Shown: one piece after another, positions 1-54,082 of the stretch
Layout of the letters: each line of letters begins with the position of its first letter
Position numbering within the stretch: the stretch's first letter is position 1
Assembly: GCA_963590445.1 (NCBI GenBank)
Contig: CAVAPI010000001.1
Span: 1 to 54,082 of the forward strand
Origin: Lachnospiraceae bacterium
Lineage (GTDB): Bacteria; Bacteroidota; Bacteroidia; Bacteroidales; Bacteroidaceae
Length of the DNA: 54,082 nucleotides
Direction of reading: 5' to 3'
Program-made: the position numbers and the translations under genes
Notes under the pieces: generated by a model
Databases searched by the model: none
The model's input: only the letters and a program-made list of their open reading frames with translations
Told to the model about the DNA's origin: nothing

Positions 1-44
1 AAGATGGCAGAGAAGAGCAAAATACTAGTTAATTGTCTTTTCAT
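1..44 (-). CDS. 5' end of a gene running off the window; N-terminus resembles a Sec signal peptide (MKRQLTSILLFSAI...)
   Basis: ATG at 44 on the minus strand after an A-rich stretch; basic then hydrophobic N-terminus; TATCTTTG promoter element on the minus strand at 267-274. Confidence 0.55.
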   Translation of the reverse strand, partial: MKRQLTSILLFSAI

Positions 45-266
45 TACGTTTTTATGATTTAATCAAACATCTGTTTCCTCTATAACATCCGCATCATATA
101 ATATATAATGTGTACATAAACAGCAACGTGATACACGAAATCTCGGCGAACACATGCCAAGTGCTGTCGTCATCTCCGTCTTTCCTTTGCCTTGTTCCTA
201 ATACTTGTTCCTAATACTTGGATACTTTTTCTGCCGTCACATTGCAATTCATAATGCGTAACGGTG

Positions 267-274
267 CAAAGATA
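267..274 (-). promoter_or_regulatory. Bacteroidetes sigma-A -7 element (TATCTTTG)
   Basis: Matches TAnnTTTG and points toward the truncated gene at 1-44. Confidence 0.6.
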
Positions 275-420
275 CGCACTTTTCCCATAATGGGAGTCTT
301 GTTTTGTCGTTTTTTTTTAGACAAGGTGCGATTGACGACAAAACAAAAGGGAAACAGTAGAAGAGGGATGGGACGGTAAAACGATAACCCGGTATGATTG
401 CCCGGTACTTCTTTTGCGGT

Positions 421-480
421 TTTTGCCGGCTTCTTTTCTGTTGCATAGCCCGCCATGCTCTTTCGAAGAAGCCGGCAAAA
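421..480 (-). terminator. Hairpin downstream of rprY, likely terminator
   Basis: 15-bp perfect inverted repeat TTTTGCCGGCTTCTT (421-435) / AAGAAGCCGGCAAAA (466-480) just after the rprY stop. Confidence 0.55.
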
Positions 481-491
481 CCGTCCATAGC

Positions 492-1202
492 TTATTTCTC
501 GTCCTCTTCCTCTTCGGGAGCTATGAGTTTGTAGCCCTTGCCGTGGATGTTGATGATTTCAACCTGGTCGTCGTCCTTCAGATGCTTGCGCAATTTGGTG
601 ATATACACGTCCATTGAGCGCGCGTTAAAGTAGTTGTCGTCAATCCAGATGGTCTTCAGGGCGAAGTCACGCTGCAGGATTTCGTTGGCATGGCTGCACA
701 ACAGCGCCAGCAACTCGTTCTCCTTTGTCGTCAGCTTGGTCTGTTTGTCACCGATAGTGAGCAGTTGCTTCTGCGTGTCGAACGTGAAACGGCCGATATG
801 GTAAAGGACTTTCTCCTTTGTCTTCTTGCCCCGCACCCGCCGGAGTATGGCTTCTATACGGAACACAAGCTCTTCCATGGAGAAAGGCTTGGTGATGTAG
901 TCGTCGGCGCCGATCTTGAAGCCGTCAAGTATGTCCTCTTTCAGTGTCTTTGCGGTGAGAAAGATGATGGGGATTTCGGAGTTGGCGGCACGGATCTCCT
1001 GCGCGAGGGTGAAGCCGTCCTTCTTGGGCATCATAACGTCAAGCACGCAGATGTCGAACTTGTCCCTCAGGAAGGCCTTGTAGCCCTCTTCGCCGTCGGG
1101 ACACAGCTCTGCGTCGTAGCCTTTGGCGGCGAGATATTCGCGCAAAAGCATGCCTAAGTTCTCGTCATCTTCGCACAGAAGAATCTTAATGTTCATGTCC
1201 AT
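492..1202 (-). CDS. rprY: OmpR-family response regulator RprY
   Basis: Receiver domain (ILLCEDD, LDVMMP, FLTAK, DDYITKPFS) and winged helix (RSMDVYITKLRKHL, HGKGYKL); start trimmed to MDMNIK. Confidence 0.9.
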   Translation of the reverse strand: MDMNIKILLCEDDENLGMLLREYLAAKGYDAELCPDGEEGYKAFLRDKFDICVLDVMMPKKDGFTLAQEIRAANSEIPIIFLTAKTLKEDILDGFKIGADDYITKPFSMEELVFRIEAILRRVRGKKTKEKVLYHIGRFTFDTQKQLLTIGDKQTKLTTKENELLALLCSHANEILQRDFALKTIWIDDNYFNARSMDVYITKLRKHLKDDDQVEIINIHGKGYKLIAPEEEEDEK

Positions 1203-1301
1203 AGTCTCTAATTTATTGGTTAATACTATAATAATGTTGTCTTTTTCTTGTCCGTCGGCCGTCTTTCCCGGTTGCATCCGCCGCTTTCGGGGCGGCGGCG
1301 G

Positions 1302-2861
1302 TCAGCATTTCACTGCGTCGAGCGATATTGTGAAGGTCGTTCCCTTGCCGTATGAGCTTTCAACCCTGATGTCTCCCTTGTGCAGGTCCACGATTTTCTT
1401 CACGTAGGCCAGCCCCAGACCGAAGCCCTTTGCGTCATGCAGGTTGCCTGTATGCACGCGATAGAACTTCTCGAATATCTTTTTGAGGTTCTCTTTCCTT
1501 ATCCCCATGCCCGTGTCCCGTATGGATATGAACAGCCGTCCGCCGTCATTCCATGTCTTGATGTATATGTCAAGCGGCTTGTCCGGGCTTCTGTACTTCA
1601 CCGCATTGTCCATCAGGTTGAATATGGCGTTCTGGAAATGGGTCTCATCGACGTATATGGTGGAGTCAGCCGCCCCGATGTCGGTGTAGATCTTGCCTCC
1701 CGTGTGCTCCACGCGCAGCGAAAACGAGTTGGCAATGGTCTCCACAAGTTCGTTGGCGTCGGTCTCTTTCCTCTTGAACACCGCCTTCTTGCGGTCGAAC
1801 ATGGACATCTGCAGCACCTTCTCCACCAGAAAGCGCAGGCGTTTCGACTCGTCGTTGATCACGCCGCCCAGGTGCTTCATCATAGTTGGGCTTTTCGTCA
1901 CGCTCTCGTCGCCGAGCATCTGTGCGGCAAGCGATATGCTGGCGATGGGAGTCTTCAGTTCGTGGGTCATATTGTTGACAAAGTCGTTCTTTATCTCGGT
2001 GTACCGCTTCTGCCGGAAGATGACTACGATGGTGAAGATGAACGTTACGAGCAGCACAATGGTGAACACCACCGACGGTATCATGAACCTTATGCTGGAG
2101 AAGATGTAGTTGTTGATGTCCGGGAAGTGTATCTTCACCACTCCCATCTTGGACGACGGGTCGTTGCGGAAGAGCACTTGCGAGTAGGTGTATGCCTGTC
2201 CCTCGTCGGTATAGTCGGGGCAGCGGTACACCTCCCGGCCGTCTGCGGTTGATACAGTGAAGTGATAGTGTATGCTGACGCCGTTGTTGAGCAGCTCGGC
2301 GCGCAAGTCCTGGTCGAGGAGCTTGAAGTTGATGCGCTCTTTCAGCGGCCTGTCGCTCGCAGTGTAAAGGATGTTGTACACAACTTCGTCAAGCAGCGCC
2401 TTCTGATACACGTACCGGTTGCGCACAATCTCCTGCAGCGACTTGGAAGCCTCGCTTATGGAGTTCTTGTCCGACCGCAGTATCATGGCCTTGGGTATGG
2501 TTGAAGGCTTTGTTGTGATGGTTTTCAGCTGGAAAGACGAGTAGATGGTGCCGTCCTTGCCCGCCACTGCATACTGGTGGGAGTGCTGCACCACATCGTT
2601 GAGCTTGCCCGAGCGGGTGGAGACCGAGTCTTGGCTGAACGCCCGGCGTTCGGTTTCGTTCACGTCCCTTTCGAGATAGCGCAGCGTCTCGTTGAGTTCG
2701 AGGTTGCGCGATGCCTGATAGAGGCTGCGGTTGACCGATTCGTCAAACTGTTCCTTCTTCATCTTTGCCATTTCCTCAATGTATGACAGTTGCAGAAAGA
2801 GCAGTGCGAGGAACGAAAGCCCCATGACGATGGCCACAGCCCAAATCATTGATTTCTTCAT
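1302..2861 (-). CDS. rprX: Sensor histidine kinase RprX
   Basis: Two TM segments, HisKA H-box (NMTHELKTPI), N-box (NLMDNAVKY), G-boxes (DTGMGI, GFGLGL); directly upstream of rprY. Confidence 0.88.
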   Translation of the reverse strand: MKKSMIWAVAIVMGLSFLALLFLQLSYIEEMAKMKKEQFDESVNRSLYQASRNLELNETLRYLERDVNETERRAFSQDSVSTRSGKLNDVVQHSHQYAVAGKDGTIYSSFQLKTITTKPSTIPKAMILRSDKNSISEASKSLQEIVRNRYVYQKALLDEVVYNILYTASDRPLKERINFKLLDQDLRAELLNNGVSIHYHFTVSTADGREVYRCPDYTDEGQAYTYSQVLFRNDPSSKMGVVKIHFPDINNYIFSSIRFMIPSVVFTIVLLVTFIFTIVVIFRQKRYTEIKNDFVNNMTHELKTPIASISLAAQMLGDESVTKSPTMMKHLGGVINDESKRLRFLVEKVLQMSMFDRKKAVFKRKETDANELVETIANSFSLRVEHTGGKIYTDIGAADSTIYVDETHFQNAIFNLMDNAVKYRSPDKPLDIYIKTWNDGGRLFISIRDTGMGIRKENLKKIFEKFYRVHTGNLHDAKGFGLGLAYVKKIVDLHKGDIRVESSYGKGTTFTISLDAVKC

Positions 2862-2866
2862 GGCGG

Positions 2867-2874
2867 CAAAGATA
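2867..2874 (-). promoter_or_regulatory. -7 promoter element 5 nt before the rprX ATG (candidate leaderless mRNA)
   Basis: Minus strand reads TATCTTTG-CCGCC-ATG. Confidence 0.65.
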
Positions 2875-3029
2875 GTCCAAAAACGGGGATGTTGTTGCTG
2901 AAAAGTTAATCGTTTCCGTTAAATTTAACGTCATTAACAGGAAAATAAGGATTTGTGCCGGTATGCGCAACTATATCCATTCTTGGGTGCGACCGCTGCA
3001 TTTGCAAATGAAAGCCAGCCGGGTGTGAA

Positions 3030-3120
3030 TTGCAAACGGGCGGTTTACGGGTCGTAGTCGGGCTGTTTGCGTGGCATAAACGCACGGTTTACGGGCGTCA
3101 AACGGGCGGCTTTTTGGGGC
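3030..3120. repeat. Degenerate 22-bp-period array (core AAACGGGCGGTTT)
   Basis: GTTT/GCTT cores at 3043, 3065, 3087, 3109. Confidence 0.75.
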
Positions 3121-3181
3121 GGAGTGTGCGCCTTGTGAAAATGAGGGTGCCGGTGCGCCTCTTGTTTTCGGCTTTTTTGCT

Positions 3182-3189
3182 TACCTTTG
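3182..3189 (+). promoter_or_regulatory. -7 element (TACCTTTG) upstream of lptB
   Basis: TAnnTTTG consensus, divergent from rprX. Confidence 0.6.
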
Positions 3190-3485
3190 CAAGAGTGTTT
3201 GTCGCGTCCCGGCATAGGATATGGCTGTGCAAGAGATGCGGCTGACAGCTTCCGCACCTATATAAAATAAGGTGTAAGGTGGGTTCTGTAAATTACCGCC
3301 GCAAGAAAAACAACAAACAATATGGGTTACGTTTTGCCGCCTTTTGGCCTCTTTCCGGTTCATGTCGCCACCTTTCTCAGCCGTAATGCCCGCATTACTC
3401 CCGCGCCCGCTGGCGGTATGCGCCCGGAAACAGTCTCAAAATCCGGCAAAGCTGATTTATAGACCCGCCATAAGAACAATAGTCT

Positions 3486-4319
3486 ATGGACGCAAACAGC
3501 AATAATGTATCGGCAGGGCAGCCGGTTGAGGGGCAGATGGTGCTGCGCACCGAAGGCCTCGTGAAGCGTTACGGCAAGCGCACGGTGGTTAACGACGTGT
3601 CGTTTGACGTGAAACAGGGCGAAATAGTAGGACTTCTCGGCCCCAACGGTGCCGGAAAGACCACCTCGTTCTACATGACAACGGGGCTGGTCACGTCAAA
3701 TGCCGGCCACATATACCTCGACCAGCTCGACATAACCGACTATCCCGTCTATAAACGCGCCCGCGCAGGCATCGGATACCTTGCCCAGGAGGCCAGCGTG
3801 TTCCGCAAGATGAGTGTTGAAGACAACATTCTCTCGGTGCTGGAGATGACAGGAAAGCCGCGAGAGTACCAGATGGAGAAGCTGGAGAGCCTGATCAGGG
3901 AGTTCAGGCTGCAGAAGGTGCGCAAGAACAAGGGCGACCAGCTGTCGGGAGGCGAGCGGCGGCGCACGGAGATAGCCCGCTGTCTGGCCATAGACCCCAA
4001 GTTCATCATGCTCGACGAGCCGTTTGCCGGAGTCGATCCCATAGCCGTGGAGGACATACAGTATATCGTCTGGCAGCTGAAATACCGCAACATAGGCATC
4101 CTGATAACCGACCACAATGTGGAAGACACCCTGTGTATAACCGACAGGGCGTACATGCTGTTCGAGGGACGCATACTGTTTCAGGGCACACCCGAGGAAC
4201 TTGCGTCCAACCAGATAGTGCGTGACAAGTACCTGACCAACAGTTTCAGCCTGCGCAAGAAAGACTTTCAGACCATGGAGGAGCAGCGCAGGGCGCAGGA
4301 GGCGGCCGAAAACGGATGA
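3486..4319 (+). CDS. lptB: LPS export ABC transporter ATP-binding protein
   Basis: [33 protein letters not shown] motifs typical of LptB. Confidence 0.93.
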
Positions 4320-4460
4320 CGGCAGCGGCGCCTGCGCATGAATGCCGGGCGGGACAGGGTGCGGACAGCGTGCCGGCCCGTAGGAAAAACCGCCTTTCCG
4401 GCATGCGTTTCCCCTTGCGTTAAAAATGCCAAAAGTTTAGGCTGTTACGCCATTTATCCT

Positions 4461-4468
4461 TAATTTTG
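4461..4468 (+). promoter_or_regulatory. -7 element (TAATTTTG) for tig
   Basis: TAnnTTTG about 43 nt before the ATG. Confidence 0.65.
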
Positions 4469-4511
4469 CAACCCAAAATTTGACATATAATCAACACATT
4501 TAATATTAACG

Positions 4512-5879
4512 ATGAATATCTCATTTGAAAATCCCGACAAAATCAACGGCTTGCTTACCGTGACCGTTGAAAAGGATGACTATGAAAAGGATGTCGAGAA
4601 GACACTGAAGGGCTACCGCAAACGCGCAAACATTCCAGGTTTCCGTCCCGGAACGGTGCCTATGGGGATGATAAAGCAGCAGTATGGCGAGGCGGTAAAG
4701 GCCGATGTCATAAACAAGCTGGTGGGTGACGGTATATATAACTATGTACGCGAGAACAAAATCCAGATGCTGGGCAACCCGATGCCTGACACCGAGAAGC
4801 AGAAACAGCTCGACCTGAAGGGCGACGGGCCGTTTGACTTCGTGTTTGACATAGCTGTGGCTCCCGAATTTAAGGCAGAGCTGACCGCAAAGGACTCCAT
4901 TGACTATTACGACATAACGGTTGACGACAAGTTGGTCGGCCAGCAGGTGGAAATGTTCCGGTCGCGCGGCGGCCACTACGACAAGGCTGAGGCTTACGAC
5001 CCGGCACAAAACGACATGCTCAAGGGCGACTTGCGCGAGCTTGACGCCGACGGCAACGCCAAGGAAGGCGGCATTGTCGTGGAGGGAGCGGTGATGATGC
5101 CCGAATATATAAAGGTGGAAGACCAGAAAAAGCTGTTCGACGGAGCAAAAGTGGGCAGCGTAATCACCTTCAACCCCAGGAAAGCCTATCCCGAAGGCAC
5201 GGCCGAAGTGTCGTCGCTGCTGAAGATAGACAAGGAAAAGGCCGAGTCCATGACTTCCGACTTCACCTGTCTCGTCACCGAAGTGCAGCGTTTCGTGAAG
5301 GCAGAGCTTGACCAGGAACTGTTCGACCAGGTGTATGGCAAGGACGAAGTGAAGAGTGAAGAGGAGTTCAAACAGAAGATTTCCGACGGAATAAAGGCAC
5401 AATTAGCCACAGACAGCGACTACAAATTCCTGCTGGATATGCGTGCCTGTCTGGAAAAGAAGGTGGGCGAGCTGACCTTTCCCGACGCTCTGCTGAAGAA
5501 AATGATGCTTGAGAACAACAAGGACAAGGGCGAAAAGTTTGTGGAAGACAACTATGAAGCAAGCATAAAGGAACTGAAATGGCACCTTATCAAGGAGCAG
5601 CTCGTGGCCGCAAACGGCATCAAGATAGACGAAAGTGACGTGAAGGGAGTGGCCAAAGAGGTGGCCCGCGCCCAGTTCGCCCAGTATGGAATGGCAAATG
5701 TGCCCGACGAATATCTGGAAAAGTATGCCGCTGATATGGTCAAGGACGGCAAGAACACCGACAGTTTCGTTGACCGCGCCATCGACATCAAGCTGGTTGC
5801 CGCCGTCAAGAATACCGTGAAGCTGAAGAACAAGGCCATCTCGCTTGACGACTTCAACAAGATGATGCAGGAAAAATAA
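4512..5879 (+). CDS. tig: Trigger factor
   Basis: Ribosome-binding IPGFRPG motif, 455 aa, tig-clpP-clpX synteny. Confidence 0.93.
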   Translation: MNISFENPDKINGLLTVTVEKDDYEKDVEKTLKGYRKRANIPGFRPGTVPMGMIKQQYGEAVKADVINKLVGDGIYNYVRENKIQMLGNPMPDTEKQKQLDLKGDGPFDFVFDIAVAPEFKAELTAKDSIDYYDITVDDKLVGQQVEMFRSRGGHYDKAEAYDPAQNDMLKGDLRELDADGNAKEGGIVVEGAVMMPEYIKVEDQKKLFDGAKVGSVITFNPRKAYPEGTAEVSSLLKIDKEKAESMTSDFTCLVTEVQRFVKAELDQELFDQVYGKDEVKSEEEFKQKISDGIKAQLATDSDYKFLLDMRACLEKKVGELTFPDALLKKMMLENNKDKGEKFVEDNYEASIKELKWHLIKEQLVAANGIKIDESDVKGVAKEVARAQFAQYGMANVPDEYLEKYAADMVKDGKNTDSFVDRAIDIKLVAAVKNTVKLKNKAISLDDFNKMMQEK

Positions 5880-5906
5880 AGCACAGCGATAAAAAACCTC
5901 GCGAAG

Positions 5907-5983
5907 TAAGGAGGTTATCGACTTTTTTTATTAATTTTGTTCCTACGAACGGAATGAAAAAGAGAAAGCCGATAACCTCCTTA
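5907..5983. repeat. 14-bp perfect inverted repeat flanking a -7 promoter element upstream of clpP
   Basis: TAAGGAGGTTATCG (5907-5920) / CGATAACCTCCTTA (5970-5983); TAATTTTG at 5932-5939 lies between them. Confidence 0.8.
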
Positions 5984-6023
5984 TCGTGTCTTGAAAGAAC
6001 TGAAAGAAATAAACTACCATACA

Positions 6024-6749
6024 ATGAACGACTTTAGGAAGTATGCCACAAGGCATTTGGGCATAAACGGACTGGTGCTTGACGAGGTCGTAAGCTCGCA
6101 GGCACAGTATCTGAACCCGTACATTCTTGAGGAACGTGCGCTCAATGTAACCCAGATGGACGTGTTCTCGCGCCTGATGATGGACCGCATCATATTCCTC
6201 GGAACGCAGATTGACGACTATACCGCTAATATATTACAGGCACAACTGCTCTTCCTCGACTCGCAAGACCAGGGGAAAGACATATCCATATATATAAATT
6301 CGCCCGGCGGAAGCGTCACAGCCGGTCTTGGAATCTACGACACAATGCAGTTTATCTCCAGTGATGTGGCCACGCTCTGTACGGGTATGGCCGCGTCAAT
6401 GGCGGCAGTGCTGCTCGTGGCTGGGACAGAGGGCAAGCGTTCGGCGTTGACCCACAGCCGCGTAATGATACACCAGCCGCTCGGAGGAGTGCAGGGACAG
6501 GCCTCAGACATAGAGATAGAGGCGCGGGAGATAATGAAATTCAAGAAAGAACTGTACACTATCATAGCCGATCATTCGCACACTCCGTTTGAAAAGGTGT
6601 GGAATGACTCCGACCGCAACTACTGGATGACGGCAGAAGAGGCCAGGGAGTATGGCATGATAGACCGGGTGATGGTCAGAAAGACCGGCTCTTCAGAGGA
6701 CAACGACACCGCCGCCGACGCTACAAACGACAAAGAGAACAAGAAATGA
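6024..6749 (+). CDS. clpP: ATP-dependent Clp protease proteolytic subunit
   Basis: [27 protein letters not shown] (catalytic Ser), MIHQP (His); start at MNDFRKY. Confidence 0.96.
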
Positions 6750-7975
6750 AGAAGGTTTGCAGCTTTTGCGGGCGCGAAGAAGGAAGGGTAAGTCTGCTCA
6801 TAACCGGCATCAACGGCTACATCTGCAACGACTGTGTAATGCAGGCGTACCAGATAGTGAACGAGGCGCTGCTGCTGGATGCCGATACTGACGACAAGAA
6901 TGAACGCTACAAGCCGAAGAAGGTGCCCAAGCCGAAGGAGATAAAGGCCCATCTGGATCAGTATGTCATAGGACAGGACGAGGCCAAGCGCCATCTTTCG
7001 GTGGCTGTCTATAACCATTACAAGCGCCTCCAGCAGCCAGACGATTCCGAAGGCGTGGAGATAGAGAAGAGCAATATAATAATGGTGGGAAGCACCGGCA
7101 CGGGCAAGACCCTTCTGGCGCGCTCCATCGCAAAGCTACTCGACGTTCCGTTCACGATAGTCGATGCCACGGTGCTCACCGAAGCCGGCTATGTGGGCGA
7201 AGACGTGGAGAGTATTCTGTCGCGGCTGCTGCAAGTGGCCGACTACAACGTGCGTGCGGCAGAGCGCGGGATTGTGTTTATAGACGAAATAGACAAGATT
7301 GCGCGCAAGAGCGACAACCCTTCCATCACCAGGGACGTGAGCGGCGAGGGCGTGCAGCAGGGTTTGCTGAAGCTGTTGGAGGGAACCGTGGTCAACGTTC
7401 CGCCGCAGGGAGGCCGTAAGCACCCCGACCAGGAGTACATACACGTGGACACACGCAACATACTGTTCATCTGCGGAGGTGCATTCGACGGCATTGAGCG
7501 CAAGATAGCCCAGCGTATGAACACGCACACGGTGGGTTACAACTCGGTACAGAACGTGCGTAATATTGACAAGGCCAACCTTATGAAGTATATCATGCCG
7601 CAGGACTTGAAGTCATACGGCCTTATACCTGAGATAATAGGCCGTCTGCCGGTGCTGACCTATCTGCATCCGCTCGACAAGGAGGCCTTGTCGCGCATCT
7701 TGTTCGAGCCTAAGAACTCGATAGTCAAGCAGTTTGTCAAGCTGTTCGAAATGGATGGCATAAAGCTGACGTTCAGTGACGATGTCCTGAAGCTGATTGT
7801 TGACAAGGCAGTGGAGTACAAACTGGGCGCACGCGGCTTGCGCTCGATCGTAGAGACCATCATGACCGACGCCATGTTCGAGTCTCCGTCCAAGCGGGCA
7901 AAGACTTTCAACGTGACACTCGACTATGCGCTGCGGCAACTGGACAAGTCCAACCTGCAGCGGATTGGGGCTTGA
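6746..7975 (+). CDS. clpX: ATP-dependent Clp protease ATP-binding subunit
   Basis: CSFC...CNDC zinc finger, [31 protein letters not shown]. Confidence 0.96.
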
Positions 7976-7981
7976 CCGCAA

Positions 7982-8204
7982 AAGGCAGGAGTTAGCTGCC
8001 CGAAGGGCGGAGGTTTGGCCGCAAACCCCATAAAGAGGGCTTTCAAACACGGGAGTTTGCCACTCAAAGGCTGGAGTTGGCCTGTTGAAGGCTGGAGGTT
8101 GCCTGTTGAAGGCTGGAGTTTGCTCGTTGAAGGCTGGAGTTTGCTCGTTGAAGGCTGGAGTTGGCCTGTTGAAGGCTGGAGGTTAGTGCCTTTCAAAGGC
8201 TGGA
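7982..8204. repeat. 21-bp tandem repeat (AAGGCTGGAGTTGGCCTGTTG-type), six near-perfect units plus degenerate flanking units
   Basis: AAGGCTGGA at 8067, 8088, 8109, 8130, 8151, 8172 and 8196; degenerate units at 7982 and 8003. Confidence 0.92.
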
Positions 8205-8252
8205 ACCTTGACTACAAAACCTATAAGGATTGACTGAAAACCATAAGTTAGC

Positions 8253-10436
8253 ATGACATACACGGTAGATCTTTTGGCGACATTAAAGCGACATTTCGGT
8301 TTTGACAAGTTCAAAGGCGATCAGGAAGCCATCATCCGGAATGTGCTCGATGGCCGGGACACGTTCGTGCTCATGCCGACCGGTGGCGGCAAGTCGTTGT
8401 GTTACCAGCTTCCATCGCTGCTTATGGAGGGTACCGCCATCGTTATATCGCCGCTAATCGCCTTGATGAAGAACCAAGTCGATTTCATAAGCAACCTAAG
8501 TGACGTGGACGGCGTTGCGCATTACCTCAATTCTTCGTTGAACAAGGCGGCTGTTGACCAAGTACGCCGCGACATACTTGAAGGACGCACCAAGTTGCTG
8601 TACGTTGCCCCGGAGTCGCTGACCAAGGAGGACAACGTTTCGTTCCTCAAATCCGTTAAAATTTCGTTCTATGCCGTCGATGAGGCACACTGTATATCCG
8701 AGTGGGGACATGATTTCCGCCCGGAATACCGTCGCATACGCCCCATTATCAACGAGATAGGCAACGCTCCGATTATCGCGCTTACGGCCACTGCCACCGA
8801 CAAAGTGCGCACTGACATAAAGAAAAACCTCGGAATCGTTGGCGCAAAGGAGTTCAAGAGTTCGTTCAACCGCCCCAACCTTTACTATGAAGTGCGCCCC
8901 AAGACCAAGGATGTCGATAAGGAAATCATAAAATTCATCAAGAACAATTCAGGGAAGAGCGGCATTATATACTGTCTGTCGCGCAAAAAGGTGGAGGAAC
9001 TGGCCGCCATCCTGTGCGCAAACGACATCAAGGCTGCCCCATACCACGCCGGTCTCGACACGTCAACGCGCTCCCAGACGCAGGATGACTTCCTGATGGA
9101 GAAGTTCGATGTCATAGTTGCGACCATCGCATTCGGCATGGGCATCGACAAACCCGACGTGCGCTTCGTGATACATTACGACATTCCGAAGAGTCTGGAG
9201 GGCTATTACCAGGAGACAGGGCGCGCCGGGCGCGACGGAGGCGAGGGCCTTTGCATCGCGTTCTATTCGTATAAGGATCTCCAGAAGCTCGACAAGTTCA
9301 TGGAAGGCAAGCCTGTGGCCGAGCAGGACATAGGCCGGCAGTTGCTGCAGGAGACGGCTGCGTATGCAGAGACCTCGGTTTGCCGCCGGAAGATGCTGCT
9401 CCACTACTTTGGGGAGGAGTACGACAAGGACAACTGCCACAACTGCGACAACTGTCTGCACCCGAAAAAGAAGATAGAGGCCGGGCGCGAGCTTGCCATA
9501 GCCCTGCGTGCCATTGCCGCAATCAAGGAGAATTTCCGCGCAGACTATGTGATTGACTTCATATTGGGGCGCGAGACGGACGAAATCCTTGCCCACAAGC
9601 ACAACGAACTTGAGGCATTCGGCTCCGGAGAGGACGAGGATGAGAAAGTGTGGGCGCCGCTTTTGCGCCAAGCCCTTATCGCCGGCTACCTCAAGAAGGA
9701 GGTTGAGAACTACGGTCTGCTCAAGATAACCGCCGCAGGGCGCAGCTTTATGAAAGCCCCCAAGACCTTTATGATAGTCGAAGACCAGGACTTCAACTGC
9801 GAAGACGGGCGTTCGTCCGACGGCGACGGCGGCACCAGTGCCCTCGACCCCACGCTCAACGCCATGCTGAAAGACCTCCGCAAGAAGGTTTCCAAGGCAT
9901 TGGAGCGTCCCCCATACGTCATTTTCCAGGACGTATCGCTTGAGCAGATGGCCACAGACTATCCCGTTACGCTCGAAGAGCTGAAGAATATCCAGGGTGT
10001 AGGGGAGGGTAAGGCCCGCCAACCATACGCCCAGAAGTTCGTTGACCTTATAAAAAAGTACTGCGAAGAGAACGGTATCGAGCGGCAGACCGACCTGCGG
10101 GTGCGCACGGTGGCCAAGAAGTCGGTGCTGAAGGTAAGCATTATACAGAGCATAGACCGCAAGGTGGCTCTTGACGACATCGCTACCGCCAAGGGAATAG
10201 ACTTCGAGGAGTTGCTTAACGAGCTTGAAGCCATCGTCTATTCGGGCACTAAGCTCGACATAGACTACTTCCTCTACGACGTAATGGACGAGGATCACGT
10301 CACCGACATATACGATTATTTCCGCGAGTCGGAGACTGACGACCTCGAAGCCGCCCTGAAAGAGCTTGGAAGCGACAGCTCCGAGGACGAAATACGTTTG
10401 GTCCGCATCAAATTCATGTCGGAAATGGCCAACTGA
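8253..10436 (+). CDS. recQ: DNA helicase RecQ
   Basis: MPTGGGKS, VDEAHCISEWGHDFRP, QETGRAGRDG, Zn-binding C...CHNCDNC, HRDC region. Confidence 0.96.
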   Translation: MTYTVDLLATLKRHFGFDKFKGDQEAIIRNVLDGRDTFVLMPTGGGKSLCYQLPSLLMEGTAIVISPLIALMKNQVDFISNLSDVDGVAHYLNSSLNKAAVDQVRRDILEGRTKLLYVAPESLTKEDNVSFLKSVKISFYAVDEAHCISEWGHDFRPEYRRIRPIINEIGNAPIIALTATATDKVRTDIKKNLGIVGAKEFKSSFNRPNLYYEVRPKTKDVDKEIIKFIKNNSGKSGIIYCLSRKKVEELAAILCANDIKAAPYHAGLDTSTRSQTQDDFLMEKFDVIVATIAFGMGIDKPDVRFVIHYDIPKSLEGYYQETGRAGRDGGEGLCIAFYSYKDLQKLDKFMEGKPVAEQDIGRQLLQETAAYAETSVCRRKMLLHYFGEEYDKDNCHNCDNCLHPKKKIEAGRELAIALRAIAAIKENFRADYVIDFILGRETDEILAHKHNELEAFGSGEDEDEKVWAPLLRQALIAGYLKKEVENYGLLKITAAGRSFMKAPKTFMIVEDQDFNCEDGRSSDGDGGTSALDPTLNAMLKDLRKKVSKALERPPYVIFQDVSLEQMATDYPVTLEELKNIQGVGEGKARQPYAQKFVDLIKKYCEENGIERQTDLRVRTVAKKSVLKVSIIQSIDRKVALDDIATAKGIDFEELLNELEAIVYSGTKLDIDYFLYDVMDEDHVTDIYDYFRESETDDLEAALKELGSDSSEDEIRLVRIKFMSEMAN

Positions 10437-10539
10437 AACGCCCTTTCCCAATCTTTCAAACATCTTTTTCCCGCATCTGAAACCGCGTTTGCCAGACTGC
10501 CTGTGGGCAGCTTGGCAAAGCGCAGCCGTGTGCTTGCGT

Positions 10540-10712
10540 GGCAAATGTGTGCCGCTTGCAAGCGCCAAGCGTGCCGTTAAAGGCAGCCAAACACGGCATT
10601 TGGGAGGGCCAAGCGTGCCGTTTACGGAGGCTAACCTGCCGACTTTCCATGAGTAACCTGCCGGCTTTCCATGAGTAACCTGCCGACTTTTTTACTGCAA
10701 CCGGGTCGGATT
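10540..10712. repeat. Degenerate 22-bp-period array, about 8 units, grading into near-perfect TAACCTGCCGRCTTTCCATGAG copies
   Basis: Unit starts at 10565, 10587, 10609, 10631, 10653, 10675, 10697. Confidence 0.8.
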
Positions 10713-10758
10713 GTCTCGTTTTTTTGCCCAAACACTTGTGCAAATGGATAAAAACGAG

Positions 10759-10766
10759 TACCTTTG
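10759..10766 (+). promoter_or_regulatory. -7 element (TACCTTTG) for rplY-pth-hslR
   Basis: TAnnTTTG consensus upstream of rplY. Confidence 0.65.
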
Positions 10767-10856
10767 CAGCGCTTTTTCAAACATCAGTAAAGGTAAGTGT
10801 GATGGCGAATTGAGCATTTGGACAAACTTAATTTTAGAGTAACACATTAAAAGACA

Positions 10857-11474
10857 ATGAAAGAAATCGAAGTTACAGGCAAACTGCGCACCGAGGTGGG
10901 CAAGAAAGCCGCAAAGAAGTTTCGCAAGGAGGGAATGATTCCCTGCAATCTCTATGGTGAAAAGCGTGGTGAGAACGGGCTTCCCGTTGCCACATCCATC
11001 GTATGCCCCATGAGCGAGCTGCGCAAGGTGGTGTTCACTCCCCATATCTATGTAATCAACCTCTTGATAGACGGCGAGAGCCACACCGCAATCCTCAAGG
11101 AGCTGCAGTTCCACCCGGTGACCGACGCGCTGCTTCACGTTGACTTCTATGAGGTGAACGACAAGAAGCCCATCACAATCGGCATACCTGTCAAGCTCAA
11201 CGGTCTGGCACAGGGTGTGCGCGATGGTGGTCGCATCAACCTTTCCATCCGCAAGATCAACGTTACCGCACCGTATCAGATCATCCCGGAGCACCTTGAC
11301 ATCGACGTAACGTCGCTCCAGCTCGGCAAGAGCATCAAGGTTGGCGAGCTGAGCTTCGAGGGTCTTGAGATAGCAACGCCGGCTGAAGTGGTAGTATGCT
11401 CGGTTAAGACCACCCGTGCCTCCAAGTCGGCAGCGGCCGCAGCGGCAGCTTCCACTGAGGCAGCAGCAGAGTAA
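10857..11474 (+). CDS. rplY: 50S ribosomal protein L25/general stress protein Ctc
   Basis: [27 protein letters not shown]; upstream of pth. Confidence 0.94.
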
Positions 11475-12043
11475 TGGACAAGTACTTGATAGTTGGTTTG
11501 GGCAATGTCGGCGACGAGTACGACATGACCCGCCACAATACAGGATTTATGGTATTGGACGCTTTCGCGAAAGCGTCCAATATTGTTTTTGACGACCGCC
11601 GCTACGGTTTCGTGGCCGAGGCGAGTGCGAAGGGGCGCAAGCTGTTTCTGCTCAAGCCGAGCACGTTTATGAACCTCAGCGGCAACGCCGTGCGCTACTG
11701 GCTCAACAAGGAAAACATCGACATCAGCCGGCTTCTCGTCGTTGTCGATGACCTTGCGCTCCCCCTGGGCGCGCTCCGGCTCAAGCCGTCGGGCAGCAAT
11801 GCGGGGCACAACGGGCTGGGAAACATCCAGTCGGTGCTCGGTACTGAGCACTACAGCCGTCTGCGCGTGGGCATAGGCAACGGCTTTCCGCGCGGCATGC
11901 AGGTGGAATGGGTGCTCGGACGCTACAGTCAGGACGAGCTGGACGTGCTTCAGCCGAAGATGGAAACGGCCTGTGAGATAATCAGGAGCTTCGTCCTGTC
12001 GGGCATAGACGTCACGATGAACGCTTACAACAAGAAGGGATAG
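11474..12043 (+). CDS. pth: Peptidyl-tRNA hydrolase
   Basis: [36 protein letters not shown]. Confidence 0.95.
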
Positions 12044-12044
12044 T

Positions 12045-12464
12045 ATGGCCAGTGAGGCGAGAGTTGACAAGTGGCTGTGGGCGGCACGGATCTACAAGAC
12101 CCGTTCCATCGCCGCCGATGCCTGCAGGAACGGGCGCATCACGGTGAACGGCGCCAACGTGAAGCCGTCCCACATGGTGAAAGCGGGCGAGACGGTCAGC
12201 GTGCGCAAGTCGCCCGTGACCTATTCGTTCCGTATTCTCCAGCCCATAGAGCAGCGTGTGGGGGCGAAACTCCTGCCGCAGGTCTATGAAAACGTGACCA
12301 CGCCCGACCAGTACGAGCTGCTTGAGATGACCCGCATCAGCGGTTTCGTTGACCGGGCGCGCGGCACAGGCCGCCCAACCAAGAAGGAACGCCGTTCGCT
12401 CGACGCCTTCTTCGACCCTTCGGGAGACGGTTTCGACGGCTGGGACGACGGCTCCGACGACTGA
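12045..12464 (+). CDS. hslR: S4-domain RNA-binding protein, Hsp15/HslR family
   Basis: RVDKWLWAARIYKTRS, GRPTKKERR. Confidence 0.88.
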   Translation: MASEARVDKWLWAARIYKTRSIAADACRNGRITVNGANVKPSHMVKAGETVSVRKSPVTYSFRILQPIEQRVGAKLLPQVYENVTTPDQYELLEMTRISGFVDRARGTGRPTKKERRSLDAFFDPSGDGFDGWDDGSDD

Positions 12465-12605
12465 CCACCGCCGCTTCCGAGCATCCGCAGCGGCTTCCGA
12501 AAACATGCCAAGTGCGGCCTGAACCGCCGGAACGCAAGAATGGAACTTATGAAAAGGTGTTGCTATATAATTAATGTGTAACATTTTAACAGAAAGGAAA
12601 GACTT

Positions 12606-13685
12606 ATGAGAACACTAAAATCATTGTTCGCCGTTGCCGCCATGGCAGTTGCGGTGGTGTCATGCGGCCCTGTCAGCGACAAGTATGCCGGTTTTACGGG
12701 CGCAAGCTACACCCCTACGGCCTACGCCAACACCAACCACGGCTACATAGCCTTTGCCAGCTACGGCCGGTGGGGCATTGAGAAGAGCGCAGCCAGCGAC
12801 TGGTGTACCATAAAGGTGACGGGCGGCAGTGGCATGACGTACAACTACATCCCCATTTTCTACACCCTGAACACCACCGGGAGTGCGCGCCAGTGCCAAA
12901 TCACTGCGCGTGACGTTGACGAGGGCAGCGCCTATGTGTCGTTTCCCATCGCCCAGTATGCCACACGCGGCGACGGAAGCCTCGGCACAGCACCGCTTGT
13001 GAGCGGCATAAAGGGCGATGACGGCAGCGAGATAACCATTGCCTACGACACACTGTGCCGCCCCACGTCGGTAAGGATAGCCAATGGAGAGACAGTCTAT
13101 CGCAATATGCCCATAGTATGGGGCGATACCACGGTGACAATAGCCGGAACAGACGTGAAATTCAGCGTTGGCTACCAGCCTGACAACATCACTTCGGAGA
13201 CCGACACGGTGGGTTATTTCAACGACTACGAGAGTAACACCCTCTGGTCGTTCACTTTCCAGGATCACCGCCCCAATGAGAACTACTACGGCCACGGTTT
13301 CCTGTTCACCAAAGACCTCGACAAGGTGTCAAACCCCGACACCGACACGCGCTGTCCCGACAGTCTGCGCTACCTGCACCACTACTCTGACGGCACAGTC
13401 GTAAAGGATTCCCTCCGGATGAGCTACAGTTCCACCGACAACCGCCGCCAGTCGGTTGACGCCAACCAGCTGCTTTTCGGCGCAAAGGAGTGCAGCCCCT
13501 ACCTGCTGCTCGGCCTTTTCCGTCACGCAAGGGCAACGAAAGTGGTGTCGGAGGCAACCGGTTCCGACGGCAAATACACCGTGGAGACCACTCTCAACGC
13601 CGACAAGAGCATCAACACCATGACCGTTACCGACAAGCGGGGCGGCAAGGTGACATACACGTTCAGCTACTTTACCACCGCATAA
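12606..13685 (+). CDS. Lipoprotein with an N-terminal BACON-like domain and a beta-rich C-terminal domain
   Basis: Lipobox VVSC; W..DW...G.G...N.TG.AR pattern of BACON; C-terminal part (SVDANQLL..., YTFSY) resembles DUF4595-type proteins, recognised by eye only. Confidence 0.6.
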   Translation: MRTLKSLFAVAAMAVAVVSCGPVSDKYAGFTGASYTPTAYANTNHGYIAFASYGRWGIEKSAASDWCTIKVTGGSGMTYNYIPIFYTLNTTGSARQCQITARDVDEGSAYVSFPIAQYATRGDGSLGTAPLVSGIKGDDGSEITIAYDTLCRPTSVRIANGETVYRNMPIVWGDTTVTIAGTDVKFSVGYQPDNITSETDTVGYFNDYESNTLWSFTFQDHRPNENYYGHGFLFTKDLDKVSNPDTDTRCPDSLRYLHHYSDGTVVKDSLRMSYSSTDNRRQSVDANQLLFGAKECSPYLLLGLFRHARATKVVSEATGSDGKYTVETTLNADKSINTMTVTDKRGGKVTYTFSYFTTA

Positions 13686-13689
13686 GGCC

Positions 13690-14265
13690 ATGAACATAGC
13701 CGTATTCGTGTCGGGCAGCGGCACCAACTGCGAGAATATCATACGCCACTTCGCCGCCGGCGGAGCGTCGCGCGTGGCCCTGGTGGTCAGCAACCGCCCC
13801 GACGCCTATGCGATAAAGCGCGCCGAGGCGTTGGGAGTGCCCGTTGAGGTCGTGCCCAAGGCCGGCTTCAACGACGAGAACAGGCTTATGGCCGTGCTCG
13901 AAGCCCACCATATCGACTTCATAGTGCTGGCCGGCTTCCTGCTGATGGTGCCTTCGTTCCTCCTGCACCGCTATCCGCGCAGGATAGTCAACATCCATCC
14001 GGCGCTTTTGCCCAAGTATGGCGGTCGCGGGATGTACGGCCACCATGTGCATGAGGCCGTCTTCGCCAACCGCGAGAGCGAGACCGGCATCACCGTCCAC
14101 TACGTCAGCGAGGTGTGCGACGGCGGCGAGATACTCTTTCAGGCCAGGACGGCACTGTCGCCCGGCGACTCGCCCGATGACATAGCGGCAAAGGTGCACC
14201 GCCTGGAGATGGAATACTATCCCAAAGTGATAGAACAGGCCATCGGAAACGCCGCCAAGGCATAG
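13690..14265 (+). CDS. purN: Phosphoribosylglycinamide formyltransferase
   Basis: [29 protein letters not shown]. Confidence 0.94.
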
Positions 14266-14368
14266 CCGGAGCGCAACCTGTACACACCGCGGAGCGCCGG
14301 TCTGCTTCAGGCCGGCGCCCCGTTTCGGGTGTCCGGCGTCCCGTTTCGGATACATATATTATATAAAA

Positions 14369-14402
14369 AGGAGTCCTTGTCTAACCTCCTCTAAAAAACA
14401 AG
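14369..14402 (+). ncRNA. preQ1 class I riboswitch aptamer
   Basis: P1 AGGAG/CTCCT, 12-nt loop TCCTTGTCTAAC, A-rich tail CTAAAAAACAAG whose CAAG pairs with loop CTTG (pseudoknot); directly upstream of yhhQ-queF. Confidence 0.85.
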
Positions 14403-14405
14403 AAC

Positions 14406-15092
14406 ATGAAGAAAGAGAAACAACAAGTCAGTGTGCTGTTCATGCTTTTCGGCATACTGTTCTGCGTCTGCCTCATTACGGCAAACGTACTCGAGACAAA
14501 GCAGATGGCCTTCGGCCCGGTGACAATCACAGGCGGCCTGTTGGTCTTCCCGGTATCTTACATTATCAACGACTGTGTGTGCGAGGTGTGGGGCTATGGC
14601 CGCGCCCGGCTGCTCATCTGGATGGGGTTTGCCATGAACTTCATGTTCGTTGCCTTCGGCGCACTGGCCGATGCCATCCCCGGAGCGCCCTATTGGGACA
14701 ACGAAGAGGGTTTCCATTCCGTCTTCGGACTGGCTCCCCGCGTGGCGGCAGCGTCCTTTGTGGCGTTTCTCGTAGGGTCGTTTGTCAACGCCTATGTTAT
14801 GAGCCGCATGAAAATCTCGTCGGCCGGGCACCACTTTTCCGTCCGCGCGATACTCAGCACCGTGTATGGCGAGACAGCCGACTCGCTCATTTTCTTCCCC
14901 CTCGCCCTGCTTGGCGTGGTGCCTCTCGCCTCCATGCCGTCGCTGATAGTGTCACAGGTGGTGCTCAAGACTCTCTACGAGGTCATCGTCCTGCCCGTTA
15001 CCATCCGCGTAGTGGCCTTTGCCAAGAAGCGCGAGGGCGAGGATGCCTACGACAGGGGCGTCAGTTACAACATTTTCCGTATGAAATTCTAA
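14406..15092 (+). CDS. yhhQ: Queuosine precursor transporter (YhhQ/VUT family)
   Basis: Hydrophobic; [33 protein letters not shown]; next to queF and a preQ1 riboswitch. Confidence 0.9.
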
Positions 15093-15097
15093 ACCGT

Positions 15098-15571
15098 ATG
15101 CAGCAGGAAACAAGAACGAAAGAGGGGCTCCGCGCCCTCGGAGCGGCCGCGAAATACTCCATGGACTACGCTCCCGAAGTGCTCGAAACGTTCACCAACA
15201 AGCACCGCGACAACGACTATTGGGTGCAGTTCAACTGTCCTGAGTTCACATCCCTGTGCCCCATCACCGGCCAGCCCGACTTTGCCGAGATAAAGATACT
15301 CTATCTGCCCGACGAAAAGATGGTGGAGAGCAAGAGCCTGAAGCTCTATCTCTTCAGCTTCCGCAACCACGGCGACTTCCACGAGGACTGTGTGAACACC
15401 ATAATGAAGGACTTGGTCAGGCTCATGCAGCCCAAATACATCGAAGTGCTGGGCGTTTTCACCCCGCGGGGCGGCATCAGCATCTATCCGTATGCCAACT
15501 ATGGCCGCCCCGGCACCAAGTATGAAGCCCTTGCATGGCAGCGTCTGGCCGGGCGCAAGCCCTTCGGGTGA
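15098..15571 (+). CDS. queF: NADPH-dependent 7-cyano-7-deazaguanine reductase (preQ1 synthase)
   Basis: [35 protein letters not shown]; start at MQQETR. Confidence 0.95.
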
Positions 15572-15652
15572 CATCAGCTAAGCTCTGGTGCAAAGGCAGA
15601 TATGGTTGGTGCAACGCCTGCTAAGTTTGCCTTTGCGCTTGTCTGCGGCAAA

Positions 15653-15799
15653 TGCGCACGAATGGTACGCCGGGGGCGACGTACCTCCTAACGCAAGGGC
15701 AAACTTACATTGCCCGAAGACTTCAGCGCGGCCTTCAGGAGGTACGGCCCCCCCGCCGTACCAAAGAAAGCGTGATCTTTAAGTGTACCTGTGCTTGGG
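15653..15799. repeat. REP-doublet (REPIN-like) element copy 1
   Basis: Inverted palindromic units TGGTACG..CGTACCTCCT (15663-15689) / AGGAGGTACG..CGTACCA (15737-15763), then tail AAAGCGTGATCTTTAAGTGT. Confidence 0.75.
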
Positions 15800-15832
15800 C
15801 TATGCAGTAGGCTTTTGCCGAAATTCTCCCTT

Positions 15833-15976
15833 GAATGGTACGGGGGCTCCGCACCTCCTGCGAAGACAAGCAGCAAAACATCTCATATGGAAACCTCAGA
15901 AACGGCGCAAGCCTTAGGAGGTACGGTGCCCTCGCCGTACCAAAAAAGCGTTAGCTTTAAGTGTCCTGCGCTTGGG
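15833..15976. repeat. REP-doublet (REPIN-like) element copy 2
   Basis: Units 15836-15859 and 15916-15942, tail AAAGCGTTAGCTTTAAGTGT; a third tail copy lies at 16129-16155. Confidence 0.75.
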
Positions 15977-16215
15977 TGTGGTAGTTGCTGCGTCTCGTTG
16001 CGCCCAAACAAATCCCGAACGCATCCCGAACGAAAGCATGGGCAATTTGTTTTTCGCAATACGTGTCACGCCATGCTTTGGGGATTTCGCTGCGCCCGTC
16101 CAGATCCAGCTTCTTCCCTATCAACTGAGTACCCCAAAGCGTGAGCTTTAAGTGTGCCATCCACTAAATTCTGCATCTCTGTTTGTGGTTTTTTTTTGAA
16201 AAATGACCATTTTTC

Positions 16216-16246
16216 TTTGTTTAGTTGGCGGAAAGTGGTATCTTTG
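16216..16246 (+). promoter_or_regulatory. Bacteroidetes promoter (-33 TTTG, -7 TATCTTTG) for the T9SS-protein cassette
   Basis: TTTG 16216-16219, 19-nt spacer, TATCTTTG 16239-16246. Confidence 0.75.
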
Positions 16247-16369
16247 CGACGGATGCGCCGATTGAGTCTATATACATTATAATGTAAACGCACGGCGACT
16301 TAAATCTATAGACTGACCGTCGGTTTGTACTGACACATACGACTAACAACAATTATAAAACTATTCAAC

Positions 16370-19049
16370 ATGAGAAAACAGTTACTTTTCGTGGCTTTAT
16401 CCGCCCTTATTGGGGGGGGGTAATTTAGCACTCGCAGACACCTCTGTGCTCACTACTGAGGACGGGTGGGCTAAAATCACTTCGATAACCCAATCGGACA
16501 TTGCAGACAATTATTACGTTTTCGTTGACAACGATGCTGATTTGATGCTTGGCCTTGCTTCAAGCACAACCCAAAGCAACAATGCAATGTTCTATCAGGC
16601 ATCAGTTTCTGACCTTACTAAGGACCTCGCCAAAGTTTGGATGCTTGAGGTTAACGGCGAAAACTATGGCTTGAGGAACTTAAGCCTTAACGCTTACCAA
16701 TTTCAGACGGAATATAGCGGAAGCCTAAACAGTCTTAATTGGCGCACTAACGACCAGGACGCTTCCATTTCTTGGACAGGTTTAGGCTTGAGCTATGCCG
16801 ATGGAGCATGGTCGCTGACCTCCACACAATACTCGCGTCCTTTGGGTATTTACAATAATGGGACGGGTAGTCCCGCAGAAGGCAACGAGTTGGGGGCTAA
16901 CGATGCCGGTAAAGGACAGAAATTCCAGATTTACAGCATTCCCAAAGCCACGTTCAACGCTAAATTGTTGGCCGGTGCAAGTGCAGAAAGTGCCGTTGAC
17001 GCTACCGCACTTATATACAATCCGACATTCGACTATAAGAACAACAATGGGCGAATCGGCTGTTGGTCGGGTACTGTTACCTATCAGACAAAAGGCAACA
17101 GCGGCAATTATAACTATGGCAATGGCGCTATAGAGATGTATCATATGCCTTCTTTCGACCTCAACCAGACTTTGACCAATCTTCCCAGTGGCAAATATCG
17201 GGTGAGTGTGCAGGTAGTGCAGTCGGGAACCTATACCGCTGAGCTTTATGCAACGAGCAACGGCACCACTAAAACCATGACAGCCAACACCGCAACGAGC
17301 GGAAATTTTGCAGACAATGCCCAGGCTTTGGCAGCCGACCGGACTAAAGGCAAGATAACAGTAGAGGTAGTTGTTGATGATGGCAATATGACTATCGGTT
17401 TGAGAGATGCCAGTTCTTCAAGCTCATGGATTGTTTTCGACAACTTCACCATGTCATATCTCGGCACTGTTGACATCTCAGAGTATGTCACAGCATACGA
17501 GACAGCACTCGCAGCGGCAAAGGCCGTCAATCAGGAAAGCCCGATGAACGGGGATGTACTCACGGCTTTGACCACAGCATTGAGTGACTATGGCAGCGTT
17601 GACGAGACCAGTCAGGCCGCTCTTGTTGCCGCTACAGGCGCGCTGAACACGGCCACCGCAAACGCCACGGCTTCTATCGCAAGCTATGCAAAGGCCAATA
17701 CGGTTCTTGAAAACACGCTGAAGTTTATTGAAAGCACCAACTTCTACACCGCAGATGCCCTCACAGCCTATCAGACCAGCGACTATACTACTCCAAAAGG
17801 CAAGTATGACGCACGGACGCTGACCGATGCAGAGGCTGCCGCTCTGCAAGATCCGTATGCTTTAGGCTCACATAAAGTGGAGCGTAACGTATGGTCTTTG
17901 CTCCGCAGCACGTGGTCTGACACTTCTCTCAGCATCAATACTTGGTCAACGGAGGGCGTTAGTGACGGCTCAAACTTTGTCGTTCCGTTCGTAGAGTGGT
18001 GGGTTGTTGACTCAAGCACGCTTCCTGCCGGCACAAAGACAGGTACACTCGGCGGTCTGACTACCGGTAAGGTGTGTGAAGTTTCTGCCAATGTACGTGT
18101 GCGCCAGTCCAATAGCCAGACTGAAGTCAAGGGCGTGACGATGGATGTGAACGGCGGAGCATCGGTTAATGTATGCGACGGTGATAAGATAGGTTCATCA
18201 CAGCTGTATCTGAAGAAAGAAACCAAGACATACGGCCTGGTAGGTGAGGACGGCAACCTGAACGTTAACTTCACCGCAGCGGACGGTAACACCATCAGCT
18301 GGCTTGCATTCAAGGATGTGAACTACACCGCTACGGACATCGCGGTGCTTGATGAGGACGGCGACAACAGCTCTGTTGCGGCTGCCGAAAACACCAATAT
18401 CGGTGTGAAACGCTCGTTCACGGCTTACACGTGGAACTCGGTTGTGCTGCCGTTCGACATGACTTACTCGCAGGTGCAGGCTCTCTTCGGCAGCGGAACC
18501 AAGACTGCCGTATATACAGGTGCCACGGCTGACGATGCAACCAAGGCCATCACCCTCAATTTCTCGACCAGTGAGGGCAACAATGTGTCCATCAAGGCCA
18601 ACACACCTTGCTTGGTACGCCCGGCAAAGGCCGTGACTTTCGCCGTGGCTGAAGACGTTAACGTTGTAACTCCCGCCTCCTCACCGGAAGTGACCGACGC
18701 TTTGGTCAAGTTCGTGGGCACTTACAAGAAGGGAGGCCTGACTGTCACCGATCAGGACTTCTTCCTGAGCACCGACAACAAGCTCTACCGTGCCCAGGGA
18801 GGCGAAAGCATCAAGGCCTTCCGCGCCATTTTCCGTCTCGATCCCGCCACCAGTTCTGACGCAAAGGTAGTGATGTCGCTCGACGGACTGGACGATACGA
18901 CCTCTATCCAGAGCGTCGGCAAGCCCCGGAGCGCACAGTACAATGTGTATAACCTCGCCGGACAGGTGGTAAAGCGCAACGCCGCTTCTCTGGACGGCCT
19001 CCAGAAGGGTCTCTACATCGTCAACGGCAAGAAGGTAGTGGTAGAGTAA
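16370..19049 (+). CDS. Large secreted/surface protein with T9SS-type C-terminal domain, frameshifted at a G9 tract in the signal peptide (about 892 aa if restored)
   Basis: ATG 16370 gives MRKQLLFVALSALIGGG-stop; the +1 frame continues GNLALA/DTSV... to 19049; C-terminus TTSIQSV...YNLAGQVV...LQKGLYIVNGKKVVVE is a Prevotella-type CTD. Confidence 0.8.
16412..16420 (+). repeat. Homopolymeric G9 tract (candidate phase-variation or slippage switch)
   Basis: ATT GGGGGGGGG TAA; G8 or G11 would fuse the signal peptide to the 879-codon ORF. Confidence 0.85.
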
Positions 19050-19091
19050 CGACAGTGAAACCAAAGTTTAACGCATAAAAACTATAGAACA

Positions 19092-19301
19092 ATGAAAAAA
19101 CAAGCATATGTAAAACCGTCAACACGCATCGTGGAGTTGCAGAATGAAACGGATTTCATGGTGGCGGCATCGGCAGGTTACGATGTCAACCCAGGCAGCG
19201 GCCTTAACGACGGCTTCAGTTTCGGAGGCCAGTCGGACGGTTCGCATGAGATAAACGCCAAGCGGGGCGGCGGCGTTTGGAGCTTTGACGAGGAGGACTA
19301 A
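19092..19301 (+). CDS. 69-aa small protein with MKKxxYxKP leader-like N-terminus and Gly/Ser/Asp-rich C-terminal part
   Basis: A-rich initiation region, 42 nt after the T9SS gene, terminator downstream; pattern resembles small hypothetical proteins of Prevotella. Confidence 0.75.
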   Translation: MKKQAYVKPSTRIVELQNETDFMVAASAGYDVNPGSGLNDGFSFGGQSDGSHEINAKRGGGVWSFDEED

Positions 19302-19375
19302 GCTCTTCCTCGGAGTCAAGCGGCTTACGCCCGCCTGTACCAAGTAAGTTTAATTGACCGGGAAAGCCGGTGTAG

Positions 19376-19410
19376 GGGAGAGGTTGTCGTTAAGACAGTC
19401 TCTCCCTTTT
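19376..19410 (+). terminator. Intrinsic terminator closing the two-gene cassette
   Basis: GGGAGAGGTTGTC-GTTAA-GACAGTCTCTCCC followed by TTTT. Confidence 0.7.
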
Positions 19411-19448
19411 GGGTAATGAAGAATGGGGAATGTTTCTTCCCTGTCAAC

Positions 19449-19571
19449 TGCGCACGAATGGTGCGGCGAGGGCACCGCACCTCCTAACGTTTGCCTGTAT
19501 CTTGTTGGTTATCACGGCTGTGCAATGGGAGGTGCGGCTTCCCCGTACCCCAAAAGTGCAAGATTTAAGCT
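19449..19571. repeat. REP-doublet (REPIN-like) element copy 3
   Basis: TGCGCACGAA + TGGTGCG..CGCACCTCCT (19459-19485) / GGGAGGTGCG..CGTACC (19527-19549) plus a degenerate tail. Confidence 0.75.
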
Positions 19572-19721
19572 CATTCTGCCTTGAATTGTGTAGTAGGTGC
19601 GGTGTCTCTGCCGTGCTCTAATTTTGCAGTGGGATTGCAAAGCAATTGCATGAAGTCACAAATGGCAAGAGAAAAAGCCGTACCCCTTTTTCTTATAACC
19701 CTCTGGCGGGCAGTTGCTTCC

Positions 19722-19825
19722 ATGACTCTGCCGTTTGCGCGCCGTGAATGGCCTGTTTGGCCGCCGTAAACGGGCGGTTTACGGAGCGCAACCCGGCGGT
19801 TTGCATTTGCAATACTTCCGTTTTT
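19722..19825. repeat. Degenerate 22-bp-period array
   Basis: GTTT at 19733, 19755, 19777, 19799. Confidence 0.75.
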
Positions 19826-19988
19826 CCCAATCCATATCCGCACTTTCCCGACTCATCTCCGCACTTCATCCGACTTGTTCCCGCCCTTTTTGCCAACTGT
19901 ACGTGGCAAAGGCTGTCGCTATGTGCCTTTTTGTTCATCGGAAAGGCAAAAAAACAGTGCTTGAACGGCGGCTTATGGCAATTTTTCC

Positions 19989-19996
19989 TACCTTTG
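19989..19996 (+). promoter_or_regulatory. -7 element (TACCTTTG)
   Basis: Consensus match upstream of the OadA-like gene. Confidence 0.6.
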
Positions 19997-20066
19997 CATG
20001 AAGTATAAATGCGCAAGCGGAGTGGGGCGGCCCGTTCCCTTGCTGTTTCAAAATCCTATAAATATC

Positions 20067-21839
20067 ATGAAGAAGAAAATCCAATTCAGTCTTGTCTATA
20101 GGGACATGTGGCAGTCGTCGGGCAAGTTCCAGCCCCGCAAGGACCAACTGGAGCGCATAGCCCCGGCCATAATCGACATGGGATGCTTCGCCCGTGTGGA
20201 GACAAACGGCGGTGCGTTCGAGCAGGTCAACCTGCTGGCCGGCGAAAACCCCAACGATGCGGTGCGCGCCTTCTGCAGGCCGTTCAACGAAGTGGGCATC
20301 AAGACCCACATGCTCGACCGTGGATTGAACGCATTGCGCATGTATCCCGTGCCCGACGACGTGCGCCAGCTTATGTATAAGGTCAAGCACGCACAGGGAG
20401 TGGACATCCCGCGCATCTTCTGCGGCCTGAACGACGTGCGCAACATCATACCCAGCATCCGCTGGGCGGCCGAAGCCGGCATGACGCCGCAGGCAACGCT
20501 CTGCATAACCACGTCGCCCGTACACACGGTGGAGTACTACAGTGCGATAGCCGACCGGCTCATCGAGGCCGGAGCGCCCGAAATCTGCCTGAAGGACATG
20601 GCCGGAATAGGCCAGCCCGCCATGCTCGGCGCACTGACCAAGGCCATAAAGACCAAGCACCCCGACATTGTCATACAGTATCACGGCCACTCCGGCCCCG
20701 GATTGTCAATGGCTTCCATACTCGAAGTGTGCAACAATGGCGCCGACATCATCGACACAGCCATAGAACCCCTAAGCTGGGGCAAGGTGCACCCCGACAT
20801 TATCTCCGTCTTGAGCATGCTTAAGCACGAGGGATTCGACGTTCCGGATATAAATATGAATGCGTATATGCACGCGAGGTCGCTCACTCAGGAGTTCATA
20901 GACGACTGGTTGGGCTACTTCATCAACCCAGGCAACAAGCACATGTCGTCGCTTTTGCTCGGCTGCGGGCTGCCCGGAGGCATGATGGGAAGCATGATGG
21001 CCGACATGGGAGGCATGCGCAACGTGATAAACGGCATAAGAAAGAAGAACGGTGAGGCCGAGCTGAGCATGGACGATATGCTCGTTATGCTCTTCGACGA
21101 GGTGGCCTACGTGTGGCCAAGGGTGGGCTATCCGCCACTGGTGACGCCGTTCTCGCAGTATGTGAAGAACATTGCGCTGATGAATCTGCTCACCATGACG
21201 CAGGGCAAGGGGCGCTTCGTGATGATGGACGACTCGATGTGGGGCATGATACTCGGCAAGAGCGGCAAGCTGCCCGGCAAGCTCGACCCCGAAATCGTGG
21301 CGCTTGCCGAGAAGCAGGGCCGCCAGTTCACCACCGAAGACCCGCACACCATACTTCCCGACGCACTCGACGGCTTCAAGGAAGAGATGGAGAAAAACGG
21401 CTGGGAGCGCGGACAGGACGACGAGGAACTGTTTGAACTTGCCATGCATCCCGAACAGTACCGCAACTTCAAGAGCGGACAGGCCAAGAAGAACTTCCTC
21501 GCCGACTTGCAGAAAGCCAAGGACTCGCGCCTCGGAGAGAGCCTCTCTCCCGAACAGCTCTCGGCTCTCAAGCACGCGCGTGCCGACGCTATAGTGGCGC
21601 CGTTGGCCGGACACCTGTACTTTGAGTTTGCCGGTGACGGCGAGTGCAGCAAGTGTCTTGAGCCGTTCATTGGCCAGAAATACAACGAAGGTGACACCTT
21701 CTGCTACATCCAAGCCAAGTGGGGCGAGATTGTACCCGTGCCTTCCGACCTCGGAGGCAAGCTCGTTGAAGTGTGCGCAAAGCAGGGTTCTGTGGTGCGT
21801 CGCGGCGACATACTCGGCTGGATCGAACGCGAACGATAA
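20067..21839 (+). CDS. Oxaloacetate decarboxylase alpha / pyruvate carboxylase subunit B-like protein
   Basis: HMGL-like domain (RDMWQS, GGA, CLKDMAG, HGH), PGGM, GYPPLVTPFSQ, C-terminal biotinyl/lipoyl-like hairpin. Confidence 0.85.
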   Translation: MKKKIQFSLVYRDMWQSSGKFQPRKDQLERIAPAIIDMGCFARVETNGGAFEQVNLLAGENPNDAVRAFCRPFNEVGIKTHMLDRGLNALRMYPVPDDVRQLMYKVKHAQGVDIPRIFCGLNDVRNIIPSIRWAAEAGMTPQATLCITTSPVHTVEYYSAIADRLIEAGAPEICLKDMAGIGQPAMLGALTKAIKTKHPDIVIQYHGHSGPGLSMASILEVCNNGADIIDTAIEPLSWGKVHPDIISVLSMLKHEGFDVPDINMNAYMHARSLTQEFIDDWLGYFINPGNKHMSSLLLGCGLPGGMMGSMMADMGGMRNVINGIRKKNGEAELSMDDMLVMLFDEVAYVWPRVGYPPLVTPFSQYVKNIALMNLLTMTQGKGRFVMMDDSMWGMILGKSGKLPGKLDPEIVALAEKQGRQFTTEDPHTILPDALDGFKEEMEKNGWERGQDDEELFELAMHPEQYRNFKSGQAKKNFLADLQKAKDSRLGESLSPEQLSALKHARADAIVAPLAGHLYFEFAGDGECSKCLEPFIGQKYNEGDTFCYIQAKWGEIVPVPSDLGGKLVEVCAKQGSVVRRGDILGWIERER

Positions 21840-21932
21840 GTTTTCTTATTGATTACAGATTACCGAGTCAAGATGTAAGCGCGGCAGACCACGGTGTTGG
21901 TTTGTCGCGCAGCATCGTTTTTATTTGCGAAA

Positions 21933-22472
21933 GTGGAAAAGTACATTGAAGTAATCAACAAGTTTTATCCCGAAGACAACGAACTCCGCCGTCTGCTGTT
22001 GCGCCATAGCCGCGACGTGGCCGACTATGCGCTGGCCGTGTGCGGCCGCCATAAGGATCTGAACCTTGACCGCGAGTTTGTCGAAACGGGCGCCATGCTG
22101 CACGACATAGGCATCTTTATGACCGACGCACCGGGCATACACTGTCACGGAACCGACCCTTACATACTCCACGGCTACGACGGTGGGCAGCTTATGCGGG
22201 CAGAAGGACTGCCCGAAGTGGCGCGTGTGTGCGAACGGCATACCGGGGCTGGCATCACTCTGCGGCAGATTGAGGAGCTGCAACTGCCGCTGCCACGCCA
22301 CGACTTCCTGCCCGAAACGATGGAAGAGAAGCTCATCTGCTATGCCGACAAGTTCTTTTCCAAGGCGCATCCCGACCGTGTGCGCACCGTGGAACAGGCT
22401 GCTGCAAGCCTCGCGCGCCACGGTGACGACGGCGTGGCGCGCTTTATGGAATGGGCAAGGCTGTTCGCCTGA
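21933..22472 (+). CDS. HD-domain (HDIG) phosphohydrolase
   Basis: H...V, MLHDIG, H...G, ERH, EEKLICYADKF; GTG start inferred. Confidence 0.85.
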   Translation: MEKYIEVINKFYPEDNELRRLLLRHSRDVADYALAVCGRHKDLNLDREFVETGAMLHDIGIFMTDAPGIHCHGTDPYILHGYDGGQLMRAEGLPEVARVCERHTGAGITLRQIEELQLPLPRHDFLPETMEEKLICYADKFFSKAHPDRVRTVEQAAASLARHGDDGVARFMEWARLFA

Positions 22473-22494
22473 CGCAACCGCGGCATTGGGTCAT

Positions 22495-22556
22495 GATAAC
22501 CCGCCCGTTTGCGGGTTGGAAACACTGTGTTTACGCCCGAAAACAGGGGCTTTTGC
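22495..22556. repeat. Short degenerate 22-bp-period array
   Basis: GTTT/TTTT cores at 22507, 22529, 22551. Confidence 0.55.
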
Positions 22557-22616
22557 TGCGTGTTAAATTATCGAAAGCCGCGCGCCATTCGTCATATTAT
22601 AAGTAATTTTGCAGCC

Positions 22617-25526
22617 GTGAGAAAAAAAGCAATGACCTTTTTGCTGTCCTCCGCCTTCCTCTTTGCGTTGGCGGAAGTGCCGTATGTGCTTCACACTGCG
22701 GCTGACAGCAAAGGCAAATTGCCTGTGGCTGACTCTGTTGCAGCCGTTCACGACTCCCTCGCACACGTTTCAGACACCGTAACCTCGACGGTGACGGCGG
22801 CAGGTGACACTCTGGCTGCTGCAACCGTGGCGGACAGCACCGGTGCGGCAGTTCCCGACACCCTGAAAATGGACTCGCTGCAACTCGCCATCTACCGCCA
22901 CAACAAGGCCATAGACGACTCTCTTGCCCTCGACAGCGCCAACCGCAAGCGCAAGAACGGCATAGATGCGCCGGTTTACTATACGGCCAACGACTCGCTG
23001 ACCTATGATGCGGCCACGGGAATGACCCACCTTTACGGTAATTCCAACGTGAAATACGAGAACATGGACCTCACCAGCGACCGCATATACATGAACCTTG
23101 ACAGCAGTATAGTGCACGCTACGGGGGCGAAAGACACCGCCGGGGTGATGGCGGGCACGCCGGTCTTCAAGATGGGAAGCGACACCTACGAGAGCGACAC
23201 CATGGCCTTTAACTTCAAAACCAAGAAAGGCCTTATCAGCGAAGTATATACCCAGCAGCAGGACGGCTACCTTACAAGCGAGCTGTCCAAGCGCAATTCC
23301 AACGGCGAACTGTTCCTCCAGCACGGACGCTACACCACTTGCGACAGTCCGCACCCCGACTTCTACATAGCATTGTCGCGCGCCAAGGTGCGTCCGGGCA
23401 AGGACGTGGTGTTCGGACCGGCCTATCTCGTGGTGGCCGACGTGCCGTTGCCGTTTGCCATACCCTACGGTTTCTTCCCGTTTACCAAGAGCTATTCGAG
23501 CGGTTTCATCATGCCTACGTATGGCGACGAGACCGAACGCGGCTTCTATCTGCGCGACGGAGGCTACTATTTCGCCATAAGCGACAAGGTGGACCTCAAA
23601 CTTATAGGTGAAATCTACACCAAAGGCTCATGGGGACTGTCGGCAGCGTCGAACTATCGCAAGCGTTACCGCTTCTCAGGCAGCTTCTACGCCAGCTTCC
23701 AGAACACCATCAACGGCGAGAAAAACATGCCCGACTATGCGAAACAGACCAGTTTCAAGATTCAGTGGAGCCACCGCCAGGACGCCAAGGCCAACCCTTT
23801 CAGGACGCTTTCGGCCAGTGTGAACTTCGCAACGAGCAGCTATGAACGCAACAACCTGACGAGTATGTACAACCCGCAGAGCTATTCGCAAACCACAAGA
23901 ACCTCGTCGGTGAGCATGACCAACACCTTTTCGAGCATCGGGATGACCCTCAGCACCACGATGAACGTCAGCCAGAACATGCGGGACTCCACCATTGACC
24001 TCACTTTCCCCGACCTTAACATCTCCGTGAGCCGCTTCTATCCGTTCAAACGCAAGAAGATGGCGGGAGAACAGCGGTGGTATGAGAAGATTTACATGTC
24101 CTATACGGGTCAGCTAAGCAACCGCATATCGACCAAGGAAGACCGGCTGATGCACTCCAGCCTGTCGCGTGACTGGCGCAACGGCATGCAGCACACCATC
24201 CCGGTGGGCGGAAACATCACCGTGTTCAAGTACTTTAACATCAATCCCTCGTTCACTTTCACCGACCGGATGTACTCCAACAAGGTGGTAAAGTCGTGGG
24301 ACGAGAAGACCCAAAGGGAGGTCACCGACACGATAGACGGCTTCTACAACCTCTACAACTGGCGGCTCAGCCTGTCCGCAACGACCAAACTCTACGGCTT
24401 TTACGTGCCTTGGCGCAAACTGTTCGGCGACAAGATAACCGCAATACGCCACGTCTTCACCCCGCAAGTGTCGTTCAACTACGCCCCGGACTTCGGTTCG
24501 AGCCGCTACGGCTACTATCAGTCATACCAGAAGACCGACTCCGAGGGCAATGTCTCGCTGGTTGAGTACTCTCCATACTCCAACGGCATCTTCGGAGTGC
24601 CGGGCAAGGGCAAGACGGGAAGCATCTCCGTTGACATATCCAACAACCTTGAGATGAAGATACGGTCGGATGACGACTCGACAGGCTTCAAGAAAATAAG
24701 CCTGATCGACGAACTTGGGGCGTCCATGTCGTACAATATGGCCACCGACATACGCCCTTGGAGCGACCTCAGCACACGGTTGAGGCTGAAGCTGACCAAG
24801 AGTTACACGTTCAATCTCAACGCCACGTTCGCCACATACGCCTATGAGCTTGACGAAAACGGCAAGCCTTACGTCAGCAACCGCGTGACCCGCTACAGCC
24901 AGGGCAGGTTCGGCCGCTTCCAGGGCATGAGCCAGAACCTCTCCTACACGCTTGACAACAAGAAAGTGGCCAACTTCTTCAAGTGGCTGCGCGGCGAGAG
25001 GGTGAAGAAGAACACCGCTTCCGCCACCAAGGACGGCGGTGACGACGAGTATGAGCGCGAGACAAACGAGGACAAGACCCTGCAGGAGGCACAGAAGGGG
25101 GCTAAAAAGGAGAATGCGGGCAAGGCCGAGACCGACGATGACGGCTACATGACGTTCAGTATGCCGTGGTCTCTGAGCTTCGGATACGGCATTTCCATGC
25201 GCGAAGACCAGTCAAAAGACTTCAATTACGACCGCATGATGTATCCTTACTCGTTCACCCAGACGCTGAATTTCAGCGGCAACGTGCGCATAAGTGACGG
25301 CTGGAACATCAGTTTCTCGTCGGGTTACGACTTTGACAACCACAAAATCTCCATGACAACGGCCTCCCTGAGCCGCGATCTGCACTGTTTCAACATGTCG
25401 TGTTCGGTGGTTCTCGCCCCTTACACGAGCTACAACTTCTCGTTCCGGTGCAATGCGGCCACGCTGACCGATGCGCTGAAGTATGACAAGCGCAGCAGTT
25501 ACAGCAATGCGGTGCAGTGGTACTGA
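22617..25526 (+). CDS. Putative LPS-assembly outer-membrane protein (Bacteroidetes LptD-like)
   Basis: Signal peptide, beta-jellyroll (Y.A.DS, YTTC...PDF), SGFIMPTYG...GFYLRDGGYY, C-terminal RDLHC beta-barrel end; GTG start directly after TAATTTTG (22604-22611). Confidence 0.82.
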   Translation: MRKKAMTFLLSSAFLFALAEVPYVLHTAADSKGKLPVADSVAAVHDSLAHVSDTVTSTVTAAGDTLAAATVADSTGAAVPDTLKMDSLQLAIYRHNKAIDDSLALDSANRKRKNGIDAPVYYTANDSLTYDAATGMTHLYGNSNVKYENMDLTSDRIYMNLDSSIVHATGAKDTAGVMAGTPVFKMGSDTYESDTMAFNFKTKKGLISEVYTQQQDGYLTSELSKRNSNGELFLQHGRYTTCDSPHPDFYIALSRAKVRPGKDVVFGPAYLVVADVPLPFAIPYGFFPFTKSYSSGFIMPTYGDETERGFYLRDGGYYFAISDKVDLKLIGEIYTKGSWGLSAASNYRKRYRFSGSFYASFQNTINGEKNMPDYAKQTSFKIQWSHRQDAKANPFRTLSASVNFATSSYERNNLTSMYNPQSYSQTTRTSSVSMTNTFSSIGMTLSTTMNVSQNMRDSTIDLTFPDLNISVSRFYPFKRKKMAGEQRWYEKIYMSYTGQLSNRISTKEDRLMHSSLSRDWRNGMQHTIPVGGNITVFKYFNINPSFTFTDRMYSNKVVKSWDEKTQREVTDTIDGFYNLYNWRLSLSATTKLYGFYVPWRKLFGDKITAIRHVFTPQVSFNYAPDFGSSRYGYYQSYQKTDSEGNVSLVEYSPYSNGIFGVPGKGKTGSISVDISNNLEMKIRSDDDSTGFKKISLIDELGASMSYNMATDIRPWSDLSTRLRLKLTKSYTFNLNATFATYAYELDENGKPYVSNRVTRYSQGRFGRFQGMSQNLSYTLDNKKVANFFKWLRGERVKKNTASATKDGGDDEYERETNEDKTLQEAQKGAKKENAGKAETDDDGYMTFSMPWSLSFGYGISMREDQSKDFNYDRMMYPYSFTQTLNFSGNVRISDGWNISFSSGYDFDNHKISMTTASLSRDLHCFNMSCSVVLAPYTSYNFSFRCNAATLTDALKYDKRSSYSNAVQWY

Positions 25527-25594
25527 TGCCTGGACGGGCAATCCGGTTGCGCAGAGCGGGCGCGGCCGTCATGTGACACAAACAATTAAATGAT

Positions 25595-27850
25595 ATGGCA
25601 GAACTTCCGGCTCTTGTGAAAGACCTTGCACTCATCCTCATAGTGGCGGGTGCGGTCACGTTAGTGTTCAAGCGGCTCAAGCAACCCCTCGTGCTGGGCT
25701 ACATAGTGGCGGGTTTTTTGGTCAGCCCGCAGTTTCCCTACACTGCTTCGGTGGCCGATTTGGCCAATGTTGACATTTGGGCTAACATCGGTGTAACGTT
25801 CCTTTTGTTCTCCTTGGGACTGGAGTTTTCGTTCAAGAAGATACTCAAGATGGGGCTGGCTCCTGTGGTTGCGGCCGGTACCATAATCTTCTGCATGATG
25901 TTTCTAGGCATCGGAGTCGGCCACGCCTTCGGTTGGAGCCGTATGGACAGCATCTTCCTTGGCGGTATGTTGGCCATGTCGTCCACGACAATCATCTACA
26001 AGGCCTTCGACGACATGGGGCTTAGGCAGCAGAGGTTTGCCGGTGTCGTTATGAGTGTGCTCATTCTGGAAGACGTACTTGCCATAGTCCTGATGGTCAT
26101 GCTGTCGGCCATTGCCCACGGCAACGACCCTGACGGCGGCGAAATGATAGGTATAGTGCTGCGGATAGGCTTCTTCCTTGTCCTTTGGTTTGTGGTCGGC
26201 ATCTTCCTGATACCGCAGTTGCTGCGCCGGGTGCGCCGCCTGATGACCGACGAGACGCTGCTTGTCGTGGCCTTGGGGCTGTGTTTCCTTATGACGGAGG
26301 TATCGACTGCGGTAGGTTTCAGCAGCGCTTTCGGTGCGTTTGTCATGGGCAGCATACTCGCAGAGACCGTCGAGGCCGACAGGATAGAGCGGGTTGTGGA
26401 GCCTGTGAAGAACCTTTTCGGCGCCATCTTCTTCGTTTCCGTCGGAATGTTGGTCGATATACAGGTGCTGATCAACTATGCCTGGCCCATTGTAGTGCTG
26501 GTTCTTGCCATTCTGGTGGGGCAGGCAGTGTTCGGAACGCTGGGCTACCTGCTCAGCGGACAGCCGTTGAAGACCTCCATGCAGTGCGGTTTCTCCATGG
26601 CACAGATTGGTGAGTTCGCCTTTATCATAGCTTCTTTGGGCCTGTCCCTTCATGTTGTTGGCGATTTCCTTTACCCTGTTGTCGTGGCGGTGTCGGTTAT
26701 CACCACGTTCCTCACGCCTTACATGATGCGTTTTGCCAATCCGTGCTATTCGGCCTTGGAGAAACGTCTGCCGAAGAGGCTCATTGCCAGTCTCAACCAG
26801 ATGACTCTCAACGGCCGTCTGTCCATGCCGGGTGGCGACAACTGGCGCAGGCTGCTGCGTCAGATGGCGGTCAACACGCTCATCTACTCCACTTTGTCGG
26901 TGGCGGTCATAGCGTTGATGTTCACGTTCGTGCTGCCTTTCGTCCGCAACCTGATGCCCGGATGGCACTGGACGGCCAATCTCATCTGCGGACTGCTCAC
27001 TGTGGCGGCCATGTCGCCCTTCTTGCGTGCAATGGTGATGAAGAAAAACCGCAGTGAAGAGTTCAAGGCGTTGTGGGCTGAGAACCGTTACAACCACGTA
27101 CTGCTTGTCCTGACCATCGTAGTGCGTATCGCCATTGCCTGCGGATTTGTGTTCTACGTGTGCAACTACCTGAGCCGCTTTGCCAATGCGCTCATGATAG
27201 TCATTGCGCTTGCCCTTGTTGCTGTGATGGTCCTGTCGCGTTGGCTGAAGATGGGCAGCATCCGCATGGAGCGGATGTTCGTCCAGAACCTGCGTTCGCG
27301 CGACATGGCGGCAGAAGCGGTAGGCTTGCGGCGGCCGCTCTATGAGGAACACCTGCTTGACCGTGACCTCCACATGGCTGACATCGTGATTCCGCAGGAC
27401 TCACTGTGGGGCGGACAGACGCTGAGGCAGCTTGCCCTGGGCACAAAGTTCGGGGTTCATGTGAGCAGCATACTGCGCAGCACCCACAGGATAAACATTC
27501 CCGACGGCGATACCGAGATTTTTCCGGGCGACAAGCTGCAGGTGATAGGCAGCGACAGCGGCCTTTCGGCCATGGCAGCCGCCCTCCGCTCCGAGCTGTA
27601 TGGCGAGGATGCCGACGTGGAGAAGCGTTCCATGAGGCTCAGGCAGATGGTCATCACAGCCAAGAGCGCCTTTGTCGGCAAGACACTGTGCGAGAGCGGC
27701 ATACGAGACCGCTACAACTGCATGGTCGTGGGGCTGGAAGAGGGCAAGGAAACCCTGTCGCAGGTTGCGCCGTCGCACCGTTTCGAGACGGGAGAGATAC
27801 TGTGGATTGTGGGCGAGGAGCCGGCTCTTGAGGCGATAGTCAACGCCTGA
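25595..27850 (+). CDS. CPA2 cation:proton antiporter with two TrkA-C (RCK-C) domains
   Basis: LKQPLVLGYIVAG, SSTTII.K, ILED, QIGEFAFIIA; C-terminal repeats G.TL..L......V. Confidence 0.9.
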   Translation: MAELPALVKDLALILIVAGAVTLVFKRLKQPLVLGYIVAGFLVSPQFPYTASVADLANVDIWANIGVTFLLFSLGLEFSFKKILKMGLAPVVAAGTIIFCMMFLGIGVGHAFGWSRMDSIFLGGMLAMSSTTIIYKAFDDMGLRQQRFAGVVMSVLILEDVLAIVLMVMLSAIAHGNDPDGGEMIGIVLRIGFFLVLWFVVGIFLIPQLLRRVRRLMTDETLLVVALGLCFLMTEVSTAVGFSSAFGAFVMGSILAETVEADRIERVVEPVKNLFGAIFFVSVGMLVDIQVLINYAWPIVVLVLAILVGQAVFGTLGYLLSGQPLKTSMQCGFSMAQIGEFAFIIASLGLSLHVVGDFLYPVVVAVSVITTFLTPYMMRFANPCYSALEKRLPKRLIASLNQMTLNGRLSMPGGDNWRRLLRQMAVNTLIYSTLSVAVIALMFTFVLPFVRNLMPGWHWTANLICGLLTVAAMSPFLRAMVMKKNRSEEFKALWAENRYNHVLLVLTIVVRIAIACGFVFYVCNYLSRFANALMIVIALALVAVMVLSRWLKMGSIRMERMFVQNLRSRDMAAEAVGLRRPLYEEHLLDRDLHMADIVIPQDSLWGGQTLRQLALGTKFGVHVSSILRSTHRINIPDGDTEIFPGDKLQVIGSDSGLSAMAAALRSELYGEDADVEKRSMRLRQMVITAKSAFVGKTLCESGIRDRYNCMVVGLEEGKETLSQVAPSHRFETGEILWIVGEEPALEAIVNA

Positions 27851-27935
27851 GGCCGGCCTGCTGCCGCCTTCTCTCCATAAAACGGCCTGCATTCCGGCGG
27901 CGGTGTCCGGGACTGTATTCAGGAAACAACAAGAT

Positions 27936-29117
27936 ATGAAAAAGAACATCAGGATTTTCGTTCCCGCAACGTTGGGAATGTTGACGGCTTTCGGCCCGTT
28001 TGTCACCGACTTCTATCTGCCCGTACTGCCCGAAATGGCCGACTACTTCCGCACTTCGCCGGCACTGGCCTCCATGAGCCTTACCTCCGGCATGGTCGGA
28101 CTGGCCGCCGGACAGGTGTTTATAGGCCCTTTAACCGACAAGATCGGGCGCAAGCGCATACTTGTGGCGTCGATGCTGCTCTTCGTAGTGGCCTCCGTTC
28201 TGTGCATAATGGCCACGGACATCTTCCTTTTCAACCTCTTCCGCCTGTTCCAAGGGCTTGCCGGAGCCGGCGGAATAGTGATCTCCAAGAGCATGGCCAC
28301 GGACATGTACAGCGGCAAAGAGCTGGCTGACTTCATGGCAGTGCTCGGTGCGGTCAACGGCATAGCCCCTGTGGCGGCTCCCGTAGTGGGCGGACTCATG
28401 GCCGGGGTGGCTTCGTGGCAGGGCGTGTTTGCTCTGTTGCTCGTGGTGGGTGCGGTGCTTGCGGTGTGCAGTGCGATGCTTAAGGAAACGCTGAAGCCCG
28501 AAAACCGCATACGCAAGAGCCTCCCCACTGTCTATGCCAACCTGTTCAGAGTGTTCCGCAACCCCGTTTTCTCGCTCTGCTGCCTCTCTTCAACAGCCCT
28601 TTTCTTCATGTTTTTCGGCTATATAGCCTCGTCGCCGTTCATCCTCCAGCAGGTTTACGGCCTGTCAGCGTTGCAGTTCAGCCTCTGTTTCGGGCTTAAT
28701 GCCTTTATGATAGGCATCGGTTCGGCCTTGGCAACCCGGTTCCGCCGCCAGACCACCTGCCTGAAATGCGGTGCCGTTGACCTGCTTGTGGCCACCGTAG
28801 TGCTCGCCTTCTGCCTGCTTGTGCACATGCCTCTGCCCATTGTCATGGCCGCCTACGTCTATGCGATGACCAGTTTCGGACTGATGCAGCCCGCCCTGAC
28901 GTCGATAGCCCTCGACAGCGAGCGCAACAACGCCGGGGCTGCCAGTGCCATGTTCGGCGCCGTTCAGTTTGTGGCCGGCGCTTTGGTCAGCCCGCTGGTG
29001 GGTCTCGGCCGCATAGAGGCCGCGTCTTCAGCCGTTATGTTCGGCGGTTCGCTCCTGTCTCTCCTCTTCGTGCTCTCGCTTACAGGCCGGTTGCGCCGCA
29101 GCGACCCCGCCGCCTGA
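27936..29117 (+). CDS. Bcr/CflA-family MFS efflux transporter
   Basis: DFYLPVLP, GPLTDKIGRK, RLFQG, APVVGG, AGAASA. Confidence 0.88.
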   Translation: MKKNIRIFVPATLGMLTAFGPFVTDFYLPVLPEMADYFRTSPALASMSLTSGMVGLAAGQVFIGPLTDKIGRKRILVASMLLFVVASVLCIMATDIFLFNLFRLFQGLAGAGGIVISKSMATDMYSGKELADFMAVLGAVNGIAPVAAPVVGGLMAGVASWQGVFALLLVVGAVLAVCSAMLKETLKPENRIRKSLPTVYANLFRVFRNPVFSLCCLSSTALFFMFFGYIASSPFILQQVYGLSALQFSLCFGLNAFMIGIGSALATRFRRQTTCLKCGAVDLLVATVVLAFCLLVHMPLPIVMAAYVYAMTSFGLMQPALTSIALDSERNNAGAASAMFGAVQFVAGALVSPLVGLGRIEAASSAVMFGGSLLSLLFVLSLTGRLRRSDPAA

Positions 29118-29139
29118 TTTCCCCGACCCTCCAGTCCGG

Positions 29140-29230
29140 CTGCACAAACCGCCGGGTTGCGGCTCGTAAACGGTGCACTTGCGATATGCAAACCGCCCGT
29201 TTACGACGCCCAAACCGTGCCTTTGCGTTT
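29140..29230. repeat. Degenerate 22-bp-period array
   Basis: AAAC at 29146, 29168, 29190, 29212. Confidence 0.78.
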
Positions 29231-29282
29231 GCGGGCCGCCGCTTTTATTCCTGAAAAAAGAACGGTTTTCACGGATTATCCT

Positions 29283-29290
29283 TATCTTTG
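29283..29290 (+). promoter_or_regulatory. -7 element (TATCTTTG) for the ATPase/TOPRIM pair
   Basis: Consensus match about 60 nt before the ATG. Confidence 0.65.
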
Positions 29291-29352
29291 CAAATAAGGA
29301 CAAGCCGTTTCATGCTGCTTGCTGACCGATTGACAAACCAAAGGAGGTGCCT

Positions 29353-30171
29353 ATGCAAAAGTATGCCGACCACATAGTCCAGATAGAGATAGAGTCTCTT
29401 TGGAGCAACACCAAGCATATCATGTGGAATCTCGACCCCAAGGTGAACATACTCAGCGGTATCAACGGGGTGGGGAAGAGCACTATATTGAATAAGGTGG
29501 TGAGAGGGCTGTCGCAGGGCGGCGAGTTTCCGAGCCACATGCTCAAGGGAGTGCGCATAAAGGTAAGCCCGGAGGACGCAAGGTGGATACGCTATGACAT
29601 AATCCGCAGCTTTGACCGTCCGCTCATGGGCAGTGACACCGTAAACCGCATCGTTGACGCGCCCGTAGCCACCGAACTCGACTGGCAGCTCTACCAGTTG
29701 CAGCGCAAATACCTCGACTATCAGGTTAATATAGGCAACCGCATCATCGAAGTGTTGCAGGGCGGCGATGCTGACGGTGCGGCCAAGGCGCAGGAAATAT
29801 CCGCCCCGAAGAAGAAATTCCAGGACTTGATGGACAAACTGTTTGCCGAAACGGGCAAGCAGCTCGTGCGCACGAGCAACGAGATACTCTTTTCGCAGAT
29901 GGGGGAGCGGCTTACGCCCTACCAACTGTCGAGCGGCGAGAAACAGATGCTCGCCATACTGCTGACAGTGCTCATAGAAGACCGGCAGCATTACGTCCTT
30001 TTCATGGACGAACCGGAGGTCAGCCTCCATGTGGACTGGCAACAGAAGCTCATAGAGATGATTTTGGAGCTTAATCCCAACGTGCAGATTGTGCTTACCA
30101 CCCACTCTCCGGCCGTCATAATGAACGGCTGGATGGACAAGGTGACCGAGGTGAGCGACATAACGCTGTGA
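29353..30171 (+). CDS. Soluble ABC-type ATPase (AAA_21/AAA_15-like; AriA-like)
   Basis: Walker A GINGVGKS, signature LSSGEKQ, Walker B/D-loop FMDEPEVSLH.DWQ, H-loop TTHSP; no permease partner. Confidence 0.85.
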   Translation: MQKYADHIVQIEIESLWSNTKHIMWNLDPKVNILSGINGVGKSTILNKVVRGLSQGGEFPSHMLKGVRIKVSPEDARWIRYDIIRSFDRPLMGSDTVNRIVDAPVATELDWQLYQLQRKYLDYQVNIGNRIIEVLQGGDADGAAKAQEISAPKKKFQDLMDKLFAETGKQLVRTSNEILFSQMGERLTPYQLSSGEKQMLAILLTVLIEDRQHYVLFMDEPEVSLHVDWQQKLIEMILELNPNVQIVLTTHSPAVIMNGWMDKVTEVSDITL

Positions 30172-30210
30172 CCTGTTACGCAAAGTTCAACCACTTTAAC
30201 TTTCCAAAGC

Positions 30211-31236
30211 GTGGGCAGAAGGCTTAATGACAGCCTCAATTCGAGGTATCTGGAGGCGGCCAACCGGCTCAACTCGAAGAGTCGCCGGCGCAGGATTGTG
30301 GCTTACGTGGAAAGTTACGACGACATATTCTTCTGGCGCACCGTGTTGGGACGTTTTGAGGACAAGACACGCTACTTCGAGGTTATGCTTCCGTCGCACG
30401 ACACGCTCATGCGCGGCAAGAAGTCGGTGCTTATGAACTTCATAGGCAACAGCACAGGCCCGGATATGATTGCCTGCGTCGATGCAGACTACGACTTTCT
30501 GATGCAGGGGGCCACTGATACGTCGAGGCGGATAGTGGACAGCCCATACGTGTTCCACACTTACGCCTATTCAATAGAGAACCTGCAGTGCTATGCGCCC
30601 AGCCTTCACGACGTTTGCGTGATGGTTACGCTCAACGACCACGCCATTTTCGACTTTGAGGAGTTCATGCGCCAGTTCTCCGTGGCGTGCTATCCGCTGC
30701 TCGTATGGTCGGTCTTGATGTACCGCACGGGTCGCCACTCGGAGTTCTCCCTCACCAGCCTGTGCCAAACGACCGAGCTGGGCAAGTTCAATCCCGACCG
30801 CGCCGTTGAATGTATAGAGAATTTGCGGCGGAAGGTGCAGCGTAAGGTGAGCCAGCTGCAGCACCGCTACCCTGAAGCCAAGGCCCCGTACCTGCAGCTG
30901 CGCCGGGAACTGGCCGGACTTGGCGTGTTGCCGGAAAACACCTACCTGTTCATGCAGGGCCACCATATCTTTGACGCCATAGTAGTGCCTGTGCTGACCC
31001 GCGTGTGTGCCCGCTTGCGGCTGGAACGCGAGCAGGAAATAAGCCGTACATCCGCCCATGACACCCAGAGGCGCAACGAGATGTCGTGCTATGAGCACAG
31101 CCTGATGGACATACGTTCCATGCTTAAGAAGAATATGGGCTACAAGGACTGCCCCCTGTTTGCGAGAGTGCAGCAGGATGTGGCTGACTATTTGGAAAGA
31201 GGGCGGCAGGATGAGTCCGCCCAAACGGACGCTTGA
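30211..31236 (+). CDS. DUF4435-type TOPRIM-fold protein (AriB-like putative nuclease)
   Basis: TOPRIM glutamate motif VAYVESYDD, GK..V, DxD motif CVDADYD, Y.IEN motif, QGH; directly downstream of the ATPase. Confidence 0.75.
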   Translation: MGRRLNDSLNSRYLEAANRLNSKSRRRRIVAYVESYDDIFFWRTVLGRFEDKTRYFEVMLPSHDTLMRGKKSVLMNFIGNSTGPDMIACVDADYDFLMQGATDTSRRIVDSPYVFHTYAYSIENLQCYAPSLHDVCVMVTLNDHAIFDFEEFMRQFSVACYPLLVWSVLMYRTGRHSEFSLTSLCQTTELGKFNPDRAVECIENLRRKVQRKVSQLQHRYPEAKAPYLQLRRELAGLGVLPENTYLFMQGHHIFDAIVVPVLTRVCARLRLEREQEISRTSAHDTQRRNEMSCYEHSLMDIRSMLKKNMGYKDCPLFARVQQDVADYLERGRQDESAQTDA

Positions 31237-31391
31237 CGGTCCGGAGCATCCCGTTATAGTCCGGAATGGCGGCTTTGGCCGTGCCGGCCATGGCATTTGC
31301 TGTGACTGCCTCTGGCGTTCAGCGCCCGTAACCGTTGCGGTTACGGCTGCCGGACGTGTGCTTTGGCTGTGCCAATGGCCGGTCTGCCTGT

Positions 31392-32363
31392 CTATACGTA
31401 TGCTTCAAGGAATGTGAGTCTGCCTTCCACTGCCACTTGATTGTCCCATGCGGGCAGCAGTACGGTGTCGCCGGCGGCGAAAGGCGAGGCGTTGCCGTCC
31501 TCGTCGGTAATAGTTCCATTCCCTTTCGTGCATATCAGGATGACGAAACTGTCCAGTTCGGAATAGTCAAGTGTCATGCTTTCGGTCAGTTCATAGAGGG
31601 CTACCGTGAAGTGGGGGCAGCTTATGAGCGGCACAGGGCAGTCCTTTTCGGCCTTGTAGCCGGTGCGGTAGTTGTCCTCGACGCTGTAGTCGATGGCCTC
31701 GGCGGCCTCCTTGGTATGCAGTTGGCGGAAGTTGCCGTCCTTGTCCTTGCGCTTGAAGTCGTAGATGCGGTAGGTCACGTCGCTTGTCTCCTGTATTTCC
31801 GCGAGGAAACAGCCCGCGCCGATGCTGTGTATGCGCCCTGCCGGGATAAAGAAGCAGTCGCCCTCCTTGACGGGATGCTCGCTTATGGCGTCGCAGATGG
31901 TGTCGTCGGCCACCATACGCTTGTAGTCTTCCGGCGTAATCCTTTCCTTCAGACCGCACGTGAGCTTGGCTGCCGGTGCGGAGTCCATGATATACCACAT
32001 CTCGGTCTTGCCTCTTTCCAGTCCGTTCCTGCGTGCCAGTTCGTCAGAGGGGTGCACCTGTATCGACAAGTCCTTGGATGCGTCGATGAACTTGATGAGT
32101 AGCGGGAAGCAGTCGCCGAACCTGTCATAGTTGTCCCGCCCTACGAGGCCGCCTTTCAGCTCCTTTACCAGTTCCGTAAGGCTCTTGCCGCTGTGCGCGC
32201 CGCCGCTTACTGCCGTTTCGCAGCCTTTCACGCCGGAAATCTCCCAGCTTTCGCCCACCTGTTCGGGCGGATTGGCTATGTGTTTGAACTCCGCAATTCT
32301 GCTGCCGCCCCAGATGGTCTGTTTCAATATGGGCTTGAAGCGCAGCAACTTGTCTCTATTCAT
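31392..32363 (-). CDS. manA: Mannose-6-phosphate isomerase, class I
   Basis: IWGG, GESWE, FPLLIKFIDA..DLSIQVHP, KTEMWY, EIQETSDVTYRIYD. Confidence 0.92.
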   Translation of the reverse strand: MNRDKLLRFKPILKQTIWGGSRIAEFKHIANPPEQVGESWEISGVKGCETAVSGGAHSGKSLTELVKELKGGLVGRDNYDRFGDCFPLLIKFIDASKDLSIQVHPSDELARRNGLERGKTEMWYIMDSAPAAKLTCGLKERITPEDYKRMVADDTICDAISEHPVKEGDCFFIPAGRIHSIGAGCFLAEIQETSDVTYRIYDFKRKDKDGNFRQLHTKEAAEAIDYSVEDNYRTGYKAEKDCPVPLISCPHFTVALYELTESMTLDYSELDSFVILICTKGNGTITDEDGNASPFAAGDTVLLPAWDNQVAVEGRLTFLEAYV

Positions 32364-32438
32364 GATTGTATGGTTTCCTTTTTATGTTGTTCTTGTATGT
32401 TTGTCGTGCCGTTCCTGTATGTTCCGGGTGCGGAAAGG

Positions 32439-33896
32439 TCAGTTGTCTTTCCAGAAACTGTGCGTGAACAGCACCAGAACCGACATGATTTCCAGTCGTC
32501 CCACGAGCATTAGGAACGAGCAGACCCACTTGATGCCGTCCGGAAGTGCGCTCCACGACATGACAGGGCCTATTGCCGTGCCGAGCGTGGGGCCTACATT
32601 GCTCATGCAACTGAGCGCGATGGTCACGGCATTGGTGTTGTCTATGCCGGCGGCTATCATTATTACGGCGGCTATCAGGCACACTATTATATAGAAAGCG
32701 AAGAATGTGAGCAGCGTGGGCACGTGGGACTGCGGCACGTTCTGGCCGTTCATCTTTATCGGAAGCACCGCATTGGGGTGGAGAATGCGGCGGAACTCGT
32801 TGCGCATCACCTTGAGTGTCATAACGCCGCGCACGCACTTGAAGCCTCCGCTTGTGGAACCTGCACAGGCTCCGAGGAACATACAGCCGCTGAGAATCAC
32901 CCATGTGATGTGCGGCCAAGCCTCTGCGTTGTCGTTGAACATACCGGTTGTGGTGATGAACGACACCACCTGAAAGAGCGCACTGCGCAGTGCGTGCTCG
33001 CAGTCGTAGCCGCAACGGCTTGTGAGAAGCCACATTATCCACACCGTGGCAACGGCCACGACAGACAGATACAGCCTGAACTCCGAGTTATAGGCCAGCT
33101 TGCGCACATTGCCCTTGAAGATTGCTATATATAATAAGGTGAAGTTCATGCCGGCAATGAACTGGAAAAATATGGCAACGTACTCTATGGCGGCAGAATG
33201 GAAGAACACTGTGCTGTCATTGTGGGTGGAAAAGCCTCCCGTAGCCGTGGTTGACATGGAGTAGTTGGCACTGTCAAACCAGTCCATTCCCGCTGTCTTG
33301 AACGCAAAGGCACAGGCCACGGTCAGAGCAATGTAGATTGTCCATATCCATTTGGCGTTCATGCTGAGCCGGGGGTGCATCTTTGTCTTCAGCGGCCCGG
33401 TGGCTTCGGCGGCGAAAACCCTTAGGCTGCCGCCCACAACCGACGGCAATACGGCTATGGTGAAGAACACTATTCCCAGTCCGCCTATCCATTGCGTCAG
33501 CGAACGCCAGAACAAAATGCCGTGAGGCAGGGCTTCCACATTGTCTATGATGGTCGCCCCCGTGGTGGTAAAGCCCGACATGGTTTCAAAATAAGCGTCG
33601 GAAACGCCGGTTATGTAGCCGCCTATGAGGAACGGGAGCATGCCGAAAAAGCTGAAGACCACCCATGTGGCGGTCACAACGAGGTAAGCTCCGCGCCGGT
33701 TCATGTCGTTTCCCGCATTGCGTCCGAAGTATTTGCACACCAAACCTGCGCACACTGTGGCAACCACCGACACGGACAGAGCCGTCAGGTCGTCCTCTCC
33801 GTAGCACAAAGCCATGACCACACATACCGTCATAAGCCCGCTTTCGAGAAGCAGGAGCTGGCCTATGATCTTGGAAACGATACGGAAATCTACCAT
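32439..33896 (-). CDS. trkH: Trk potassium uptake membrane protein
   Basis: FETMSGFTTTG, QWIGGLG, ATGGFS, TTTG, GSTSGG.K, NVGP, GRLE. Confidence 0.93.
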   Translation of the reverse strand: MVDFRIVSKIIGQLLLLESGLMTVCVVMALCYGEDDLTALSVSVVATVCAGLVCKYFGRNAGNDMNRRGAYLVVTATWVVFSFFGMLPFLIGGYITGVSDAYFETMSGFTTTGATIIDNVEALPHGILFWRSLTQWIGGLGIVFFTIAVLPSVVGGSLRVFAAEATGPLKTKMHPRLSMNAKWIWTIYIALTVACAFAFKTAGMDWFDSANYSMSTTATGGFSTHNDSTVFFHSAAIEYVAIFFQFIAGMNFTLLYIAIFKGNVRKLAYNSEFRLYLSVVAVATVWIMWLLTSRCGYDCEHALRSALFQVVSFITTTGMFNDNAEAWPHITWVILSGCMFLGACAGSTSGGFKCVRGVMTLKVMRNEFRRILHPNAVLPIKMNGQNVPQSHVPTLLTFFAFYIIVCLIAAVIMIAAGIDNTNAVTIALSCMSNVGPTLGTAIGPVMSWSALPDGIKWVCSFLMLVGRLEIMSVLVLFTHSFWKDN

Positions 33897-35245
33897 AGGG
33901 ACCGTTGTTTGAAGAACCGTTCCACCTTTTTCAGGTTGTTTTCATGGCAGAACACCATTACAGAGTCGCCTGGCTGTATCAGCGAACTGCCGTTTACCAG
34001 CATCCCCTTGCCGTTTCGCACCAGCCCGCCTATGGTCATTCCCGACGGCAAGCCAAGGTCTTTCACCGGTTTGCGCGTCACAGCCGAACCCTCGGCGGCG
34101 GTAAATTCTGCCACATCCGAGTCAACTGTCATAAGGGAGCGCATGTTTGACACGTCAGCGTCAAGCAACAGCTGGTATATGTGGCTGGCCGCTATCGTCT
34201 TCTTGTTGATTATCGTACCGATATCCAGCTCTTCGGCCATACCAACATAGTCGAGGTTTTCCACCATGGCTATGGTTTTCCTCACGCCGAGCCGCTTTGC
34301 CGTCATGCAGGCAAGGATATTTGTTTCCGCATTGCCGGTCAGAGCCACGAAAGCCTGCGTGTTCTTTATCCCTTCCTCCACCAGCAGGTCGATATTGCGC
34401 CCGTCGCCGTGTATGACCATGGTGTCTGTCTCGTTCAACAGCTCGTTCAGCTTCTCGCATCTGCGCTCGTCTGCCTCCACAATCTTCACGTTCATGTAGT
34501 CAGGTGTGGTCAGTGCGGCTCTCACGGCAGTCTTTCCGCCGCCCATGATTATTACATTCTTCACGTCGGCGTAGTGTTCCTTGCCGCAGATGGTGCGTAT
34601 GTATGGGATATATTCCTTGGTTGTCATGAAGTAGGCGAAATCCTGGTTGTGCAACTCGTCGTTACCTCCCGGAATGATGGTCTCCACGCCGCGCTTGATG
34701 GCCACAATGTGATAAGGGTCGTCCGCGCCGCAAAGCTCGCGGAGCGGCTTGTTGAGTATTTCGCACGTCTCCCTGAGCTTCACCCCAAGCATTACGAGCG
34801 CTCCGCCGTGCACATCCCACCGCTGCCGCACCCAACTCATGCGCAAACCGTTGTTGATGTCGGTGGCGGCAAGCACCTCCGGGTATATCAGCGAGTCTAT
34901 TCCGAGGTTTTTGAAGAATGGTTCCAGCTGTGGGGCAAGGTATTCGTAGTTGTCAATCCGCGCCACGGTCTTGCGTGTGCCCAAGGCGTGGGCCAGTATG
35001 CAGGCGTTGAGGTTGCGGCTCTCGTCGGGTGTCACTCCGACAAGCAGGTCTGCGTCCTCGGCACCCGCCTCTTGCAGTGTCCTGATGCTGGTTGGTGAGC
35101 CTTGTATGGTGAGTATGTCGTGGTCGGAAAGCTCCTCCAGCCGTTCCTCGTTCTCGTCTATCAGCACGCAGTCCTGCCGTTCTTTTGATAGGAGCTTGGC
35201 CAAATGCGTGCCCACAGCCCCCGCTCCGCCTATGATAATCTTCAT
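33890..35245 (-). CDS. trkA: Trk potassium uptake NAD-binding regulator
   Basis: [12 protein letters not shown] and second RCK IIMGGGK, HGDG; start overlaps the dxs stop. Confidence 0.93.
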
Positions 35246-37182
35246 GCCAAATGCCGCTTGATGCCTTCCTTGTCTATTCCCGTCAGGTGCTTTAGCTGTT
35301 CCACCGTGCCGTGTCCGACGAAAGAGTCGGGCAGACCGAGCCTGACAATCTGCGGTCTGTAGCCGTGGTCTGCCATCCATTCCATCACGGCAGTGCCCAT
35401 TCCGCCGGTACGCACGCCGTCTTCCACGGTCACGATGCGCCCGAACCGCCGGCCTATCTCGTCGAGAAGTGTCTCGTCGAGCGGCTTCACGAATCTCATG
35501 TCATAGTGGGCTATGGACAGTTCCGGATGGGTTTCTTCGGTCTCGGCGATGGCCTTGGCGGCGTCAGTGCCCGCTGTTCCGACGGTCAGCACGGCCATGT
35601 CCTTGCCGTCTTTCAGTCTGCGGCCGGTGCCAACCGCTATCTCTTCGAGCGGGCAACGCCAGTCCACGCACGACCCGCGGCCGCGGGGATAGCGTATGAC
35701 AAACGGCCCTTTGCCGGGCAACTGGGCGGTGAACATGAGCCGCCTCAGCTCCTTCTCGTCCATAGGTGCGGCAATGGTGAGTCCTGGTATGGGGCGCAGG
35801 GCTGCCAGGTCGAACGCTCCGTGGTGGGTCGCGCCGTCTTCGCCCACGAGTCCGGCTCTGTCAAGGCACAAAACCACGGGCAACCGCAGTATGGCCACGT
35901 CGTGTATGATGTTGTCGTAGGCCCGTTGGGCAAACGAACTGTATATGTTGCAGAACGGCAGGAGGCCCTCTTTGGCCATTCCGGCGGAGAATGTCACTGC
36001 GTGTCCCTCGGCTATGCCCACGTCAAACACCCGCTTTGGCATCTCCTTCATCATTATGTTCATGGAGCAGCCTGTGGGCATGGCCGGCGTCACGCCCACG
36101 ATTTTCGGGTTGGAGCGCGCCAGTTCGAGCAGCGTCTCGCCGAATACGTCCTGAAAGCGCGGCGGTTCGCCGGTGCTGTCATGCACGATTCTTTCGCCCG
36201 TGTCCACGCAGAACTTTCCCGGAGCGTGCCATACCGTAGCCGATCTCTCCGCCGGAGCGTAGCCCTTGCCCTTTACGGTGTGCAGGTGCAGCAGCTTGGG
36301 GCCTTTCATGTCCTTGAGCTGGCGGAGTATGCGCGTGAGTTCCGTAACGTTATGGCCGTCGAAAGGCCCGAAATAGCGGATGTCCAGTCCTTCAAAGATG
36401 TTCTGCTGGTGGCTGAAAGCCGACTTGAGGGCATTGCCAAACCGTATGAGTCCCTTGCGCCGGTCGTCCTCCAAGTAGCCTTTGGAGCGCAACCACTGCG
36501 ATGCCTTGAAGCGTATCTTGTTGTACGTCTTGTTGGTATTCAGTCCGATAAGAAACTGTTTCATGCCCCCGACACTGCGGTCGATGCTCATGTTGTTGTC
36601 GTTGAGTATTATGAGCATGTCGTTCGGTGTCGATGAAACGTTGTTCAGCCCCTCGAAAGCCAGTCCTCCGCTCATAGCCCCATCGCCTATCACGGCCACT
36701 ATGTGGCGCTGTCCGTGCGCTGCGGGCGGTGTCTGTGCGCCGTCAGGGGTCTGTTGCCCGGCCTCCTCCCTTTCCTTTTCGGCCACGGCCATGCCGAGTG
36801 CGGCCGATATGGAGTTGCTTGCGTGGCCGCAGACAAACGAGTCGTAGGGGCTTTCCAGCGGCGACGGGAACGGCATCAGGCCGTTCAGCTTCCTGTTGGT
36901 GCAGAACTTTTCCCTGCGGCCTGTCAGTATCTTGTGGCCGTAAGCCTGGTGTCCCACGTCCCAGACTATGCGGTCGTAGGGCGTGTTATAGACATAGTGC
37001 AGCGCAACTGTCAGCTCCACCACGCCAAGGCTTGAAGCCAGATGCCCCGGATTGACCGACAGCTCCTTGACAATGTCCTCCCTAAGCTCGCGGCACAGCT
37101 CCGGAAGCTCTCCAACCGGCAGCTTCCGCAAATCACAAGGGGTTTCTATATGGCTAAGAATGTCCGTTTCTTCGTCTTTCAC
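35242..37182 (-). CDS. dxs: 1-deoxy-D-xylulose-5-phosphate synthase
   Basis: [59 protein letters not shown]. Confidence 0.96.
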
Positions 37183-37201
37183 TTGCTTGGTTGTATGTGT
37201 G

Positions 37202-37347
37202 TCTTATGCAAAGATAATGCAAACGGGGGCAAAGAGGCTTGCTCATGGTTGCCCGAGTGCAGCTTATCTTATGCAAAGATAATGCAAACGGGGGCAAAGG
37301 AGCTTGCTCATGGTTGCCCGAGTGCAGCTTATCTTATGCAAAGATAA
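37202..37347. repeat. 65-bp tandem repeat (two full copies plus a partial), each carrying a minus-strand TATCTTTG promoter element facing dxs
   Basis: Units 37202-37266, 37267-37331, partial 37332-37347; the copies differ only at GAG/GGA. Confidence 0.92.
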
Positions 37348-37482
37348 CCAAAAAAGATTGAAGAGGGAACGAAAAACTGTGGAATAATCCTTGACGGAGC
37401 GGTGCGGTTGGCTTTGCGGAAATGGCTCTTGGCGGGCGGCAAACGCCACGGTCTTGTAAGTTGCTGGCGGCCAATGCGTTTC

Positions 37483-37565
37483 AAAAACCGCCTGTTTGTG
37501 GCCCGTAACCCGGCCGTTTACGGAGCGTAATCCGCCCGGTTATGCATCGCAAACGGGCGGGTCTT
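37483..37565. repeat. Degenerate 22-bp-period array
   Basis: AAAC-like cores at 37485, 37507, 37529, 37551. Confidence 0.75.
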
Positions 37566-37687
37566 GAAAAGGAACAGCCCCGGCTGTGGTTCCGGGGACT
37601 GCCCCGAACGGCTGCAAAAGCGGTTAAAAACTCGTTAAACCTATACATTTTTTACTTACAGTTTGCGAACTTTTGGATAAAGATTGC

Positions 37688-37695
37688 TATCTTTG
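37688..37695 (+). promoter_or_regulatory. -7 element (TATCTTTG) for nhaD-like gene and pfkA
   Basis: Consensus match with TTTG upstream at 37662-37665. Confidence 0.65.
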
Positions 37696-37718
37696 CGGAA
37701 GTTTTCAGTGCGCCAGAC

Positions 37719-39128
37719 ATGACGTTGGTTCTCGTCATAATACTGCTGTCCGGCTATCTTCTGATAGCCACAGCCCACATTACCAAGGTGAATAAGGCCG
37801 CCGTAGCCATATTCATGGGAACTGTGGGGTGGGTGCTCTACGTCTGTTACGGTTCGGACTTTGTCATGCGGCAGCACCAGACCGACTATTTCGCCTTCCT
37901 TGACGGTGCTGCGGCATCGAGCGAAGCGGTGAAACACTACATCTTCAACAACGTTTTCATCAACTATGTGGGCAAGGCCGCGGGCGTGGTGCTTTTCCTG
38001 CTGTCCACGATGACCATAGTCGAGATACTCAACAACAACGGTTGCTTCGACTTCATAAGTGAGTGGCTGCGCACACGCCACAGCCGGCGGCTGCTGTGGA
38101 CGGTCACTGCCGTCACATTCGTAATCTCGGCCAACCTCGACAACCTCACTACGGCCACCATGATGCTCGTTATCATGCGGTCGATAGTGCAGAGCCGCCG
38201 CCAGCGGCTGACCATAGGCTGCGCAATAGTGCTTGCGGCCAACGCCGGGGGCTGCTTCACGGTGATAGGCGACCCCTCCGGCATAGTCCTGTGGGGCAAC
38301 GGCGCGGTGACAGCCACCGACTTTTCGGCCTATCTCGCCCTGCCGGCAATAGCGGCTTGGGCATTGCCCACATGGATGCTTGGGCGCACGCTGCCGGAAC
38401 GGCTCGACGCCGAGTGGCCTACATCGCCTTACCGCGGCGACGACACCAACCTGAACCGCTGGCAGCGGGCGTTGATGCTCGTGGTAGGCATAGGCGGACT
38501 GTGGTTCATACCCACTTTCCACACGATAACCAAGCTCAGCCCGTTCCTCGGCGCTCTGTGTGTGCTGTCAGTGCTGTGGGTTGTCAACGAAGTGTTCAAC
38601 CGCAAGCTGATGAATGCCGACCAGATGATACAGCGGCGCTTCCCCCGCGTGCTGCAATACGGCACGATACAGCAGATGCTTTTTGTCATGGGAATCTTCC
38701 TCGCCCTGGGTGTTGTGGCCGAAACGGGCTTTTTCGCATCGGTGGCCGTCTGGCTGGACGGCAATGTCCGCGATGTGCTGGTCATGGGAGCGGTCTCCGG
38801 GCTGCTGAGTGCGGTGGTTGACTCGTTTACGGTGTTCCTTACCAGCGTGTCGCTCTACCCCGTGGCCGACGCAACCCAGGCTCTCGGCGCAGACAGCTAT
38901 GCGGCTGCCTTCATGCAGAACGGCGCATTCTGGAAGATACTCGCCTATTCGACGGGCGTGGGCGGCTGCCTCCTGTGCTTTTCCACGACGAGCGGGCTTG
39001 CCCTGATGAAGATGGAGCGCATGAGAGTGGGGTGGTATCTGGCAAATTGTTCCGCCAAGATGCTGGCCGGATGGGCTGCGGGGCTTGCCGTACTGTGGGT
39101 CGAGCTGCTTCTGGCGGGCGGATTGTAG
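37719..39128 (+). CDS. NhaD/ArsB-family Na+/H+ antiporter
   Basis: KVNKAA, FLL..MTIVE, LDNLTT, ANAGG..TVIGD, GVGG, G...M..E; start trimmed to MTLVLV. Confidence 0.8.
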   Translation: MTLVLVIILLSGYLLIATAHITKVNKAAVAIFMGTVGWVLYVCYGSDFVMRQHQTDYFAFLDGAAASSEAVKHYIFNNVFINYVGKAAGVVLFLLSTMTIVEILNNNGCFDFISEWLRTRHSRRLLWTVTAVTFVISANLDNLTTATMMLVIMRSIVQSRRQRLTIGCAIVLAANAGGCFTVIGDPSGIVLWGNGAVTATDFSAYLALPAIAAWALPTWMLGRTLPERLDAEWPTSPYRGDDTNLNRWQRALMLVVGIGGLWFIPTFHTITKLSPFLGALCVLSVLWVVNEVFNRKLMNADQMIQRRFPRVLQYGTIQQMLFVMGIFLALGVVAETGFFASVAVWLDGNVRDVLVMGAVSGLLSAVVDSFTVFLTSVSLYPVADATQALGADSYAAAFMQNGAFWKILAYSTGVGGCLLCFSTTSGLALMKMERMRVGWYLANCSAKMLAGWAAGLAVLWVELLLAGGL

Positions 39129-39200
39129 CATGGAAACATATCAAACACAATCATAAACATTGTCATTTAGGTTATTACAGTCAAACGAGGAGAAAAGATT

Positions 39201-40178
39201 ATGGGAAGGATTAAGACGATAGGAGTGCTCACTTCGGGCGGCGACGCGCCGGGAATGAACGCCGCAATAAGGGCGGTGACGCGTGCGGGAATATGCAACG
39301 GCTTCAGCATCAAGGGCATCTACCGGGGCTATGACGGCCTGATAAACGACGAAGTGGCGCCGTTCACCACCGAAAACGTGAGCGGTATAATCATGCAGGG
39401 CGGCACCATACTGAAGACAGCCCGCAGCAAGGAGTTCACCACTCCCGAAGGTATGCAGAAGGCATACGCCACCTTGCAGAAGGAAGAGATAGACGCGCTG
39501 GTGGTAATAGGCGGCAACGGCTCGCTCACAGGCGCAAAACTGTTTGCCCAGGAGTTCGACTTCTGCTGCATAGGTCTGCCGGGAACGATAGACAACGACC
39601 TGTACGGCACCGACTCGACCATAGGTTACGACACCACGATGAACACCATTGTGGAGTGCGTTGACCGCATCCGCGACACTGCACAGAGCCACGAGCGCAT
39701 CTTCTTCGTGGAGGTGATGGGGCGCGATGCCGGTTTCCTCGCGCAGAACAGCGCGATAGCCAGTGGTGCGGAGGCCGCCATCATCCCTGAAGACTCCACT
39801 GACGTTGACCAGCTGGCCCGGTTCATGGAGCGGGGCATACGCAAGTCGAAGAAGAGCTGCATCGTCATCGTGTCGGAAAGCCCCAAGTGCGGCGCGCTGT
39901 ACTATGCAGACCGTGTGCGCAAGGAGTTCCCCGACTACGACGTGCGCGTGTCTATCCTCGGCCATCTGCAGCGCGGAGGCCGCCCGTCTGCCCACGACCG
40001 CATCCTTGCAAGCCGCACCGGCGTAGGCGCAGTGGAGGCCATAATGCAGGGACAGCGCAACGTGATGGTGGGAGTGAGGAACAACGAGATAGTATATGTA
40101 CCGTTCAGCGACGCCATACGCACCGACAAGCCGCTTGACATGAAGCTCATAAAGGTGCTCGACGAACTGAGTATATAA
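39201..40178 (+). CDS. pfkA: ATP-dependent 6-phosphofructokinase
   Basis: [38 protein letters not shown]. Confidence 0.95.
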
Positions 40179-40264
40179 AAGAGGTAGTGGACTAAATGAC
40201 TGCAAAAATGGTACAAGTATGGATAAATGCGGAATTTAATTTTCCCTTTTCGCCTTATTCTTGT

Positions 40265-40272
40265 TATCTTTG
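40265..40272 (+). promoter_or_regulatory. -7 element (TATCTTTG) for the atp operon
   Basis: Consensus match about 40 nt before atpD. Confidence 0.7.
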
Positions 40273-40283
40273 CAGGGTAGTAA

Positions 40284-41843
<1,560 letters not shown>

Positions 41844-41871
41844 CATTCTTGACTTATATACATTGTTATAT

Positions 41872-42117
41872 ATGGGACTGAGACTAAAGATAGTGACTCC
41901 CGAACGGGTGGCGTATGACGGCGAGGCCGAAAGCGTAGTTGTGCCGGGCACAAGGGGCAACTTCGAGATACTGAGCGGCCATGCGTCGATAATATCTTCC
42001 CTACAGTCGGGCGTCGTGGAGTACACTTCCGCTGACGGAAAGGCCAGTCTGGCCGTGACGGGAGGCTTCGTGGCTGTGCAGAAGAACGAGGTCAACGTGT
42101 GTGTTGAGACTGCTTGA
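41872..42117 (+). CDS. atpC: F1Fo ATP synthase subunit epsilon (81 aa, beta-sandwich only)
   Basis: LKIVTPE, PG..G.F.IL.GHA, GGF. Confidence 0.9.
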   Translation: MGLRLKIVTPERVAYDGEAESVVVPGTRGNFEILSGHASIISSLQSGVVEYTSADGKASLAVTGGFVAVQKNEVNVCVETA

Positions 42118-42126
42118 TGCAACGAC

Positions 42127-42408
42127 ATGACCGTTCTGAATGTAATACTCTCCGCCCTGTTCTTCTCGGCCTTGGGCTTTGCCTACTGCAAGGGATGGGA
42201 CTACGTGAAAAAGAACATGCCCGGATACCTTGTCCACTACTATCTTGTCTCGGCAACGCTCAGGTTCCTGCTCGTGGCCGCCGTGATACTGGCCTATATA
42301 CGGCTGTCGGGCGTAGGCGTGAACGCCAAGTTGCTCTCCTTTGTCCTTATGTTCCTTGGAATGTATGTGGCAATGATGGTGATAACGCTATGGCTGAAGC
42401 ATAAATGA
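42127..42408 (+). CDS. Small membrane protein in the atp operon (AtpI-like position)
   Basis: Three hydrophobic segments; lies between atpC and atpB. Confidence 0.7.
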   Translation: MTVLNVILSALFFSALGFAYCKGWDYVKKNMPGYLVHYYLVSATLRFLLVAAVILAYIRLSGVGVNAKLLSFVLMFLGMYVAMMVITLWLKHK

Positions 42409-42433
42409 AATAACGCTGAAAGTGCATACAAAC

Positions 42434-43519
42434 ATGAAATACGCAAGACAGATAATGTGTCTGCTTCTGGTAATGTGGCTGGCTGTTCCCTCGATGGCGC
42501 AGACCAAGGCCGCTGACGGCAGCGAGCTTGACATCAAGAGCGTGGTGCTCGGGCACATAAAGGACTCGCACGATTGGCACGTCACCGACATTGGCGGCCA
42601 CCCGGTGGTCATCAATCTTCCGGTAATAGTCAACAGCAGCACCGGGTGGCACGTGTTTTCAACCGCCGAGTTCAGCCATGAGGCAGACGAAAACGGCTAC
42701 AGGAACGGCCCGTACAACCTTGCCATTGCCACTAAAGGTGACAATGCCGGCAAGATTGTGGAGCGTTCCGGCACAGAAGTGACCTTGCCGCTTGACCTGT
42801 CCATAACCAAGACGGTGGCAACGATGTTCATTGATGTCATCCTGTTGCTGCTTGCCGTGCTTGTACCGGCCCGCTGGTATCGCCGTCACAAGGCGAGCGA
42901 CCCAGCGCCCAAGGGCTTTACCGGCTTTATGGAGATGCTTGTCACGTATGTGGAGGACAATATAATCAAGCCGGGGGTAGGGAAAGGCTACGAAAAGTAT
43001 TCGCCCTATCTGCTCACCTGCTTCTTCTTTATCTTCACCTGCAACCTTATGGGACTGATGCCGTTCCCTCCCGGAGGCGGGAACGTGACAGGTAACATTG
43101 CCGTAACGTTCTTCCTCGCATTGTGTACCTTCATAGTTACACAGTTCAGCGGCAACAAACACTATTGGAAAGACATATTCTGGCCGGAAGTACCGACATG
43201 GTTGAAGGCTCCGGCGCCCATCATCCCGTTGATAGAATTCGTGGGTATCTTCACAAAACCGTTCGCCTTGATGATCCGTCTCTTCGCCAATATGATGGCA
43301 GGCCATGCCATTGCACTTGCGCTGACGTGCATTATCTTCCTTGTGGCGACGAAAGCCGTGGCGGTATTCGTGGGCATGACAGCCGTGAGCGTGCTTATGA
43401 GCATCTTCATGATGTGCCTTGAGGTGCTGGTGTGCTTCATCCAGTCGATGGTATTCACCATGCTTTCCGCAACATTCATCGGACTTGCGCGTGCAGTACC
43501 GGAGGGTGAAGGGCATTGA
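42434..43519 (+). CDS. atpB: Fo subunit a
   Basis: HIKDSHDWH, NLMGLMP, KPFALMIRLFANMMAGH, FIQS.VF. Confidence 0.95.
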   Translation: MKYARQIMCLLLVMWLAVPSMAQTKAADGSELDIKSVVLGHIKDSHDWHVTDIGGHPVVINLPVIVNSSTGWHVFSTAEFSHEADENGYRNGPYNLAIATKGDNAGKIVERSGTEVTLPLDLSITKTVATMFIDVILLLLAVLVPARWYRRHKASDPAPKGFTGFMEMLVTYVEDNIIKPGVGKGYEKYSPYLLTCFFFIFTCNLMGLMPFPPGGGNVTGNIAVTFFLALCTFIVTQFSGNKHYWKDIFWPEVPTWLKAPAPIIPLIEFVGIFTKPFALMIRLFANMMAGHAIALALTCIIFLVATKAVAVFVGMTAVSVLMSIFMMCLEVLVCFIQSMVFTMLSATFIGLARAVPEGEGH

Positions 43520-43563
43520 AACATTGATAAAACAGAGAAAAGGGATAAGATAATAACAATTAA

Positions 43564-43812
<249 letters not shown>

Positions 43813-43893
43813 CCGCAGCGGAGTTTGTAATTAGAGAATTTGGAGAGTGCGGGGAGCCTTGCGCTTCCTCCCTTTCCCGTTAATAATCAGCTT

Positions 43894-44397
43894 ATGGATT
43901 TATTGATTCCGAGCACTGGATTGCTCTTTTGGATGACACTGACGTTTCTCGTGGTGCTCTTTATCCTGTGGAAGTTCGGCTTTCCCGTCATAGTAAAGAT
44001 GGTTAACGAGCGGAAACAGTATATAGACGAGAGCCTTGAGAAGGCACATCAGGCCAACATCCGCTTGGAGAACATCCAGAAAGAGGGTGAATCCATTCTG
44101 CAAGAAGCCCGGCAAAAGCAGGCTCAGATACTGAAGGAAGCTGCCGAAACGCGCGATGCCATTGTGGCCAAAGCCCAAGACAAGGCACGCGAAGAGGGCA
44201 ACCGCCTCATGTCGGAAGCCAAGGTTGCGATTGAAAACGAGAAGCAAGCCGCCATCAATGAGATACGTTCTCAGGTGGCAGAGCTTTCGGTCAGGATCGC
44301 AGAGAAGATACTTCGTCAGGAGCTTTCTGCCGAGTCAAAGCAGATGGAGACTATTGATAAGCTGTTGGATGAAGTCATTGTTGACGACAAAAAGTAA
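43894..44397 (+). CDS. atpF: Fo subunit b
   Basis: P.TGLLFW, single TM, ER...I coiled coil. Confidence 0.93.
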   Translation: MDLLIPSTGLLFWMTLTFLVVLFILWKFGFPVIVKMVNERKQYIDESLEKAHQANIRLENIQKEGESILQEARQKQAQILKEAAETRDAIVAKAQDKAREEGNRLMSEAKVAIENEKQAAINEIRSQVAELSVRIAEKILRQELSAESKQMETIDKLLDEVIVDDKK

Positions 44398-44403
44398 GTT
44401 TGT

Positions 44404-44967
44404 ATGGACATAGGAGTAATATCGGTGAGATACGCCCGTGCGTTGCTTAAGGCTGCAACCGACGCTAAGGCCGAGGAAAAAGTGTATCGGGAGATGCAGA
44501 CTCTGGCCGACAGCTACGTTGACGTGCCGGGTTTGAGGCGAACGATAGACAATCCGATGCTCGCAAAGGAAAGGAAAAAGGCCTTGCTTGCGGTGGCCTG
44601 TGGTGGCGGTTCGGTCGTGTCGGGCGGTGCATCCGGGCTTTCTCCGCAGACGGAGAAGTTCCTTGACCTTGTCCTATGCGGTGACCGTGAAGACCTATTG
44701 CAGTTCATGGCCAATTCATACGTGACCCTTTACAGGCAGCAGAAGAACATCATCCTCGGCAAATTGACCACCGCCGTTGCCGTTTCTGAAGCAGTTGAGC
44801 GTAAGATGCGCCAGATGGTGGAGTCAAAGACTAATGGAACTGTGCAGTTTAAGGCCGAAGTAAATCCCGAAATCATAGGAGGCTTTGTGCTTGAGTACGA
44901 CACTTACCGGCTCGATGCCAGCGTGCAGAGCCGGCTGCGTGCCATACAGGCACAGTTGAAGCATTGA
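44404..44967 (+). CDS. atpH: F1 subunit delta
   Basis: RYARAL, IIGGF, DASV. Confidence 0.92.
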   Translation: MDIGVISVRYARALLKAATDAKAEEKVYREMQTLADSYVDVPGLRRTIDNPMLAKERKKALLAVACGGGSVVSGGASGLSPQTEKFLDLVLCGDREDLLQFMANSYVTLYRQQKNIILGKLTTAVAVSEAVERKMRQMVESKTNGTVQFKAEVNPEIIGGFVLEYDTYRLDASVQSRLRAIQAQLKH

Positions 44968-45003
44968 GTTTACCATTAATTGTTCAATGAATATTAAGAA
45001 ACA

Positions 45004-46590
45004 ATGTCAGATAAAATAAAACCAAGCGAGGTGTCCCAGGTGCTTCTCAATGAGCTTAAGGGCATCAGTGACAGCGAGAAATTCGACGAGGTCGGCACAG
45101 TGCTTGAGGTTAGTGACGGCGTTGCCCGCCTGTATGGGCTGCGCAATGCTGAGGCCAACGAACTCCTTGAGTTTGAAAACGGCACGATGGCCATTGTGAT
45201 GAACCTTGAGGAAGACAACGTGGGTTGCGTGCTTCTCGGTTCTACGGAGGGCATTAAGGAGGGCATGGTCGTCAAACGGACCAAACGAATCGCATCTATC
45301 CGTGTGAATGACAATATGCTTGGCCGTGTCATAAACCCCTTGGGACAGGCCATAGACGGCAAGGGCGACATCGATCTCTCCGATTCTTTCGAGATGCCTC
45401 TCGACCGCAAGGCTCCGGGAGTTATCTATCGCCAACCCGTGAAGGAACCTCTTCAGACCGGTTTGAAGGCTGTTGACTCGATGATACCCATCGGCCGGGG
45501 GCAGCGCGAGCTTATTATAGGTGACCGACAGACGGGAAAAACGGCCATAGCCGTTGACACCATCATCAACCAGAAGAGCTTCTACGAGGCCGGCAAGCCG
45601 GTCTATTGCATCTATGTGGCCATCGGGCAGAAGGCATCTACCGTTGCCGCTCTCGTATCCAACCTGCGCGAGCACGGCGCAATGCCCTATACCATCATCG
45701 TGGCGGCCACAGCTGCCGACCCGGCGGCCATGCAGTATTACGCACCGTTTGCCGGAGCGGCCATAGGCGAGTACTTCCGCGACCGTGGAATGTCCGCTTT
45801 GGTTGTCTATGACGACCTTTCCAAACAGGCAGTGGCCTATCGCGAGGTGTCACTGATACTCCGCCGTCCGTCAGGACGCGAGGCTTACCCCGGCGATGTG
45901 TTCTATTTGCACTCGCGTCTGCTTGAACGCGCGGCGCGAATCAACGACCAGCAGGAAGTGGCCGAGCAGATGAACGACCTCCCGGAGTGCATGAAAGGTC
46001 ATGTACGCGGTGGTGGCTCGCTCACAGCCCTACCGATTATCGAGACACAGGCAGGAGACGTGTCGGCCTACATCCCGACTAACGTCATCTCAATCACCGA
46101 CGGGCAGATTTATCTCGAGACGGATTTGTTCAACCAGGGCTTCCGTCCTGCCATCAACGTGGGCATCTCGGTGTCGCGTGTGGGCGGTTCGGCACAGATA
46201 AAGAGTATGAAGAATGTGGCCGGAACGCTGAAAATCGACCAGGCACAGTACCGTGAGCTTGAGAGTTTCAGCAAGTTCTCAAGCGATATGGATGCCGTTA
46301 CGGCCATGACTCTTGACCGTGGCCGCAAGAACAACCAGCTTCTCATACAGCCGCAGTACAGCCCGATGTCCGTGGGCGAGCAGATTGCAATCCTTTACTG
46401 CGGCACCCACGGTCTCATGCACGATGTTCCGGTGGAGAAGGTGCGCGAGTGTCAGGACTCGTTCCTTGAGAAACTGCGCTCAACCCATCAGGAAGTTATC
46501 GGCACCTTGGGCAGCGGCAAGATTGACGACGACACAACCAAGACGATAGAGGCTGTGATGGCCGACATTGCCGGGCAGTATAAAAGCTAA
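45004..46590 (+). CDS. atpA: F1 subunit alpha
   Basis: [35 protein letters not shown]. Confidence 0.97.
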
Positions 46591-46596
46591 AAGCCT

Positions 46597-47562
46597 ATGC
46601 CTTCACTTAAAGAGATAAAGGTTCGCATCAACTCGGTCAACAGTACTCGCAAGATAACGAGTGCGATGAAGATGGTGGCATCGTCCAAACTCCATCATGC
46701 ACAGGCCATGATAGAGAACATGCTGCCCTATGAGACCATGCTGGAGCATATCCTCAAGACGTTCCTTGCCTCTGAAGCTGATGCTGCAACGGCCTTTAGC
46801 GTGGAGCGTCCGGTCAAGCGGGTGGCACTGCTCGCGTATTCTTCCAACAGCAGTCTGTGCGGTGGCTTCAACGCCAACGTCATCAAGATGATGCAGCACA
46901 TCGTCGGAGAGTATGAAAACCTCGGACTTGACAACATCGTGGTGTATCCCATCGGGCGCAAGGTGGCCGAAAAGGCGGCACGGCTTGGCCTGAACGTAGG
47001 CGGAGACTTCACCTCTTTGGCCGACAAGCCCAACGTCAAGCAGTGCATAGAGCTGGCTCACGAGCTGGGAATGAAGTTCCTCAATGGCGAGATTGACCGG
47101 GTTGAGATGGTTTACCACCACTTCAAGAGTGCCGGATCGCAGATCCTGACGCGCAAAACCTTCCTCCCCATTGACATCAGCACGGAGCTTAACCGTGACC
47201 ATGAGCGCGACTTGTCGTCAAGCATCGCCACGCTTAAGTCGCAGGAATATCTGCGCAAGAAGGGACAACGCACGTCCGTGCAGTCGCAAGAGGCCAAGCC
47301 GCTCAACGACAACTTCATTGTTGAGCCTGACATGAACGCCGTTCTCGGACAGCTGATACCCAAGTTGGCCCACCTGATGATATACACAGCCCTGTTGGAC
47401 AGTATCGCCAGCGAGCATGCGGCACGCATGGTGGCCATGCAGTCGGCCACTGACAATGCCGACGAGCTGCTTCGCCAGCTAAATCTGCAGTACAACAAGA
47501 GCAGACAGCAGGCCATTACCAACGAATTGCTGGACATTGTGGGTGGCACGGTCAACAACTAA
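46597..47562 (+). CDS. atpG: F1 subunit gamma
   Basis: KITSAMKMVA, SEHAARMVAM..ATDNA, RQ.AITNEL. Confidence 0.96.
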   Translation: MPSLKEIKVRINSVNSTRKITSAMKMVASSKLHHAQAMIENMLPYETMLEHILKTFLASEADAATAFSVERPVKRVALLAYSSNSSLCGGFNANVIKMMQHIVGEYENLGLDNIVVYPIGRKVAEKAARLGLNVGGDFTSLADKPNVKQCIELAHELGMKFLNGEIDRVEMVYHHFKSAGSQILTRKTFLPIDISTELNRDHERDLSSSIATLKSQEYLRKKGQRTSVQSQEAKPLNDNFIVEPDMNAVLGQLIPKLAHLMIYTALLDSIASEHAARMVAMQSATDNADELLRQLNLQYNKSRQQAITNELLDIVGGTVNN

Positions 47563-47634
47563 GCCGTCTTTTTCACGCAACTAAGCGCGGCAAAAGTCCG
47601 CCACGCCACTTTACGAACAGCGTTTCTATAGCTG

Positions 47635-47684
47635 GCCGAGCCGCATCTGACGCATAAAAGCGCAGGTGCGGCTCGGCTCGTTTT
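47635..47684. terminator. Terminator hairpin between convergent atpG and aguB
   Basis: GCCGAGCCGCATCTG / CAGGTGCGGCTCGGC followed by a T-rich stretch. Confidence 0.75.
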
Positions 47685-47736
47685 GTATTGTTTTTGCCCG
47701 AAACCTGGCGGGATTGTTACACGGGAAAGTGCCTTT

Positions 47737-48621
47737 TCAGTCGATGAAGCGGCGCGTGATGTCGCCGTAGGCGTCTGTCCGGCGGTCTCTAAGGAACGGC
47801 CACCACCGTCTCACCTGTTCGCTGTGGCTCATGTCCACGCTTGTTACGTTGCACGTCTCCTCGCTTTCCGGCGCTTCATGGAGCAGTTCGCCTTGCGGCC
47901 CGGCTATGAATGAAGTGCCCCAAAACTGTATTCCCTCCGTCTGTCCCGACGGGTCTGGCTCAAAGCCCGTGCGGTTTACTGCCACAACAGGCAGTCCGTT
48001 GGCCACGGCATGGCCGCGCTGCACCGTCTGCCAAGCCCTCCGCTGCCGCTGCTGTTCCTCCTTTGTGTCGCTGGCGGCGTAGCCTATGGCCGTGGGATAG
48101 ATGAGTATTTCCGCGCCGTGCAGTGCCATGAGCCTTGCTGCTTCGGGATACCACTGGTCCCAACACACCATTACCCCAAGGCAACCCACGCTTGTCTGTA
48201 TCGGAACGAAGCCCTTGTCGCCCGGAGTGAAGTAGAATTTCTCGTAGTAGGCCGGGTCGTCGGGTATGTGCATCTTGCGGTATGTGCCGGCTATAGTGCC
48301 GTCGCGCTCTATGACCACCGCCGTGTTGTGGTACAGTCCCGCCGCCCTTTTCTCGAACAGCGAGGCCACTATCACCACGCCGTGCTCCTTGGCGAGCTTG
48401 CCGAACAGCCGGGTTGACGGTCCGGGAATGGTCTCCGCCAGGTCGAAGTTGTCCACATCCTCCACCTGACAGAAGTAGAGCGAGTTGTGCAGTTCCTGCA
48501 ATACGATGAGCTGTGCGCCGTTTTTTGCGAGCCGTGCCACGCTTTCGGCCAGTCTGTCCGTGTTGTTCCGTGTGTCGGACGTGTTGTGCTGTTGCACTAT
48601 TCCTATCTTCAGTTCTCTCAT
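47737..48621 (-). CDS. aguB: N-carbamoylputrescine amidase (carbon-nitrogen hydrolase)
   Basis: LQEL, YRKMHIPDDPAYYEKFYFTPGD, CWDQWYPE; adjacent to agmatine deiminase. Confidence 0.88.
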   Translation of the reverse strand: MRELKIGIVQQHNTSDTRNNTDRLAESVARLAKNGAQLIVLQELHNSLYFCQVEDVDNFDLAETIPGPSTRLFGKLAKEHGVVIVASLFEKRAAGLYHNTAVVIERDGTIAGTYRKMHIPDDPAYYEKFYFTPGDKGFVPIQTSVGCLGVMVCWDQWYPEAARLMALHGAEILIYPTAIGYAASDTKEEQQRQRRAWQTVQRGHAVANGLPVVAVNRTGFEPDPSGQTEGIQFWGTSFIAGPQGELLHEAPESEETCNVTSVDMSHSEQVRRWWPFLRDRRTDAYGDITRRFID

Positions 48622-48684
48622 TTCTTCGCTTTTCGTTTTGTTTTTGCGGCGGTTGCCGATGCCCTTTCCTCTGTTTTTGCCCTG

Positions 48685-49725
48685 TCAGAGCGGTATCTGC
48701 ATGGTGCAGCAGTGCAGCGAACCGTGCTGCACTATGATGCTTCGGCAGTCTATGCCTGTCGTTTCCCTTCCGGGAAAAGCCTTGGCTATGGTTTCCAGCG
48801 CCGCCTTGTCGGCCTTCTCCTGGCCGTATGTGGGGCAGAGCACCGCCCCGTTCACCACGAGAAAGTTGGCGTATGTGGCCGGCAGCCGTTCCCCGTCTCT
48901 CACTATTGGGCCGGGCGAGGGCAGCCGGAGCAGCCTGTATGGCTTGCCTTCGGCAGTCCTCAGCGATGCCAGCTGCTGTTCCATCAGCCGCAGTCCGTGA
49001 TACTGCGCATCAGTCGGGTCGTCGCATCCCGCATACAGCAGAGTGTCATCGGGAGCTACCCTCACCAGTGTGTCTATGTGGCCATCCGTGTCGTCACCGG
49101 TCAGTTCCCCATAGTCTATCCACACTATGCGCTGTGCGCGGAGAGTCTGTTTCAGCCTCTGCTCTATAGCGTTTCTGTCCATCGGCTGGTTGCGGTGCGG
49201 GGCTGTCAGGCACTTTGTCGTGGTGAAAACCGTGCCCTTGCCGTCGCTTTCTATCGAACCCCCTTCCAGAACAAAGTCGAGGTGGCTCTCGTAGCAGCCC
49301 TCCACCATACCTGCGTCATACAGTTTTCGGTTGATGGCGTTGTCCTTTCCGGCGGCAAACTTCTCTCCCCATCCGTTGAAGCGGAAGTCGAGCAGCAGCC
49401 TCTTGCCCTCCTGGTTTGTAAGGGTGATGAACCCGTGGTCGCGCGCCCATGTGTCGTCGGTGTCACAGGCCATTGTGGTAATGTTTGCCAGCGTCTCCGG
49501 CTCGCCTATAAGCCTCTTCCTTATGGCCGTCATGGCCTTTTCGGGGTCGGGAGCCACTATGACAAGCCGCTCTCGGCGTGCTATTTCCGCGGCCATCTCC
49601 ACGTATGTGGCGGTTATCTCGTCCAGAATGGGTTGCCAGTCGGTGCCTTCGTGCGGCCAAGTGAGCTGCACTCCCCATTGCGGCGCCCATTCTGCGGGCA
49701 AGTGGTATGTCGTTTCGTCTGCCAT
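48685..49725 (-). CDS. aguA: Agmatine deiminase family protein
   Basis: PAEW, LTWPH, WARDHG, EGGSIE, DDTDGHID, YANF, GSLHCCTMQ; TACCTTTG promoter at 49761-49768 (minus strand). Confidence 0.88.
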   Translation of the reverse strand: MADETTYHLPAEWAPQWGVQLTWPHEGTDWQPILDEITATYVEMAAEIARRERLVIVAPDPEKAMTAIRKRLIGEPETLANITTMACDTDDTWARDHGFITLTNQEGKRLLLDFRFNGWGEKFAAGKDNAINRKLYDAGMVEGCYESHLDFVLEGGSIESDGKGTVFTTTKCLTAPHRNQPMDRNAIEQRLKQTLRAQRIVWIDYGELTGDDTDGHIDTLVRVAPDDTLLYAGCDDPTDAQYHGLRLMEQQLASLRTAEGKPYRLLRLPSPGPIVRDGERLPATYANFLVVNGAVLCPTYGQEKADKAALETIAKAFPGRETTGIDCRSIIVQHGSLHCCTMQIPL

Positions 49726-49852
49726 AGTCGTCTTTTTCGCCGTTTCAGCTTGCGTTTGTGCAAAGGTAATCATTATAAGCAGGTATTAAAAATTATCCGT
49801 ATATATTTATGGCCGGCAGGGACTATTATACTTTGACATTAGCTTTGCCCTG

Positions 49853-49935
49853 CAAAAACCGCCCGTTTGCGCATCGCAAATGCACGGTTTGCGAGGCGCA
49901 AACGGGCGGTTTGCGGCAGCAGACCGGGGACTTGC
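49853..49935. repeat. Degenerate 22-bp-period array
   Basis: AAA(C/T) at 49856, 49878, 49900; GTTT at 49865, 49887, 49909. Confidence 0.78.
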
Positions 49936-50038
49936 CTTGCAAGGATAGGGAATTTCCCACCGCGTTTTAGGGAAAATCCTTTGCGGGGCAGGCCGCTTTT
50001 TCGTTACTTTGCGGTAGAGAAACTTAAAACGAAGCGAT

Positions 50039-51121
50039 ATGAAACGGATAATGATGACTCTGGTTGCAGTGCTCGTGATGGCATCACAGGCAAGCGCAAT
50101 GAGCTATGAGCAGGCTCGTAGGGAGGCTCTTTTCCTCACCGACAAAATGGCTTACGAACTCAACCTGACGCAAGAGCAGTATGAAGCGGCCTATGAGATA
50201 AACCTCGACTACCTCATGGGCGTTACCAGTGTGGACGATGTGTACAGTATCTGCTGGACCCGCCGCAACCTGGACTTGAGTTACATCCTGCTTGACTGGC
50301 AGTGGAGCGCGTTCAGGGCGGCTTCCTACTTCTACCGTCCGCTCTATTGGGACGCCGGATACTGGCATTTCGGGGTGTATGCACGCTATCCGCACCGCAC
50401 GTTCCACTACTTTGCCCGTCCCGCAGTGTATCTTTCCTACCGCGGAGGCCACAGCTGGCGGTCAAACGGAGGCCGGAGCTACTACCACAACCGCCGCGAT
50501 GACTTCCGCCGCCCCGACAGTCATGTGGGTCTGCGCGACCGTTGGGACAAGGGAGACTTCCGCAATGCGCGCACAAACGGGCGCAGCAGCTCGACGAGGG
50601 TGACGGCCAACCGCAGCAACACGCCCGCCGGCAACTCTTCTACGCCGGCCACAAACCGCACCGGCAGCCGCTTTGGCGGGGCAAGGACCGGCTCTTCCGC
50701 CGGCCAACCCTCCGGCATACGCGTCCCGGGCGGCAAGTCAGGCGCCACAACGTCATCTTCGGTGCGCACACAGGAGCAGAAAACCGCCGGAACTACGGCG
50801 GGCAGGCAGACCGGAAGCGTGCGCTTCGGCACGGCAAACGGCTTCGGCGGACAGCGCAACAGCAGCGCTCTCGGCACGTCTCGCACCACTTTCGGCACGT
50901 CAAAAGTAAACTACGGCACATCCAATGTCAAAGCCGTGTCACCGTCTCGCAGCACTTTCAGTGCGCCAAAGGCAAGCGTCGGCACATCCAGCCGCAGCTC
51001 CAGCTTCGGCCAGTCGCACAGCAGCGGGTCGCCGACACGGGTGAGCACAGGCGCATCCCGCAGCGGTGGCAGCGCAGGAGGCTCGTCTTCGCGCGGCGGA
51101 TCGTTCGGCGGACGGCGTTGA
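50039..51121 (+). CDS. Exported hypothetical protein with helical N-domain, aromatic/Arg-rich middle and Gly/Ser/Arg low-complexity tail
   Basis: Signal peptide ending ASA; LTDKMAYELNL..EQY...YEIN.DY; ends RGGSFGGRR. Confidence 0.75.
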   Translation: MKRIMMTLVAVLVMASQASAMSYEQARREALFLTDKMAYELNLTQEQYEAAYEINLDYLMGVTSVDDVYSICWTRRNLDLSYILLDWQWSAFRAASYFYRPLYWDAGYWHFGVYARYPHRTFHYFARPAVYLSYRGGHSWRSNGGRSYYHNRRDDFRRPDSHVGLRDRWDKGDFRNARTNGRSSSTRVTANRSNTPAGNSSTPATNRTGSRFGGARTGSSAGQPSGIRVPGGKSGATTSSSVRTQEQKTAGTTAGRQTGSVRFGTANGFGGQRNSSALGTSRTTFGTSKVNYGTSNVKAVSPSRSTFSAPKASVGTSSRSSSFGQSHSSGSPTRVSTGASRSGGSAGGSSSRGGSFGGRR

Positions 51122-51212
51122 GTCTGGTCTCGGATGAACACAACCCCGGCAGTCCTGTTCCCGGATGCCGTGGATGGAGAATCGAAAGAAGCCCCCTACG
51201 GGGCGAAAGCAA

Positions 51213-51247
51213 ATGCCCGCCCGGCACAAAGCGTACCGGGCGGGCAT
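51213..51247. terminator. Hairpin between convergent genes
   Basis: ATGCCCGCCCGG / CCGGGCGGGCAT. Confidence 0.65.
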
Positions 51248-51270
51248 CTTCTTGCGGCCTTTCCCTGTTC

Positions 51271-51780
51271 TTATAGCGGCGTGTAGGCGTTGACAATCTC
51301 CACGATATACACGTCGTGGTAGCCGCCTTTCTGGCCGTACCACTGCGTCAGGCTCCGGTCAATGAAGCATTCGGGCTTCAGAACGTCCTTGTACAGCTTG
51401 CGGCACTCAAGGGTCAGCCGCGCCTGTCGGTACGTTACTCCGCCTGTCCCGGTCACTATCGGCTCCAGTCCCGTCTCCTTTGCCTTGTCAATGTCGCGCC
51501 CTGACTTGGTGCCGCATACGTTGTAAATGCTTCTGGCTTCGGGTGAGTTGCCGAGAAAGGCCAGTGTGACTGGCACATCCTGCTCCATGAACTCGTGCGT
51601 GTGGCGTTCCGGCCGCACGAAAACCACCGCCACAGGCTTGTTCCACAGCCATCCGATGCAGCCCCACGAGGCAGTCATGGTGTTGAACTTGCCCTCGCGT
51701 CCGGCTGTCACGAGCATCCACTCCTTGCCGATGGCCTCTATGAAATTGTCATTCAGCTCTTTTGTCTCGATCTTCTTCAT
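51271..51780 (-). CDS. Flavin reductase-like protein
   Basis: WMLVTAG, NTMTASWG, RPER.T, CGTKSGRD.DK, YH..YI.EI. Confidence 0.85.
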   Translation of the reverse strand: MKKIETKELNDNFIEAIGKEWMLVTAGREGKFNTMTASWGCIGWLWNKPVAVVFVRPERHTHEFMEQDVPVTLAFLGNSPEARSIYNVCGTKSGRDIDKAKETGLEPIVTGTGGVTYRQARLTLECRKLYKDVLKPECFIDRSLTQWYGQKGGYHDVYIVEIVNAYTPL

Positions 51781-52316
51781 TGCTTGTCTCCTTTGTCTTG
51801 TGCTTTGGGGTTGTCGTTGTCTTGCGGTTGCACCTCCATGGCGTGCTCCTTGGCCATGCTTCTCCAGCCGCTTGTCTTTATCAGATTGAACGTTGCCAGT
51901 TGCCGGCCTGTGTCCCACGACTCGAAAACGCCCCGGAACCGCTGGCCGCTGCCTATGGAATAGAGTTCGTAATCGCGTATTATTATGCGGTAACCGTCGT
52001 CAAACTCCATATAAATCCTGCCGTTTATGACTTTCCAGTTGAAGTCTGACGAGTAGGAACGGCCATACCGGTCGTAGTCAATCTCCCTTCCGTAGCCGCC
52101 ATTCGAGAACACGCCGTTCTGTACAAACCATATTTCAGTGTCCCAAGTGTCGCTTGAATGGTATCGGTTGGAGTAGTAGTCGCCATAGACGGTGCCTTGC
52201 CAGTAGCCGTTCAGGTTGTATGCCTGGTCCATGTCGTCGTCCGTGCATGACGAAAGCGTGAATACTGCCGTGGCAAACAGCAGTAGCAGTGTTGCAAAGT
52301 GTCGGGTTCTTTCCAT
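51777..52316 (-). CDS. Hypothetical lipoprotein (lipocalin-like G.W motif)
   Basis: Lipobox LSSC followed by acidic TDDDMD; LNGYWQG; beta-rich. Confidence 0.7.
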   Translation of the reverse strand: MERTRHFATLLLLFATAVFTLSSCTDDDMDQAYNLNGYWQGTVYGDYYSNRYHSSDTWDTEIWFVQNGVFSNGGYGREIDYDRYGRSYSSDFNWKVINGRIYMEFDDGYRIIIRDYELYSIGSGQRFRGVFESWDTGRQLATFNLIKTSGWRSMAKEHAMEVQPQDNDNPKAQDKGDKQ

Positions 52317-52347
52317 AATGTCAGTCTGTTTGGTTGGTAAAGTCGGG

Positions 52348-53727
52348 TTATAACGTGTTTCGGAATGTCTTGATTCTCAATGCGACTGCCGCCATTGTCA
52401 CTATCGTGGCGGCCACTGCCACTGCAAAGAACGCGCGGTAGCCCATGGCATCCTGCCACGTTCCCGAACAAAGGCCGCCCAGAAACATCGGCAGGGCTAT
52501 GATTGCCGCCCGCCGGAAGCGCAGTTTCGGCGGTTTCATCTGCCCGTCGGCTGTTGCCATGCCGTGCAGGCACAGCGACAGACCGAAGCCCGCCACAGCC
52601 TGACGCGCCAGGATGAAAAGGCTTACTGTAGTCATGTCGGTGGGCATCTCGTAGCTTAGGTACAGGTAGAAAGCATTGGGAATGGTGGCGGCAAGTGCCA
52701 TCAGCCACATCCAACGGCCGGGTTTCAGCCTGGAAGTGAGGCGTTCGCCTGTCAAGAGGCATAGGGTAAAGGCCGCAAACCCTATCGTTCCCCATGCCAG
52801 ACCGTACTCCGCCGGCGACAAACCGAGGCCTCCGTTGTGTCTGGCATCGATGAAAAAGAGTACTGAAGAGGGCATTGTGAGGCCTTCGGGCAGCAGGAAA
52901 AGCATTATACAGGCGGCAGCTGTCCACGCCGCCGGGGCATTCAGCAGACTTTTCAGCAGCCTTTGCGGCAGTGGGGCGGCGGTTTCCTGACCGTGGGGAA
53001 CATCGTTTTTCCTGTCGGGACTGCCGGTTTCAAAACCGGAAGCCTCGGCTTTTCGGTCTGAAACCTCTTGCTCCGTGTCGGCCGGGGGCAGCGTTGCGCA
53101 GTGCAGAATGGCGAAAAAGGCCATCACACCGGCAAGGATGTAGAACGTAAACTCCCATGATTGCCTTACGTTGCGGGTCAGTACTTCCATGTTACCGGCA
53201 AAGCTGACCGCAAGGCCGTGGCACGTTGTGACCGCAACGAACAGGGCTACGGCATGTAGGGCGGTGTGTCTGCGGGCGTTGGTGACGGCATTGTGCCTCT
53301 CGGCAAGGCGTGCAGCCTCCACGTTGTGCACCACTCCGCACACGCCGGACAGCAGGAAAAGGGTGGCAAGTGTGGCGGGCGTGGCTTCCGACATGATGCT
53401 TGAAGCCACGGCAATGGCGAACAGACTGGCGAGAACCTCCATCGTTACGATGGCGTTGCGGCTGTTGAGCGATGCCGGAACGAGCCTCTCGATGGCCGGA
53501 GCAAACACCCACGGCAGGAAAAGCCACGAACTGTAGTAGGCAATGTCGTCGTTTCCCAGTCCGAGACGCTTGTACAGCACTATCGAAGTGAGCAGAAAAG
53601 CCACTGGAAACCATCCGGCTACGGCCAGCGAAGGCATCCACCGCAGGGGGTGTATGCCCCTCCGGCCGCTTGCCGCAGGTCTCGTTGCCGTGCGGGAGTG
53701 GTGCTCCTGTGTGCCTTTACCGTTCAT
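52348..53727 (-). CDS. AmpG-like MFS transporter, divergent paralogue
   Basis: W.PSL, YKRLGL.N..IA.Y.SWL.LPWV, GGLGLS, GY..FF; start uncertain. Confidence 0.75.
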   Translation of the reverse strand: MNGKGTQEHHSRTATRPAASGRRGIHPLRWMPSLAVAGWFPVAFLLTSIVLYKRLGLGNDDIAYYSSWLFLPWVFAPAIERLVPASLNSRNAIVTMEVLASLFAIAVASSIMSEATPATLATLFLLSGVCGVVHNVEAARLAERHNAVTNARRHTALHAVALFVAVTTCHGLAVSFAGNMEVLTRNVRQSWEFTFYILAGVMAFFAILHCATLPPADTEQEVSDRKAEASGFETGSPDRKNDVPHGQETAAPLPQRLLKSLLNAPAAWTAAACIMLFLLPEGLTMPSSVLFFIDARHNGGLGLSPAEYGLAWGTIGFAAFTLCLLTGERLTSRLKPGRWMWLMALAATIPNAFYLYLSYEMPTDMTTVSLFILARQAVAGFGLSLCLHGMATADGQMKPPKLRFRRAAIIALPMFLGGLCSGTWQDAMGYRAFFAVAVAATIVTMAAVALRIKTFRNTL

Positions 53728-53795
53728 GTCTTGGCTCTTTTCCTTAGTCTGTTTGTGTAGTTTCCGTGCCTGATTGTGATTGGAACCTTGTCGGA

Positions 53796-54080
53796 TTATG
53801 CTTTCTTCATGCCGAATTGCGGGTCTATCTTGACGAACAGGCACACGCCGATGGTGGCCAGGCAGCACAGCATCGTCCAGATAAAGAAGTTCTGGTAGCC
53901 TATCGTCTCCTGTATCCAGCCCGCTGCCATACCCGGAAGCATCATTCCCAAGGCCATAACCCCGGTACATATAGAGTAGTGGGAGGTCTTGTGTTCGCCC
54001 TCAGAGAAGTATATGAGGTAGAGCGTATAGGCGGTGAAGCCGAAGCCGTAGCCGAACTGCTCTATGAAGACGCACAGGTT
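53796..54080 (-). CDS. 3' end of an AmpG-like MFS transporter (partial)
   Basis: Own translation: ...IEQFGYGFGFTAY.LYLIYFSEGEHKTSHY.ICTG.MALGMMLPGM.AGWIQE.IGY.NFF...DPQFGMKKA*. Confidence 0.85.
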   Translation of the reverse strand, partial: NLCVFIEQFGYGFGFTAYTLYLIYFSEGEHKTSHYSICTGVMALGMMLPGMAAGWIQETIGYQNFFIWTMLCCLATIGVCLFVKIDPQFGMKKA

Positions 54081-54082
54081 GA

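Follow-up and report, generated by a model that had tools for sequence, protein, structure and literature searches.

Why should the reading frame of a gene for a putative surface protein break within its first codons, precisely at a run of guanines, and then continue without interruption to the end of the gene? The question is raised by a locus in a stretch of 54,082 nucleotides (the window, i.e., the whole of the DNA that was analysed), which consists of housekeeping DNA with clpX, recQ, lptD, ATP synthase, and other genes. The original prediction had proposed an ON/OFF switch, and this reading is supported by conserved, length-variable tracts in the orthologues and by the intact state of the OFF genes. 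Slipped-strand translational phase variation is the best reading of the G tract, and the comparative sequence data make a real and probably reversible switch likely.

The G tract and the frame break in the window

From the ATG at position 16370, the frame reads MRKQLLFVALSALIGGG; 14 codons lead into a tract of nine guanines (G9, 16412-16420, forward strand), and the TAA at 16421-16423 directly behind it closes a leader ORF of 17 codons (16370-16423, forward strand) that ends in GGG-TAA. The gene body follows in the +1 frame as an ORF of 879 codons on the same strand (16410-19049) without any further stop, and 20 homologues cover 93-100% of it at identities of 62-95%. The tract, which is the proposed switch, lies within the 5' coding region and sets the frame, and the window allele is out of frame. 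Start codon, tract, stop, and +1 ORF can be read directly in the sequence as they had originally been described, and the accompanying claim that G8 or G11 restores the product holds in silico, where tract lengths of G5, G8, and G11 yield products of 891-893 aa and other lengths yield peptides of 16-19 aa. According to its sequence, its hydropathy, and the N-termini of homologues, the leader ORF contains the start codon and the n- and h-regions of a signal peptide. Judged by eye, a basic n-region is followed by a hydrophobic core with a hydropathy peak of 2.86 over 9 residues, and ALA or AFA precedes the conserved mature start in the homologues; the full-length homologues share the N-terminus of the leader.

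The G9 tract is the only forward-strand G run of more than five bases in the 54-kb window, which otherwise has 17 G5 runs, no G6 to G8, and a single C7, but since a plain base-composition model already expects 0.41 such G runs, its rarity alone is weak evidence. A trivial explanation for the broken frame would be a sequencing or assembly error at the homopolymer, with the real gene in frame. All sequences considered here are uncurated assemblies, and G tracts are difficult to sequence, so that database lengths can differ from those in the cell population (PMC9187656). However, 51 runs of 5-7 bases in the 29 long ORFs of the window (none of them a G/C run of more than five bases) leave every one of these ORFs open, and the window assembly is thus not generally error-ridden. 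In-frame G8 tracts are correctly assembled in two orthologues (L001 and L108) and at 10 sites of the genus within 30 codons of the start, and the lengths G7, G9, and G10 stem from independent assemblies. Moreover, G7 is genome-wide rarer than G8-10, a distribution that errors at short runs would not produce, and we regard an artefact as highly improbable.

Upstream of the gene, a promoter-like site of the form TTTG-N19-TATCTTTG is located at 16216-16246 on the forward strand. It is one of two pattern matches in the window to the consensus TTTG-N19-TAnnTTTG, which we take to be a Bacteroidetes-type promoter, and TAnnTTTG is also present upstream of the gene in L001, L107, and L108. Directly 3' of the gene lies an ORF of 69 aa (19092-19301, forward strand) that has no family match and is conserved in the orthologue loci; the database protein P0021 combines it with an N-terminal segment of the lectin-like family in one chain. 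Behind it, RNA folding gives a terminator-like 15-bp hairpin (19374-19408), which together with a short T run extends to 19410 on the forward strand, and a similar hairpin is found in L001 and L106. Promoter, C-terminal sorting domain (CTD), and terminator had all been described as intact. The promoter-like match and the hairpin are indeed present, whereas the CTD match is below threshold and the hairpin is not listed in the consensus terminator scan of the window.

The surroundings of the gene show some further peculiarities. A T9 run at 16189-16197, located 19 bases 5' of the promoter-like site, may be another element of variable length. On either side, the gene is flanked by imperfect palindromes (23-45 bases) that are repeated in direct and inverted copies (15622-16158 and 19434-19614); they are REP-like and include the C7 run of the window. 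A gene pair encoding an AAA_21 ATPase and a DUF4435 protein (29347-31236) lies among the housekeeping genes and might represent a defence or toxin-antitoxin-type insert.

Tract length and reading frame among relatives

Genus searches over 200, 61, 400, and 367 genomes, i.e., largely overlapping sets, resulted in four orthologues, all from other species. The original prediction had suggested a comparison of the tract in orthologues, and it is kept in all four at the same place, with lengths of G7, G8, G8, and G10 and in both frames. L001 (genome G001; 79% protein identity to the window) has G8 in frame, L108 (G299) likewise has an in-frame G8, located within another signal peptide, L106 (G005) has G7 and is out of frame, and L107 (G380) has G10, is also out of frame, and carries a TAG behind the tract. 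Together with the G9 of the window, two of the five DNA alleles are ON and three are OFF, a comparison that is drawn across assemblies and species rather than inside a single clone. Three of the four orthologue loci share flanks with the window (L107 and L108 the upstream queF region, L106 the downstream region), and the gene of L001 adjoins clpX/recQ instead. A metagenome scan added 18 loci, all from distant relatives (37-52% identity), and of 29 distant loci only L029 (G6) and L036 (G8, in frame) have an extended G run close to the matched region.

The OFF genes are intact. No second lesion is present in the bodies of the three DNA alleles, including L107, which was read to the end of the locus and whose full protein P0089 is intact. 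Pairwise dS among the five alleles ranges from 0.53 to 2.08 and dN/dS from 0.13 to 0.31, both measured between species. Judged from these substitution patterns, the bodies are under purifying selection, and recent decay within a species is possible; the earlier view that this is not a decayed gene agrees with the open bodies and the dN/dS values.

The codon usage of the run is also informative. GGG represents 73 of the 677 Gly codons (11%) in 16 window genes and occurs 1-6 times per orthologue body; among the 42 columns at which Gly is conserved throughout the five bodies, none has it in at least three sequences. In 302 control ORFs, the first 30 codons contain 40 Gly-Gly pairs, just one of which has GGG as its first codon. 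Since GGG is rare, yet all five alleles keep the run, it has been retained at a site where synonymous substitution would have eliminated it. Interruptions in a run can also be purged by slippage itself, and retention therefore favours, but does not prove, selection for the tract.

The database survey covered 77 close homologues at the protein level, among them the call of the window itself, and six shorter fragments were dropped from this set. The three-Gly signal type comprises 24 full-length and 27 start-truncated proteins, the latter beginning at an internal Met or in a shifted frame, and the truncated ones were assigned to this type by cluster or nearest relative (for P0020 at only 74%). 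All nine proteins of the two-Gly signal type, which stem from only two clusters, are full-length; the Fisher P value of 0.003 for three-Gly versus two-Gly counts related sequences as independent and is hence overstated. Full and truncated forms are mixed inside single 90% clusters. Five of the six members of the window's cluster are truncated and P0064 is whole, and in two other clusters all members are truncated. The three truncated calls that were traced in DNA (P0066 of the window, P0102 of L106, and P0089 of L107) are all frameshifts at the tract, and the other 24 of the 27 are represented by protein only and may include contig ends or start-codon choice. Gene callers also shift starts in other families: in seven distant control clusters, 3 of 27 members start inside the signal peptide and 5 are fragments, and among 40 distant representatives a single one starts at the same internal Met.

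A second signal type is represented by 11 proteins, 3 of them full, 7 starting right behind the tract, and 1 at an internal Met. In L108 (G299:C143, tract 3122-3130), which is of this type, an ATG that overlaps a TGA stands behind the tract. The seven database proteins start at this second-type ATG, and an out-of-frame allele might re-initiate here and give rise to a signal-less form.

The truncated majority in the window's cluster, the two clusters consisting of truncated forms, and the six shorter fragments are in line with a non-adaptive hotspot, i.e., a run that slips often in a dispensable gene, with OFF alleles as recurrent, drifting losses. Against this speak the conservation of the run across dS values of up to 2 in spite of the available synonymous alternatives and the three OFF DNA alleles without a second lesion in the body. 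The genomic distribution of G tracts, which bears on the same question, is considered below.

All three OFF DNA alleles fall into one of the two possible out-of-frame classes, namely that with an extra G, and have a stop in frame directly behind the run (TAA, TAA, and TAG); the protein P0101 implies a further allele of this class, a G10 in the species of L106. This pattern is the strongest argument for programmed recoding, which had originally been raised as an alternative: the extra-G allele would be the working form, and +1 frameshifting at GGG-UAA or slippage of the RNA polymerase would provide a reduced amount of the full-length protein. Some 50% of the three-Gly proteins appear to be OFF while their bodies are intact, and seven of the nine mechanically called out-of-frame sites in the genus are extra-G in a search that was limited to runs of at least 8 and is hence biased; both are compatible with recoding. 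However, the clusters with OFF forms also contain many in-frame alleles (in all, 2/5 in DNA and 24/51 among the three-Gly proteins), and the stop is a by-product of the codons that follow, as it arises from GGT-AAT or GGT-AGT (Gly-Asn or Gly-Ser) after a one-base gain. It is not conserved, and a one-G gain in L001 or L108 would create no abutting stop, which applies to two of the five orthologues. The motif G8+TAA is furthermore a genus-wide one that is mostly non-coding: in 61 genomes from the same genus as G001, its 147 sites amount to a fivefold excess over the reversed control with 29 (L077-L205). Three of three OFF alleles in one class corresponds to a P of 0.25.

Slippage alone may account for the direction of the changes. 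At G8 and G9 tracts of Campylobacter jejuni, insertions outnumber deletions 6- to 24-fold (PMC3401435), and a bias of this type would lead from G8 to G9 in the window and from G9 to G10 in L107 without any recoding; the G7 of L106, which lies two bases below G9 or one above G6, fits less simply. As outlined by Antonov et al. (PMC3711429), a repeat near the shift marks phase variation and a conserved shift site marks recoding. Recoding is, in our assessment, very unlikely.

The encoded protein and its proposed switching

Database searches gave no family match in Pfam or NCBIfam, and neither these nor Atlas named a function for the protein. The look-alikes in Atlas point to Bacteroidota, as does the SprA of the relatives, and we take the organism, an uncultured member of the Bacteroidales, to be Prevotella-like. 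For the first 346 residues of the mature protein, AlphaFold2 (pLDDT 91.2) predicts a beta-trefoil domain with a ricin-B/lectin-like fold (16479-16964, forward strand) and a CBM-like jelly-roll domain (16998-17462, forward strand). The assignment of the former concerns the fold only and is based on matches to beta-trefoil lectin domains with VIA Z scores of 14-15.6 and an rmsd of 2.4-2.8 over about 135-144 residues. The jelly roll matches TmCBM61 (2xom) with a Z score of 14.3 and an rmsd of 2.3 over 129 residues and also resembles CBM16 and a hyaluronan-binding module. Beyond these two domains, the full-length model, which is poor (pLDDT 62.6), contains a helical linker, another beta-sandwich, an additional beta region, and, at the C-terminus, a short beta domain. 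In the search with the good model, which covers residues to about 365, no catalytic or pore-forming domain was seen. Foldseek matches to Cry and other toxins (TM ≤0.17, rmsd >20) reflect shared beta-sandwich domains, and a toxin reading was rejected. The models are consistent with a non-catalytic, putatively glycan-binding and exported surface protein.

Variability within the protein is highest in the first CBM-like domain, with a mean identity of 61% versus 71-77% elsewhere. L107 and the window share 89% identity in the 3' half (17391-19049) and about 71% in the lectin/CBM region (16437-17500), and P0081 is also a mosaic. This mosaic identity suggests that the N-terminal binding domains have been exchanged.

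With respect to export, the short C-terminal region (18900-19046, forward strand) resembles a T9SS-type sorting domain and matches TIGR04183 below cut-off. In P0064, a natural full-length relative, residues 844-885 reach 15.6 bits (cut-off 23), and PF18962 was detected in 2 of 16 members with an E value of 0.074; the region lies at the right position and ends in a beta-strand. SprA is present above cut-off in all four orthologue genomes. The original designation as a T9SS surface protein is likely, but the CTD score stays below the cut-off; the gene product is probably a T9SS-exported surface protein with beta-trefoil and CBM-like domains.

In the slippage switch that we propose, the G run would encode the three glycines that close the signal peptide and change its length by replication slippage. 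An in-frame length would result in a pre-protein of about 890 aa that is exported by Sec and probably the T9SS, and ON cells would display the beta-trefoil and CBM-like, putatively glycan-binding folds at their surface. The gain or loss of one G would leave a peptide of 16-19 residues, and the surface protein would be absent. As the change should be reversible, the population would consist of ON and OFF cells, and the window assembly would represent an OFF majority. We infer that the benefit may lie in adhesion versus the avoidance of phages or of the immune system.

Two known systems come close to this arrangement. In pilC1 and pilC2 of Neisseria gonorrhoeae, a poly-G tract is located in the signal-peptide coding sequence of an adhesin and frameshifts turn the gene ON or OFF (PMC13017665). 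However, the protein and the phylum are unrelated, and switching of pilC was shown experimentally (PMC13017665), whereas that of the window gene, which belongs to an uncultured organism, is suggested by comparison. The sortase-dependent pilus genes bbr_0113 and bbr_1889 of the commensal Bifidobacterium breve UCC2003 have a G tract that parts the Sec signal from a body with a C-terminal anchoring signal, and the tract is conserved across the genus and varies in length (PMC9187656). They differ by tracts of G10-G12, LPXTG/sortase anchoring, pili, and slippage documented by deep sequencing (PMC9187656), in contrast to the G7-G10 tracts, the probable T9SS cargo, and the lectin-like folds of the window family.

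G tracts across the genus

The run lengths in the four orthologue genomes (G6 165, G7 16, G8 16, G9 21, G10 9, and G12 1) form a hump resembling the one in C. jejuni (PMC3401435), and 30 of the 47 long runs are followed by T. All four genomes encode MutS, and on this point they differ from the usual picture of C. jejuni. A total of 95 G8+TAA sites were read, 83 of them in 80 stretches hand-picked for flank length and 12 in G001 and G005. According to a mechanical classification, parts of which are wrong (e.g., L172 and L188), 53 sites are without a long ORF, 9 are located on an opposite-strand ORF, 5 lie near a gene end, 19 are located within a gene and in frame, and 9 are out of frame. Among the 33 coding sites on the same strand, visual inspection placed about 12 in the leader regions of signal peptides or lipoproteins, with tracts in frame in L141, L151, L154, L156, L157, L158, L176, and L197 and out of frame in L128, L152, L166, and L168. 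Other coding tracts affect glycosyl- and acetyltransferases as well as DNA methyltransferases (mostly below cut-off), and most long tracts in the four orthologue genomes lie outside signal peptides, among the matches listed. A scan for G7+TAA in signal-peptide regions had also been proposed at the outset; the exact motif occurs at 9 sites in 10 genomes, and the 8 sites that were read contain no clear signal-peptide case besides L106.

The many long G runs in non-coding places, i.e., the 53 sites without a long ORF and the 5 near gene ends, agree with a hotspot that is merely prone to slippage. The concentration of tracts in signal peptides and in typical contingency genes argues against drift, and together with the evolutionary evidence given above it leads us to consider the non-adaptive explanation unlikely. 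Phase variation by slippage remains the preferred reading, and a second switch can be named as a candidate: two homologous Mfa1-family fimbrilins, both above cut-off (G031 and G033), carry the tract just behind the lipoprotein signal, out of frame as G9 in L168 (2500-2508) and in frame as G8 in L176.

Several individual loci are worth recording. Out-of-frame tracts near gene starts are present in L166 (position 2500; G014, a genome with 14 G8+TAA sites), L128, L152, L164, and L102, and the genes concerned encode a CTD-ending secreted protein, two lipoproteins, and an acetyltransferase and include a 533-codon ORF. Tracts of G8-G12 that lie inside DNA methyltransferase genes or where these genes end (L136, L160, and L172) are possible phasevarion-type switches. 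Finally, L005/L090 (G001:C96:17666-17677) contains a G12 in frame behind the signal peptide of a short gene (about 270 aa), which ends in the same C-terminal region as the lectin-like family.

The comparisons suggest that the genus has a poly-G phasome, which would comprise surface proteins, an Mfa1 fimbrilin, capsule enzymes, and methyltransferases. It resembles the poly-G phasome of C. jejuni (PMC3401435) in its modal length of nine, the dearth of G7, and the surface and glycan-modifying targets, and differs from it by relatives with MutS, a higher GC content, and many non-coding tracts that are followed by TAA. The mechanism is textbook knowledge, but descriptions of phase variation in Bacteroidales deal mainly with DNA inversion. 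The inversion systems of Bacteroides are comparable in that surface structures of Bacteroidales vary in phase, but they are based on a recombinase and not on repeat slippage, and the relevant passages of that account describe only inversion for Bacteroides and do not name Prevotella (PMC11868660). Literature searches, confined to open-access papers, listed no title or abstract beginning on poly-G switches in Prevotella-like bacteria, Bacteroidales, or T9SS cargo; subscription journals and supplements may hold phasome tables. A more far-reaching proposal would be that G8-10-TAA is an undescribed, genus-wide slippage element of MutS-bearing Bacteroidales and a second phase-variation system beside DNA inversion, with the 3' TAA as part of the element and leakage of full-length protein from the extra-G allele by transcriptional slippage or +1 frameshifting. 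We consider it distinctly unlikely; if true, T9SS cargo, fimbrilins, capsule enzymes, and methyltransferases would be tuned between high and low levels as if by a dial.

In the database, roughly every second entry of the three-Gly signal type lacks a signal peptide, and such genes are therefore mis-annotated as cytoplasmic or broken. The poly-G phasome of the genus may be readable from existing metagenome reads.
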